A DNA stretch of 64,000 nt from Bigelowiella natans CCMP2755 (lineage: Eukaryota; Protista; Cercozoa): contig ADNK01000630.1 of NCBI GenBank assembly GCA_000320545.1, positions 1 through 64,000 of the forward strand, in the 5' to 3' direction. How positions within the stretch are numbered: the first letter of the stretch is position 1; every line of letters starts with the position of its first letter. The translations under genes were made by a program, and so were the position numbers. The notes beneath the pieces are model-generated. The model made no database searches. It worked only from the letters and a program-made list of their open reading frames with translations, and was not told the origin of the DNA. Positions 1 to 64,000 of this stretch are shown here, one piece after another.

Positions 1-1042
1 GGAGAGAGAGAGGGTGAGAGAAAGAAAGAATAAAACAAAGCAAACACTACATCTCCATCTCTATCACCATCATCACCATCATCATTACAATCATAATTAC
101 AATCATCACCATCATCATCGTCATCATCATATCTAACCTTCTACTACCTACCACCCTACCTCAAGTGTTGCGCCCCCCCTTTACGATGGATCTTCAAGGA
201 GTAAACAGCAGCAGCAACAACAAACAACAGGATGACAATAGCTTACAACTCCAACTATTTCACCACTATCATTATTAAACTACGTAACTATGAATATTAC
301 ACACAACAATAATAACAACAACAAAGGAGGGATGGGGAGGAGGAGGAGGAGGATACTATTGAATATGGTATTGGCAGCGCCAAGTTCTCGAAACTCCTAC
401 AATCTTCTCTTCTCCTTCTTCTTCTTCTTCTTCTTCTTCTTCTTCATTCCATATATTACAAAGCACACCTCAGTATCTAGGTGCAAAGCGATGAGATCTA
501 AATCGACTTTGCCTTGATTGGATTATCGTGATGATCGTTTCACACAGGGAAAGGGCGAGGCAGACAATTAATAATATTAATAATAATAACAGCATACTAG
601 AGGAAAGATTTAACAAGACCAATTGTTACTTGATTGGAGTGTAATACTATTTAGAGCTTATTTTTGATTTCATTTGTTCAATATTAAAGCAGCAGCAGCA
701 GCAGCATCAAAATGGATGGATGAATCCGTACTTAGGGTTGCCAGATCACCACTCTTAGCAGCAAATGCCTATGATGATGATGATGATGATCATGATGATG
801 ATGATGATATATAATACATTTTATGCTTAAATTTGATTAGCTTTCTAAGAATAAGATACTTTGGCAGCAGTATCATCGTTTGTACCTTTGCTCGTTGGGT
901 TGCGTTTATTCCAGGCTGCATGACAAATACAGAAAATGGAAGCTTTGCCAGCTAATCAATCAATCACAACGAGAAGAAGAAACAGAGGTAATAAAAACAA
1001 TTAGCAGCAGACCCAATAACCGAGTAAAAATACATCTCTGTT

Positions 1043-1087
<45 letters not shown>

Positions 1088-2565
1088 CTAAAGAGAAGAG
1101 AAGCATGGGTGTTGTATGTTTGGATTTTGCTGCTATCATATCATCTTTTCAAATAATGAAATGTTAGGATTTGGTGTATTATTATTATGAGTATTGTTTC
1201 TCAACAGTACACACAACAAACAGTCAAGAGTTCATAATATTAGTATGTAGGAGGAGGAGGAGGAGGAGGAGGAGGAGGAGGAGGAGGAGGAGGAGGAAAA
1301 GCTCCTGTTAATGATTCTGGATCATCAATTGTGGCACCGATGTAACTATCGATTGTAACGATGCTGATGATAATAAGTCTTCTTCTCGCAAAATAAAGAA
1401 ACATCAATATTACTACTTACCCTCTCTCGCACATTGCGACTTATGACTTCACCAAGAACTCCCCTGTGTTGTTACCATCAAAATACAACATATCACCTCC
1501 TTAACGGCCCATTCTTACCATCTCATCGTTTTCATCAGCACTTTGAGTAACAGCACCATCTCCGTTATGTCAACATTGTATGCATTTTTATTGCTCCGTC
1601 GGTACTAAAGATGGAATCCATTGATGATCTCATCATCGTCGAACAATACCTTGTTGTCACAATGTATGCATTGTCTGCCACTGCATCGCTCACAGCCTTA
1701 GATGATGAAGAACAAATTCACATTCAAAAGGAGTCTTAACAAGAAAGCGATAACACACACTTTCTGTAATATGATATGGATTGATTATACTATGTTCATC
1801 AATCACACTACCACATACATATTAAAATGCAAACAAAAAGTATATGCAAGTACACGCACACGCACACACACACGCACACACACACACACACACGTGTGTG
1901 TCATGACTACTTCCTGCGGAAATCCAGTGATGCCTCTTAAAAGAACGTTTGTATCTACAATCCAAATCCTGGTATTTTATGTCATATAATTTTAAATCCA
2001 TTATCTACTTTATTTGCGACAACGTTGATAAAGACCAGCACCAATCTTTAGTGAATGTTTTTCATACTGACTGTTTGGAATGATGCACAGAAGCAGCCCA
2101 AGAAGAAGGATCATCAATTATTTCATGTTTAATGAAGCTCAGGTCGTTTCGCATCTCATCTAACTCGATACAATTTCCATATCTAAGATATATAACAACA
2201 AATATTTGTAGTGAGTAAGAGCGTGCTAGCACGCATGAATTATCATCATCGTCCATGTGCGCCTCATTGGTAGCAGCTTTGCACGATACTATGTTGTACT
2301 GCAGGGTTGCACACCACCTTTGTTTGCCACCTCTCAGCCGTCCGCCACCATGAAGCAAATTGTAAGTCTCCATCATTCCCCATCCACCTCGGCCTGATGG
2401 CAGCAACAGGTTTGTCTCAAAAAGTACTAGTATGCATGCGACACTCTTAATGGCGCACTCACTTACTTCGAAGAACAATAACAATGTAAACACAATATAA
2501 TTTGTTTGGTGCAGCCTCCCCCATCTTCGTCCTCCTCATCCTCCGCTGGTGGTGGTCTTGATAGT

Positions 2566-2601
<36 letters not shown>

Positions 2602-2735
2602 GTCATTGATGAGGAACAGGAACACGATGATGCTTTAACTAGTCGAAGAACTTGATCTACTACTCCTACTACTGTATGTTCTATTTCTACTGGTACGTCA
2701 ACCCAAAATTCCTGTCGCAATTTGAAATTCCCCAT
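1..2735 (-). CDS. Multi-exon hypothetical protein, 3' end probably beyond the left edge of the window
   Basis: ATG at 2735 (MGNFKLRQEFWVDVPVEIEHTVVGVVDQVLRLV). Several non-repetitive segments bounded by AG/GT on the minus strand translate openly (LAKLPFSVFVMQPGINATQRAK, AFAAKSGDLATL, KVDLDLIALHLDTE, EFRELGAANTIF, VYSLKIHRKGGAQHL). The full exon chain was not resolved and no family was recognised. Confidence 0.45.
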
Positions 2736-2868
2736 CGTTGTCGTCGATTATGTACGTGTTAGTCCGACTTAAAATTATTATCATCATTATTCCAGGAGAG
2801 AGGGAGTAGGCTCACCATCCCCTCCCTCCCCCTCTCTCTGCTTCCCATCAACTTCATTGCTACCATTC

Positions 2869-4321
2869 ATGACGGATGAAAAGCCTAGTTCATCCTCTTC
2901 CTCTTTTCCACCCCCCCCCCCCTCCTCCTCCTCTTCATCATCATCGCACATTCGTTATCGGTTGGAGCGGTTATGGGATGCGGCTCAACATTATGTAATG
3001 CTCTGCCCTCCCCTCTCAAGGTCGTCTAATGGACAATATGGACATTTAGACATGAGATCAGGTCATTCTATTGTGTACCCCAACGTTGTTTTAGGTGCTA
3101 CCTTCGACAAATGAGGATATTGGCAAGAAATTCTGGACAAGGCAAGTTTGCTTTTGTATTTTCATGACGAAGAGAGAGGCGAATTAATTGCTGTCGGAGT
3201 AATTGTGGTGTGTTTACAGTCCTTCACCCAACAATAAACTCCCAGTTCTGCACACAATGTAGTTCGCTATTCGTCCCAGGGTACATTTAAGTATTAATCC
3301 TCATATTGCAGTGAGTTGTACATCGTGCTGTAAATTGACTACAATGTTTTGATTTTTTCCTGGCACATTTGCCAAAAACTTATAACAAAGGGTGAATTGC
3401 AAGGTGAAGGTTCTCGCTCTTAAGCGCGGCCATTGCATGCTCAAGTCTGTTGCAAAGACATCCCCAAAGCCACATCTAATGGTCGTTGCTGTGCAGTAAC
3501 TTCTATCCAGAAGCTTTATGATCGATGCTTGCCTTAATTCTACCTCCCAGGAATACAGTTGCAGCGTCTGTAAAACAACATCTACGAAGAGGGCTCTCAC
3601 CCTAGCGGACCATTTTAAGTAGAAAATCATGAATTTTTAACGACAACAATATTTGATATGAGTGAATCTTTCTTAAAGCCGAAAGGAGACTGTGACCAAT
3701 CGTAGAGCCAAGGAGAAAGAAACAATTAGGAAAAAAAAAAACAAGTAATTTGATTTTCTTCAAATTAGTGGCAATCTTTGTTGATAAAATATTTTGTGTA
3801 CGATCTTCTGTATCTATCCATCTGTCTATCTATCTACGTGTGGATGTTGGTGGGTGGTAGGTTGAAGTCCCTATCAAAGGCAGATAAGAATAATCGTGAT
3901 CGAAAGGTTCACTTTCGTTGCTGTTGTTATTTAGAACTCATTGTGAATGAAATGGATGATCCTAGAAGTGTTATTTTGATCTCTAGTTCTCATTCGCTGC
4001 AGCTAAATCAATGAAATCAGATAAACAGGTTACGTGGTAGAAACAGACATCTGATAAAACAAATAATGTACGTGTGTTTTATTGTTAGGGAGTTGCAAAC
4101 CCTGCATTGGTGGAAGCGAAGCAAAAACTTGCAAGTTGTTTGTTTCCTTAAGAAGATACGTAGTTAATAATTCTTGACTTATGACATATCCATCAGGGAA
4201 AAGAAGACGCAAAAAAGGATCTTCGTTGCAAGATCGGGTCGCTGCTGCATTTGGAAAGAAAAAAGAGGAAGATAGTGGAGGGAGCGACCTTTATCACCTT
4301 CTGAATATGTTCAATAATTAA
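2869..4321 (+). CDS. RPP21: RNase P/MRP protein subunit Rpp21/Rpr2-like with basic C-terminal extension
   Basis: Spliced translation RYRLERLWDAAQHY..PPLSR|CYLRQMRILARNSGQ|VLHPTINSQFCTQCSSLFVPG|VNCKVKV...|EYSCSVCKT matches the Rpr2/Rpp21 pattern (RLxxLxxAA...CxxCxxLxxPG...CxxC). Lys/Arg-rich exons continue to TAA at 4319-4321. One intron needs a GC donor (AAG|GCAAGT, ~3142). Confidence 0.8.
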
Positions 4322-4449
4322 TACATGTACATTTTAGTTTTACATCAGGCTCATGTTAGAAAATTTATGATGCTGTGTTGAATCCTGAGCATACCATCCG
4401 TGCGAAATCGAGCCTACTTTGGTACACAAGTTCTACTATGCTTCAGGAA

Positions 4450-4776
4450 ATCAGCTATGATGCACGCACCCATTATGCCGTCGCGGGCTAAGTACCTTAA
4501 GTTCACGTGGCAATGTGCACGCTTGTACGTGATTGCAATTTTGAGCTAGGTTTCGATGATAAGGCATCATTATTGGGGACGCAACTTTGCGTTTCAAGCG
4601 CGGAAACTCAAATTGCGCCTCCCGCTGGCACAGGAATTTGGACAGAATTGGTGCACGAGGCGTCCTGAACAGACGCGATGTCCATGTTGTCACGCATGTG
4701 CATGTGTGCATGTGCACATGTGCATGATCAGCTGTGATGCACGCACCCATTACACCGTCGCGGGCTGAGTACCTCA
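4450..4776. repeat. 50-bp direct repeat pair (4450-4499 and 4727-4776)
   Basis: atcagctatgatgcacgcacccattatgccgtcgcgggctaagtacctta vs atcagctgtgatgcacgcacccattacaccgtcgcgggctgagtacctca; 45/50 identical. Confidence 0.95.
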
Positions 4777-5750
4777 TCATGGAAATCCTCCAAAATCCTC
4801 TGTCTTCAATGTGCGAGATGGCGGATGGATTTCTTTCTGTTCAAGACTTGAGTTTCTCAAGATGTTTCTGGTGTGTTTTTCCCTTGAGTTCTTGGGTAGT
4901 TCGAGGCACTGCATTTCGCACACTGCACGAAGCAAAAACATTGACCTTCATCGTGCTGTGCACGGGCAACAAGCTTCTTCCGTGCATCAGCTGTGCATCG
5001 CAATGTTGTTCGTCCCATCGTGCAATTGCAGCACCCGCCAAAGCTGTGCACTCAATCGTGTCAGGTCGTGCACGATCCCACGTGTGCATTGTGCAACTTC
5101 AATGATTTCTTTCTCTTCCGCTTTGAATCGAACGTGCGGTTGTCCAGATTGATCGCAAGTTCTTCTCCTGCGAAGAACTCAGCTGTGTGTCGTGGCTTCA
5201 TCACCTGCCCTAGTGCCGAATCTGTGCACGAATTCGTGCATGTTCATCAGGTGTGCGTCTTCGTGGGCCTGCTTCAAAAAGCTGGAATGGAATCAAGAAC
5301 GATGGCAGCCGGGACTGGCCAGCTGGGGAAGAACAAGGCCGTGTGTGATCAGTGCGCATGCTGTGATGCTGTGTTGAAATTTGCATGTGTGCGCACGTGC
5401 ATGTGCACATGCATGCACATGTCTAGATGTGCATGCTATAATGCACACGATCGAAATGGGAAGCGCTGCTGCTTTTTTCACTGCACACATGGCGCTGCGA
5501 TGTGTAGCAAAAACTTCAAAGCCCAAGCTTGTCAAGGCTAGCTAGAAGGGATGTTTTTCAAGCTACGACGCACATAGCGCTCCGATCCTTTCATGCCATG
5601 TGCTATTTTTATTGTCCATCCTATAATCCAGTCCGCGATGATCGCGCCACAAATTAATAGGGGGCAGCATGTCATGCCATGCTACGTGCGCAAGAAAGCT
5701 GTTTTTGCAAAAACACACGGAGAGAGCAACTTTTGTAATATGGCCACTCT
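4450..5750. other. TpA-depleted, TG/CA-enriched intergenic island
   Basis: Only 4 TA dinucleotides counted in 4621-5400 (780 bp); CpG remains abundant. Confidence 0.9.
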
Positions 5751-6112
5751 GACGAATAGCTACATCGGAACATCGGAGCACCACGATCACTAAAGGTCGT
5801 ACTTGTAGCATAGTAGTAGTGATAGTATGATGGTGGTAACTATGATGGGGACTGATGAAATGCATTTAATTCTCTATGTCGAAGAATGATTGTTGTCTTC
5901 GAGTCGATTAGAATCAGCAAATGGTTCGCAATTTGTGACAGTACATACAATACGAATCCTGTTGGGAATTTCAAGTTGAAGTAGTGCTGCATGAGATTTC
6001 ATTTGTAAAATTAATTGGTAGTTGGTGCTTCATTTGGTTTTGATTTTGGCAGCCTAATGTTTGCCTTTCCTTATTGCTAGTTTAAAGAAATAACGCCATG
6101 ATGCACGAATAT

Positions 6113-7041
6113 TTAAACATTGGAGTTGTTAGGGTTTCTATAGTCCTCGATGTCCATTTTTAGCCTGTGATCCTGAATCCTTGATATTAGCTTTGCCTGC
6201 AATTGTCACTGGGTTACCATTAAGAAATAGCTATGCTTGAAAGCGGTACCTTATTTCCTGATGATGCAAGTCCGAATTTTTGCAAATATCCGCGAAGGTG
6301 GAGTATGTTCCTTTCTTTTAGTCGTCCGAATTCAATGTGATCCACACTTGTGTAGTCCACAAACTGAAGGGGAAAATGTTCCATAATAAGGTTCATGTAT
6401 CTGAAGAACAAATCTTTTTTATAACACACATACATTGACTTCGTTTTGCTTTCCTTCATTCATAAAGGCGACGAATCCCTTGAGCCCTTTCGCTGAAAAT
6501 GTTCCAATTTGGAATTGATCAGCAATGCCAACAAAATCTTTGGTAGAAGCTTACCGTTGACAGGTCTTGAGAAAACTTTCCTTCTTTTCCTTTTTCTTTT
6601 GGAAGTCTGGGTTTCTTCGTTCTCCTTGTTGCTTCTAATAATTATCAATGTAAAAATTTTAACACATCCATTTAACATTTCGGAGTTATCACGTACCGCT
6701 TCATTCTCCTCGAATGCCGTATGTCCTCAGTCTTTTTTTGTCCCAAAAGCCTCACTAAGAAATCGTCGTCGTTGAAGCTGACTTCCTTATATTTTTCTGA
6801 AACCAGGATTATCATTTTTATCATGAACAAATCGCGAGCATGATATTTACCACAACCTGCAGAATCAACGCTGCTGCTCACGTACACTGGGGTCTCCAGC
6901 TAAAAAGAAATTGAAAATTGTCAGCTCAACTCCAAAAGTCAATTCGGCATTGTGTCTTACTTCCCATGGGCGCGGTTTAATCTCGGTGAGGACTCCACGG
7001 GCAGGGAGATCGCAGAGGAAGCTTCTTTCTTCTGTTGCCAT
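6113..7041 (-). CDS. DDA1-like N-terminal motif plus C-terminal SAP domain protein
   Basis: Six-exon model: MATEERSFLCDLPARGVL...PVYVSS...DDFLVRLL (resembles the FLxxLPxRG...VY...NILxRxL DDA1-type motif), a basic NLS-like stretch (KRKRKRRK), and LHLRGYLQKFGLASSGNK|AKLISRIQ (SAP consensus LxxxLxxxGLxxxGxKxxLIxRL). Confidence 0.7.
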
Positions 7042-7611
7042 TGGAGCTCTCGGTTTCTGAAGTGGGATAGGGTGGAATTGGAGGGAAGCAGTTTGCTAAT
7101 AATGTGCGAATTAATCATGATGTTTTCCGAAGAATTCGACCAGCAGTCGCTTATTTAAATTTGAACGCATTTCTCTTATGTTTTAATTGTTCATAACAAG
7201 TTATGTGAAAAATCCTTGGAGACCAAAAATTCTCCATCATTTCACCAAACATGACTGTTCACATGCACCAACAACAAACAACAATAACAACAACAACGAC
7301 AACAACAACAACGACAATAACGACAACTCCAAAGCAGACTCCATGCGAATCTACTAGTCTAGGTGTAACCAACATAGCTGGGAAGTCAAGGGCGCGAAAA
7401 GAATAGCTAACTAACTAACTAACTAGGGCTGCGGTCAGTCGTCATCATTATCATCATCGTTATCATCATTATCATCAATTATCATCATCATAACACATTT
7501 AAAAAATATTGACAGTATTCGTCTAGACCGATCTAGCGTCACGATGTTCCTGTCATAAAAGGGAGGGGAGACGCTAATTGGCGGTCGGGGTTTCGTTTTG
7601 AACAGCGAAGG

Positions 7612-7661
7612 ATGATCAAAAATGCGCTCAGGAAGCGCCGCAAGCCTAGAGCAGGTAAATG

Positions 7662-7700
<39 letters not shown>

Positions 7701-8754
7701 CCATTTACCTATGTATATAAGAGATTAACAGACACCTTGCGTTCAATAGGCGATTCGATTTCTGATCGTAAAAAGTCCACTCGCGCTAGCAAGGACCCTT
7801 TTGCTTTCTTCGGGATAGTTGGATTGGCTGCAGCTCTTTTTGTCATATCATTCATGGTATGACTATTATCGCACTCAATTAACTTTTGGACGAGATTAGG
7901 CAACAAATGATGTTTTGCACCAGTCGTTTTGGCATGCAGTAACTCAACTTGTTTATCACTTATGTTGTTTTAGGGGTACAGAGTTGTAGCGAAACCCAAA
8001 GACACCTTCTTGGATCCAAGGTAGTGTTGAGATTTGTTTATGCATTTCTAGCAGCTGAATAGTATCGTAATATTGCTGCTACTGTGCTTCGCCTATAGGT
8101 GGCGTTTCTGGCAGCTACAAACTGATAAGTCAGGAACAGCATCCTGTATGCAAATAACGAAGAAGATAGATTTTTGTCAAGCAAGAGATGTGGGGGGAGG
8201 CGTAACTTGTCAACAGGATGATCATCATGCTGGATTTATGATGTGTGAGATCCAACAACCTACGCTGAAGAAACTGCCTTCAGCTGTTGATGCTACGGTA
8301 TGGCTTTGTTGTTGTTTAAATGAGTTAATCTACATGGCGACTCGAAAAAGAAAATCAACCTAACACACCCGCATTCATATATTATTCTAAAAATTAAAGT
8401 GTGCTTAGCGTGTGCTTAACTGACTTGTACTGCATAATACTTAGGGCATGCTTTTGGGAGGGGCAGTAGAAACATCATCTTGTAAACGAAACTCAGTTCC
8501 GCTTGGCAAAAACGTGAAAGCAATGTGCCCACGAAAGGCGATTCAAGCCGCTTTAAAGTCAGCAACAGCAAGAACTAAGCTGCTTCCCGCTAAATGCAAA
8601 TCATCCCTTCCAGAAGGTGGACAACAAGGGGACAACGACGTTGGGATTTTAATTGTTATGGATCCAACATCTAGCAGGACAATGATGATGTTGCGAAGTG
8701 CAGTTGAGAGTCATCGTGGTAAAAAGAAGGGAGGAAGAGGAGACGATAAATCAA

Positions 8755-8785
<31 letters not shown>

Positions 8786-10535
8786 GGGACTCTTGCTTCG
8801 ATCTAGTCAAGCTTTTTTGGAAGACATATTCATTGTGCTCTCAGCTAGGGAAAAATCATCCTTATCATCATCATCATCATCATCATCATCATCTGCTACA
8901 CCACCTCTCCCTGCATTCACGGTTGCAATAGTAGGCGCCGGGAAGGCACAGGAGACTATGATTAGCATGTGGAACAAGATCGGGAAAAGGATTCCTGGCT
9001 TCAAAGCTGCTGTTTCAGAGTCTGGTCTCCTTAACAGCTCCCCAGATGGAAGAGCTACCAGCAATAGTGCCTCCTCCTCCTCCTCCTCCTCCTCCTCCTC
9101 CTCCTCCTCCTCTACGAGTATAAGAAGCGATGAAGAAGTTGGTATATGGTGCTGGCAGTCGATAATATATTTGCCAATGACTCCTCGTGTCTCTCCTCTT
9201 GTGAAGATGCAAGACCAAGACACTGCAGCACATTGCATCAATACCGATCCCGTCATGATGTTAATGTCTAATAGCTTAGCGACAACAATAACAACAACAC
9301 CAATGATGGCGAAGAACTCCCCGTTATCTTCTGGAGGAGGAAGTACTGATGATTATCTCAAGTATGAATCTGCGGATGCATATGCTGGGAATGATTATGG
9401 GCGTCCAATGGGGATAAGGAGAGGAGGAGGAGGGGACAGTAACAACGCCTTGGAAAAATGCAAAAGGTGGTGCTCTGACTCTCAGTTGTGCACGGGATTT
9501 AGCCTCTTCCAAGGCATCTGCTACTTCCGCAACCAGAAGGACTTGGTAGTAGTAATATTAACCATGAACGCCTCCAGCCGTACTACTCTTAATAGTAGTA
9601 GTAGTAGTAGTATAAATTTAGTATTCATGATTAGTTAACTAAGAACCTCTCTTCTTATTATTATTCTTCTGTTGTTGTTGTTGTTGTGTTCCGTATCAAG
9701 GAATCCAAGAAGGAGTTTACAGCGGGCGCTGATTTATATATATTAACACATAGAGCTGCTGGTTCTTCTTCTTCTTCTCCGTCATTATTGCATGTTGCTG
9801 ACAAATTCTTGGGACAAAAGGATATTGAAGGAGCACTCGGTGGTCAAAGTCAATATTATAACCTGCAAATCCTATCAGTTGATGATGATGAAGAGGAATA
9901 CGTTCACGCACTCTCTTCCTCCTCCTCCTCCTCCTCATTAACTACATCGATCGAGCAGTTTGCTGACACCTTATTGGAAAAAGGGGACATTGTCACAATA
10001 AGCGGGAAATCTGGACTTCTGTTTCCATCTCTCCCCTTGCTGCTTAAGCCTTGCTCAATCCTCATAGTTTTAACACCACCCAACGATCGAGGTGAATATC
10101 AAGATATAGCGATGATACCCCTCACAAGGTAAAGAAGAAGGAGAAGAAGAAGAAAGAAGAAGAGAAGAAGGAGGACAGCGGAAGAAATTATATGAATAAT
10201 ATTATTTGCTGATAATCTGATTATACGAAGACAAAAAGGAATATATTTCTGCACTCACAAATTCACCACCACACTGTTGTTCTCCTCCTTCTCCTCCTCT
10301 CCCCCCCCCTCCTCCTCCTCCTCCTCCTCCTCCTCACACAGACAGTTGAGGCCTGACGTGACTATTCTCACTGCAAGCTGCTGCTCTCCAAAGACCATGA
10401 TCCCAGCTCTTAAAGATGCTAAGAACATATATCGTGGACGTAACGATCATCATCGTTGTGGTGTAGGAGGAGGAGGAGGAGGAGGAGGAGGAGGAGGAAG
10501 TGATGGTGGAGGCGGATTCCCCCGCACTACTACTG

Positions 10536-10566
<31 letters not shown>

Positions 10567-10831
10567 CCCCGTCATCGTCGCAAACGAAGGGATCGATTCT
10601 TCTCCTTCCAGAGGAGGAGGAGGAAGAGAAAGTACAAATATGATGATGACGCGGGGAATAGAGCATCCAGAGAGTATGGGTAGCATAACTGCAGGGGTAG
10701 CAGGAGACATCGTCAAATTCGTTGGCACCACTACTACTACAAGAGGTGAGTCACTGACTTTGTGAATAATAATACGCAGTATGTATGTATGTATGTATGT
10801 ATGCATGCAGCAGGTAGTACCAAAACACACA

Positions 10832-10895
<64 letters not shown>

Positions 10896-11539
10896 AGGCA
10901 CGCAACAGCATATGTCAGATCCAAGATGTTGTCATCATCAATGTTGACGTAGTAGTAGTTGTAGTAGTAGTAGTAGTAGGTAGAGGAGGTGATCATACTG
11001 AAATTAACAAACTACTCTATCATCAGCAGATGGCCAGCAGCACAGATTAGGCGTGATCGTTCCTTTTCGTGACTCCTCAAACAACCCCACTTCACAAGGA
11101 GCTGACCGAACCAAAAATCTTAACGAATTTGTCCCCTTCATGAGCACCTTCCTTTCGAAAGCGGTGCGTTATTGTGTTTTTGCTCTCTCATCATCACCGC
11201 CATCATCATCATAATGGTGGAAAGTGTTGTTCCTAATATCTTTTGTTTTATAATCGTGATTGTTGTTGTTGTTGTTGTTATATTCAGGGTGTTTCATTCG
11301 AGATAATTGTGGCCGAGCAGACACAAGGACGAATTTTCAACAAGGGGGCTATGTTTAATGCGGGATATATTCTTGCTCATGATCGTGTGGACTATATCGT
11401 ATTGCATGACGTCGATCAAGTTCCTGAAAATCCAAAGAATAACTACGCGTAATAGCAGCACTAGTAGTAGCAGTTAGTAGTAATCATTAATGATACTACT
11501 AGTAGGACGAAGAACTAACTGCTGTAGTACATAAACACA

Positions 11540-11573
<34 letters not shown>

Positions 11574-11786
11574 CAATGAGCCCGACGATGATGATAAATA
11601 GGTATCCGATGCGTCCAACGCATCTTTGTGCAGCATCTTCTCAGTGGAATTATAGGCCCTCTTACGGACAGATGGTGGGAGGGGCCATCATCATGCAAAA
11701 CAAACAGTTAATGGCTGCCATTATCTCTCCCATCCACCATCTGTGTATTATTCATATTCTTAATGATAAAATTATTGTACTACTCT

Positions 11787-11834
<48 letters not shown>

Positions 11835-12638
11835 ATATCGTCAAATGTTCATGCGTGCATACATTTGTGTGCTAGTAGTGACGTAGTAGTAGTATTAGGA
11901 GGGAGAGGAGGAGGAGAATAATCGAATAGTAGCATTGATTGTCTTTGACCCTAATAAGCCTCCCCATGTTACTACTACTACCACTCTACAGCTACGAGAA
12001 AGTCAACGGATTTAGCAATTATTACTGGGGATGGGGCCAAGAAGACGATGACTTTTACTTTCGGCTCTCTAATAGCGGTTTCATGCAGGGCGGAGATAGG
12101 CTTTCACCCGCTATCGGAAGGTGCTATTCCTGATAATCATGTTAACAGCACGTTACTACCGTTAGCTGCTGCTTTAAATGAGAAAAAAAATATGGTCTTG
12201 AAGAAGAAGAAGAAGAAGAAGCTGACTTACTGGAAGCCATCCAGCATTTGCTGCTAATCATTTTTTTGCCACATGCATGTGTACAACTTACAGAGTGGTG
12301 CTTTTCTCACCTAGCAGTGTATTTGTCTTGTGAGAGAAACTCAAAAGATTATGGATATGTGGTGTTTCATGTTGCATACTCATGGTAGATACCGAGCTCT
12401 TTCGCACAAAAGGGTCAAGGATTTAGATGTTACACCGATGTTTAAGCGGCAAAGGAAGCATCTAGATGCAACGATCCATGGGCGCAAAATACCCGAAGAG
12501 GGCTTGCGAAGTCTTGAGTTTAAGTTAGTCGGTGAACCTATATATGATGCTCCGAAAGGGTGCGTGAGGTACCTCATCGATCTTCAATTACCGTGGATGC
12601 CAAGAACTCTGGATGAAAAACCGCCACCTGGCTATTGA
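7612..12638 (+). CDS. Type II membrane glycosyltransferase family 7 (beta-1,4-galactosyltransferase-like) with PAN/apple-like module
   Basis: N-terminal TM (FAFFGIVGLAAALFVISFM). GT7 motifs: VIVPFRD, IIVAEQ..FNKGAMFNAGY, LHDVD (DxD), GGA, VNGFSNYYWGWGQEDDDFYFRL. PAN-like segment YAGNDY...CKRWC....CTGFSLFQGICYF. Confidence 0.9.
10824..10893. repeat. Compound (CA)n(GA)n microsatellite, representative (similar at ~47196-47260 and 49615-49697)
   Basis: Direct reading of the sequence. Confidence 0.95.
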
Positions 12639-12649
12639 TTATTCTATCG

Positions 12650-13400
12650 TGTCGTCGTTGTCACGTAGTGGCTAATGCTTTGTGGAATAATAATGCTGCC
12701 CACTTATCATATCCATACATACAGGATTACTAGAGATCTTCAACATCGATGTGACATGCGACAGCAATGTCGTGCTACGCTTATCATGTTGCGTGTCTTC
12801 TATCTGTCATGCGTCGCAAAGCAGTTATAAATGGCCGCGACTATAAGCCACAAATGCAACCATGTGGATGCGTGTAGCTATAGTCGCACTTCATCGATGG
12901 TCTGTCCAATATGTAAATATATGCAAGGTACAATGGCTGCCGTTCTAGCTAGTGTGGTGCGTCACACAGTGTGCATCTATGGCACACATCGCAATCGCCT
13001 AGCACGTGTAATTGTTTTATGGATGTACGTATATTGTGTGGTGCCGCATGTGTACGTCTTATCATGCATCCATTGCAATGGTCATGGCACAGCTAGACAG
13101 CTAGACAGTAGCACATTATGATAGACATGTAATGCTGTGTCTATTATCATTGCATGGAATGGACGTGGCCGTATAACGCTTCTGTATATATATAAGCAGT
13201 ACGATAATATATAGCAGAACCGAGCGCACCGCGCTAGACCGGATTCGCATGGCGTATTATGTTCATAAAAGCAGTGCACTGTGCATCGATATTGGGGTTT
13301 GCACGCTACTGAGCTAGCTAGCTAGTGAGCTACATAAATGACAATGGAGACATGATTATTTATTAAACCTACTTCCGGTGATTCGTTGAACATACAGCAG
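12650..13400. other. Partially TpA-converted, CATG/CTAG-rich convergent intergenic region
   Basis: Dense catg/tgca/ctag words and gctagctagctag, but many TA dinucleotides still present. Confidence 0.5.
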
Positions 13401-13558
13401 CATATGCGTACACTTCAGACTGTACATGACATATTACAAATAATGATTTGTTTGTCAACGTCTACGTCAAAGGATTTTCATCATTCAATGTGATTGCCGA
13501 AACCTGTAGCCCTCCTCGTGTCAAACAACTGTAAGTGCTTGATAAGACACTACAGTAA

Positions 13559-14626
13559 TCATCTTCGTGAACCCCCCTGCAACTGCTCGATCTTTTTATC
13601 TTTCAGCCGGAGAAGCTGCTCGAGCTTCTGAACTTTCATTTGTAGAATCTACATGAATGTGCCAAATATTAATGGAGTGCTCAATATATTACGTATGTGG
13701 TTAAATGTATACCGCTACGGTCTCTCGCAAGTCTTCGATTGTGTTATCCTTTTCATCTAAAAGACTCTGTGCATTTGGGAAAACTTGAGCCCTGCTACCA
13801 GCTCCTCCTTGCATTGCCATTCTAGGTTGTGTAGATGCTGCTATTCGAGCTCCACTATTAAACAAAAGATAGATTAGCATGAATATTACGATCTGAAACC
13901 GATATGCTGTGACTTACGAAGTTCCCTTTTGCTCTCTAACAGATTTCTTTGGCCTTGAAACTTCTATATACGTAACAAAATCAAGATGTGTGTCACACAA
14001 TACTATAATCATTTAACTACTTTGTTCAGTTGATCTTTTCTTCGCCTCAATCTGTAGATGTGAATATACAACAAATTATGTCATATTGTCCTTCTTGACC
14101 GAATCGTCGCGAAATAGTACACACAACTACCTTTGCCTTCAACCCTTGCAAACACCTCTCTATTGCACCCTTTTGACATGTAACAATTTTCCGGATTTCG
14201 TCCGACGGAATTTCAAATTTGAATAGTTTCCGAAGCACTTTTCCTGAATATTAGATAGAATTATACCTACTCGCAGTTGCAGGCTAAGAATGCAAAATGA
14301 TGTCCCATTACTGTTTAAGGTATTCCAATTCACGGTCTTTTTGCTCATAGCATTCGTAGATATGTAGTTGTGCAAATCCACTTTGGCAGGGAAGAAATGA
14401 TGAACTACTTCTGATAGTAGAACTGTATGATGAATAAAAACAATTGTCATGAATAAGGTGATGCTGTTGTTATCTGAAATTAAAGTAATAGATACTAATT
14501 CAATCAACCTGCATCACTGAAATCCCTTGCAATATTCTTTTTTGGTCGAGACAATGGGATCTCATCAATCCAGCAGTAGACATCCTGAAAATCGCCACCA
14601 CTCATTTGATGATCCTCTGAATGCAT
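13559..14626 (-). CDS. SPEF1: Sperm flagellar protein 1 / CLAMP (CH_2 domain plus coiled coil)
   Basis: VYCWIDEIPLSRPKKNIARDFSD|VLLSEVVHHFFPAKVDLHNY...NWNTLN|KVLRKL...GAIERCL, and C-terminal EKDNTIEDLRETVA|ILQMKVQKLEQLLRLKDKKIEQL, both characteristic of SPEF1. Confidence 0.92.
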
Positions 14627-15174
14627 AAGCAAAGGGGGAATTAGTAACCGGTGTGGAGAAAATACTGAGAAGGCTGACGTTGCACGGCGCTTCGAGGGAT
14701 TGAAATCGAAACAATTCTAAGGGTATCGCTAAAGCCTCCCAACCTCATATATCTTCTTCTCTCTTCCTCTTCTCCTCTCTCCTACCACCTCTTCCTTGTT
14801 ATGTATTACGACTATCGTACAGAGCAGTTTCGAGTTGTTATTAGAGCAACAACAACGGTCCCTAATTTGAGTCTTAAAAAGTAGTGGCTCGAGAGAGTTT
14901 TTACAAAGTCAGAATACATAAATGTATGCTATTTCTTGAGTGAGACTCCAAATATTTGCACTTTCTTGCGAGTGCTCCAGATTCAAGGATGCGACAATGA
15001 ATTTGAGATAAGGTTCATGTCGCAGGTGCTAAAACCCCCTGCTTCGACTATCACCAAAAGGAAATATTTGAAAATTTAAACAGCAAGTATGTTTCCTCCC
15101 CCCCTTGCTAGACCAATCCATAATGCATTTCATTTGGGGTACATTTAACCGATCACATGAATCGTTGCAACTAG

Positions 15175-15892
15175 ATGGCCCAAATTTCGAGCAGACTGGT
15201 TTGTGGAATCCTCCTCGCGACGATTATGTCCGCTGTGAGCGGTGAAGTTGTGGTAACTGATTAGTTATTCAAAGTACGTCTAGCTACGTTAGTCAAATTT
15301 AATCATGGTGTTTTACCATCCCTAATGGAGAAGTAATGTAGTCATATCTCTGTTTCAGAAAGGAACTGTCAACTCTGGCGAAGGATTTGCGTATATTGGC
15401 AAATTTTGTTTTGATTACACAAGTATGTTAAACGCCTACTAGTATGATTGTTGCGCTCTCCTGCCTCTTTGTCTGTTTTGAACCATCTCCCTTGATTATT
15501 TACCCACACTGCACCGCCTTTATCAATTTAGAGCCAAAAGCTGAGTCTCCCGTGCATGACGGGAGTCAAATGATATTTGATTTGAAGCTTGAGCAACAAG
15601 CACATCCATCATCATCATCATCATCATCTGATGCGAAGGATGATGATGGCCTTCGAGTTTACCTTTATGATGGTAATAATAACCCAATTGCTGTTGTGCT
15701 TTGTTGAATGGAATCATTATTCTAATTATACATATTGTATATATATACATATCACATGGATTCTGCTACCTCCCCTTGTTTTCTCAGACGAAGTAATGAG
15801 CTGGCCTTCAATCTATCAGAAAGGGAAATCCTGTGAGGAAAAGGTGAGAAGAAGAAGAATCAAGGGGTGATAGAAGAATGTAATACGTGAAA

Positions 15893-15963
<71 letters not shown>

Positions 15964-16428
15964 GATGATGGCTGCAGCATGCTGTGCGATAAGCACAACG
16001 ATATTGATTGGCACATTAGCGAATACATTTAATATTGACATTGAAATATTACGTCGTCTTTTTCTCCTTTTTGTTCTTCCCCTTGTTCTTCTTCTTTATT
16101 ACTTTTGATGCTAAGATTACGGCTGCCAAGAATTCTGCGAGCAGGAAGTATGCTGTTCAATTCGACAAGGAAGGTAAAACAAGCCTAGAAGCAGTAGCAA
16201 TAGCTGTGATAGTTGTGATGGTGATGATGATGATGATGATGATGATAATGATGTTGACAATTGTTGGCTGCTTGTGTAAAAATAAATAAATATTGTAACA
16301 CCAGATACCACAGCCTTTTACTCCTTAATACGTAACTCACTCATATTTTCTTCTTCTTCTTCTTCTTCTTAGGCAAGTGGGAGATGTCTCGTATCCATGT
16401 CCATGAGCATTTGAGGCCTAGATTCTGG

Positions 16429-16463
<35 letters not shown>

Positions 16464-16724
16464 AGTAGGTGTAGTAGTAGTAAGCAACAATTAATAAGTC
16501 CACACACTGTTGTCGCAAACATACAATCTCCTTTTGCTTTCATTCGTATAGCACCATCATCCATAAACACTATGTTGTTCTTTTGTACGTCTCATCAACC
16601 CCTGCTGCTTCTCTCCTCCCTCTTCCTGTATTGTTCTACACTAGGTATGTTGTAGTTGCAAATTGTAAGGGACTTACAGCAGATATCAAATACGAGGCAT
16701 CCTTCATCAATCAGGTCTCAGTGA

Positions 16725-16762
<38 letters not shown>

Positions 16763-16832
16763 ATAGCTGCTTACTACTACTACATGTAGTCCAATTAAAT
16801 GCTCTATGTATGCGTATGCGTATGCACATAGA

Positions 16833-16864
<32 letters not shown>

Positions 16865-17162
16865 AAAGTATTTGGTGTCGTCGTGTATATATATACTACT
16901 TCTACTATCAAAGGGAGGACTTTGGAGAAAACAGTTTGGTGTGAATGAACAAGGACTTAATCTGCTAGCAACGTCCTTCTTCCTAACTTACTTGGTAAAC
17001 CAATCTATCTCTTTTGTATAGAAGTAATGTGATTACAATGTATCTAATTTGCAATGGTAGTTTATATCCACTTGACCTCTTCTTCTCCTAATATCACCAT
17101 TGCCTATCGTTATGAGACTTCTTTCTCCTCCTCTTCTGCGGTGACGATGGTTTTACGTGTGC

Positions 17163-17201
<39 letters not shown>

Positions 17202-17394
17202 GGTGTTGTTGTTATCTAGATTCTAATCGGTATCCATATGAGAAACATCGCTGAGTATATCCGCAAAGACATTCACCATCCGGTAAAATTAGAAGCAGGG
17301 AGAGAGAGAGAGAACGAAAATATCACGACGTGTTTTAAAAATCCCCTTCTTCATTTTCTGTGGTACTACTCTGACCAGCGTGTGCTCACCATCG

Positions 17395-17430
<36 letters not shown>

Positions 17431-18860
17431 CCATCTCACAGGACCTAATATCATCATTATCTTCGCGTGTATTTGTTGCAATGCTGCTTACTGGTGTAAT
17501 CACTGTTACTTGATTATATTAGCTTATTGAGCTTTTAACCATTTCTCTCCTCTCCCAGGTAGTACACTGGTTTGTGTTAGATCTTACATGGTGCTGTCTT
17601 TCAATAAATATATGTGTGGTGGTTCCCTTCCCGTCTCCTCCTCCTCCTCCTCCTTCTCCTCCTCCTCCTCCCTTCTAAAAGATTATATTTCTATATCTGC
17701 AATAATAAGCGTTTTCATTGTCTCCCTCTCCCTCTCTCTCTATTACCTTCAGGGGATGAGCTTCATGCTCAGTTCTTTGCATTATGTTCTTTTCACGTTT
17801 GATGGAGAAGGAGTGCAAATTGCCAACTCTCTTTCAGAATGTATTATTATTATTATTATTAGTAGTAGTAGTAGTAGTAGCAGCATCACCTGTAACAACG
17901 AATTAGAGGAGGATGGTGCAGCGACAACAACAACACCTACTGAAGATGATGATGATAAAGAAGAAGAAGAAAAAGAATAAGACGCAAAAGAAGAAGAATC
18001 ATCAACGTAGTCGGAAAAGTAAAGTAGGGAGGAGGGAGAGTGTTAATATATATGCCATTTACCTTGCATACAGCAGCAACAACAACAATGCCAGATGATT
18101 GATAGATGCTACTATGTAGTGTTAGCAATTGTGTCTCGGATGGCTCTCATAGTTCTCCTCATTCTAATAGCTCAAGGTGCTGCTACTGCTGCTGCTGATG
18201 CTGATGATGATGATGCGTGTGGTGTTACTAGTTACTATCACTAGTGAATAAGTGAAAGATGTCACCTTCAATATGATGATGACGAGTATCATTTGTGAGT
18301 GCAAGTGCTGATAATTCGCTGTTGACTGTGCTTTTGGGTGTGAATTCATCATCATCATCATCATCATCACCATCACCATCACCATCACCATCATCATCAT
18401 CATCACCATCACCATCACCATCATCATCATCATCATCACCATCACCATCATTATCACATGATTGTCACCAGGATGGGGAACAGTCAAACTGGGTATTTCG
18501 TACCGAGAAGCAATCTTTGTAATCACATCAACATAGTAGTAGTAGTAGTAGTAGTAGTAGCAGCAGCAGTTGCATTAGTAGCACCATTAACATGTCTAGT
18601 AGCATTAAAAAAGATGACAGTAAAAGGAAGAAGAAGTAGAAGTAGATGTTCGTGGTAAATGATACCTCATCACTGGTGTTACTTTGTTTTGCAATGAGAG
18701 AAATCGACGTAGTTCCATGGAGATCTACTAATGTCCAATACGTGATATCAACAACGACAACAACAATGATAGCAATAACAATACTGCTTACTCAGGGGCT
18801 GCTAGGAGGGTTTCTGTGCAGCTACCTAATGCTACTGCTATGGGATATAAGATACAGGTG

Positions 18861-18893
<33 letters not shown>

Positions 18894-20546
18894 GGGTGAC
18901 TATCATCCAATCATCTCTTGCGAGGAGGAGGAGTATCAGAATGAGGAGAAACAAAAAAATAGTAATAAACGTAGGCCATCTAATTCTTTTGCCTTCATTC
19001 TTCTTTTAGAACCAAGATATATTTATATGTATATCTCTATTATGAAGAACAATTAAAGCAGCCACAGCAATAACACACACTGTAATGACTGGAGAACGAT
19101 GATGATCCTACATAAGAATAAAGATTAATAATGAAACGAGTAATCAATGATGAGAGGAGACAAGAACGTGATGCCTTGATCTATTATCATACATTAGGGA
19201 TCCAGCTTCCACATTATATCTATATGAAAGCATACCTGGGTAATAATTAATAAAAACAATAATATTATTAATAATAATTACGACAATAATAGCGGAAACA
19301 CAACGATATAGATCAGCGACAACAACATAATGCTGGATGATACCCGACGTAGAAGATATATGCATTAGAAGAAATAATAGTAATGATAAGTACGAAATAA
19401 TAGCCAGTAAAAAAGAAAGGAAATCATAAATATAGTAATAGCCTTTTGGTAAGAAGCTTATCGTCGTCGTTTATCATCACAGTTGCATTATTTTTCCACC
19501 AGGGCTTTGATACTGACTCTTGATATTGGTGCTACAATATGGTTCGTCGTCTCGATGTATAGCACCCTGAAGGTAGTAATGAAATGTATTATGGATTATC
19601 TATGTTCCCTAATAGTGAAAGTGGGTGCGTGGTGAGGATAAGTGCAATTATCGATGATTCTTGCGTGATGTATAGCTGCTTTCGATTATATGGTGTAAAA
19701 GAAGAAGAAGAAGAAGAAGGGTATAGCTGGTGGAAATTGACACATCATCACAGATTTTGTTACCTACCATTTGACTTATTTATCACTTTTCTCTCTCCGG
19801 CCACCATTTTCAATATCTGTTTCCTACTACCACTACTACTATTACTACTACTACCACTACTATATCCATTGGTTAGCTGCAGAATATCAGGGCCAACAAG
19901 AAGTCCTTCCTCAAAAGCATTGGTTGGAAGAAAGTTGCATTTTACACAGTAGAAGTAGAAGTAGTAGTCTGAGAACATTAATGATAGACTATTTGTGGAA
20001 TATCTTCGTCTTCTTAGTCCTCTCCTACACGAATCATCATAAATACACTTCCGTCTCCACAACCATATTTAGCCCTTCGACTTTCAGTGGTGCTGCATTT
20101 GCTGCTGATTCTAGACTCCTTGTCCTCTTTCCCCGCCTCTCCTTACTATTCCGTTGCAATGATTTGTTGTCAGGTTTCGTTTACATTTGGTATATGGTGA
20201 GTATGCCAGTCATCGTAGCTGCTGCGTGCTTCCTTCTCAAGCCCTGGGTAGTAGTTGTAATTATAGCAGTCGTACTAATCTTTGTGAATCACATCCTGAT
20301 GTTGATGCTCATATTCATCTTTAGCCATCACTCATTGTGCTACTGCTGCTAATCAATGGCTTGCTGTTTGACTCAATATTTTCTTTTTGACCGTTGATTC
20401 ATTGTTGTCTTCTCCTCAAGATCCGAGAAAAAACTGTTGGTTCTCTCAATTCCATCGTTACTTGGTATTTGTTATCATTTTTGCCCGATGATAATGTCTG
20501 CTGATGACTCTTGATGTTAGCGCAGTGGCCATATTATTGAGCTAAA

Positions 20547-20580
<34 letters not shown>

Positions 20581-20928
20581 GTGCTGATGCTTGGAGTTCT
20601 TTATTATGTGAATTCTACACAAAAACAAACACTTTTGTTTCGTAATTGATAGTTTCGCACATTTGGGGCTTTTATTCCTCTTCTGGCCTTCACGTGTACA
20701 GAGCTACTTCGAGATAAAGGTTATTGCATATTATGACTGATGCTCAGAACAAAAAATAGGTCCCTTCCCCCACTATATTCGATAACTACACTACTGTTGT
20801 TGTGACAAATAATTTATCTATGCTAAAATACTATCACACTCTCTCAGGGTTCTGAGTTTGTTAAGGGGCCAGACAAAATATCAGCATGTAATGATTCTGA
20901 GCATGAGGAAGAAGAATCTCTACTTTAA
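15175..20928 (+). CDS. GPR180/TMEM145-like seven-transmembrane protein
   Basis: Signal-like N-terminus, then FAYIGKFCF, LRPRFW|YVVVANC, QFGVNEQGL, LHYVLFTFDGEGV, LLILIAQGWG, DPASTLYLYESIPG, KPW|IREK, FLFWPSR. These are motifs of the TMEM145/GPR180 family. The introns are filled with microsatellites. Confidence 0.8.
15895..15959. repeat. (TA)n microsatellite, representative of many intact intronic (TA)n tracts (also ~1043-1081, 7663-7698, 11790-11832, 25915-25956)
   Basis: Direct reading of the sequence. Confidence 0.95.
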
Positions 20929-20949
20929 TTGGCGCTATCTAGCTATAAA

Positions 20950-21550
20950 AGATTGCAGTGCTTTACATGTCATGTACCGAAGTATCATGTAGCTTGCAAG
21001 TTTATGGAGAATTAAGAACTTATGTAGATTGATCATCCACATGTGAATGACGGTGTTTTAAAGCGTGACCACAAATGATGCAATGTGCATGATCAATGGA
21101 GTCAAATTGTCAGCTAATCTCGAGATCTGGAACAACATCAGCAAGTGACCACATGTAGACATTCATGTCAAGCTAGCTAGCTAGCTAGCTAGCTAGACAC
21201 ATGCTAGCATGTCTGAGTGCATGGCATGTGATCACTGTTTTCCATGTGGCTGCGTGGCAGATGGTTTGATGCAGGAGACTTTGCATTGTGCTATCTAGCT
21301 ATGCACGCGCTCGCACAGGTTGAATTGTGCAAATTGTGCACATCCACAATGTCCATGTCGCACATGTGTACGCATGCTTGAATGCTAGCATGTGTGCAGG
21401 CGCATAACAGTCGTTGTCCATGACAATATGTGCACTGTCCAAAGTGTACGTCTTGCTTGTACATTGCTATGCAAACATGGTCGTTGCCTTAACGAATTAC
21501 GGGGCTAGGATGCACAATGTCTCTTAATCTGTTACATAATACGGTCGCGG
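20950..21550. other. TpA-depleted, CTAG-retaining intergenic island
   Basis: catg/tgca-rich sequence with a (GCTA)n run at ~21170-21197; few non-CTAG TA dinucleotides in 21060-21420. Confidence 0.7.
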
Positions 21551-21628
21551 TGGAATGTATATCTGAGAAGCAGGTCTGAGTTCTTCATTCAGCGCGCGAG
21601 CACGATTGCATCTGAATGCAAGGGTTTC

Positions 21629-24600
21629 TCAGACATGTAGTAAATCGGTGTAAAGTATTGAGTGTTCTGACCTGTGTGACACCTCAACCTTTCCTCTTTC
21701 CCATGTAACCTCACCCTTTCCCCAAAGTAAGAGGAAGCTACGACCGTTGCTCGTCTAATTAGACAACAATGTATGATTCTGCTGGTAACTTTATTAGCAA
21801 ATATCAAACATCGGACATTCGAATTGCTAGGAGCCACTATATGGGCAAGAATCTCAAGGGGAACAAGCATCTACAGAAGAAACATAACTTTCTAGGTTAT
21901 GTGTTAACTTTACCGCTCTTGCACTATCGTCAACGTTTCCAGCGATGATACGCGCATCCTCAAAAGGCTATTAAAAAAAGCTCATGAGTAATTGAAAATG
22001 AATTTCAGAAATGTTGTCTGGTATACAGTTATTGACTGTGATCCTCCTTTAAGTTCCTAAGTGAAATATGAAATACTTGTTCAATGGGGCATATACCATC
22101 TTTCTTCATAATTTTTAGCTCCTCCTAATGAGAAACAAATTGCCATTTCCGGGTATATACAGACATTTACTTGAATCTTTGGGTGAATTATGTTCCAGAG
22201 AGCTTTTCCTTGGAAATCATCTTACATACGAAGAATCATTCAATTATTTCCTTAGTGAACACATTTACCCGTGGTAAACACAAGACATTCACCTTGTAAT
22301 AATATAGACAACGCTGATTCATATCTTCTTCCAATAGAAACAGCGTCCTGAGTATTGTACATGATATCTAAGTATACTGTACTTTCTGCAACGGAAGAAA
22401 ATACCGATATAAATTTCTTTCGTACAGGCTCTGGGCAATCTTCCTGAGTAGAGTATTTTCAACTTAATGGTGATATGCTACATAGCTCAATATATTGTAA
22501 AACACCTTCAAATTATTCATTCTGGATGCCTAATGGGATTGGAGAACACACTTAACAAACTATCAATAAATAAAAGAAACTATCTACCAGATATTGAAGG
22601 GCATTTTCCGCGGCTTCAACAGGACAAGTCTCGCTGGTGCAGGAAAAATAATGTCACAATGAGTCAAATACTTCGTGTTATGACAACAATTTTAGGTAAA
22701 ACACTTACCTATACAGTACTGCCTTTGTACAATGCCACCCGACCTATTTTCCCCACCAAATATTATCATTCAACACAGAATATAACATATAAGTTATACT
22801 ACTTGCTCAAACGGGGAGCGATAATATGAAAGATCTTTGGACCCGCCTCTTCTCCTACATAAAGTATCAATCGGAATAAAAAAGGAGACTAGAAATGAAT
22901 ATATTACCTCGGGGACTGCAACGGATTCGAATCGTTTTCTCCAGGAACAGGGATTTCTGTAACCTAAAATGAGGTCACTTGAAACATTACGTAAATCGAA
23001 AGGTATTTACAGAAATACCTTATCTCCTGGTGAATACTCCATTTCAAGTAATACTTTTTCGTAATACCTTCGAGTTCGATTAAAATGTTAAAATGTGTAT
23101 TATCAATAATGAGTCAAAGAAGAAATACGCATCATGGACATGAATATAAACTCTTTCAAGGAGTTCTTATCATACGCTGCGATGTTTAGATGTATTGAAG
23201 CTCTTAGTTCGAGTGACATTGTCCTCAGACACGCCTCCTACCAAAGATAAGTCAGCAATAACTATTCGTGAGGTAAAAACCATTAATTTTGATGAAACCT
23301 GCAACATTGGAGATGTAAACTGTAGCATGGAATATACACCTGTAGTCTCACAGATTATACCTGTAATAATCGATATAATAAGGGTTTGAAATCTGTAAAA
23401 TATGGTCAATATACCCTTTTTCTCCAAGCTTAATAGAGCTGATCCAAATCTATATGCCCCTCCTCCTTCCACTTCAAAAATGTGGAAAAGAGCTTCCCGG
23501 TCAAACTGGACTCCCAAAACACTCGCAAGCTGTTTAAAATATAGAGGCAGATTTCAACAAACCTAAATTATTTTGAATCAAATCAATTAATTACAACAAG
23601 TGAACCTTAGAAACTAGCAGCTCGGAAGCTGGTAAATGATCTAGCCGCATCGTCAAGAGGGATCTTGAATTTAAAGGTAGTATTTGAACTTTATTTTCAA
23701 AATAGGCGAGCAAAATGCTGCCACCTTATGCTCGTTGGTAGTTTAAGATTACGCAAGATGACCTTAAAGAATTGAATACATTCATATGTATTATATATAT
23801 TATTTTTCAATTTATTTAATGGGATTACCCCTTTAGCTAGTATACATGTACCAAGTCGTCCAGTTGTAGAGGATGACTTTTTGGTATGGGGAAAATTACA
23901 GTTATTTTAGAAACAAGCGTTCATGTATTATGAATTTTGATACAACCGATGTCTCTTTGTATTCCAACATGCCACGGTCTGATAGAGTTCTCACAACTTC
24001 TACACAGACGAATGGATTGCCTTTGGAGTATCTATATGATTGAAAATTAATGCCTAAGCTTTGCATTGTATAAGTTTACTGAGTGAATTTGCTCTACTTG
24101 TTCACGAATTCCACGATAGAAGGATCGATGTTCACACATCTGAGTTAAGGTATGCATTGCACTGAATGTGTACATATACACATATGTATGTGTCTGTATA
24201 AATTAATAATTATATACACATTTATATATTACATTGAATATACTTTATTTCTAAAACTATGTACTATTCCGCACTCAAAGGTTTCTTCTACTTTCCTATT
24301 GAGAAAAATCCCTACCTTAAACGTTGACACAATAAAGCATCCACATATTTCTTCTCTTCCAGCCCACCCAGGGACATCTAAAATAGGACAACATTCCAGA
24401 AAATTGTGCAGAAGTTTATTTTATGTTGACATTGATGCTCTTACATGGATTCCTCCTCTTCTGACAAATTGCTCAATATCCGGTTGTATTTGTATTAGAA
24501 GGGATGAGGTAGTCACAGTTGTTCCACCAGAACCGGAACGATTGCCGCGAACAGGGGCAGCAAGACTTTTGACGCTTGAAAGGTCCGTAGACATTAGACT

Positions 24601-25911
24601 TGCAACCTTTGGTGCTGTGCGCGAGTTTAAAGACGGCGAAAGATTTTCGGGCTCCAACGGAGCAGATAATGGAGCATCATCTTCACTGTAAATAATGCAT
24701 ATCTTTTTCGGATGGTCTATGAGGACACTGTATTCTAAAAGAACACTGTATCGTACCTTTCTCTCGATGTAATTACTGTTATTGTTCCATCAATTTGACT
24801 CTATATATGATGAAACTATGAATTACTGTAGCTCTTATGTTCTATCCAACCGTCCAAACCCGTATCTCCATAAGTAGGCGCCATGAAGCTAGATCAAACC
24901 TGTATTATTTTCCCTTTATACCCTTGCGATGTAAAGTGCACCCTTGCGATGTAAAGTGTTTTCATATCGTGCCATGATACCATTGAATGTCCTCAAGAAT
25001 CCATACGCAACCTTCAGAACACTTGAACTAAGAGAACAATTTGTCAGCTATTTGAGTTGAGCATTCTCATGTAGAACCTTCAAAATCCTTGCAAGTAGTG
25101 TCTCAATGGTTACTGGTTCAGAATCCCACTGGAGTACATACCCATCAATTATCTGAATTTTTATTGAAAGTAGATTCGATTACATTTTCTTCATATAGCG
25201 ACTTCGTTGAGGAGGTTCCAGAAGTCGGATAAGTATTCGCAGAATTTCTACTCTTTACAACCGGTGATGTTTTCCTTGTACTTAATGTATATTAACTTAC
25301 ATCGAACTCACTATGTCAAAACGATTTACTTACATTTTACCCCCCTTGGTTGAATTGCTATCTCTTTCTAGTCTGAACAATGAGCACTCTGTTATACTGC
25401 CTCGACATGACGGATTCAAAAACGCAACAATCACTCAAAATATCAGACTTCTCAGGAACATCCTCCCCAAAGAATCTCTGCAACTTTCTCCTATTTTGAT
25501 TGAATGAAGTTGTTGAATTTAAACAAACTTAAAACGACAAATAGGACCTGGACTTATTAGAAGTAGCTGGATCTCTGCCAAAGAAATATTCCAAATTCCT
25601 GGAGAACAAGCAATTCCTCGTCAACATATTCTAGAGTGACATATTTTGCGTACAAATATTTTATCTTACTTTCCATGACTGTGATAAACTGGAAACTCGA
25701 CTCCAAAGATTCTGATTTAATTTAGTAATATAACTCTGACTTAGAGAGATTCATGATACTACCCATTGAGTTTGTGTAATTGCTGTATCATTTCCTGAAT
25801 AAGGTAGATGGATTCAGATTCCTAAATCGAATCCATGAGGGAAACTTACCAGATTGATGCTGGCATCGAAACAGTCTGAAATCAACTGACAGTCCACAAA
25901 TTTAGATACAC

Positions 25912-25959
<48 letters not shown>

Positions 25960-28900
25960 GTGTATATATTGTCAATTAGACGTTTTATAAACCTGCATAT
26001 GCGTGTCCATATCTGGAGCAGCATCGAGTTCGAGCATATTGGAAATAAGGATCTAAAATCGAAATAACAATGAGTCTATATCCAGCATTGATAACTATCA
26101 AATGGAAACCTTTACAGCATGGTATGGCTCCGAAGCATATGCAGCATCACCCGCAACGTAGTATGTATCTTAATTCGATTTATATCATTAAATCTTTACA
26201 CTCGAATGCTTTCGAACAACACATACCAAAGTTAACTCGTGCAAGTCCATAGAACTTGGACACCAATGCTGATTTTCCCACCCCAGGTGCCCCAGATATC
26301 CAGAATCCAAACCTCCCAACCTTAAATAAATCATTAATATCGTATACTTGTTTCTCCGTAAGTTGAAAGTATCCCAATTAAATAACCTCTTCTTCATTTA
26401 TACACGACTTTGCATCGTCTACTTTAGACGGCTTGAAGCGTCGATCAACTCGAGATCCTTATATATTTCACTTCTTTATATTCAGTTAAATTTCTAGAGA
26501 CCAGACAGACCTGGTTGCATAGAAACTGATTGTGATTTTCTGAAGTACTCTCGTCGCTTCATCTATTTGGTAGGTCAAAGAGCACTGTGATACAAGAAGT
26601 TTCTTTAGCATTCTATTCTGGAATACCCTTGCATTGATTGACCCAATTCCCATGGATGTCCTAGTCTAGGAAATAGAATCACGTTAGATGATTTGACATG
26701 AATATGAATATTGTTTTTATAACCCTTGATTTGAATCTTGACGAAGGTTTTTGAGGTCCTTGTAGGGAATTTTTCTTGAGAAATTCTTTCAATTTGAAAA
26801 CCTACCAATTAGCGCTTATAAATAATATGCATCCACAGGGTTTGGAAATTTATCTGGTACGGCAATGCTAAACTCCTTAAGCTCTTTTTGTCTGATGATA
26901 ATTGTAAATTCTATTGCAAAATTCTGATGGAGACTCAATGATTGTTCGGCACCTTCCTAAAAGCTGTTTATGAGTACTGAGAGCCGAGGCTCGGCTCAAT
27001 CCTTCTGGATGGTAAACCTAAGTAACAACTTTATCAGCTGCCTCTGCGAAAGAAAGGAGATTAATCTACCTGGATTAACTTATTTTTCCCTTTTACTTTC
27101 AGTTCTTTTACCTATAGAGAAGGTGTAAGTGTCATTAGCATATGAATTAATCTTATCACGGAATACCCATCTGAATTGAATCGTTGTCTTTGCTAAAGCA
27201 TGAGTATTTTCTTCAACCCATATTGAATTTGCAGGAACCTGTAAAACTGATCTTAATATATCAAGTAAATACTATTTAATTACACGAAACTTTGTTTGAG
27301 AGACGAGCTGCTGTATTGACGGTATCCCCAACCTTAAAAAGGTGTAAGTGTAAGAGCGAAGCTTAGCATTAAGGAAAGGTGATTTTTATTTAATTGATTC
27401 ATACCACAGCATGTTCATGCCGAACATGGCTTCCTGGATACAACTAGGTTCAGACCAATAGAGAAACCAGGATGGTAAGAGTGCATGAGAACCTACACTC
27501 CCCACATAAACATCGCCAGTCGCTATCCCAATTCCATGTTGAATATCTACCGAATAGAAAAACTTGAGACCTTTACACTTAAATCTTTCAAAATGATTAC
27601 GTATGCCATTTAGCATATCTTTCACTTCCATCGCAGTTTTGACCGCACGCACTGCATTGTTCTCCTAAGATTATTTTGAAGCGAAATGTCACATCTGATT
27701 AAAATTTCAAATTTATATTCCAATAACAAGAAGCTTACCCAGGTAAATGGAGGTACTCCAAATACTACTATCAGAACTGTTCCTTTATCATCCACGCAAA
27801 ATTGTCTAAGATACCCTTGGTTTTGTTGTATGATTTGTTGCATCTTTCTTAAGGCATTATCCACTCTCCTGATAGAAAATAATTGGCTAAGAGCTGACTG
27901 AAAATCATAATATTGTTGAACAAGCTCGCAATACCGAATGACAATAAGATCATTGCAACCGCTGTAGTTCAGTGCCAGCCCCTACATTCGTATATACAAT
28001 TTTTAAGTTATATTATAAAGCGTCCAAATATGCCCAACCTTAAGATTTATAAATATTGCAGTAGAACGCCTCAATTCAGCGAGCCATTTATCTCCTATTC
28101 CGCTGCGCAACTACAAGAATAAATATAATTTCGTATAAAATATGGATAAAATAATATAAAAAAGTCACACCTTTTCTCTTACGGGTATGGGTACATAAGG
28201 TTCAATGCGAGCAGCCACTATTGGACTTAAAATCTACGTGAAAATTGTAGATGTGTTGATTTTGAATCCAATTTAAGCGAAATAAAATGATGTGTGAGTC
28301 TATCTATTAGCAAATTACCAAGGCCTGGTTCGGAATAACCTGGAATGAACTTCAATGTCAGTTTGTTGTATCTAATATAAACGACTACAATTGACACATG
28401 AGGAATTGCACCTTGACGGAATGTATGATGTTCAGCACTTTGATATTCAGAATATTTTGATCTGGAAAAACGATTAACCGCTTTTGATATTTTATACTCT
28501 TCGAATCTTTTTCAAAATGGATTTAACCATGCTTTTTTAGAGGTAAGGAAACAGGAACTCCTTGACAATGTATCTGAACTCGAGACCATACCTTTTGATT
28601 TACTGATTATTTTACATATTTTATTTAAGTATTAAATTATATACCTCAGGTGATACAACGGCGTCGCCTGTTTTACTAGCGTCAACCTATTTGTAGATGT
28701 TATCAATGGCTTTGAACCATATCATTGTTTTTGTCTAATAATTGAGACCGCAGTCTGTAATTGCCGGAACGCATCTCCAGCGACAAGGAATTCCCACTGT
28801 AGATTGCAAGGGGAACGGGAGTTGTCACAGATAGTTGGATGAAAAGCAAATCGAATCATATGTGACCTGGTTATCATTTCCTCCCAAATGCAGAGCATAT

Positions 28901-30858
28901 ACATCTGAGAATCCCTGCAATTAAAATGGTCTTACATCGTTATTTTTATATATTGCTGTATCTTTGCTCCTTTTCTCATTTATAATAAAAATATATTACA
29001 ACTGCTGTGTGTAGGGTCAAAGTCACATTTCCAACAATATAGGGAGGTTGCTTCGAAAGCTCCATCGCCGCCTTAATACAGTAAAAAATTACACTGCATA
29101 GGCAGAATAAGCTAATTTGGGTACCTGGATTGTCCGAAGCATTGTAATTTCTGCATTTTCGAACACCTGTTGTTTATTTTAAGGGCTTTCAATGAAAATA
29201 TGAAGGAAAAAGAAATATCAAATGTACCTTCTCTTTGTTATCCTTATTCAAGTATGTCATCTTTTCATATGGATTATCCTTTTAGAATTTACATAATTCA
29301 GTCACTACGCCATCAAAAGCATAACTTTGTTTTATTCCAATACCTCCTTAAAAATCACTATTAAAGCATCTCCAGCGAACTTGACACAATCTCCACCGTG
29401 CTTACACATAAATTATAGGATATTTTATCTTGTAAACTGAATGCACTAGCAAATATATGCCATTATATTCTAAATAATAATTTGAAATACTCTGTCTATG
29501 ATATTCAGAAGCTTCGTGAAGTACTGATTGAGATGCCTTGTAACCTTTTCTGCGCCGCTGAGGAAATCAATGCATCTTCAATTGAAACAGTTGATATAAA
29601 TTTATGGTTGCCTTTCCCCCATCCTCGCAAAGGATTCGTTCATTCGGGTAAACCCTTTCATTAAGGAATCAGTTTTCACTTGGGAAATATGGAATTACGT
29701 CTGCTATTCTACCGCTAACATCGGCGATCATCACCCCTGTGTTCTTGAATGTTACAGTCTCCCCTCCTGGAAAGAATTAGTGCTACAAAATGCAGAAGGA
29801 CTGTCATATAGACTAATTGGTTACCTATTTCTGGAGGAGTAGTTATTCGTTGATATCTTTCCAGAACGAATCTACTCAAAATTAAAATTATATTTGTTTA
29901 CAATCTTAGCATTTAAACTAATATCGACCACCTTGCAACGTAGCTCGACATCTGCGACACCAGAGATGTGTCCCTGTATACAGTTCGAACTCAACGTCTT
30001 TGCGAACTCAAATCCTTTTATGTTGTAAGGTGTGTTTTGTAGACCCTAACAAACTCTTTCTCTTCTCTTTTCTGGTTCTTGGGGTCAGAAGACTTGGTAT
30101 TCCTCCTGCTAGTTTCTTTCCTCTCTTTATTTTAAACTCTGCAGGTCTCTCTTTAGCCCAATATTCGTTTTCTTCTACAATTTCATCATTCGTTTCAGGA
30201 AGAGCCATAGATAAATTATCACTTTCTTCATCTCCACCTGTTGAACATGAACGACTGTTAGAAGTTGTCACACCGAATACGCATCGTACCTGCTAAATCA
30301 AAAACCCTGACACTTTCTAGTCGTGAGAGACGTCGCTTGATTGTCAAATACCGCGTTGGCGTAAGGGAGCCTAAAATAGGAAAAATGCTGTGAAGGAGTA
30401 CGAGAGTTGTTTTGCATCAATGTTCAATTCAATGAGAGATGGGAGATGAGAGATTAGAGACTTTGATAGTGCTATGTGATAATCGCCAAAGCGAAGTAAG
30501 AATGACTGAATGACTGAATGACATTATTTTATAACACATTAACACCTAACGGCAGCTGTTTCTTAAGTGATGCGATGTCGCGAGAGCTTTGGTTGCGAAT
30601 CATGTTTGGGGGTGGAGTATGCAATCCGCCTGTGGCGATTTTGATTCTCGGATATTTTCTATAGGAATTTCCATTCCGCTGTACTGCCGATGAGGGGACA
30701 CCAGGGACACCAGGGACTAACGTCTTCTGGTCCTCACCATTTTTTGTTTTTTCATCAAACTTTTCTTCCAACTTAAGATGACTTTCTTCGTTTGTCTCGA
30801 ATGAGATTTTATTGTTATTATCACCATCATTCTTCTTCTCATGGGTGACATCCATCAT
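21629..30858 (-). CDS. Soluble adenylyl cyclase (ADCY10/sAC-like): two class III cyclase domains plus STAND/AAA NTPase
   Basis: C1 motifs: VMIADVSG, HGGDCVKFAGDAL, WEFLVAGDAFRQL. C2 motifs: GYLRQFCVDDKGTVLIVVFGVPP, GIGIATGDVYVGSVGS, VGDTVNTAARL. Walker A ISGAPGVGKSAL and Walker B VWILEDIQW. Dozens of short AT-rich introns; the termini are approximate. Confidence 0.88.
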
Positions 30859-31751
30859 TGATCGTTTGCGGTCAGCTGCAGGTACAAATGTACAGAACAG
30901 AGCAACTCCCAACCTTGGTGGAGGGCCTTTTCCCCCTACGACAACGTATGTAATCAGAATACATGCATAAATACGAGTACGGATCCATTCTCGAACAAAT
31001 CCACCAGTTCATTTTCCTCAGGATTACTCTTTATTTTTATACAGCGACAAGACCGATCACTTGTCTCAGTGCAATGCGTCGTAAAGAACCACATGGATAT
31101 TGAAAGCTGAACTTCGTATGTTCACAAGAATTTTATTTCTTTCCAGGAGAGCACATTTGCAAGTGACCGCAATATCTTCAGAAATAGTGGAAGAAATAAT
31201 ATAATAAAAATACAAGAATACTAGTCCGATTTCAGTTGTCGTCATCAGGTTTCGAATCGCATTTGCTTGGAAAGAAAGTACACCTAAATGAATCTCTTCG
31301 AGTTTCGTTGAAACCAACAATGACCTGTAATGTTGGTATGCGTCATAGTATATTTTAGTATTTTCTTCGTATTTGACCCAGATGGTTGATCTGAGCACTC
31401 CAACCTCGTAAGATCCGGTGGAGACCCATCCTCTGCAGATCCACACATGTAAGGAAGGAATCTGCACACTTGTATTGGAAAGACTTCCCCACTTTCAAAC
31501 ATGATTCAAATTGCTGGCTGATAACGTTGCCTTATCCATATAACAGATCAAAATGCAAGCGAGTTTTAACTCATTTTCGGATGGGGAAGAAAGTGAGACT
31601 CAGGCGACTTAACTTTCCTTCATCAATTCTTAATGCAACACACAGTTTTGACAAGACAGTTCGCTTTGAGAAAATTTAATTATGCCTGGTGTTGCATTAT
31701 TACCTTTGTAGTAGTTCCTTCTTCTAGGTTGCTTTATGGTAGTAAATCGGT

Positions 31752-32748
31752 ATGGAATCGGAAACGAAAGGCCGCCGCCAACAGGCGTAGAATTTTGGTA
31801 TTAAGCTAGAATAATAGTACGAGGGAATTCCAGGCGTAGAATTTTGGTATTAAGCTAGAATAATAGTACGAGGGAATTCCACCACCAGTAGTCGTAGTGT
31901 AATACCTGTCCAACTATAATACATCCATATCTCTCTGCCTTGCTATGCAGCTGCGGGAATCAAAAAAAGTTTCCATGGCGTCATTGAAGGCAGGAGGAAC
32001 TGCTGAAGAGGAAGAGGAGGGTGATGATGACAACCTTGAAGTAATCGGTTTTTGTAATTGCGAAGAATATAATCTTGCTGGTCTTCAAATGTATCTAAAA
32101 GCTAAGGTATTGTTATTAGAAAGTTGCTGCAAACAAGGCTGTGTTGTTATTGTTATTAGAAAGTTGCTGCAAACAAGGCTGTGTTGTTATTGTTATTAGA
32201 AAGTTGCTACAAACAAGGCTGTGTTGTTATTGTTATTAGAAAGTTGCTACAAACAAGGCTGTGTTGTTATTGTTATTAGAAAGTTGCTACAAACAAGGCT
32301 GTGTTGTTGGCTGTGTTGTTGCCACAATAAGCTACCAAACACACTAAGATGATAGCTCAGAGAGCATCACCACTAACAACATTCAAGATTATGACGAGAA
32401 AATTTTGAGATAGAAGGATGATACTGCAATTTAGTTGTTGTATTTCTCATTGCTAGCAGCCATATTTTTATGGCTACTAAAGATTGATGGTGTTTTTTCG
32501 GCTTCGTACGTTTCAAGGCTTACATTGAAAATGGTATTGGAGGAGGAAAAGAGGGTAGTACTGCTGTAGAAATGGTGGGTATTATGAATACGGGGACGAG
32601 TTCACAGCACATCGTACAAAGAAGCGGCAATACGATAAGTAGTGCTCCTAATCTAACGGAGCTTGTCGAAGAAGAGCTTGCCCCCCTCATCAACGACAAA
32701 AAAGAACAGTACGAAAAACTATCACGCGACGATGCTAATGCTACTAGC

Positions 32749-32780
<32 letters not shown>

Positions 32781-33808
32781 ATGATAATGATGACGACGAT
32801 AATGATAATCGGGGAAATGACAAGCAGAGAGAGAATCACATTTTTTTTGGGGAAACGTAGAAAGTAAGTAAGCACAACGAAAGGGTGGGGTAGGGGAGGG
32901 ATATACCCCGTCATAACATACTCATGACTATTACCTACGAATCAGTCACATAATCTTGATTATTAACCTCGATTCAGTCAAGAAAATCTTGATTATTTAC
33001 TACGACTCAGGCTTGCTTCCGCTACTACAAGTACAAGGAAATATCATACATTTGATATGAGTTCCCCTCCCAATGAAATTGATGATGAACACACTGCTGA
33101 AAAGATCAAGAACTTGAGACTTCGTCGTCGTGGTATGTTAGTAGACAGAAGGGGTGCTTGAAAGGTGTGGAGGACAGGAAAGTAGAATGTACTTCTCCAG
33201 CTTTCTATTTCGTAGATCATTTGTAAAAACTTGGTGCTGCTGTTACTACTTATTACTTTCAAGGCGTGAGCTTGGCCGATGGTCCTCGCTTTGTGAAGCT
33301 ATATCCAGATTGCTTGCATCTACGAGTAGCTGCTACAGGAAGGAATGACTACAATGAAGGGGGAGGTGAAAGGAAGAGACTCAACAAGACGATGACGATG
33401 ACGAAGAACAACAAACAGGGCGGTGCAGTAGAAGCAGGAAGAGGAAGTGGTGCAACAGGACAAGGAAGGAGCAGGGATGTAGATACTACTGCTGCGCAAA
33501 ACGAAGAAAAGGAAGATGCAAAAAAAGAACAAAAACGGAAAAATGGCGTTGGTGAAAAAGATGCAGCAGACGTATTCGTCGTATCTTGGGGTGTGGTCGT
33601 GATGTGGTAATGAAGGAAGAAGGAAAAGTTAGCAATATTTTTCATCATCTTCTCCTCTACTCTATCGATGGCGTAAATGATTTTGATGATAATGATGATA
33701 TGTTGATGGGTATTCGTATACTCTGCTGCATCGATACTTCCTCTCGAATATAAGTTTCCTCAAATCTTGTGGTGACAGCCCTCCATTCTATTAATGAATG
33801 AATATTAC

Positions 33809-33844
<36 letters not shown>

Positions 33845-35332
33845 AATATATTAGATCGTGATCTCGATATAGTAGCTGATGTGCCAAACCTTGCCACTCT
33901 GTCTCCCCCTCCCTCCCTCCGCCCCCCCCTCTCACATTCACCAAATACACACTTAATAACATTTGTGCAGGAACACCAACGAAAAAGCCACCCAAACAGT
34001 GCGGCGGATGGTACGGCAGTTTCAAGTTGGACGGATAAAGGGCGCTGAGGATATTGAAACTGAGGATATGGACTACGTATTCGGGGGGAGGCGTTCTGTG
34101 AAGGGCGACCTCATTACATTGTCGTTAGAGAAAGAGGGAGAGGTAGAAAGTGTGAGACACACTTATTACTTGCAACTTTGCTCCTGCTGCCTATACAGCT
34201 GCTATTGCTGCCATGGTTTAATAAATAAATACCTAAGTTTGGTATAGCTGCCGTCCATCCATCCACCAGTAAGCTTCTTATTATTATTATTCTTCTTCTT
34301 CTTCTTCTTCTTCTATTTCTTCTTCTTCTATACCCATAGCAGTAGCAACTACATAGTGTTGTAGATGTATCACCTAATAATACATACATACATACATACA
34401 TACATACATACATACCACATATCCGAAGGATGCAGTACATGAAAAGCTTGCAGCTACATTGGCCTTAGCACAAAGTCTAAAGCTTAGCGTTCTCGAAACG
34501 CGATTACAAAAGCAATTTGAAGAAGTGAAGCACCTGCCGAGGGAGGTAGTTTAGTAGAAGCAGTAGTAGTAGTAGTTGCTGTTGTGGTGATACATAGGAA
34601 AGATGGAAAAGAGGCTCATCCATGATTCATTGCCCATTGTTGTCTATAAAATATGGTGATGATGACGATGACCCCCCTCCACTTCCCTAAAGCTTGCTAA
34701 GCACGGACAAATAGCGTCGTTATCGAGGAAAGGAGTCCAGAAACTGCTAGGCCGCCTATTCATTACCCATACAGGTAATGTTAATGGACTCATCATATAA
34801 AAGCAGATCGATATCATAGAAAAGAATTGTCATTGGAATTTATTATTTTTCTTTTCTTGACTGTTAACATGGCCTGTACAATCAACAAGCTTGTATCTCA
34901 CATCTTATTACACGATAACACCTACTACTACTACTACTACTACTACTACTCCGTAGATTTGACATTGACCTCTGATCTTCTCGACACGCCCGAATTCTTT
35001 TGGGAGGAAGATGCAAATCTCCCCTTCTATAAGACGGTATTAGTTGTGATATTGTTTACATATCTAGTGACGAATGTATCATCTTCATGCTGAAAGTACT
35101 TCTTGGTTATAATTAGATGTTTTCGTATTTGGAGATACCAAAAAGAACCTCAACTTTCAATAAACGGAAGGATGTTTTGCACGAGCTTTATGAGGTGATC
35201 CGAGACTCGAAGGAATCCCAGTATTCTGACCGTCTGGAATGGATCATTATTTGGTTGATTCTTGTGGAAGTGATCCTTGAATTGGTGCAAATTCTTGTTG
35301 GATACTATCACTACTTTCATTATGATGACTAA
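31752..35332 (+). CDS. RMD1: RMD1/RMND1 family (DUF155) protein
   Basis: VIGFCNCEEYNL, DVFVVSWGVVVMW, EKLAATLALAQSLKLSVLE, SDLLDTPEFFWE, YLEIPKR..FNKRKDVLHEL, RLEWIIIWLILVEV (C-terminal TM). The start codon is uncertain. Confidence 0.88.
31782..31879. repeat. Perfect 49-bp tandem duplication
   Basis: caggcgtagaattttggtattaagctagaataatagtacgagggaattc occurs twice in tandem. Confidence 0.95.
32108..32308. repeat. Intronic minisatellite, 40 bp x 5
   Basis: Unit tattgttattagaaagttgct(g/a)caaacaaggctgtgttgt, starting at a splice donor. Copies 1-2 have G and copies 3-5 have A. Confidence 0.95.
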
Positions 35333-35389
35333 CCGGTGATTAACATTTATGGTCGATGTTCCCAGAGACAACTAGACAAGTTGAGAATA

Positions 35390-36220
35390 TCCAGATGCAT
35401 CAGTCTCGAAATTCTGACATTCTAGCATTGCATTTTGCAATGTGAACTACACATCTAGACATGCTAGCATGTGAAAAAGAAATTCTACCCATGCTAGCAT
35501 GGCATGCTACTACTAGCTAGCTAGATGTGTCAACAGCTGTGCTGTGCATCACTAGATCACTAGCGCTGAGCGCACTGCTAGCACACAGCCTCTTATCAAC
35601 GCTAGCATGATTATCATGTAACAATCTAGCAATCCACACAACAAACGCAACAACGTGTGCAGACTGTGCTAGCACGTTTACCAGCACACAGCACATCATC
35701 GTTGTCCGCATCAAATCTGCCATGCTAGCATGGGACAAATGTAAGCGCAACAGATCTAGATGGATCGACATGCGTCGCAGCGCTCTCTTCTAGCTAGCTA
35801 GTCTCTGCTGACTGTAGTGTCTTAGTGGACTCGCAATTTCTTGTGAACATGATCGGCTGCGCATGGATACTACTGCACTCCTCTAGTCTAGTAGTCTCAT
35901 CTAGACGAGATCAACAAGTCCATGGTTTCATCCCTTTTGCAACTTGCACGGTGTGTAGATAGCACAAGTCTAGATGTGCCTAATGTACATTTGTGTCCAT
36001 CAAAGCTAGGCTCGTGAGTACCTGCTAAATTGCAGGTGCTGTTGGTGTCGATGATGATGCTGGATGGAGAGCCTCTGATGATGCATGCGCGGGGCGTGTG
36101 GCGACTCGGACGGAGGGGGTTAGCCTTGCTGCTGCAGGTATCTAAGTGATGCTACTGTAGGTTAAACCTGGACATGTCTACCTTGCTAGCTAGATATGAT
36201 CGCTTGATCGCATGGATTTC
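35390..36220. other. CTAG-rich, otherwise TpA-poor intergenic island
   Basis: In 35401-36000, 22 of 40 TA dinucleotides lie in CTAG (counted by eye). Confidence 0.85.
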
Positions 36221-36278
36221 AGTTTTGTACGATGAAAAATCACTCCGTATCTGTCTCATTTTGACTACCTAAAGTGAA

Positions 36279-39200
36279 TTAAAAACTGCCGCGGCGGCCA
36301 AGGCCACTAAACCCACTCATCTTTAAAGTATCCTCTCTTTCTTTCAAATCTTTGGTCTCATATCCACCGATTTTACTAACGCTGGAAGCTTTCGAGTGCT
36401 TCACTTCATAAAATCCGTTCTTGCTAACACTAGATTTATTCGTTTTGCTACCACTCCCACCGTCTGCAACATCCTGGCCTAGTGTACGCCTGCATTTACT
36501 TCCACTTCCCATATCCTGATCATTACGTCTTAACCTACTTCCACTTCCCGTATCTTGATCATTGCGTCTTAACCTACTTCCACTTCCTCCATCCTGATTG
36601 AGATAAGTATTATCAACAGTGCATAAAAAATGACTAAATGTATTCATTGGAACCTGTAATTTTGTTTCAGTTCCAAGTTTTGGCTTGCCATACGGGTGTA
36701 TTTTTTGAATAGTATCATCAACCAAAGCCACTGCAGATCGAACCTACCGGACAACACTACTATTAGTTCGTTTCGTGAATGAAAGAAATACTGAAATGCT
36801 GAATGAACGAAATTTTGTTTTGTATTTTAGCTATTAATTTCTACGTACATAGAGATGCAACGGGAAATCCACAGCTGTATAACCTAATAATGTGGAAGTC
36901 AACGAAATATTCAGTGTATTTGCGTACTACTACAATTTTTCACACCGAATGGAGTTGACAACGAAGAATGAACCTGACCATAAATCATAGTATGAGCATG
37001 ACTGTAATATTCACGTTATTGTACAACACCAGCTGTTACCACTCTATCAGATGATATTTACCTCCAATATGCCTTCGACAATGATGCTCAAACCGACAAT
37101 TATAATGTAACCCAGAATAATAGATTCTACCGAATCTTCATCAATTCCATATCTCAAAAATTCGCTTATCCAGATGCTTGCTAATACCAACTGGATCAAG
37201 AATATTGGTTACAAACTCAAATACAATAATAGCAAAATTCACACCTCAATTTTTGAAATGATGGCCACTAAGTGTGTGTAAATATAGGGAACCTGAACAT
37301 TTTAGTTTGGATATTTACAAATTTACAAAATCTCCAATAATAAGGTAAATGTAACTCGCATTGGTAATTTACCGGAGTTTCGATAAGAGCAAACATATTT
37401 TCAATATTTGACTGCTGCGATGAAATAGATTTCTCAAGGCCCTAAAATAATTGGAAAATTCAACGAATATGCAGCTACGAATAGGCCCGCTTCTATTTTC
37501 CACCTGAATGCAAAGAGCTGTAGATTCTGGGTGTACAAAGCGATCCGCATGTCGTCTTTATAGAATAAGTTAGGTTCTTGTAAAAGTTGAAATCCTTCTT
37601 TCATAAACGAAAAATACCTCGCAAAGAGCCATAAATCGCTCCGAATCCATGAATATGCAAGATAATAACATCCTGCTACAGTTTTCAATTTTTTCCGCTC
37701 TTTTAGAGTGAGCAATCCCTTCAGAAATCAAGAAATATATATTCAAATCAAAATATCAAATTTGTTACAGTAAAAAGTATTTTACCTGATACGTGAGTAG
37801 CTTTAGATCACGCTCTCCCCTTATAGCCTGCGTGAACATTATGAAAGCAGCAATTTGCAAACGAATAGCCTGGAAACATGATACAAAAGTCAGTTGACTA
37901 GTATGGAGATAGAACTTTAAATCTAGAAATAAAGGCTTCAAATACCTTTTCTCTGAAATCGATTGAGGTTTCATCGGAAGCCGGAACATATGCTAATAGC
38001 ATCTAAATTGGAGATTACAATAGTTTGCGTTTAGTGGATAGATACGATTGAGAACTAATAGAACCTGGATAAAGTCCCTGATATTACTTGTCAGATTCTG
38101 AAAATTGGCCTATCGATATATAACTTCATCTTTAGTTCATACAATATTCTATGTGATCACGACTACCAACATCAAGATGAAGTAAACGGTGTGATTTACC
38201 CGAGTCTCCCACCAACGAGATAATGAAATGTGCAAAAGGAGTCCAAGAAAGGCTGCTGTTAGAAGTGTCAACACGACAATAGGGCCATCTACCACAAAAA
38301 AAGACGATAAGATTTCGTTTGATTCCTATCGTTAATTAGCTCTGACCTCCGATCGGCCTAGCACACATCGAGCAACCTTCTTGAGAACCACTAACTTCAC
38401 ACTTTGAAGTGCAGAGGCGGGAGGCATAAAGTGTGGAAAGAGCCAAAAGTATCTACATCACAAGATATCAGAGTTTACTTCGCTTTTAAATTTTAAAACA
38501 AATGAGCCACCAAGATTTGTCCCCATAGCTTACTGGATCTACAAGAACAAATACCGAGGGGGGTTACTTAGGTAAAATGTATTTATCATGATGCTTGTTA
38601 AGAAATGCCTTAACACAGTTCCATTGGCAGCTTTGAACCATCCATGTGAGAATAGATGCCGGGGAGCATACCTTACATCATATGCACACTAGGTGCCACT
38701 ACTAAAGCCAATAAAACAATGAATGTACCAATAGACATGGCCGTTATCAGAGACGACCTAAATTATGAATTAGACTATCGTGAAACTCAACACTTGTTAC
38801 TATTTGCTACGGACCTTATCAGGACCGGGCGATGCCCCTGATACCGGGTGCATCTTGTGTATATTGATATCCTACACAAAATGATTTTATCACTTTCACA
38901 TTTCACATGACAATATAATCAATCACCTTTCCAATGCGCATAAGTCGTAATAGACGAAGTAAACGAAAGGCATGGAAACGGGGATTGCCTGGTATACGTT
39001 GAACATGTCAGTGAACCCTTGATTTGCGTTTGCTACAATTTTATATATACTCATTGTGAAAGCAACAATGTCCCCTGCGATGCTGAAACAATCTAGATAC
39101 ACCATCGGCCTCTACCGTACGATGAGATTTTAATGGAGAACACACGTTCAACAGAGGTCCTTAGTGTACTACCAGAAATAGCCTCCAACGATAGATTGCA

Positions 39201-41135
39201 ACCCTTAGCATGAATTCAGCCTGTCGGCAAAATTCCAATGTTATCAATGCAATACTTCTAATTTGAGGAGGCCATAACCAAAAAGATGAAGAATATCACA
39301 AAATTTATAAGCTCCATGGTACCCCTAAAAAGATTTAAATGCTATGGTGTTATAGGTTGTTTCTCAAAATTGGTGCTAGATTAAAGTACCCATTTCTTTC
39401 GGTGAATATTTGAAAACATAGAAAGCCAATAGATGCTGCAACTAGGATAGCACTCATCTGAAGTATTAATATCTTACTTATAAATCTTAAAATCTATTCA
39501 GAATGAATTTCACTGTGTTCGGTAGCTTTCCATCAATCCATAGCACAAGTTTTTCCTCCAGTTTCAGATCGGCCAAATAATCCTGTTCGAAATTTCGAGA
39601 TTACGGGGTTTCTAGATGGTTTACATGTTAACTGGGGTAGGTTACCGCATTCCTACTTTTTCTTTGTATTTTATTGTGCCTTTCTTCTTCCTCTCGGTTG
39701 AAATTCTGATTATTATTTAATTTAATATGATTTTTTGGGTAAGTATTGACATGTACCTTCAGAAACTGTCTAGTTTCAAACGTAAGCCTTGGACCCGTAT
39801 AATATTGAAAACGTTTGCTGCTGGCACTTTGAGGACTCTCTTTCATTCTTCTAAATTAATCATTTGAAGAAATAAAGAAACAACCCTCATGAATGTGTTG
39901 CTCATGCACACAGTAATTGGGGGAAAACATTGACCTGCGTTTTTCTGAATTATAAGCTTCGCTTAATTTATATGAATTCTGAGAAGATAAAGATGTGCAG
40001 TAACTAATCGCTTCTCATGACAATTTTGTAGCAGTAAAGTCTCTGCTTACCCTATTTGACTTTTTTGAAAAAGTTGAAGTTTCATACTGCGGATGTTCCA
40101 CTAATATATATTAGAGAGATTCCTAAATTCATAGCTGCTGTATCAGTTTTTACAAAGTGAGTTCATACCTCTAGAATCTGGATCTTCTATCCTCTCATCA
40201 CGGTAATCGTATTGAGGATCAACGGAGACTGGAGGCGGACGCCTAAGGTCAACAGATTCTGTGTGATGCTCGGGTCTGATCCTCCTCAGTCTTTCCTTTC
40301 GTGCATTTGCTTGCATTCTAGAGGAGGACTTTCTGCGTCGCATAGGTTCTGACATAGACTGAAGGTAGACTTTGCTTGTCTCTGTATCCTGTGTAAATTG
40401 TATTGTTTAGTCACGTACTTGCTCTCTTAGTTAAGGTAAGAATCACCGATTTCAAGGCCCTCGTTATCCTGTGTGAGCCAGTTGCAGCAACGCAGGGTTT
40501 CCGTTTCCGCTCCCATCGATTGTTTTCGTAGTCCTGTAACTGTTAATTGAGAATGAGTTAAGTTACCCTCGTGACAATTCATTTCATTTCGGATTACTAG
40601 TATTCCTTCTTGATATCGATTTACGTTGGATAATTTTGATTCTTTATCCTTCATAATATACGCTATGGATGGATCAGACTCATCTTCGTGGAGGAGTCGT
40701 GCAGCTGAGGAGACTAGATTTTGGTTCTAAGCAGAAAATATTATGACAAATCCATTTCACAAAACAAGTGAAGCGTAGTATCACCTTAATTTTTGGGTTT
40801 GAGTCCAAACCACTGTGAGAACTAAATTGCTGTGATCTTGTTGCCATTGACGACATTGAAGACTGAGAATGTATCTTCCGATGCCCATAATTTGTTGGCT
40901 CAGTGGTCAAGTACAAAGAATCTTGAAATAAGTTACAGAAATTTATTGTCCATGAATAGATAATTACATTGTGCTTACCTTGAGGGTATGCGATCTTGGG
41001 TTTGAACTTTGGCATCGATGGTGGGTCATCGTCATTGCGGTTGGAAGGTGATATGTCCTCGGAGCTGCCCTGCACTTTTCTATTTGGATTTGAACGATGA
41101 TGTTTCGCCATATAGGCGTCGTGTACAGTGTGCAT
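36279..41135 (-). CDS. Voltage-sensor domain (S1-S4) fused to a bestrophin-family anion channel
   Basis: Phase-consistent exon chain. S1 MSAILVAASIGFLCFQIF; S2 ELINFVIFFIFLAEFMLRV; S3 PMVYLDCFSI; S4 (exon 38927-38988) HAFRLLRLLRLMRIGK. Bestrophin motifs follow: YWYAPRHLF...NGTVLR..LW, AFLGLLLHISLSRWWETR (exon 38200-38288), GLLTLKERKKL...AYSW, IETP|VPYIYTHLV, EGILE|VHSSLSTPF|GYTAVDFP. There is a long low-complexity N-terminus whose 5' exons are less certain. Confidence 0.85.
36490..36598 (-). repeat. 36-bp coding tandem repeat (GSGSRLRRNDQD) in the C-terminal tail of the VSD-bestrophin
   Basis: NQDGGSGSRLRRNDQDTGSGSRLRRNDQDMGSGSKCRR in ORF 36279..36731. Confidence 0.9.
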
Positions 41136-41439
41136 CGTGCCCAAATAGATACAAGTTTACTTCAACTAGATATTGGGGAAAACACAGAATTAGAAAGACA
41201 TTTATCAGAATAACACAGCGACCTTCTCTTTGTGGCCGTGCTCACACGAAATTATACCTTTTTATTGTTGTGGTACTCAAAGATTTGTTAAAGATAACGT
41301 AGGATCATACTAAATAAAGAGATCCTAATAACATGGCATCCTGTATCAACAATCAAACCAACAGAAATATTTAAATTTTTCTGTACGCACGCATTGTTAC
41401 TTGAGCACTTGCTTGGGAAGGAAACTAAGGCCTGCGGCA

Positions 41440-42100
41440 ACACAATGAAACTTCTGCATAAATTTAAGTGCATTCCTTCACTTTGACATCACATTTTATT
41501 TGTCGTTGTATTTGATTTGGGAGCGGTCCACACTCTTTGCAAGAAATACAGGGGGAAACGGTTCCTTCAGGACGTTTGTTCCACAAAAATGCACAAAATA
41601 GTCGCTACCACAGTACCAATTCAACCCTCTGCACAGAACCAATTCATCGATTCACTTGTTCATTTTTGACATTTTCAACATTCATGAATGCATGAATGCA
41701 AGACTTCCATGTTCGTTGATGGCCTCTGAACGAAGCAAAAAAGGACTGCAACGGGTTTCGATAAAAATTCGGCTGAAACCTGGTTGCGCACTACTGTCGT
41801 TGTCCGTTTGTTGTGCTTGCAAACACAAAACAGCAGGATTTGTTCAACAGGATTCGTTGTTCGGCAAAAAACATCAACTACGCCGAGGCCATTGAGCACG
41901 TTCCGAGATAGATAAATGTCGCACATATGAAATACAAGCTAAAAGGACAAGCAGTATGATATAGGTGGATGTCGCACATGTGAAATGCAATCTAGGATTG
42001 CCTTTATGTGCATCATCGAAGCGCATCAAGTTTTTTCTTTTAGACCACTCCCTGGCGCAGAAAGTTCGAAGTGATCCGACAAGAGAAAATGACTATTCCT
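41440..42100. other. TpA-depleted segment containing a 30-bp imperfect direct repeat
   Basis: 3 TA in 41621-41880 despite AT-richness. The repeat copies 41908-41937 and 41961-41990 differ only by five A/G changes. Confidence 0.75.
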
Positions 42101-42231
42101 AAACTTGTTCAAGCGTTCCGAGGGGGAAATCTTCAATTGTGAGCAAAAAAGAGAGAAGAGTTCTCCATTGTTTCTTTCTTTCTGCACTTGGCATAGTTAT
42201 ACACAACTAGCACGACGCTGTAACAACGACG

Positions 42232-42448
42232 ATGGGGAATGAGTTCAGTCGAGAGGAACTACAACTGGTGGGTGGTCCACCCGATGCCATCACAACGATC
42301 AACATATAAATATCATGATTGTGATGTTTTTTAGGAACTTATTCAGTTGACATGGAAGCTAGCGTTTGATAGGGACTTCCACTCGGTTTGAAATCTATTT
42401 GTGTTCACATCTGAAGTCGTCGTAAACGCAGGGAGAGAGAAAGAGGGA

Positions 42449-42486
<38 letters not shown>

Positions 42487-43874
42487 CCTGTAACCATATA
42501 TTCATTGTATTCATGTTGAAGCATTTTTCCTCAGATGCTCAACCCTCCCCAAACAATATATTCGAATGAAGTTAATTCGAATATCAAAGCTATACCAAGC
42601 GTCTCAACGTACGAACACGTGTCTCTTACGATGATATTATGGTGTTTCATTTCAATCATAACAGGCCTCTTTTTTAAACATTATCTCAGTCTTGATGACA
42701 CAGCCGAAGCTACATCTCGGATTGACGATAATACGAAGGGTTGGCGTCCATGTGATGAAAATAAGAGCGAGAATCAGCGGCATGCTGCACGTTTCCAGTC
42801 ATTCGATATCGAATTTGTCGGAAACTATTTTAAAGAGTGCCCCGATTTAAGGTTCGAAAATCCATTACCTGACCGACAAGGGAAAACAAATGCTCTCTTA
42901 TTCTTGTAAATTCTTGTAAAAATATGATGATGAATACGATGATTGATACATTTCAGAAATCGCTTTGCGAAGGAAATTTTAATAGTAGCTAAAATGATTA
43001 CTGGATTTATAAAAGGAATTATTTTCAACAAGGTGTGTATTGTTAGTTATATTATCAACCCTGATCGTAATATATTCCAGTCGAAAGTAGACGCCATGAT
43101 TTCCAGATTCGTAAAGTCGCACGCTCGCTATGCGTTAGAGAAGAAACATTTCGAGGGGTAAGACAAAACGTTGAACAATCTCGGTGCGTCTTACTACAGC
43201 AGTAATCTCAGGTTTACAAAGGCAATCGTCACAACAGTACAATTTTTTTGGGCAATTTTGGGCATGTATTTAGTGTTTGTGCCATAGGTAGTTTCAAGGA
43301 TAGGAAGATTTGGATCACCAAAGATACAAGAATTATGGACCAAAGTATGAGTAGCCCCAAAGTACGCTATATTTTCATTGTGAAATTTTAGACACATCTC
43401 AGGTGTCTACCGTACTGAGAAGGCGAATGTGGAAGGTAAAATTTGTAGTTGAAAATCCTTACTTTTCATTGGGCGATACAATGCTCAAACACGTTCGATT
43501 TTTACACTGCCTAATTTTTATTTTATTTTAGGCTTACAGTCATAACATGAGGAGAAATAGTAGTCAGAGCACTATAAAAAGTGGTAGTAAAAGTAGTAGT
43601 GGAGGTAGTGGAGGTAGTCAGAAAGTAGGCATGAGAGGTAATTCCAGTCCAAGATCGCCGACAGGATGGATTACACCCCCGAAACTACAAAAGCACTCAT
43701 CAAAGAGTAATGCCAAACAAAGAACGATTAAATGCCTTGTTCATAATCTGTGCATCTGTTTCAATAGATACCGGATATACAAGCAGTTCATGTGATGAAG
43801 ATGATCGCAAAAACATTGACCGACTTCAAGTTCCGAGGAACGACGATGAAAAAAACATGTCAAAGGCGACATGA
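42232..43874 (+). CDS. Single-domain 3/3 globin with possible N-myristoylation and Ser/Gly-rich tail
   Basis: MGNEFSREELQL|ELIQLTWK (A helix); FDIEFVGNYFKECPDLR|NRF (B/C/CD1); MISRFVKSHARYALEKKHFEG|FTKAIVTT|VVSRIG...IQELWTK|VSTVLRRRM (F8 His, G and H helices). Confidence 0.72.
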
Positions 43875-43879
43875 AATGG

Positions 43880-45000
43880 CATTGTGTGCTAGAAGTAAGA
43901 GGGCACAGTCTATGAAATGGAATCAAGTTTGCTTTCAGCATGAATGAGGGAAAGACACCAAGAAGCACATCAGCCAGAATGACCTTTTTCCATTGTTAGA
44001 TTGCACAAGCTTGCTTGCTTGCGGAAAACAACAAGTGAGGGTGAGACGACTGCGTCATTCGCCATCTCTACCCTCGCCAATGGCCCATTGATCCTAGCCA
44101 AAATTACTTGATTGCAACAATTCATTGTGGCATGCGCAATACTGCTGCGTGAAGTTCCATGTTCGATTTTCGATGCCCACATGACTGTGGAAGCAGCACA
44201 CGCTGCGTGCACAGTGTGTGGTGCATGCTAGCATGCATCGCTCACGTCCATTGTTGACATTCCCATGCAAAATTCAAAAACTTGCACACAAGCTTTGTGC
44301 ATCATGATTTTTGTTTGCACCATGTGGATTTGTATCAATGCTTTGCTCAACATTCAACACACCTAGACACCAGCACGTGCGGGGCTTCCGCATGCAAACG
44401 TCTGTTTCCGCCATGTGATCTGTGTTCACCTTTGCGCAGCGCACTTTTTGCATCACAATGCGAATTTCAATGTTTCAACCTAGCAACGCACAGCGCCAGC
44501 AGTGGTTGTGGCTTGCAACAAACACAATCCCAGCTGTTGTTTTTCATTCTCTGGCTGGCAACTCCAGAACTGTGACGTCACTTGCGTTTGTTTGTGCACC
44601 GTGTGCACGTTGAAGCTCTGAAGCTTCCTGCAACTGTGGCTGTGCTGCAGCTGCAGCTGCGCCGCGCACGGCACAGATCTCACCGTGGAAGACCTCACCC
44701 ACTCATCACACGTGCACGCAACAAGTGTGTGAACGAGTGAATGTGAACATGAACGAAGTGATTCAGTTGGAGCTGTGTGTGCAAAGAGCGGTTGGAAAAA
44801 TCATGGACACGCTGCCTCATCCTTGGCATCGCCAATCTATTAGAACACGGAGAAAAAAATAGGGTTTGTTTCACATTCGCCGGCATCGGCCACGCTCAGA
44901 CAACCTTGGGAGGGCACAGATGTGCATGGTTCGATGTGCACACATCGACGCTTTTGGCACACCATTCCCGCCTGCAAGCAGCATTAACAGCGACAATTCG
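43880..45000. other. Strongly TpA-erased intergenic island
   Basis: 4 TA in 44161-44820 (660 bp), 3 of them in CTAG, and none in 44483-44836. CpG is plentiful. Confidence 0.92.
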
Positions 45001-45108
45001 GATTCATTGTCGCTACAACAAAATCCTCTTCAGTTTTCCCCAAAAACAGCCAACATATATCAGTGAAGTCATCTGTTAGAGCACCTGCCAAGCTCATTGG
45101 CCCTTTCA

Positions 45109-46318
45109 ATGGCGCCCCCCTCACCCTCCTCATCTTCCTCATCATCCTCTTTATCTGACCTCAATGAACTTAGCAACATCTACCAACTTGTCCACATCGA
45201 TCACAAAGACACCCTTGATGAGGGATTGTTGGCGACAATTGTGGAGGGAGGCGTCTTAACTATGAAGTACTACTGTCCAGTGTGGATACAGTCTTTTTCA
45301 TCTTCTTAGGCTCATTCTAAGCTGCAGATGTTCTCAGGGTTACCAATGTGCAGGATACATGGGGGGGACAATTCGGCATTCCGGAGCTCAGGAAGCATGT
45401 GCGGTCAACAGTACATACCACTAGCACATCTCACACGTGCTTTCCTCATTAGATCGAAGGCGCAGGTTTGAAGAATATTCCTGTAAAAGAGATGATTCAT
45501 AGAATTTTGCGATCGTTGAGCAAACCTGGTGGATTAGAGCTCCATGTTGACAAAGCATCAGTCCCTCAAGGCAGTGATAGAAGAGCCACGCTATTCGTCA
45601 ACTACAATGTTGATGGTATTCCGCTCCAAGGAAGGTTGCACAAATTAATGGATATATCTGTGAGAGTTCGTTTATATTTGCCACTACTGCAGATTTAAAC
45701 TGGTACGAATGAAGCTGGCGGATGAATCAGGCACAGAGAGCCAAGCAAAGGCTGTCATGGATATCATACGAGACCTTGTCAGCACACTCAATAATGGTAG
45801 GTGACCACTCCCAACAAATTCGTGCAAAAAAAGTAGATGGTAAGACTGGTTGATTACATCTGGTCCATTGAAGGCGTTTCAGCATCTAACAAACTGGGAT
45901 CGACGAGTTCATACGAACAGAAGATAACAACGCTAGAGGTTACGATGACAAACCATTTCCCGTGAGGATGCCTTAAGAACATGCATACATTATTCTTAGG
46001 AGAAGCTCAAATCATTACAAAATGAATTAGATGCGGAGCGCGCCCTCCGTACACAGTGCATGCTGGAATCATCATCCTCCACGGGTTCTTACTATTCCCC
46101 GCTCTAGAATGGCATGCAATGACCTCTATTATTTAATCAATCAGGGGCACCTTTGAAGGAAAAAAAGGCTCGCAAACCGAAGCTCCAGAATCGAAACATT
46201 GTGAATCCATTGATTCGAAGGTCTTAAAAAACGATTCAATTTTTATTTAAATTTAATCTAATGGTTTCTGTTCGATAGGAGAAAACGACAAAAGGTCCAG
46301 GTAGGACGGAGACGGTGA
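45109..46318 (+). CDS. Head-domain plus coiled-coil protein, possibly PAXX/XRCC4-superfamily NHEJ factor
   Basis: A phase-consistent multi-exon ORF with a beta-rich head (ATLFVNYNVDGIPLQGRFKL), a coiled coil (YEQKITTLE|EKLKSLQNELDAER) and a C-terminal NIVNPLIRRRKR resembling the PAXX SLINP Ku-binding motif. The family call is tentative. Confidence 0.5.
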
Positions 46319-47030
46319 GATAAGACAGCTAGCTGGCACAGAGTTGTAAGACAGGGATACTCGGATGTGCTTCGTGTCAATTTGGTGTTCGTTGTACATA
46401 TGTTGTGGCAAGTTGCAAAGAAGATATCTATGCCATGTCGTAGTCATAGCCCGGAAGACGCCTCCAATGTGATCGACCGGCACAACAACATACATGTCGC
46501 AGCATGCACCTGGTAGCCTGGCCTGCTCGGTCATAGTACATGCATAGAATACTGATGTAGTCCATCGGTGACAATGAGCACGAATACTTGCATGTCTGCC
46601 GCCGAATTTCAGGAGGCATGCGTGCAACATACATGTCAGTCATGGTTCAAACTTGCACGTAGAAGCCAATGAAAGTGGCTGCGTAAATTGTAGCGCCGCT
46701 GTGTACTAGTTTATGCTGTAGCTTGTTATTCCGAAATTGCTTTGTGGACGCGATTCCGCTCGCTGGCAGTCAGCTCGGTAAATCTAGACCTAAAGACTTA
46801 GGTAATGCGGTCGTCTGTCACATGTGATGTAGCGTAGACGCAAGCATGAATGCATCTAGACGCTGCTACAATAGTACTTTTGCGATGTACGCTGATATGA
46901 AACTTAAATCGCGACAACAATACGCAATGCGAGTCTCGTTTTCATTGCTATCTAGCTATGCGGCGATCGCGGACCATATGGCAACAATTCGACCTCCTTC
47001 GTGTACATGCACTTCATTCCAATCCTGTCA

Positions 47031-47226
47031 TCACTCCGTAATTACATGAAAGAAAACAGTGACAGATGATGACCAACTCATTCGATATTTTTGGCTTCCA
47101 ATTAGTTTTATTCTGCTCCCATTTAGTCTTTTCGACAAAGTTAAAATCTGAGGATGAAGCAATTCAGACTTTAAGCATGGACACTATGACACGACCGCGC
47201 GCGCGCGCGCGCACACACACACACAC

Positions 47227-47266
<40 letters not shown>

Positions 47267-47885
47267 ATATTAAAGCTCGCACGCATAAAATAAGGACCAA
47301 ATAAATAATAATTGTGTGTTTATTAATATTCACATTTGTGTACACGCAGCTCGCACGCGTGTGTGTATATGTTTGCGTAAGCGTGAGGGTTGGACTTATA
47401 TGCATAGTATATGTCAAGGAAGCATATGTTATTGCTTTATACTATGTAATGAAACAGTGAAAGGGACTTACTGCTACTCAATTAACAAATTTCGATAACG
47501 TTTCAATCACCTGCGCTCCTTTTTTAAGGTCTTCCACGCATTTATGTGCTATCCGAGAGAGGATATCTTCACTGAAAGCAGTAGAGGCTACAAAAATAAC
47601 CTGTTAAACGAAAATATACTCACTATATAACGGAAAGTCAACTATCTTCAACGTATCGAGCGCGCCTAGAAATTCAACAATAAATTTTGCAAACATATTC
47701 TTGATAATATGAGTATAACCATATTTCCATAAAAAGTATTCCTAGAAAGGAGGAGTTGTCGTTTATAACGAGGGAGAACGTACGAATTAAAGCAGAAATT
47801 AATACTATGTTACATCTGCCAAGTTCCAGGATAACGACGAAGATGATGCCACTGTTGCAGTTGTCTTTGTTGTTGTTGTTGTTGT

Positions 47886-47917
<32 letters not shown>

Positions 47918-49221
47918 GTGTCGATGGTGATGACAACGACTTGGTACTGAACATGTCCTCATTTACGAATTTTACAGACTTCATTCTTTCCAAGAATAAA
48001 GAACTCTCCTGTGATGATGAGGAAGAGGATGATGATGAAAATGACGATATTCTCTGTGCCAGCTCTCGCAGACGTTCCTCTGAAAGATAAATTGATTTTT
48101 TGATTGTTATAATTTGAAGGTATCCTCTCCAATAATTCCATTTTTGTTTCACCTGCAACATTATGAAGAGACTTGACGATCTCAACACCCGTGCATCTAA
48201 TAGGGTTAGTAGTAAACTGTTGTCATCACCAGAAGCATGGCAACAAGCGTCTACCATCCTTATATCCTTACCATCACCACCACCATCGTCATCATCGTCA
48301 TCATCATTATCATCGTGACTCTCCACCGGTACCTTTGGAACCCAATGGCTATCGATGCTATCAGAACGGCTTTACCAGTGCCGCTGCCTAGATACAAAAA
48401 AAGTTAAATTAATTGTTAATGTTGAGAAATGACAACTACATTTGTTCCTAGGCAGCAAACAACTACATTGGTCGTCGTACCCACCAAGATCACAGAAATG
48501 CTTTGCATGTGGGTTCAGAGACTTCACACGCATGAGAATGTGGGCAAAAGACCAAAAGGTAACCTAGATGCATCATATTCTTATTATTTAACGCAAATTT
48601 GATTCCAGTCCTCTGTTTTTTAAGGAAGCCGCATGTAATTGATAACATACTCCTAGTACTAATTACTAGGTTGATGAAAATCCTTGTCGGCACCATCACA
48701 TACCTCGCCATATGTGAGCATTCTTGTTGATATACTGCGACCTTTGTAATAGTATCAGTTATTATGTGGCACAGTATAAATCAGACATAAATCTAACACC
48801 GGAATTACTATTATTATTATTACTACTACTACTACTACTACTACTTCATGGAAGCGCTTTTTTGTTGTACCTTCAGCTTCGAATATTTTTGCCTCCCTCT
48901 GTGAAAGCTTCCGTGCATCGCTTGGAGTCGTCTTCACAAAAATAGAAGATAGAAGCTTGTATGCTTCTTGGCTACAGAATAGCAATCGATGTTTAACAGT
49001 CAATGGGAAATAATTGCTACTAAATATTAATATGGAATACGTGACTCACAATGCCATACATTCAATCAACTACATTGGCTTTGTGCTAAGCTTTATCCTC
49101 ATATCTTCGTCCAATATACCAGTGCAATCCAAGCACACCATTGACCTTCATCAAAATTTTATATGGTATGATAACATCTTGTTCCGTGTATGTCCATATG
49201 CATGTATGGAGGGTGGGAGAG

Positions 49222-49274
<53 letters not shown>

Positions 49275-49619
49275 AAAAGAATATTTCGAGGCCTAAAAAT
49301 GTATTGACCATGATGATCATTTATTCTGAAAATTTCAGACTGCATTGATGGTGCTGCTACTAAAATACCTTGGATGATTGCAGCCGACAATATGATGCAA
49401 ATCCACAGTTGTAGTTGTAGTGGTACTGCTACTGCTACTGCTGCTGCTTTGACAGCAGTATCCGGGATTTATACTGCGTTTCTTCGTTTCATAGAGAGAG
49501 GTAGATTGAACTTGGTGTTTTTTGTCAAGTTCTCTCTCCTGATGAACTGTCGCCGGAAAAGTAGATTCTCGACTGGAAAATAACCCACTGCAAGAACACG
49601 TTTTTCATCACAATACACA

Positions 49620-49681
<62 letters not shown>

Positions 49682-49834
49682 GAGAGAGAGAGAGAGAACG
49701 AGACACAAGTTTCTTGAGAACGCAGGGGAACTTTCACGGAAATGAGATTTCATTGACCTTGTTTTATTTTTAACATTGTCTTTTGCCTTCTGCGCATAGT
49801 ATTTCGCCTTTGCTTTTGCACGATAATCCTCCAT
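47031..49834 (-). CDS. DOT1-like class I SAM-dependent methyltransferase
   Basis: MLTYGEV, FCDL|GSGTGKAVLIAS (motif I), VKFVNEDMF, AD|VIFVASTAF, LKKGAQ|ILTLSK, and the C-terminal MSW motif. Confidence 0.75.
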
Positions 49835-50379
49835 GAAAGAAGGGGGAATGTTTCTTCTTCTTCTTCTTCTTCAAATTTTGCTTCTGCTTCTCCCTCTCTT
49901 CCCCTTACTCTTCCTCCTCAAATTTGCATGTTCCCCATGGTAGCTGGCACAAGGTCAGGCGACGGTCATCGATTAAAGGCGGATCAGAGTACTGGTATAC
50001 GAGTACGATGCGCACTAATTTTATGTTAAATTAAAGGCGATCAAGATACTGCGACTTGGGATAGATAATCCTAGTTATTTTATATTTGTGAGCGAAGGAT
50101 GTCATGTTGACGCATGAGGTAAATCATAGGCCATTTTCCTAAAAAATATAGTGTTGTCGTTGCATCAGGGAGTTGACCGGGTTTCTCATTCCCTCCCCTC
50201 TCTCACGGCTCAACCATCAGGGGGAAGAGGTCAACTTAAAAAATAATACATTTGGCGTTAGAAAACACACAAAGATAAAACAGTGAATCTGTAGGTTGTG
50301 GTACTAGCCTGTTTGGTTGAGTTAAGCGCTCATCATTATCATCATCATCATATCATCATGTGCATTGTTACACAGATCA

Positions 50380-51101
50380 ATGGCATCCAGCAGTTCGTCT
50401 ACTCATGCACCACCTCTCCCTTCCTCCCAGAGCGACTCAAAAATAGATCCAAGCTCCAGCATAAGTCCACCCTCCTTTCCAAATAAAGGTTCCTCCGCGT
50501 TTCCCCCAATGCTTCGCTCTCCCCAGCAATCTTCTGCTCCGCCTTCAGGACTACAGCTTCCAGCTTTGGTGCGCTCAAGCAGCTCGGGGCGACCACATTT
50601 CAGGTAGTAGTTCTTTGGCAACAATAATTATTTGAGAGAGTATAACTTTCACGTCTTGAGTGTGAAATATATTATGCCATGCAAATATCATGCACATCAA
50701 AGCCAAAAATACCATGCGTGGTTGTAACAGCAATTATGATGCTTGTTGTCTTAATATTCACACGTGCGTAACTTAGTGGCGGAGACTGGAGGATCAATGT
50801 TGCAATAGAGGAAAGAACAGCCGTAAGAGAGAAGATTACTGCTGCATACAAGAAGAATTGCCCGTCCTATGAAGACTTACTCCAGCTTTGCGTCGCAGTG
50901 GATGAGGAGCTCATCTTTTCTGGATGCAACAGCCGAATGGAATACTTCAAAAATGCTGTCCAATGGAACAATCGACTGCTTGTCAAGTCTAAACAATTAA
51001 ATGGTAAAGTAAAGCTTGGAGGATCATCCAATGGGAGTTCGTCTGCCAAGCGACCCCTTTCATCGACATCCACCGCTCAATTGCAGAAACGAGCAAAGTA
51101 A
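50380..51101 (+). CDS. KIX-domain (Med15 KIX_2-like) small nuclear protein
   Basis: Pro/Ser-rich exon 1, then exon 2 GDWRINVAIEERTAVREKITAAY...LCVAVDEELIFSGCNSRMEYF, matching the DWR...R...KI...EExIF...SxxxY pattern. Confidence 0.62.
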
Positions 51102-51369
51102 CACTGATTGTAAAGTGGGAGGATTGAGGAATTACACGCTTCATCAATTGATTCATTGCGTAAATGATATGGACTCAACAAATTCCATATACGTAATTTG
51201 GAATTTATCTACTTTTTTCAAAGTCTCCGTTACCAGTAGCAACTTCAATTATTAAACATTAAAATTGTTTTAACATGGAAGCAGCAGCGTCAACAAGCCC
51301 ATAAAATTTTTTCTACTATAGAATTATTGTTTTCGGCTACCACGACTATTACTACTACTGCAAAGGTAG

Positions 51370-52130
51370 TCAGCTTTGCACATTTTCCAATTAATGATGC
51401 CTAGATGCACTGCATGTAGCACAAACATTGTGGGCATGCATGACCCGTACATGAGCTCATTTCTAGAAAACAAAGCCCCCAATCCGCATAGTGTCAGAAT
51501 TTATGAAATCATGCATTCATCATGTTCTAGTCTAGTAGTGTTCAACACCGCACATGCGTGTGCATCTCTGCATGTAGCAGCGCTCGCCATTATTGTTGAC
51601 TATTTGAGTAGTGCGTAGTGTGCATCTCGAGCATTACCTTTCGCATGTATTAATAGACTAGCTAGTAGTGCTAAAGTGTAGCGCAGGCATCGAAAATCTA
51701 GCAATTGATTGCAACTTGCTAGCTTGGAATGAAGTCGTGCACGCTCATTATCACTATAGATTATGCAATGGCCCACTTCAGTCTAGCAGTGGAGGTGATT
51801 TGTGACCGGCTCGCACGGTTTACGATTTTGCCCACATTAGAAATGCACATCAATAATCCTAAAAATCAAACTATTGTATCAGCGCGATTGGGCGCTACAT
51901 GCACTCTAGCACTCACGCTGCGTTGTTCGTCAAAGTGTGGCTCATGCATGGCTTTATTTGCATGAAACTTGCAGTTTCGATCTTGTGACACATGCACAAA
52001 ACTTGCGTCAGAATGGCCATTCTAGCATTGCAAAATTGGTCAATTCGCCATCCGTGATGATTTAAATTCTAGACAAACATGCACAAAACCAAACAAATCT
52101 AGAACTTTGCAACTGAGGTTTACTTAATCT
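51370..52130. other. TG/CA- and CTAG-enriched convergent intergenic island
   Basis: Dense tgca/catg/ctag words; most remaining TA in 51900-52110 are in CTAG. Confidence 0.65.
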
Positions 52131-52145
52131 CGGAGGCCGTCGTCA

Positions 52146-53274
52146 CTATTGTTCCTCTCTTTTGTTGTCATCATCAAGGTATGAGAGCTTCTTCCATAGT
52201 TTTATCTGATTCTCGACATCGACCTTCTTATTATACCTGTAGGTTAGGAGATTATAATACCAAATCAATGCGAGTTCAATCAGTGAAATTACGCCGCACA
52301 GACGCATGATCATCGTCATGATCGGCATACCATCACACCTACTACTTTCTCGCCCGCATAGCAGACAAGAAAACACCAATGATAATGTATAAATGTATAC
52401 CAGAAGTACATGGATAACATCTCCACGAATACCATATCATATGTTTTTATACACTGTTGAATAGATAGTTGTTAGTCGTTGTCGTTGTCGTCGTCGTTGT
52501 CGTCGAGAACGTCAATAAAATTATGTTCACTACAATTTTAAAGGAAAAACTGTGTTGAATGATTATTTCGTACTGGTCTGCCCAGTCATATGCCGTCATT
52601 CCCTCGAAGTCTCTCAATTCAGTGGATGCGCCATACTTGATCAACAACATCACAACCTGAAAAAAGAACAGTCAATCAACCATCATTAAGTAATAAGTGA
52701 CATTAGACAATAATGAAAGCACGTATGCGTAGGATTATTATCAAAATCCTTCGTTCCCTCCTCCTGTTCACTTTCTAGATTGGTCAAGATGTTGTAGCAT
52801 AAACCAGAAGTATACATGGTTACCAACAACTACAACAACAATGTGCCCCCCCCCACATTTTATTGTAGTTATTGTGTTGTTGTCATACTAATGACCAACT
52901 AAGAATGATCGTCGTTGGATGGGTCAGCACAGCTGCTGCTCCTAGCACACATGTGGTAGAATTATTTGCCAACAACAACAACAACAACAACCTCTGCATG
53001 TCCACCCTTAGCTGCCTCCATTAGCGGTGTCCTTCCATTCCAATAGTCTTGATGATCCACACAGGGATTGTTCTCAAGCAGCACCTTAACCACCTACCAA
53101 TGTACCATATAGTGGTAATCATGGAATAAGAACATAACATGTTCCAACTTCACTCAACAAATTCTCAATACTGCGACGCTCATCATTAATATCATCATCG
53201 CCATAATTCATATGCCACTACTTCCACCATTTTCTTCTACTTTTGTCCATATTCATAAAATCTGCAATCATCCC

Positions 53275-53324
<50 letters not shown>

Positions 53325-54656
53325 GCTACTCTTCTTCTTCCTCCTTCTCCTCCTTCTCAAAGCCACTTGTACGTAGTACCTCAATATGGCCTCTTGCAGC
53401 AGCTTCTTGCAACCCTGTACGCCCTTTGCCACGGCCAGGTTCAATCTAAGAAGAGGGGGCGAGGAGGAGGAGGAGGAGGGATTACAACGATAAACAATGC
53501 GTAGCAGTAAGTAGTCGTAGTAGTGGCAGCAGTAGCAGCAGCAGTTGAAGAAGCGGCATCACCATCATCATCATCATCATCATCATCACCATCATCATCT
53601 GTAGCTACTACTACTACTACTACTACTACTACTGCTGCGTATTACTACTACCTCATCATCTAGCTGCTCGATATCGATTCCATAGTTAATCGCAGCCCTA
53701 GGTAGGTAGGTAGGTAGGTAGGTAGGTAGGTAGGTAGTAGGTGTGCGATGATGATAGCGTTTATCAGCAGTGAAGACCACATGAAATGCTTAGTACGTGT
53801 GTGATGATAACATTCATCCAGTTGTCAAGACTACATGCAATCCTTTTCAACATATCATATGCTATTTCCCCCTTTGCACTACCACCACCCTCCCCCCTCC
53901 TTGTTGTTCTCAGTTTTTGTTAATCATTGTTCTACTACCGGACGAATGCAACGTCTCCCATCCTACAGGACGTCATCCACCCTTTCCAATACTCTAATCC
54001 TACATCCTTGCTTGAGTCCCAAACCGACACAACTACAGCTTTGCGGCCCCGATTTCTTTTTGTGAGAAGGAAGTGTTGTTGTTGCTGCTGCTGGTGGTGG
54101 CGCGGACGATGATGGTAATGGCATGCGGAGGTGTGGGCCAAGGGCGAGTAGGAGTGTAGTAGTATCCTGGGAGAACATATATCACCTTTATGCTCATTGG
54201 GAAATCAATTTAATGGAGACTGTGTTTGTTACAGCCTGGATTATCCTTATCATCATCACCACCATCAACACCACGTGTATGATATTTCTTCATAGTTGAC
54301 AAGAAGATGGCAACACACCTTTGCGGTAGCTCTTGTGTCGTGGGAGAACCTCTGTGGCGAAGAAGACGATCATCTGTATCATGGAAGCTTCTACTACCGC
54401 TATAGCTGTGTTGTCTATATCTGGTTCTAGAGAGAGAATGGAGACTCGGCAGGTGGACAATCCGTTTGCCGTGTGCCTTGGGTGGAAATTAGAGAAAGAG
54501 GAGGTGAGAGGAAGAAACAACAACAAAATAAAATGAATAAGCAAAACTTTTGCTCGAGTTACCACATGAAATAGTTATTTTGAGTGTAAGGAGAATACGC
54601 ACCTTGATGTATGGCATTAGGATTAGAGATGCGAGGAAGTAGAAGACACGCCTCAT
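52146..54656 (-). CDS. Ankyrin-repeat protein with putative bipartite (signal plus transit) targeting presequence
   Basis: GRTGLQEAAARGHIE|VVKVLLE...GRTPLMEAAKGGHAE|VVMLLIKYGA...GMTAYDWA. The inferred N-terminus MRRVFYFLASLILMPYIK|AHG is followed by an Arg/Ser/His-rich region. Confidence 0.8.
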
Positions 54657-55408
54657 ATCTATACTCCCAATTTACAACAACTAGGCTGAAAATTCCGAGC
54701 TTTTTTCAAGCAAGCCGAGCAGTATTCATTGTCTCGCTCCTTACGCTGGATTTAGTTTGTGCTGGAATTGGTTTGTGCGTTCGATTGTATCAGGTCAAGT
54801 TGGTTTTGTCACATGCAATGCAATTTCCCCAATCATGTAATCAACCAATTACTCAACATTTTAACACAGTACGTATTCCGTATTTAGCGCATTCTCATAT
54901 CATCAAAATGCGCACTGTTTTCTTAGAAGCATTAATAATAGTAATAGGCTTGGAGTAGGCAAGTTCGTTGTTGCACGCACAGCAGGAATCTCTCCTCCCC
55001 TCTCTGTCTCTCTCGTTCCGAACAGATGTTACCCACGAACTGTACGAACCAGCTTATGAGCTCTCTCTCGGCTATTCGTTTGTCGGATAAAGCTGGAAAA
55101 GTACGTATCTTACCTTGTCGCAGGCGTAAATTGCATTACATTCTAATCTTCAAGGGCACAAACGACTGGAAGATATCCTGGTGTTTGAACATTAGATGCA
55201 TGTGGAAATCGTCCTGCGACATGGACCAAAGGATGTCTTTCCCTCCCATAGGGGTGGGGTAATAAACGACGCTCTGCTTCCTCGGCGGGAGGAGAAGAGG
55301 TAACACATTCCATGATGCAGGATTGAAGGAGCCGAGGAAGCAATCAGTCCGTCATTCACATTTCCAATCTCCACATTTCCCCACAGCATCCCTCCTAACT
55401 TCGTGCCT

Positions 55409-57085
55409 ATGATGAAGTATGCCGAGGTTGATACGCAGGATGGAACTGGCTTGGAATTGAAGCGGATTGATGTTGAAATCGGGGGTGGTGATCTCACTGC
55501 TAACGAGGAGCTCCAAGTAGAACAAGACACAGCTGCAGGCAAAATATCATGGTTTTCCCCCTTTCTTTTCAAGGGATACAGGCTTCTCTGGACAACGAAT
55601 GTAGCTGAATTCACGGGTAGGACATTATCAGAGATATCCATTCTTGTTTGGCTCTACGAGGCGACAGGTGATGCCCTTGCTCTTGGATGGCTGGGTATTA
55701 TCACTCTGTGTGTACAGGTACCCTCAATCCCTATCGGAGGGGTACTAGCTGATGAAGTTGACCGACGAGTCCTCATATCAACGATGCAAGCTGCAGCCTG
55801 TGCCACATCAACGATTCTCGGTGCTCTATGCTACTTTGGTGACCTAAGGATTCCTATGGCATACTTGGCAGTGGGGGTGCTGCAACTGACATCACAGCTC
55901 GAGAACTCTGCGCGGGGAGCTCTAACAGCCTCGGTAGTAAGCGATGACGTATTGCCAAGGGCTGTCTCTACAAATGTAGTGACCGATAGTTTGGGAGAGG
56001 TACTAGCGCCTATTCTTTTCTTTGCTGTAGCTGGAACGACAGATCATGCATCAGAGCATTCTCTCGCAATTGCCTTCTTCATCGCCTCACTTTCATATGC
56101 TATCGCTGCGGTTATGCCATTGATGATACAACTAGATGTTGAAGCAAGAGCATCAAATCCAGGTTTAAACTTGGCAGGGGATGGTGGTGGCGAAGACGGG
56201 AATAGTAGCGAATCCAACGGCGAAGGAAATGAAAAGTTAGGCGAGGATAATGAAGCTGTATCAAATCTTGATGAGAAGAAAACCGAGAACGACTCCTCTG
56301 ACATTCAAAATAAGGGCGAGAATGGAAATTCGTCGGATGATAATGTCGATAACAATAATAGCAACTCCTCTCTCATGACGGTGTTAGCTAGGCGGTATTC
56401 TTCCCTGATAGAGGGATTCCGGTACATCATGGGGCATCCATTGCTGCCAGGACTTTATGCACTGGATTGGGGTATGACGTTGGTATCATTCTACCGGGAA
56501 TTGTTCCCCTTATTCGTTGCTGAACTATTCACTGAGGGACGCGAGTCGCTTGGACTCTCAGAGCGGGGCGCTGTTGCCCTTCTCACAAGCATCAACTTTC
56601 TTGGAGGTGTGGTAGGAGGATTGATAACCTTCAAGGCCCAGGACTGTGACGATCACTATGGGCGCCAGGTAGTGATAGCGACACTTGCTTATGCTGCTGG
56701 ATGTGTTCTTTTCGGCGCTACTCGTTACTTCTTGGTTGGGGCTCTAGCAGTGTTTTGGTGTGGGGCATGTGACGCGGTGGGAGCGACAATGCGCAACATC
56801 GTCGTTATGCTCACAACACCTGACTCAATGCGAGGAAGAGCACGATCGGGTCACTCTCTCGCTGCGAACGTGGCAAATTCATTAGGGCAGCTTTATGTCG
56901 CCGCGATGTCAACTGTTATCGGCCCAGGATTCACAATGATCCTTGGTGGTGTATTGACAGTGGTTGCAGTTTTTTGCTCAGTGGCTAGGATTCCGGAGTT
57001 ACTAGCTCATCATGGAAAGAGTAGCAATAGTAATAACGAGAGACACGAAGACGATGAATTAATTGCTGATGTCAGCGATGAATAA
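55409..57085 (+). CDS. Major facilitator superfamily transporter (EntS/H+ antiporter-like), intronless
   Basis: A long uninterrupted ORF with about 12 hydrophobic helices, MFS motif A-like GGVLADEVDRRVL, YRLLW near the N-terminus, EGFRYI in the linker, and TPDSMRGR near the C-terminus. Confidence 0.9.
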   Translation: MMKYAEVDTQDGTGLELKRIDVEIGGGDLTANEELQVEQDTAAGKISWFSPFLFKGYRLLWTTNVAEFTGRTLSEISILVWLYEATGDALALGWLGIITLCVQVPSIPIGGVLADEVDRRVLISTMQAAACATSTILGALCYFGDLRIPMAYLAVGVLQLTSQLENSARGALTASVVSDDVLPRAVSTNVVTDSLGEVLAPILFFAVAGTTDHASEHSLAIAFFIASLSYAIAAVMPLMIQLDVEARASNPGLNLAGDGGGEDGNSSESNGEGNEKLGEDNEAVSNLDEKKTENDSSDIQNKGENGNSSDDNVDNNNSNSSLMTVLARRYSSLIEGFRYIMGHPLLPGLYALDWGMTLVSFYRELFPLFVAELFTEGRESLGLSERGAVALLTSINFLGGVVGGLITFKAQDCDDHYGRQVVIATLAYAAGCVLFGATRYFLVGALAVFWCGACDAVGATMRNIVVMLTTPDSMRGRARSGHSLAANVANSLGQLYVAAMSTVIGPGFTMILGGVLTVVAVFCSVARIPELLAHHGKSSNSNNERHEDDELIADVSDE

Positions 57086-57736
57086 ACTCAATATGGATAT
57101 GGCCTAGCTTGCCACATTATCCACCTCGTAGTGTACTTACGCGTCTACTAATTAAGAAAGGACAACACATATGTAGCATGCGAATTTCGTGACGCATTAA
57201 TTAATACACGCTCTGTGCGATCTCACCCCTTAACTACTATGCTATGGGAGCATATATAGTACTTGTTACGAAGCTATACACTCTATCTCGATCTTAATAA
57301 AAGCATGCGAGCCATTTGCATTGCATTTATGCGTATGACAATATGCATATAACAATTGTTATATATAAAGTATAGAGCAGATATACAAGTGAAACGTGGT
57401 AACCTTATGTGACAATGATACTCTTATAGTTTCCATACTTTTATTTGCAATACCTCGCTGCAGGCATGCACGTACGTACGCTTGAATTCAACAGTTTGTT
57501 GGGCATGCGATGTATAGGTGTTAGATTCCTATTCGTCGTCTATTAGGGAACATTACTCGTAGTGCAACATCGACCATATCACATTTGTTGTCGCCCAGGT
57601 ACGCATGTAGATCACGTAAATGGGGAAATTTATCATCGCATCACGGATAAGCGACGTGTAACATGCAGATCCAATCTCCCTTTCCTGTACATGCATTGTT
57701 ATGTTTCCTAGACTTGTTGAATGGCATGCACGATAC

Positions 57737-60700
57737 TCAGGCATCTTGAGAGAATAGATGCGACAATAAGTTTCTTGTGCTGACTTTAGCACGTGATTGT
57801 AATCGAGGTGTTGGTATGAGAACGCTGTCATCGCTGTCGCTATCCTCGTCTTTTGAAATACTTTGACCCAAGCTCAACCTCAACTTTGGGCCGAGAGATG
57901 AAAATGCATCATCTGAAATATTTTTGGACGTCTTGCCCACTTTGTCACCATTATTTGGATCAAGGTTTTTGTTCTGCTTTGTGTCCGTAGCGATGCTCTT
58001 GCGGCTCGTGAAATTGCCATTCTTATCTTTTAGGCAATTTCGTGCCTGGTTCGACACCAGGTTTGGGACGAGAGATGTGCACGATTCTTCGGAAGTAGTA
58101 TTTTTGGACTTGTCGCCCGCTTTCTCCTCCACACGCAACACCGTGCGCAGACACTTTTCATCCGTAGCAGTGCGCCCTTCTACAGAGCTTTTGGAATGGA
58201 AATGATTTTCTTCATTCGAGGTGAGGAACTCTATTGTAACGACATCAGATGTCATATGCACGAGCCGTAAAATCTCAGTAAAAGCTTTAAGCTCAAAAAC
58301 TGGTTCGTCGTCTATTTTCAGGACTTTCCACCCCAACCTAATTCCGCATTCCTGCCCCTTTGGAGTCACCGAGTCAACCACACAGTTTTCATCGACAGAA
58401 CATGTAGGCTCATCGCACGGAAGAGAAACTTTGATTCTGTTCGTGGCATGTTCCATCACAGTCTCGCACTGCTGATCAGGAGCACAGCACCCGCAAAAGC
58501 AGCAGGCACAGAACGGGAAAACGATAACGAATTCTAGTAATGAGAGAGCAAAGATCCTGACGAGGATGTCCTCAGGAATGCAGATGAGAAGCGCAAGCGC
58601 CGACTTCGTGGATGTGGCTCCTAATCGATACGAAAGGATAGCAAGGAGGAAGCAACACCCGAGAATTATCGTCCCAGAGATCCAGATGGCGACGTAATCA
58701 GTTGCAATCCAATCATAATGCTTGGGCGTCGTCGTTACAACTTGAGCATCAGAACGGTTGCTACCAACACTGAGCCTACGATGAGACTCCTTGCTGCTAT
58801 CGGCTTCGCAATTACTGTAATGAATCGGATGACTCGGCACAGATTTCTTCCTATCGGCATCGCATTTACTGGAATGAATCGCGTGGCTCGACATAGATTT
58901 CATGTGCAGTGAGAGGCTTCTTCTCCGTGGAACGCGTGCAGAGACGCCATCCATCCACGCTTCTTGTCGTCCTTTTTGAGAGTAGTCATCATCCTCATCA
59001 CCTCTTCCACTTTTATCATCAACCTGGCTCGATCTTCGCAGTAGTGCGACGGTACTGCCAACGAAGGACCCGATTTGTGCTCCGATCGCAGCAGCTGCTG
59101 CAGACATTTTATGACTCTGCTTCTCATCGTCATCGTCATCTTGTTCACTGTCTTCCTGGCCCGCTTCCCCTCCCCCGGTATTCTCGCCTATTATGCCAAG
59201 TAAAACATCATTTTCATAAGCACCTTCATCAGTCATTATTGTTGTCACTGTTGTAGTTTTTGCTGATCAAGATTTAGCATGTGTTTTTCTCTCCCTTCAT
59301 TCCCCCACCTCTCTCGTTCTTTATGTGTCGTGTATTTGCATGAGTACTGATTTGTGCTGATTTGTACATCGAAAGTGTAGCTAGCATATACTACGAGTAG
59401 ACGACGCAGCGGATACTACCTGCTGCTGCTTCCTTGCTCATATTTGTCACATCCCACTCCACATCGTCAGCAATGATAAGTAGACAAGGGAGGAAGGCAA
59501 TCAAACCGGAGCTTTTGAACTCGGTTCGGAACTCTGGTGGCAGTTGCCGTGCAAAGAGGTGCGCAAGAGCGAAAGGTACAGGGAAGGCTAACATCACGCT
59601 CATCAGCGAGGCCGCGACCATTCCAGATAGGTAAAAGATCTGCTGCTCAGTACCGATCAGGAGCAGGCAAACAGTGGCGGTGTTGAATAGTAGGGTTGAC
59701 AGAACGATTACACGCTTTTGCGAGTTCATGTAGTCTCCGGGGTGCCTGCAAAATACAGCTATCCACGGATGGCGGCGGCGCATCATCCACGTTGTTCCAA
59801 ACAAGAAGTTGGGGAAAGACCTCTCGTTGTTCGCGTGTATCTTTCTCACTGAGTTGAAAGAACGCCAAAACTGCTTTTCATTTCTATGCTCAAGGCTATC
59901 GTCGCCTCTGTTCTTGCGGTCATAGCACCGAGCTATTGGAAGGGAAACCAACGTCACGAAGAGGAAGATTAGGTTGAGCGCCATCACCGCGTTGGTCGAG
60001 GGATCAAATGACTTGGTGTTGGTGGTGTCATCCTCTGACACAGAATTGACCTCGACATCAACATTGTCTCCCCCTTCTGTATTTGTACTACTCGAAAACG
60101 CGGTGAGATGAGAAGTGTTACACCACGCCTGACGACGCCCGTTGTTGCTGCTACAAAGCGAAGCAACCAACCCATTGTCACTCTCCCATCTCTCATGCTG
60201 CGGCGACCAATACAGGCATCTACAAGATGCGACCCCATCGTTGCTAACGTTGCTACGAGGGGGGGAACCGGGGGGGACGGAGAATCGGATGGGAGACGAC
60301 AGATTTTGCACTATTACGCCGACTAAAGTTTTTGCTTGTTTTACCTAATAATAAGGGAATGATGTATCACTGAGTGGTAAGGTTTAGAGCTTAATTCTAC
60401 CGGAAATAACACGAATATCTTCTTTTCGCTGCTTAGACAACTCATGGCACTACCTTGATAATGGTTAATCCCCCAGAAGAAGTCATGTTGGTAGAGCTGC
60501 TGCTGTTCCTGTTGGAGGCAGGATAAATAGAGCTACCAGCAACTACAACAGAACTAATCTGTAGATAATCTTCAGACTTGATTTCAATGCTACTGCTGCC
60601 ACCTTGTGGTAGTGGTGGCACGTATACCTCGAAAGAATCGAATGCACTTCCTGCTGATATCTGCAGTTTTGTTGAAGAAGATTCCTCAACAGTTTGGCCG

Positions 60701-63700
60701 ACTAAATTGAAGGAAATTGACGATTCCGACTGCGAGGTAGTAGCACCTTTTTGGTACGTACAGATAGTGAATGCTCGTTAGGACAATCTTCTCTCTCATG
60801 TCTTTACATTTCTTAATCAGCAAAAATCAATTGAGGCAACAAAACGGCAGAACTGAGCCAAAGATGCTTGAAAATCATAACAAGTAATCATACATATTAA
60901 ACAGGTCAATAGATGTAATGCGGGCTGTTACCATCGCCGCTGCTGCTGATTCCTCTTTCAACCGACAACAACGTGGTTCTTTCTCCTGGTAGTGATCCAG
61001 AAACTAGCAGTGACGACAGGTTAGACAACACCTCCACGACTTTCGCCGCATCTGAGCTGCTTAGCTTAGATTTTGTCTGGTGTAGAGCATTGGTGGTACT
61101 ACTGCTACTACTACTACTACTACTACTATCGTTAGCAGTTGAAGCTGCTGCTGCTGATACCAAGTTTGCCATTGCCCTAGCGGCAGCTGTCACCGTGTTC
61201 GTTCTTTCTTCCCTGTCATGGGGACCATCACGACTGCTACTGCTGCTATTAGTGAGCATGATCGTTTTCGAAGTCGTGGACTTCGTGATGTTGACGAGCA
61301 GGTCTATTGCTAAGCGCTCCGCTCTCTTGCTAATCTCTCCTGATTGGCTGAAATCGGTGGCATCTTGGATCAGTGTCGCTTGTGCTTCGTCGCGAATAGA
61401 GGGACTGTTTTGATTCCAGTCATCTGCAAGCAACTGAAGCAAATCTCCACGCACAGCTGCGTTGGCTGTGACGTTGTTCGAAGAGGACGCAGATGGCAAG
61501 GAGGCATCACTTTTAAGGTAGCGGGAGAGGCCTACGAATTGGACTTTGAAACTCTCTACATTTCCCGCTTTCAAAAGGTCCTCTAGTTGTGTCTTGGTGT
61601 CTGACACTTGAAGAGATTGAGGGGCTGTGACGTTCACACTGAAGGTGCTGATGGCCGTCGCATCGAGGTTGTCAGCGATGGTTGCCCGTATTGAAAGACC
61701 AGTGCTGGGAGGAATAGGCGCAACGAGAGTCGTGTCAAAGAAGCTGAGTTGACGGAACTCGCACAAAGTGATGATAGTCGGAGAGCTTGAAGTAGAATAG
61801 GAAGAAGAGTTAGAAGACGATGACGATCCTGACTTTGTTTCTGCTGTTTCTATGATTTGGAATCGGTAGCGGAGGGGAATGTCAGCATCATTCCAACCTG
61901 AGCAGGACAGCCGAAACACGGTACTCAAGGCCTCACCCTTCTCTGGGAAAGACGCACAAGACCCAAGAGCGGGGGATTCATTCGTAACGACAGTCAAGCT
62001 GGCATTCCCATATGTACCAGTTGCAGTGGCTAAACAACTGAGCGTGAACGTATACGTAGTTGCAGGTTTCAGAGCGTTCGCTGCTAGAACAAGAAACGAG
62101 TTGGTTAACGACGATGATTTCACAACCTGCGAATTTGAGAGATTTAGATTGCTGCTGCTGCAGCTCCACTGAAATTCGTAGCGAGCATTGAGAGCAGGCT
62201 GAGACTCGAAAGAATTTGTAGAGGAGTTGGATGCAAACCCCTCAAAGACCAACCGTCCTGTCGGATTGACACGATTCAGGTTTGAGGCAGCAGCGGTGTC
62301 CAGATAAGAAGTATAAATGCTAGATTCAGAGGTATGCATCTTGATGAAAACGTTAGGCACAGCAGCAGCCGTAGTGATCAATATCTGCTGTGCAACTGCA
62401 GAAAACTGGGATCCGATGCGAGAAACATTAGCAGCAACGACGTAAGTATTTGCGGTTGTTAGAAGCGACGTTGGGATGATTAACGTTTGTGAAGAAGATG
62501 AAGACGATGACCGTTCCATGACACTCTGACCGTTATATGCATTTGTTACATTCCAATCCACCTGGATTGAATCTGAGCTGCTCTTGCCCGACACTGCTAC
62601 TGAGATTGTTATGTTTGTGAGTGAGCCGTGGAGCGAGAGCAATCTCTTCGTTCCCCCCACAATGGCTGCCGAGAGATCGTCTCTAGCGCTAGTAACGTTC
62701 AAGGTCACGAATGACCTTCCCAAAATGACGCCTGTGCTTGTTGCAATTGATGCGTTTAGTCTAAAGGCATACTGCTGCTCGGGGACCATCACGTTCGGCA
62801 TGATTCGCAGCAATGTTGATTGCGTGTCTGGTACTAGTGACGCCGTTTGGATAGGGGGGGGGGAGATCTGCGTCCATCTGCCTGCAGTGATGAAACCACT
62901 TCCAGCACTTGTTGTCGTTTCTTCCGAGCAGGAGGGCACTACCTGCGCTGGGAAATAGAGGCCGCGAGAGGCAAACACCTTGATTTGTGTAGGTCCTGGC
63001 AACACAATATTTGGAAGCACAGAGGATGTCGCCTCGAAGCTGTGTACTGCGTATGATGAATTCCCTAGCCAATTCTTCACATTCACTTGGAAACTATAAA
63101 CGGCCCCCGCGGAGAAATTGCTCGTCTGACTAGCGTCGAGGGTTAACGTGCTGGCAGAGCAGCTTTCAGCTTTTGCCTGTAGTTTTTCTTCAAGTGCCAT
63201 CCCACCAGCATTCCCAGGTGTTGGTTTCGCACCGAGATATGTCCAATTGTACTGCATCGCCTTACCCGCGAAACCTTCCGCTATTGCAACCAGCTCTACA
63301 ACGGGAGAAGAAGCGGAAGATGGAGACGATGGCGACGACGATGACTGCGATTCAGAACAAGTAAGAACAAAGCAAAAACACGTTTATTGTTTATGAGTTG
63401 AATATTGGAATCAATATAGTAGCTACGGATCTTCTCAGGTGGCAAGGACTTGCCCTCAAACCTTTAGTGTTGGTGAAATACCGATGGAATGTTCTCCGCA
63501 TCAAAATATAATTCCCTCATAGAGCAACACCTCTGTTTGATCGAACTCGCTTCCTCCCCCCTTTTCCTCCCAACAACAATTGACTTACATTGGAGCATTG
63601 GCCGACTTCGGCAGGGCCTTTAATCTGAACAGAGACTGATGGAAGAACTTGAGGCAGCTGGAGATACAACGCCGTCGTAGGGAAAGTGCCTTTAGATGAG

Positions 63701-64000
63701 CGACTACTCACAAGATCGCTCTCTAATGCAACAGCTTCCTCTTTTAATATAATTTCAGTACCCTCCTCAGCGTTAAAACCAAGCCCGAGGAAGATTTGTA
63801 GCATCTTCGATGTTGACCAGACACAACTATAGTCCTTACCTAGTAGTGTGGATAGGTCTTCCTCGGCCATGTCGAGCATGGATTTACCTTTATTAGACAA
63901 CGTATGATTATCAATAGTGGGAATGTTGTGACTGCAAGTATTGCCTGTCTACAACATGATTCGTCAAAACAACACTCCTCCCGATTTTAATCGTGCACTT
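57737..64000 (-). CDS. Polycystin-1/REJ-like receptor: REJ domain, GAIN/GPS, about 5 TM, PDZ-like tail (5' end outside the window)
   Basis: REJ features: VNVKNWLGNSS, FQWSC, NALKPATTYTFTL, NESPALGSC..P..GEALSTVF.LSCSGWND..PLRYRF. GPS: CLYW...W...CNTSHLTAF. PKD1-type HPWIAVF...R segment. PDZ-like VVDSV...GIRLGWKVLKIDDEPV. Confidence 0.85.

What the first reader, a model, noticed from the sequence alone, without database searches (positions are those of the whole stretch)
36849..39582. Voltage-sensor domain fused to a bestrophin: a candidate voltage-gated anion/bicarbonate channel architecture
Seen in sequence: short minus-strand exons join in consistent phase into one reading frame. It runs S1 (MSAILVAASIGFLCFQIF), S2 with FxxE..R (IFFIFLAEFMLRV), S3 with LD (PMVYLDCF), an S4 with Arg every third residue (FRLLRLLRLMRIGK), a ~25-aa linker, then a full bestrophin instead of an S5-P-S6 pore. 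The bestrophin includes LGLLLHISLSRWWETR, GLLTxxE, PVPYIYTHLV and PFG...DFP. The ORF track misses it because ORF 38923..39105 reads through an intron and puts S4 in the wrong frame. Established knowledge: VSDs are known on 6TM channels, Hv1, voltage-sensing phosphatases and SLC9C, and bestrophins are pentameric anion channels known in fusion with rhodopsins (bestrhodopsins). I am not aware of a described VSD-bestrophin. Inference: this is a pentameric channel ringed by five voltage sensors.
Basis: partly seen in the sequence, partly recalled or inferred. Interest (0 to 1): 0.93.

Follow-up and report, generated by a model that had tools for sequence, protein, structure and literature searches.

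The report
Voltage-sensor–bestrophin fusion channel gene
In the alga Bigelowiella natans one expressed gene joins a complete voltage-sensor domain of the kind found in nerve-type ion channels to a bestrophin pore; I found no description of this architecture, and it may be a new kind of voltage-gated channel.

Summary
The window (Bigelowiella natans, contig C3107) carries a minus-strand gene with one 5'UTR exon and 33 coding exons (ATG 41135, stop 36279-36281, introns 51-105 nt). A public RNA contig (L028) is 100% identical to the exons, splices every intron, and encodes a 911-aa protein (P0014) identical to my model.

- **Voltage sensor:** residues 342-436 match Pfam Ion_trans S1-S4 only (32.6 bits, cut-off 25).
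- **Bestrophin:** residues 529-779 match Bestrophin_2 and Bestrophin (48 and 33.7 bits). No S5-P-S6 pore lies between the two domains.
- **Conservation:** the fusion recurs in a close relative (86% identity) and in Amorphochlora amoebiformis (41%, NCBI "hypothetical protein"). All voltage-sensing hallmarks are invariant: four Arg plus one Lys in S4, Phe/Glu in S2 and Asp in S3.
- **Calcium site:** the bestrophin Ca2+-clasp acidic cluster is absent.
- **Why it was hidden:** the JGI gene model is mis-spliced, and hmmscan drops the Ion_trans hit on the full-length protein.
- **Novelty:** I found no paper on this architecture and no relative outside chlorarachniophytes.

Voltage gating, pentamer formation and ion selectivity are inferred, not shown. 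This scan has not reported this fusion on other DNA.

The parts
35889..41257 (-). Whole transcription unit of the voltage-sensor-bestrophin gene (public model Bigna1 86588, which is mis-spliced)
   Evidence: Transcript contigs L025/L026 span 41257..35755 and L028 spans 41167..35889. Poly(A) reads end at about 35935.
41223..41257 (-). 5'UTR exon, spliced to 41167
   Evidence: L025/L026 aligned to the window.
36279..41135 (-). Coding region: 33 exons, 911 aa (920 aa when the longer exon 3 is used), stop codon at 36279-36281
   Evidence: The model is identical to P0014.
39514..41135 (-). Exons 1-10: hydrophilic N-terminal tail (residues 1-342), no signal peptide and no Pfam domain
   Evidence: The first hydrophobic segment is S1.
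39390..39457 (-). Exon 11: helix S1
39173..39324 (-). Exons 12 (39279-39324) and 13 (39173-39220): helix S2 with outer Glu369 and the charge-transfer-centre residues Phe379 and Glu382, plus Arg386
39051..39111 (-). Exon 14: helix S3 with Asp403 and Asp410
38927..38988 (-). Exon 15: helix S4 with Arg425, Arg428, Arg431, Arg434 and Lys437, one at every third position
   Evidence: (joint 38870>38926).
38815..38871 (-). Exon 16: poorly conserved 19-aa Pro/Gly-rich linker after S4
38511..38757 (-). Exons 17 (38729-38757), 18 (38609-38671, GC donor) and 19 (38511-38538): highly conserved N-terminal bestrophin segment (DNGHVYWYAPRHLFSHGW...) and the start of TM1. Their three introns are often retained.
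36849..38452 (-). Exons 20-31: bestrophin core. It holds TM1-TM2 with the RWW motif (exon 38200-38288), GLLT, PVPYIYT, and PFGYTAVDFP in place of the Ca2+ clasp.
   Evidence: Pfam Bestrophin_2 48 bits and Bestrophin 33.7 bits on P0014. PDB profile hits to BEST1 and BEST2.
36279..36743 (-). Exons 32-33: C-terminal tail, beginning with two copies (a third is degenerate) of the repeat GSGSRLRRNDQD

Best explanation
This is one nuclear gene of Bigelowiella natans. It encodes a 911-aa membrane protein made of a cytosolic tail, a canonical four-helix voltage-sensor domain (S1-S4), a 19-aa linker, a complete eukaryote-type bestrophin, and a C-terminal tail. Shown here: the gene structure, its expression as a fully spliced mRNA, both domain identities, and conservation of the fusion in three chlorarachniophytes. 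Inferred: the bestrophin part assembles as a pentamer like other bestrophins and forms the pore, with five sensors on its rim, as the rhodopsins sit in bestrhodopsins. Also inferred: S4 movement takes the place of Ca2+ binding as the input that opens the hydrophobic neck. S4 ends in the cytosol and is tethered to the conserved N-terminal bestrophin segment. In BEST1 that segment helps form the Ca2+ clasp, whose acidic cluster is missing here. The most likely function is a voltage-regulated anion (Cl-/HCO3-) conductance of a non-plastid membrane. Selectivity and the polarity of gating cannot be read from the sequence.
For: Transcript level:
- RNA contigs from three studies carry GT..AG joints that link the S4 exon to the downstream exons.
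- Contig L028 (run DRR659772) splices all 32 coding introns and matches the exons 100%. Its ORF P0014 equals the window model.
- MMETSP contigs L025/L026 also carry both domains on one transcript.

Voltage sensor:
- Pfam Ion_trans scores 32.6 bits, E 6e-8, on P0014:330-460. It covers profile positions 6-109 of 241.
- The Amorphochlora orthologue scores 46 bits.
- hhalign against the genome's own channel sensors gives probability 97.2%, E 2.8e-11.
- Residues 3-112 of the model built from the Amorphochlora orthologue (P0003) superpose on Nax, Cav and NavAb sensors at Z 11-12 and about 3 A rmsd.
- Glu369, Phe379, Glu382, Asp403, Asp410, four S4 Arg and one Lys are invariant between sensors that are only 41% identical.

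Bestrophin:
- Bestrophin_2 scores 48 bits and Bestrophin 33.7 bits.
- A family profile hits BEST1 at E 1e-13, chicken BEST1 at 9e-11 and bestrhodopsin 7PL9 at 3e-9, over nearly the whole domain.

Selection on the fused frame:
- Exon 18, which bridges the two domains, has about five nucleotide differences from the close relative but 20 of 20 identical residues.
- The fusion persists at 41% identity in Amorphochlora.

Topology (established knowledge): S4 ends in the cytosol and the bestrophin N-terminus is cytosolic.
Against: - There are no functional data of any kind.
- The linker after S4 is poorly conserved and rich in Pro and Gly, so rigid mechanical coupling through it is doubtful.
- The neck lacks the two phenylalanines of BEST1 (and a manual register read).
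- By established knowledge a bacterial bestrophin (KpBest) conducts cations, so anion selectivity is not assured.
- Many transcripts retain introns 17-19 or the introns that flank the S3 exon. These encode only a 485-aa tail-plus-sensor protein.
- The structure model is poor outside the sensor (mean pLDDT 52).
- Pentamer formation was not tested.
Confidence: 0.6

Rival explanations
1. The fusion protein is real, but the S1-S4 module does not gate the pore. It would serve as a membrane anchor, an assembly or targeting module, or a lipid-sensitive regulator, and the bestrophin would be constitutively open or controlled by something else, such as the long tails.
For: The S4-to-bestrophin linker is variable and flexible. 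Long charged tails with a repeated RLRRNDQD motif could carry regulation. By established knowledge, some voltage-sensor-like domains have lost sensing, for example in certain TRP and TPC repeats.
Against: Every residue needed for voltage sensing is invariant between sensors only 41% identical: five S4 charges, the S2 Phe and Glu, and the S3 Asp. A mere anchor would not need that.
Confidence: 0.22
2. Alternative splicing makes the sensor and the bestrophin work mainly as separate products. Intron-retaining mRNAs would yield a 485-aa tail-plus-sensor protein, and the full fusion would be a minor form.
For: MMETSP contigs L025/L026 retain introns 17-19 and end the first ORF after exon 17 (P0004). 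Contig X1 retains both introns that flank the S3 exon. Extra depth in the intronic bins of X2 and X3 suggests sizeable retention. The relative's contig L024 starts inside the retained intron before S3.
Against: A fully spliced contig exists. In X2 and X3 the one unspliced piece that can be measured, across intron 19, has roughly a tenth to a sixth of the depth of the spliced contigs. The bridging exons are conserved at protein level in three species. A downstream ORF on a retained-intron mRNA would not normally be translated in a eukaryote.
Confidence: 0.12
3. The fusion is an artefact: two neighbouring genes joined by a gene-model or assembly error.
For: The region has very short exons, and the public gene model is wrong in the middle.
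Against: Canonical splice joints connect the two parts in RNA from several independent studies. The frame is continuous. Single-ORF orthologues exist in two other organisms.
Confidence: 0.01

Closest known systems
Bestrhodopsins (rhodopsin-bestrophin fusions of marine algae; cryo-EM entry 7PL9, Rozenberg et al. 2022, cited in PMC11453091)
   Same: A transmembrane sensor module is fused to the cytosolic N-terminus of a bestrophin. The Ca2+-clasp acidic cluster is not conserved in either. 7PL9 is the only solved chain that the single sequence P0001 finds, and it is hit by the family profile at E 3e-9. Both occur in marine unicellular algae.
   Different: The sensor here is a four-helix S1-S4 voltage sensor, not one or two seven-helix rhodopsins. 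The input would be membrane potential, not light. The lineage is different (chlorarachniophytes, Rhizaria).
Animal bestrophins BEST1-4 (Ca2+-activated pentameric anion channels; e.g. 4RDQ, 9KC9)
   Same: The profile match covers TM1 through the cytosolic domain (BEST1 residues about 25-334). Shared features are the RWW motif after TM2, the Gly83 equivalent, a hydrophobic neck and the PFG motif.
   Different: An N-terminal voltage sensor and a 342-aa tail are added. The acidic cluster EDDDD is replaced by Y-T-A-V-D (Y-D-A-V-N in Amorphochlora). The neck is aliphatic rather than Phe-rich. Sequence identity is low: Pfam Bestrophin scores only 33.7 bits.
Voltage-gated cation channels of the Ion_trans superfamily (Kv, Nav, Cav, NavAb)
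   Same: The S1-S4 module has the same charge pattern and the same charge-transfer centre. Support comes from Pfam Ion_trans, hhalign and structural superposition.
   Different: There is no S5-P-S6 pore domain. The pore partner is a non-homologous bestrophin, expected to be pentameric rather than tetrameric.
Voltage sensors coupled to non-pore effectors: voltage-sensing phosphatase (Ci-VSP), Hv1, SLC9C1
   Same: A stand-alone S1-S4 module is coupled to something other than a P-loop pore. The Ci-VSP sensor is among the structural matches (4G80: TM-score by target 0.61, rmsd 4.3 A).
   Different: The effector here is an ion channel of another superfamily. S1 has no Asp of the Hv1 selectivity-filter type, so an Hv1-like proton path is unlikely (read from the sequence).

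Membership tests
Voltage-sensor domain (S1-S4 of Pfam PF00520 Ion_trans) | Profile match to the S1-S4 part, above the curated cut-off | tested here: met
   P0014:330-460 scores 32.6 bits (cut-off 25) on profile positions 6-109 of 241. P0006:290-420 scores 46 bits. hhalign against the genome's own channel sensors gives probability 97.2%.
Voltage-sensor domain (S1-S4 of Pfam PF00520 Ion_trans) | S4 with basic residues at every third position (at least three) | tested here: met
   Arg425, Arg428, Arg431, Arg434 and Lys437 are invariant in the Amorphochlora orthologue.
Voltage-sensor domain (S1-S4 of Pfam PF00520 Ion_trans) | Charge-transfer centre: an aromatic and an acidic residue in S2, and an acidic residue in S3 | tested here: met
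   Phe379 and Glu382 in S2 and Asp403 in S3 align with the F..E and D of the genome's own channels and are invariant.
Voltage-sensor domain (S1-S4 of Pfam PF00520 Ion_trans) | Four-helix bundle fold | tested here: met
   Residues 3-112 of the model (pLDDT 64-79) superpose on sensors of Nax, Cav1.2, Cav3.3 and NavAb at Z 11-12 and about 3 A over about 110 residues. Caveat: Z below 13 is not unusual for helical bundles.
Voltage-sensor domain (S1-S4 of Pfam PF00520 Ion_trans) | Voltage-driven charge movement | not testable with these tools
   This needs gating-current or voltage-clamp fluorometry measurements.
Six-transmembrane voltage-gated cation channel | S5-P-loop-S6 pore domain after S4 | tested here: not met
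   The Ion_trans match stops at profile position 109-113. What follows is a linker and then a bestrophin.
Bestrophin (Pfam PF01062 / PF25539) | Profile match above the curated cut-offs across the TM and cytosolic core | tested here: met
   On P0014, PF25539 scores 48 bits (cut-off 27) and PF01062 scores 33.7 bits (cut-off 24.2). A family profile hits BEST1, BEST2 and chicken BEST1 in the PDB at E 1e-13 to 1e-9 (that profile includes one ordinary bestrophin, P0005).
Bestrophin (Pfam PF01062 / PF25539) | RWW motif after TM2 and a hydrophobic neck | tested here: met
   Arg556-Trp557-Trp558. Gly547 is the Gly83 equivalent and Leu548 the Phe84 equivalent. Positions 76 and 80 are Leu and Ala/Phe depending on register.
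Bestrophin (Pfam PF01062 / PF25539) | Ca2+ clasp (acidic cluster E300-D304 of BEST1) | tested here: not met
   PFGEDDDDF aligns with PFGYTAVDF (B. natans) and PFGYDAVNF (Amorphochlora). This feature defines the Ca2+-activated animal subgroup, not the whole family.
Bestrophin (Pfam PF01062 / PF25539) | Homopentameric assembly around a central pore; anion conduction | not tested
   No multimer prediction or experiment was run. These are inferred from the family.
Bestrhodopsin | Microbial rhodopsin domain(s) N-terminal to the bestrophin | tested here: not met
   Pfam finds no rhodopsin family on P0014 or P0006. The only N-terminal TM module is S1-S4.
Hv1-type proton channel | Sensor-only protein with an S1 Asp selectivity filter and an RxWRxxR S4 | tested here: not met
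   S1 (MSAILVAASIGFLCFQIF) has no acidic residue. S4 is RLLRLLRLMR. The protein continues into a bestrophin.

The most novel reading that the evidence does not exclude
This is a new structural class of voltage-gated channel: a pentameric bestrophin pore opened directly by five canonical S1-S4 voltage sensors, with S4 movement replacing Ca2+ binding at the clasp region. It would show that the voltage sensor can drive a pore unrelated to P-loop channels and of different symmetry. It would also give chlorarachniophyte algae a fast voltage-gated anion conductance.
Probability: 0.5. Interest if true: 0.92.

Novelty: new variant of a known kind. Interest (0 to 1): 0.86.

Why it matters
Voltage sensors are known to drive tetrameric P-loop pores, a phosphatase and a Na+/H+ exchanger, and to conduct protons themselves. 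Bestrophins are known to be gated by Ca2+, by cell volume and, in bestrhodopsins, by light.

A natural, conserved and expressed fusion of the two makes a concrete question testable: can an S1-S4 sensor gate a five-fold, non-homologous anion pore, and how is the movement passed on?

If it works, it is a compact genetically encoded voltage-gated anion conductance, and a new system for studying sensor-to-effector coupling. It also points to anion-based electrical signalling in a marine alga that carries many Cav/Nav-type channels.

There is a practical lesson as well. The architecture is invisible in public annotation. The JGI model skips the S3 exon and frameshifts S4. The Amorphochlora protein is labelled "hypothetical". 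Even on the correct full-length protein, hmmscan does not report Ion_trans.

Tried and rejected
- **Exon-by-exon searches, by reference:** Pfam on ten exons gave nothing relevant, and a PDB search with the GLLT exon gave nothing. Six-frame scans of the genome with PF01062 and PF00520 did not hit this locus, because the exons are only 9-43 codons long.
- **The joined model:** it was never sent to a search tool. It was only built and translated inside scripts. Later work used public proteins by id, including P0014, which is identical to the model.
- **Rejected exon model:** a first two-exon model for 38453-38757 did not fit the depth bins. The three-exon model is confirmed by L024 and L028.
- **Structure prediction:** AlphaFold2 on the Amorphochlora orthologue with a nine-row alignment gave mean pLDDT 52. 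Only the sensor part was usable, and Foldseek E-values were weak. The bestrophin fold and the sensor-pore arrangement could not be modelled.
- **Search for relatives elsewhere:** two scans of JGI metagenome contigs, one of IMG/VR viral contigs and one of prokaryote genomes found nothing. Word-based searches of 5.8 billion proteins found only chlorarachniophyte sequences plus one ordinary bestrophin at E 5e-3. The ESM Atlas showed no cluster with both families. These methods are insensitive to distant fusions.
- **Paralogues:** none in the genome. The two other bestrophin loci (C514, C1536) look ordinary. At C514 the ORF list within about 2 kb upstream of the bestrophin exons showed an unrelated minus-strand gene and nothing resembling a sensor. 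C1536 upstream was not examined.
- **PPAP30:** this plastid-surface bestrophin-like protein of Amorphochlora (PMC10927497) was considered as an orthologue. It is not supported, because PPAP30 was chosen as a presequence-bearing protein and this family has no signal peptide. It could not be checked by sequence.
- **Hv1-like proton channel reading:** rejected (see the membership test).
Full report
**What is in the sequence**

**RNA evidence**

- Three runs are spliced transcriptome assemblies. They gave fifteen listed CT..AC joints, which are GT..AG on the minus strand.
- Two of those joints, 38870>38926 and 38754>38812, tie the S4 exon to the downstream exons. Sixteen further joints were not listed.
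- One contig (X1, 3426 nt) runs from 35900 past 40387.
- Raw 3'-biased reads put the RNA on the minus strand, with a poly(A) site near 35935.

**Gene model**

I used the joints, the contig piece lengths and the depth bins, then orthologous and own-species cDNA contigs. The result is one 5'UTR exon (41223-41257) and 33 coding exons.
- The ATG is at 41135 and the stop at 36279-36281.
- Introns are 51-105 nt, median 62.
- All introns are GT-AG except intron 18, which has a GC donor.

A first two-exon solution between 38453 and 38757 did not fit the depth bins. I replaced it with three exons: 38729-38757, 38609-38671 and 38511-38538.

**How the spliced model was searched**

The joined model was not sent to any search tool. 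It was only assembled and translated inside scripts.

The exhaustive phmmer search with the 43-codon exon 37062-37190 found one protein, P0001. From it, word-based searches and cluster look-ups led to public proteins usable by id:
- **P0002** is JGI model Bigna1/86588, which names the organism as Bigelowiella natans.
- **P0004** is an MMETSP transcript ORF.
- **P0014** is a 911-aa ORF on a contig of run DRR659772.
- **P0006** is NCBI GAB5373028.1, "hypothetical protein" of Amorphochlora amoebiformis.

P0014 is identical, residue for residue, to the window-derived model that uses the short form of exon 3. Its contig L028 matches the window exons at 100% and splices all 32 coding introns. The gene model is therefore settled by an independent public transcript.

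**Domain identities**

*Voltage sensor*
- P0014:330-460 matches Pfam Ion_trans at 32.6 bits (cut-off 25, E 6e-8). The match covers profile positions 6-109 of 241 only, which is S1-S4.
- The Amorphochlora sensor scores 46 bits.
- A profile of the two sensors aligns with S1-S4 of eight of the genome's own intron-poor Cav/Nav-type channel repeats at hhalign probability 97.2%, E 2.8e-11.
- The AlphaFold2 model is poor overall (mean pLDDT 52), but its sensor part has pLDDT 64-79. Residues 3-112 superpose on sensors of Nax, Cav1.2, Cav3.3 and NavAb at Z 11-12 and about 3 A rmsd. Ci-VSP is also among the Foldseek matches. I treat the structure as supportive only.

*Bestrophin*
- P0014 matches Bestrophin_2 at 48 bits and Bestrophin at 33.7 bits.
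- A small family profile hits solved BEST1 (E 1e-13), chicken BEST1, BEST2 and the bestrhodopsin 7PL9 (E 3e-9) across BEST1 residues about 25-334. That profile includes one ordinary bestrophin, P0005.

Nothing resembling S5-P-S6 lies between the two domains.

**Functional residues (P0014 numbering)**

- S4 carries Arg425, Arg428, Arg431, Arg434 and Lys437, one at every third position.
- S2 has Glu369 near its outer end, plus the charge-transfer-centre pair Phe379 and Glu382, followed by Arg386.
- S3 has Asp403 and Asp410.
- All of these are invariant between the B. natans and Amorphochlora sensors, which are only 41% identical.

In the bestrophin part, Arg556-Trp557-Trp558 and the Gly83 equivalent (Gly547) are kept. 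The neck is aliphatic: Leu548 sits at the Phe84 position, and the 76 and 80 equivalents are Leu and Ala/Phe depending on register.

The Ca2+-clasp cluster EDDDD of BEST1 aligns with Y-T-A-V-D, and with Y-D-A-V-N in Amorphochlora.

**The junction between the domains**

- After S4 comes a 19-residue stretch that is rich in Pro and Gly and poorly conserved.
- Then comes one of the longest near-invariant stretches of the whole alignment (K-V-V-x-DNGHV-x-WY-x-PRHLFS-x-GW).
- This stretch aligns with the N-terminal segment of bestrophins. By established knowledge of the chicken BEST1 structure, that segment contributes a backbone carbonyl to the Ca2+ clasp.
- S4 ends in the cytosol and the bestrophin N-terminus is cytosolic, so the topology of the fusion is consistent.

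**Conservation and distribution**

- The close relative (P0001; cDNA contig L024) is 86% identical from S3 to the C-terminus. It splices at the same junctions as exons 14-33.
- Exon 18, which bridges the two domains, differs at about five nucleotides but at no residue.
- Amorphochlora P0006 (797 aa) has the full architecture in one ORF.
- I found no paralogue in the genome.
- I found no relatives in metagenome, viral or prokaryote scans, and no Atlas cluster that combines both families.

These searches are insensitive to distant relatives. "Restricted to chlorarachniophytes" is therefore only what has been seen so far.

**Why it was hidden**

- The JGI model (P0002) skips the S3 exon, reads the S4 exon out of frame, mis-splices the exons that follow and skips the RWW exon.
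- MMETSP assemblies split the gene into two ORFs because introns 17-19 are retained.
- Even on the correct P0014, hmmscan reports only the bestrophin families. Ion_trans appears only when the N-terminal part is scanned alone.

**Splicing complexity**

- MMETSP contigs retain introns 17-19.
- Contig X1 retains both introns that flank the S3 exon, and it carries a base change at the acceptor G (38989).
- A low-depth unspliced piece covers intron 19 in X2 and X3.
- The relative's contig begins inside the retained intron before S3.

Such mRNAs would encode only the tail plus the sensor (485 aa, P0004). Whether this is regulation or noise is open.

**Literature**

Full-text searches were blank for a described fusion. 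Terms combined bestrophin with voltage-sensing domain, voltage sensor domain, fusion, domain architecture, protist or Bigelowiella; I also searched "voltage-gated bestrophin" on its own.

The only chlorarachniophyte bestrophin discussed is PPAP30, a presequence-bearing plastid-surface protein of Amorphochlora (PMC10927497). This family has no signal peptide, because the first hydrophobic segment is S1, so a non-plastid membrane is more likely.

**Verdict**

- The architecture is real, expressed and conserved. I put about 97% on that.
- That it is a voltage-regulated bestrophin-type channel is my best mechanistic reading, at about 55-60%.
- The main rival is a sensor module that no longer gates the pore.
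- It is a new combination of two well-known modules, closest in logic to bestrhodopsins, and it has not been described in the literature I could search.

Noticed in passing
window 38200-39220 (public model Bigna1/86588 = P0002): The public JGI gene model skips the S3 exon (39051-39111) and reads the S4 exon and the next exon out of frame. It then reads on past the exon-17 donor, joins directly to exon 20 in the wrong frame, leaving out exons 18-19, and omits the RWW exon (38200-38288). As a result it loses the Ion_trans match and the first two bestrophin helices.
   Followed up: yes
P0014 (the protein of this window): hmmscan reports no Ion_trans hit on the full-length protein or on residues 300-911. 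It reports 28.6-32.6 bits when only residues 1-470 or 330-460 are scanned. A filter or bias correction seems to hide the sensor in the full-length context.
   Followed up: partly
window 38453-38728: The three short introns 17-19, around the 63-nt and 28-nt exons 18 and 19, are retained together in the MMETSP transcript contigs L025/L026. They are partly retained in SRA assemblies. The retained form ends the ORF after the sensor (P0004, 485 aa).
   Followed up: partly
window 38989 and 38926-39219: In run X1 the contig has T instead of C at 38989. On the minus strand this is the G of the AG acceptor before the S4 exon. The contig retains both introns that flank the S3 exon. This may be a strain allele that impairs splicing, or an assembly path through pre-mRNA.
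   Followed up: no
window 40598-40625: Exon 3 has two 5' splice sites. Ending at 40625 gives the 911-aa form (L028 and the JGI model). Ending at 40598 adds nine residues and gives the 920-aa form (MMETSP contigs). One MMETSP strain has V133A (GTA to GCA), which destroys the upstream GT donor.
   Followed up: partly
window 38607-38608: Intron 18 has a GC donor (GC-AG intron). Its use is confirmed by the fully spliced contig L028.
   Followed up: yes
window 36490-36593: The C-terminal tail begins with tandem copies of a 13-residue repeat (GSGSRLRRNDQD plus one residue). There are two copies and a degenerate third in B. natans, and about four in the close relative P0001.
   Followed up: no
G000:C3319:173-247: A 25-codon fragment, 68% identical to the PFG/DFP exon region of this gene, lies at the start of another contig. 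It may be an assembly remnant or a decayed copy.
   Followed up: no
G000:C514:33959-35557 and G000:C1536:20852-23881: These are the only two loci in the genome that the Pfam Bestrophin profile hits directly. Both look like ordinary bestrophins with longer exons. At C514 the ORF list about 2 kb upstream showed an unrelated minus-strand gene and nothing resembling a voltage sensor. C1536 upstream was not examined.
   Followed up: partly
window 35755-35935: The 3' end is heterogeneous. Poly(A)-tailed reads end at about 35935, while transcript contigs run on to 35889 (L028) and 35755 (L025/L026).
   Followed up: no
If that holds, this alga has attached voltage sensors to several unrelated effectors.
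   Followed up: no
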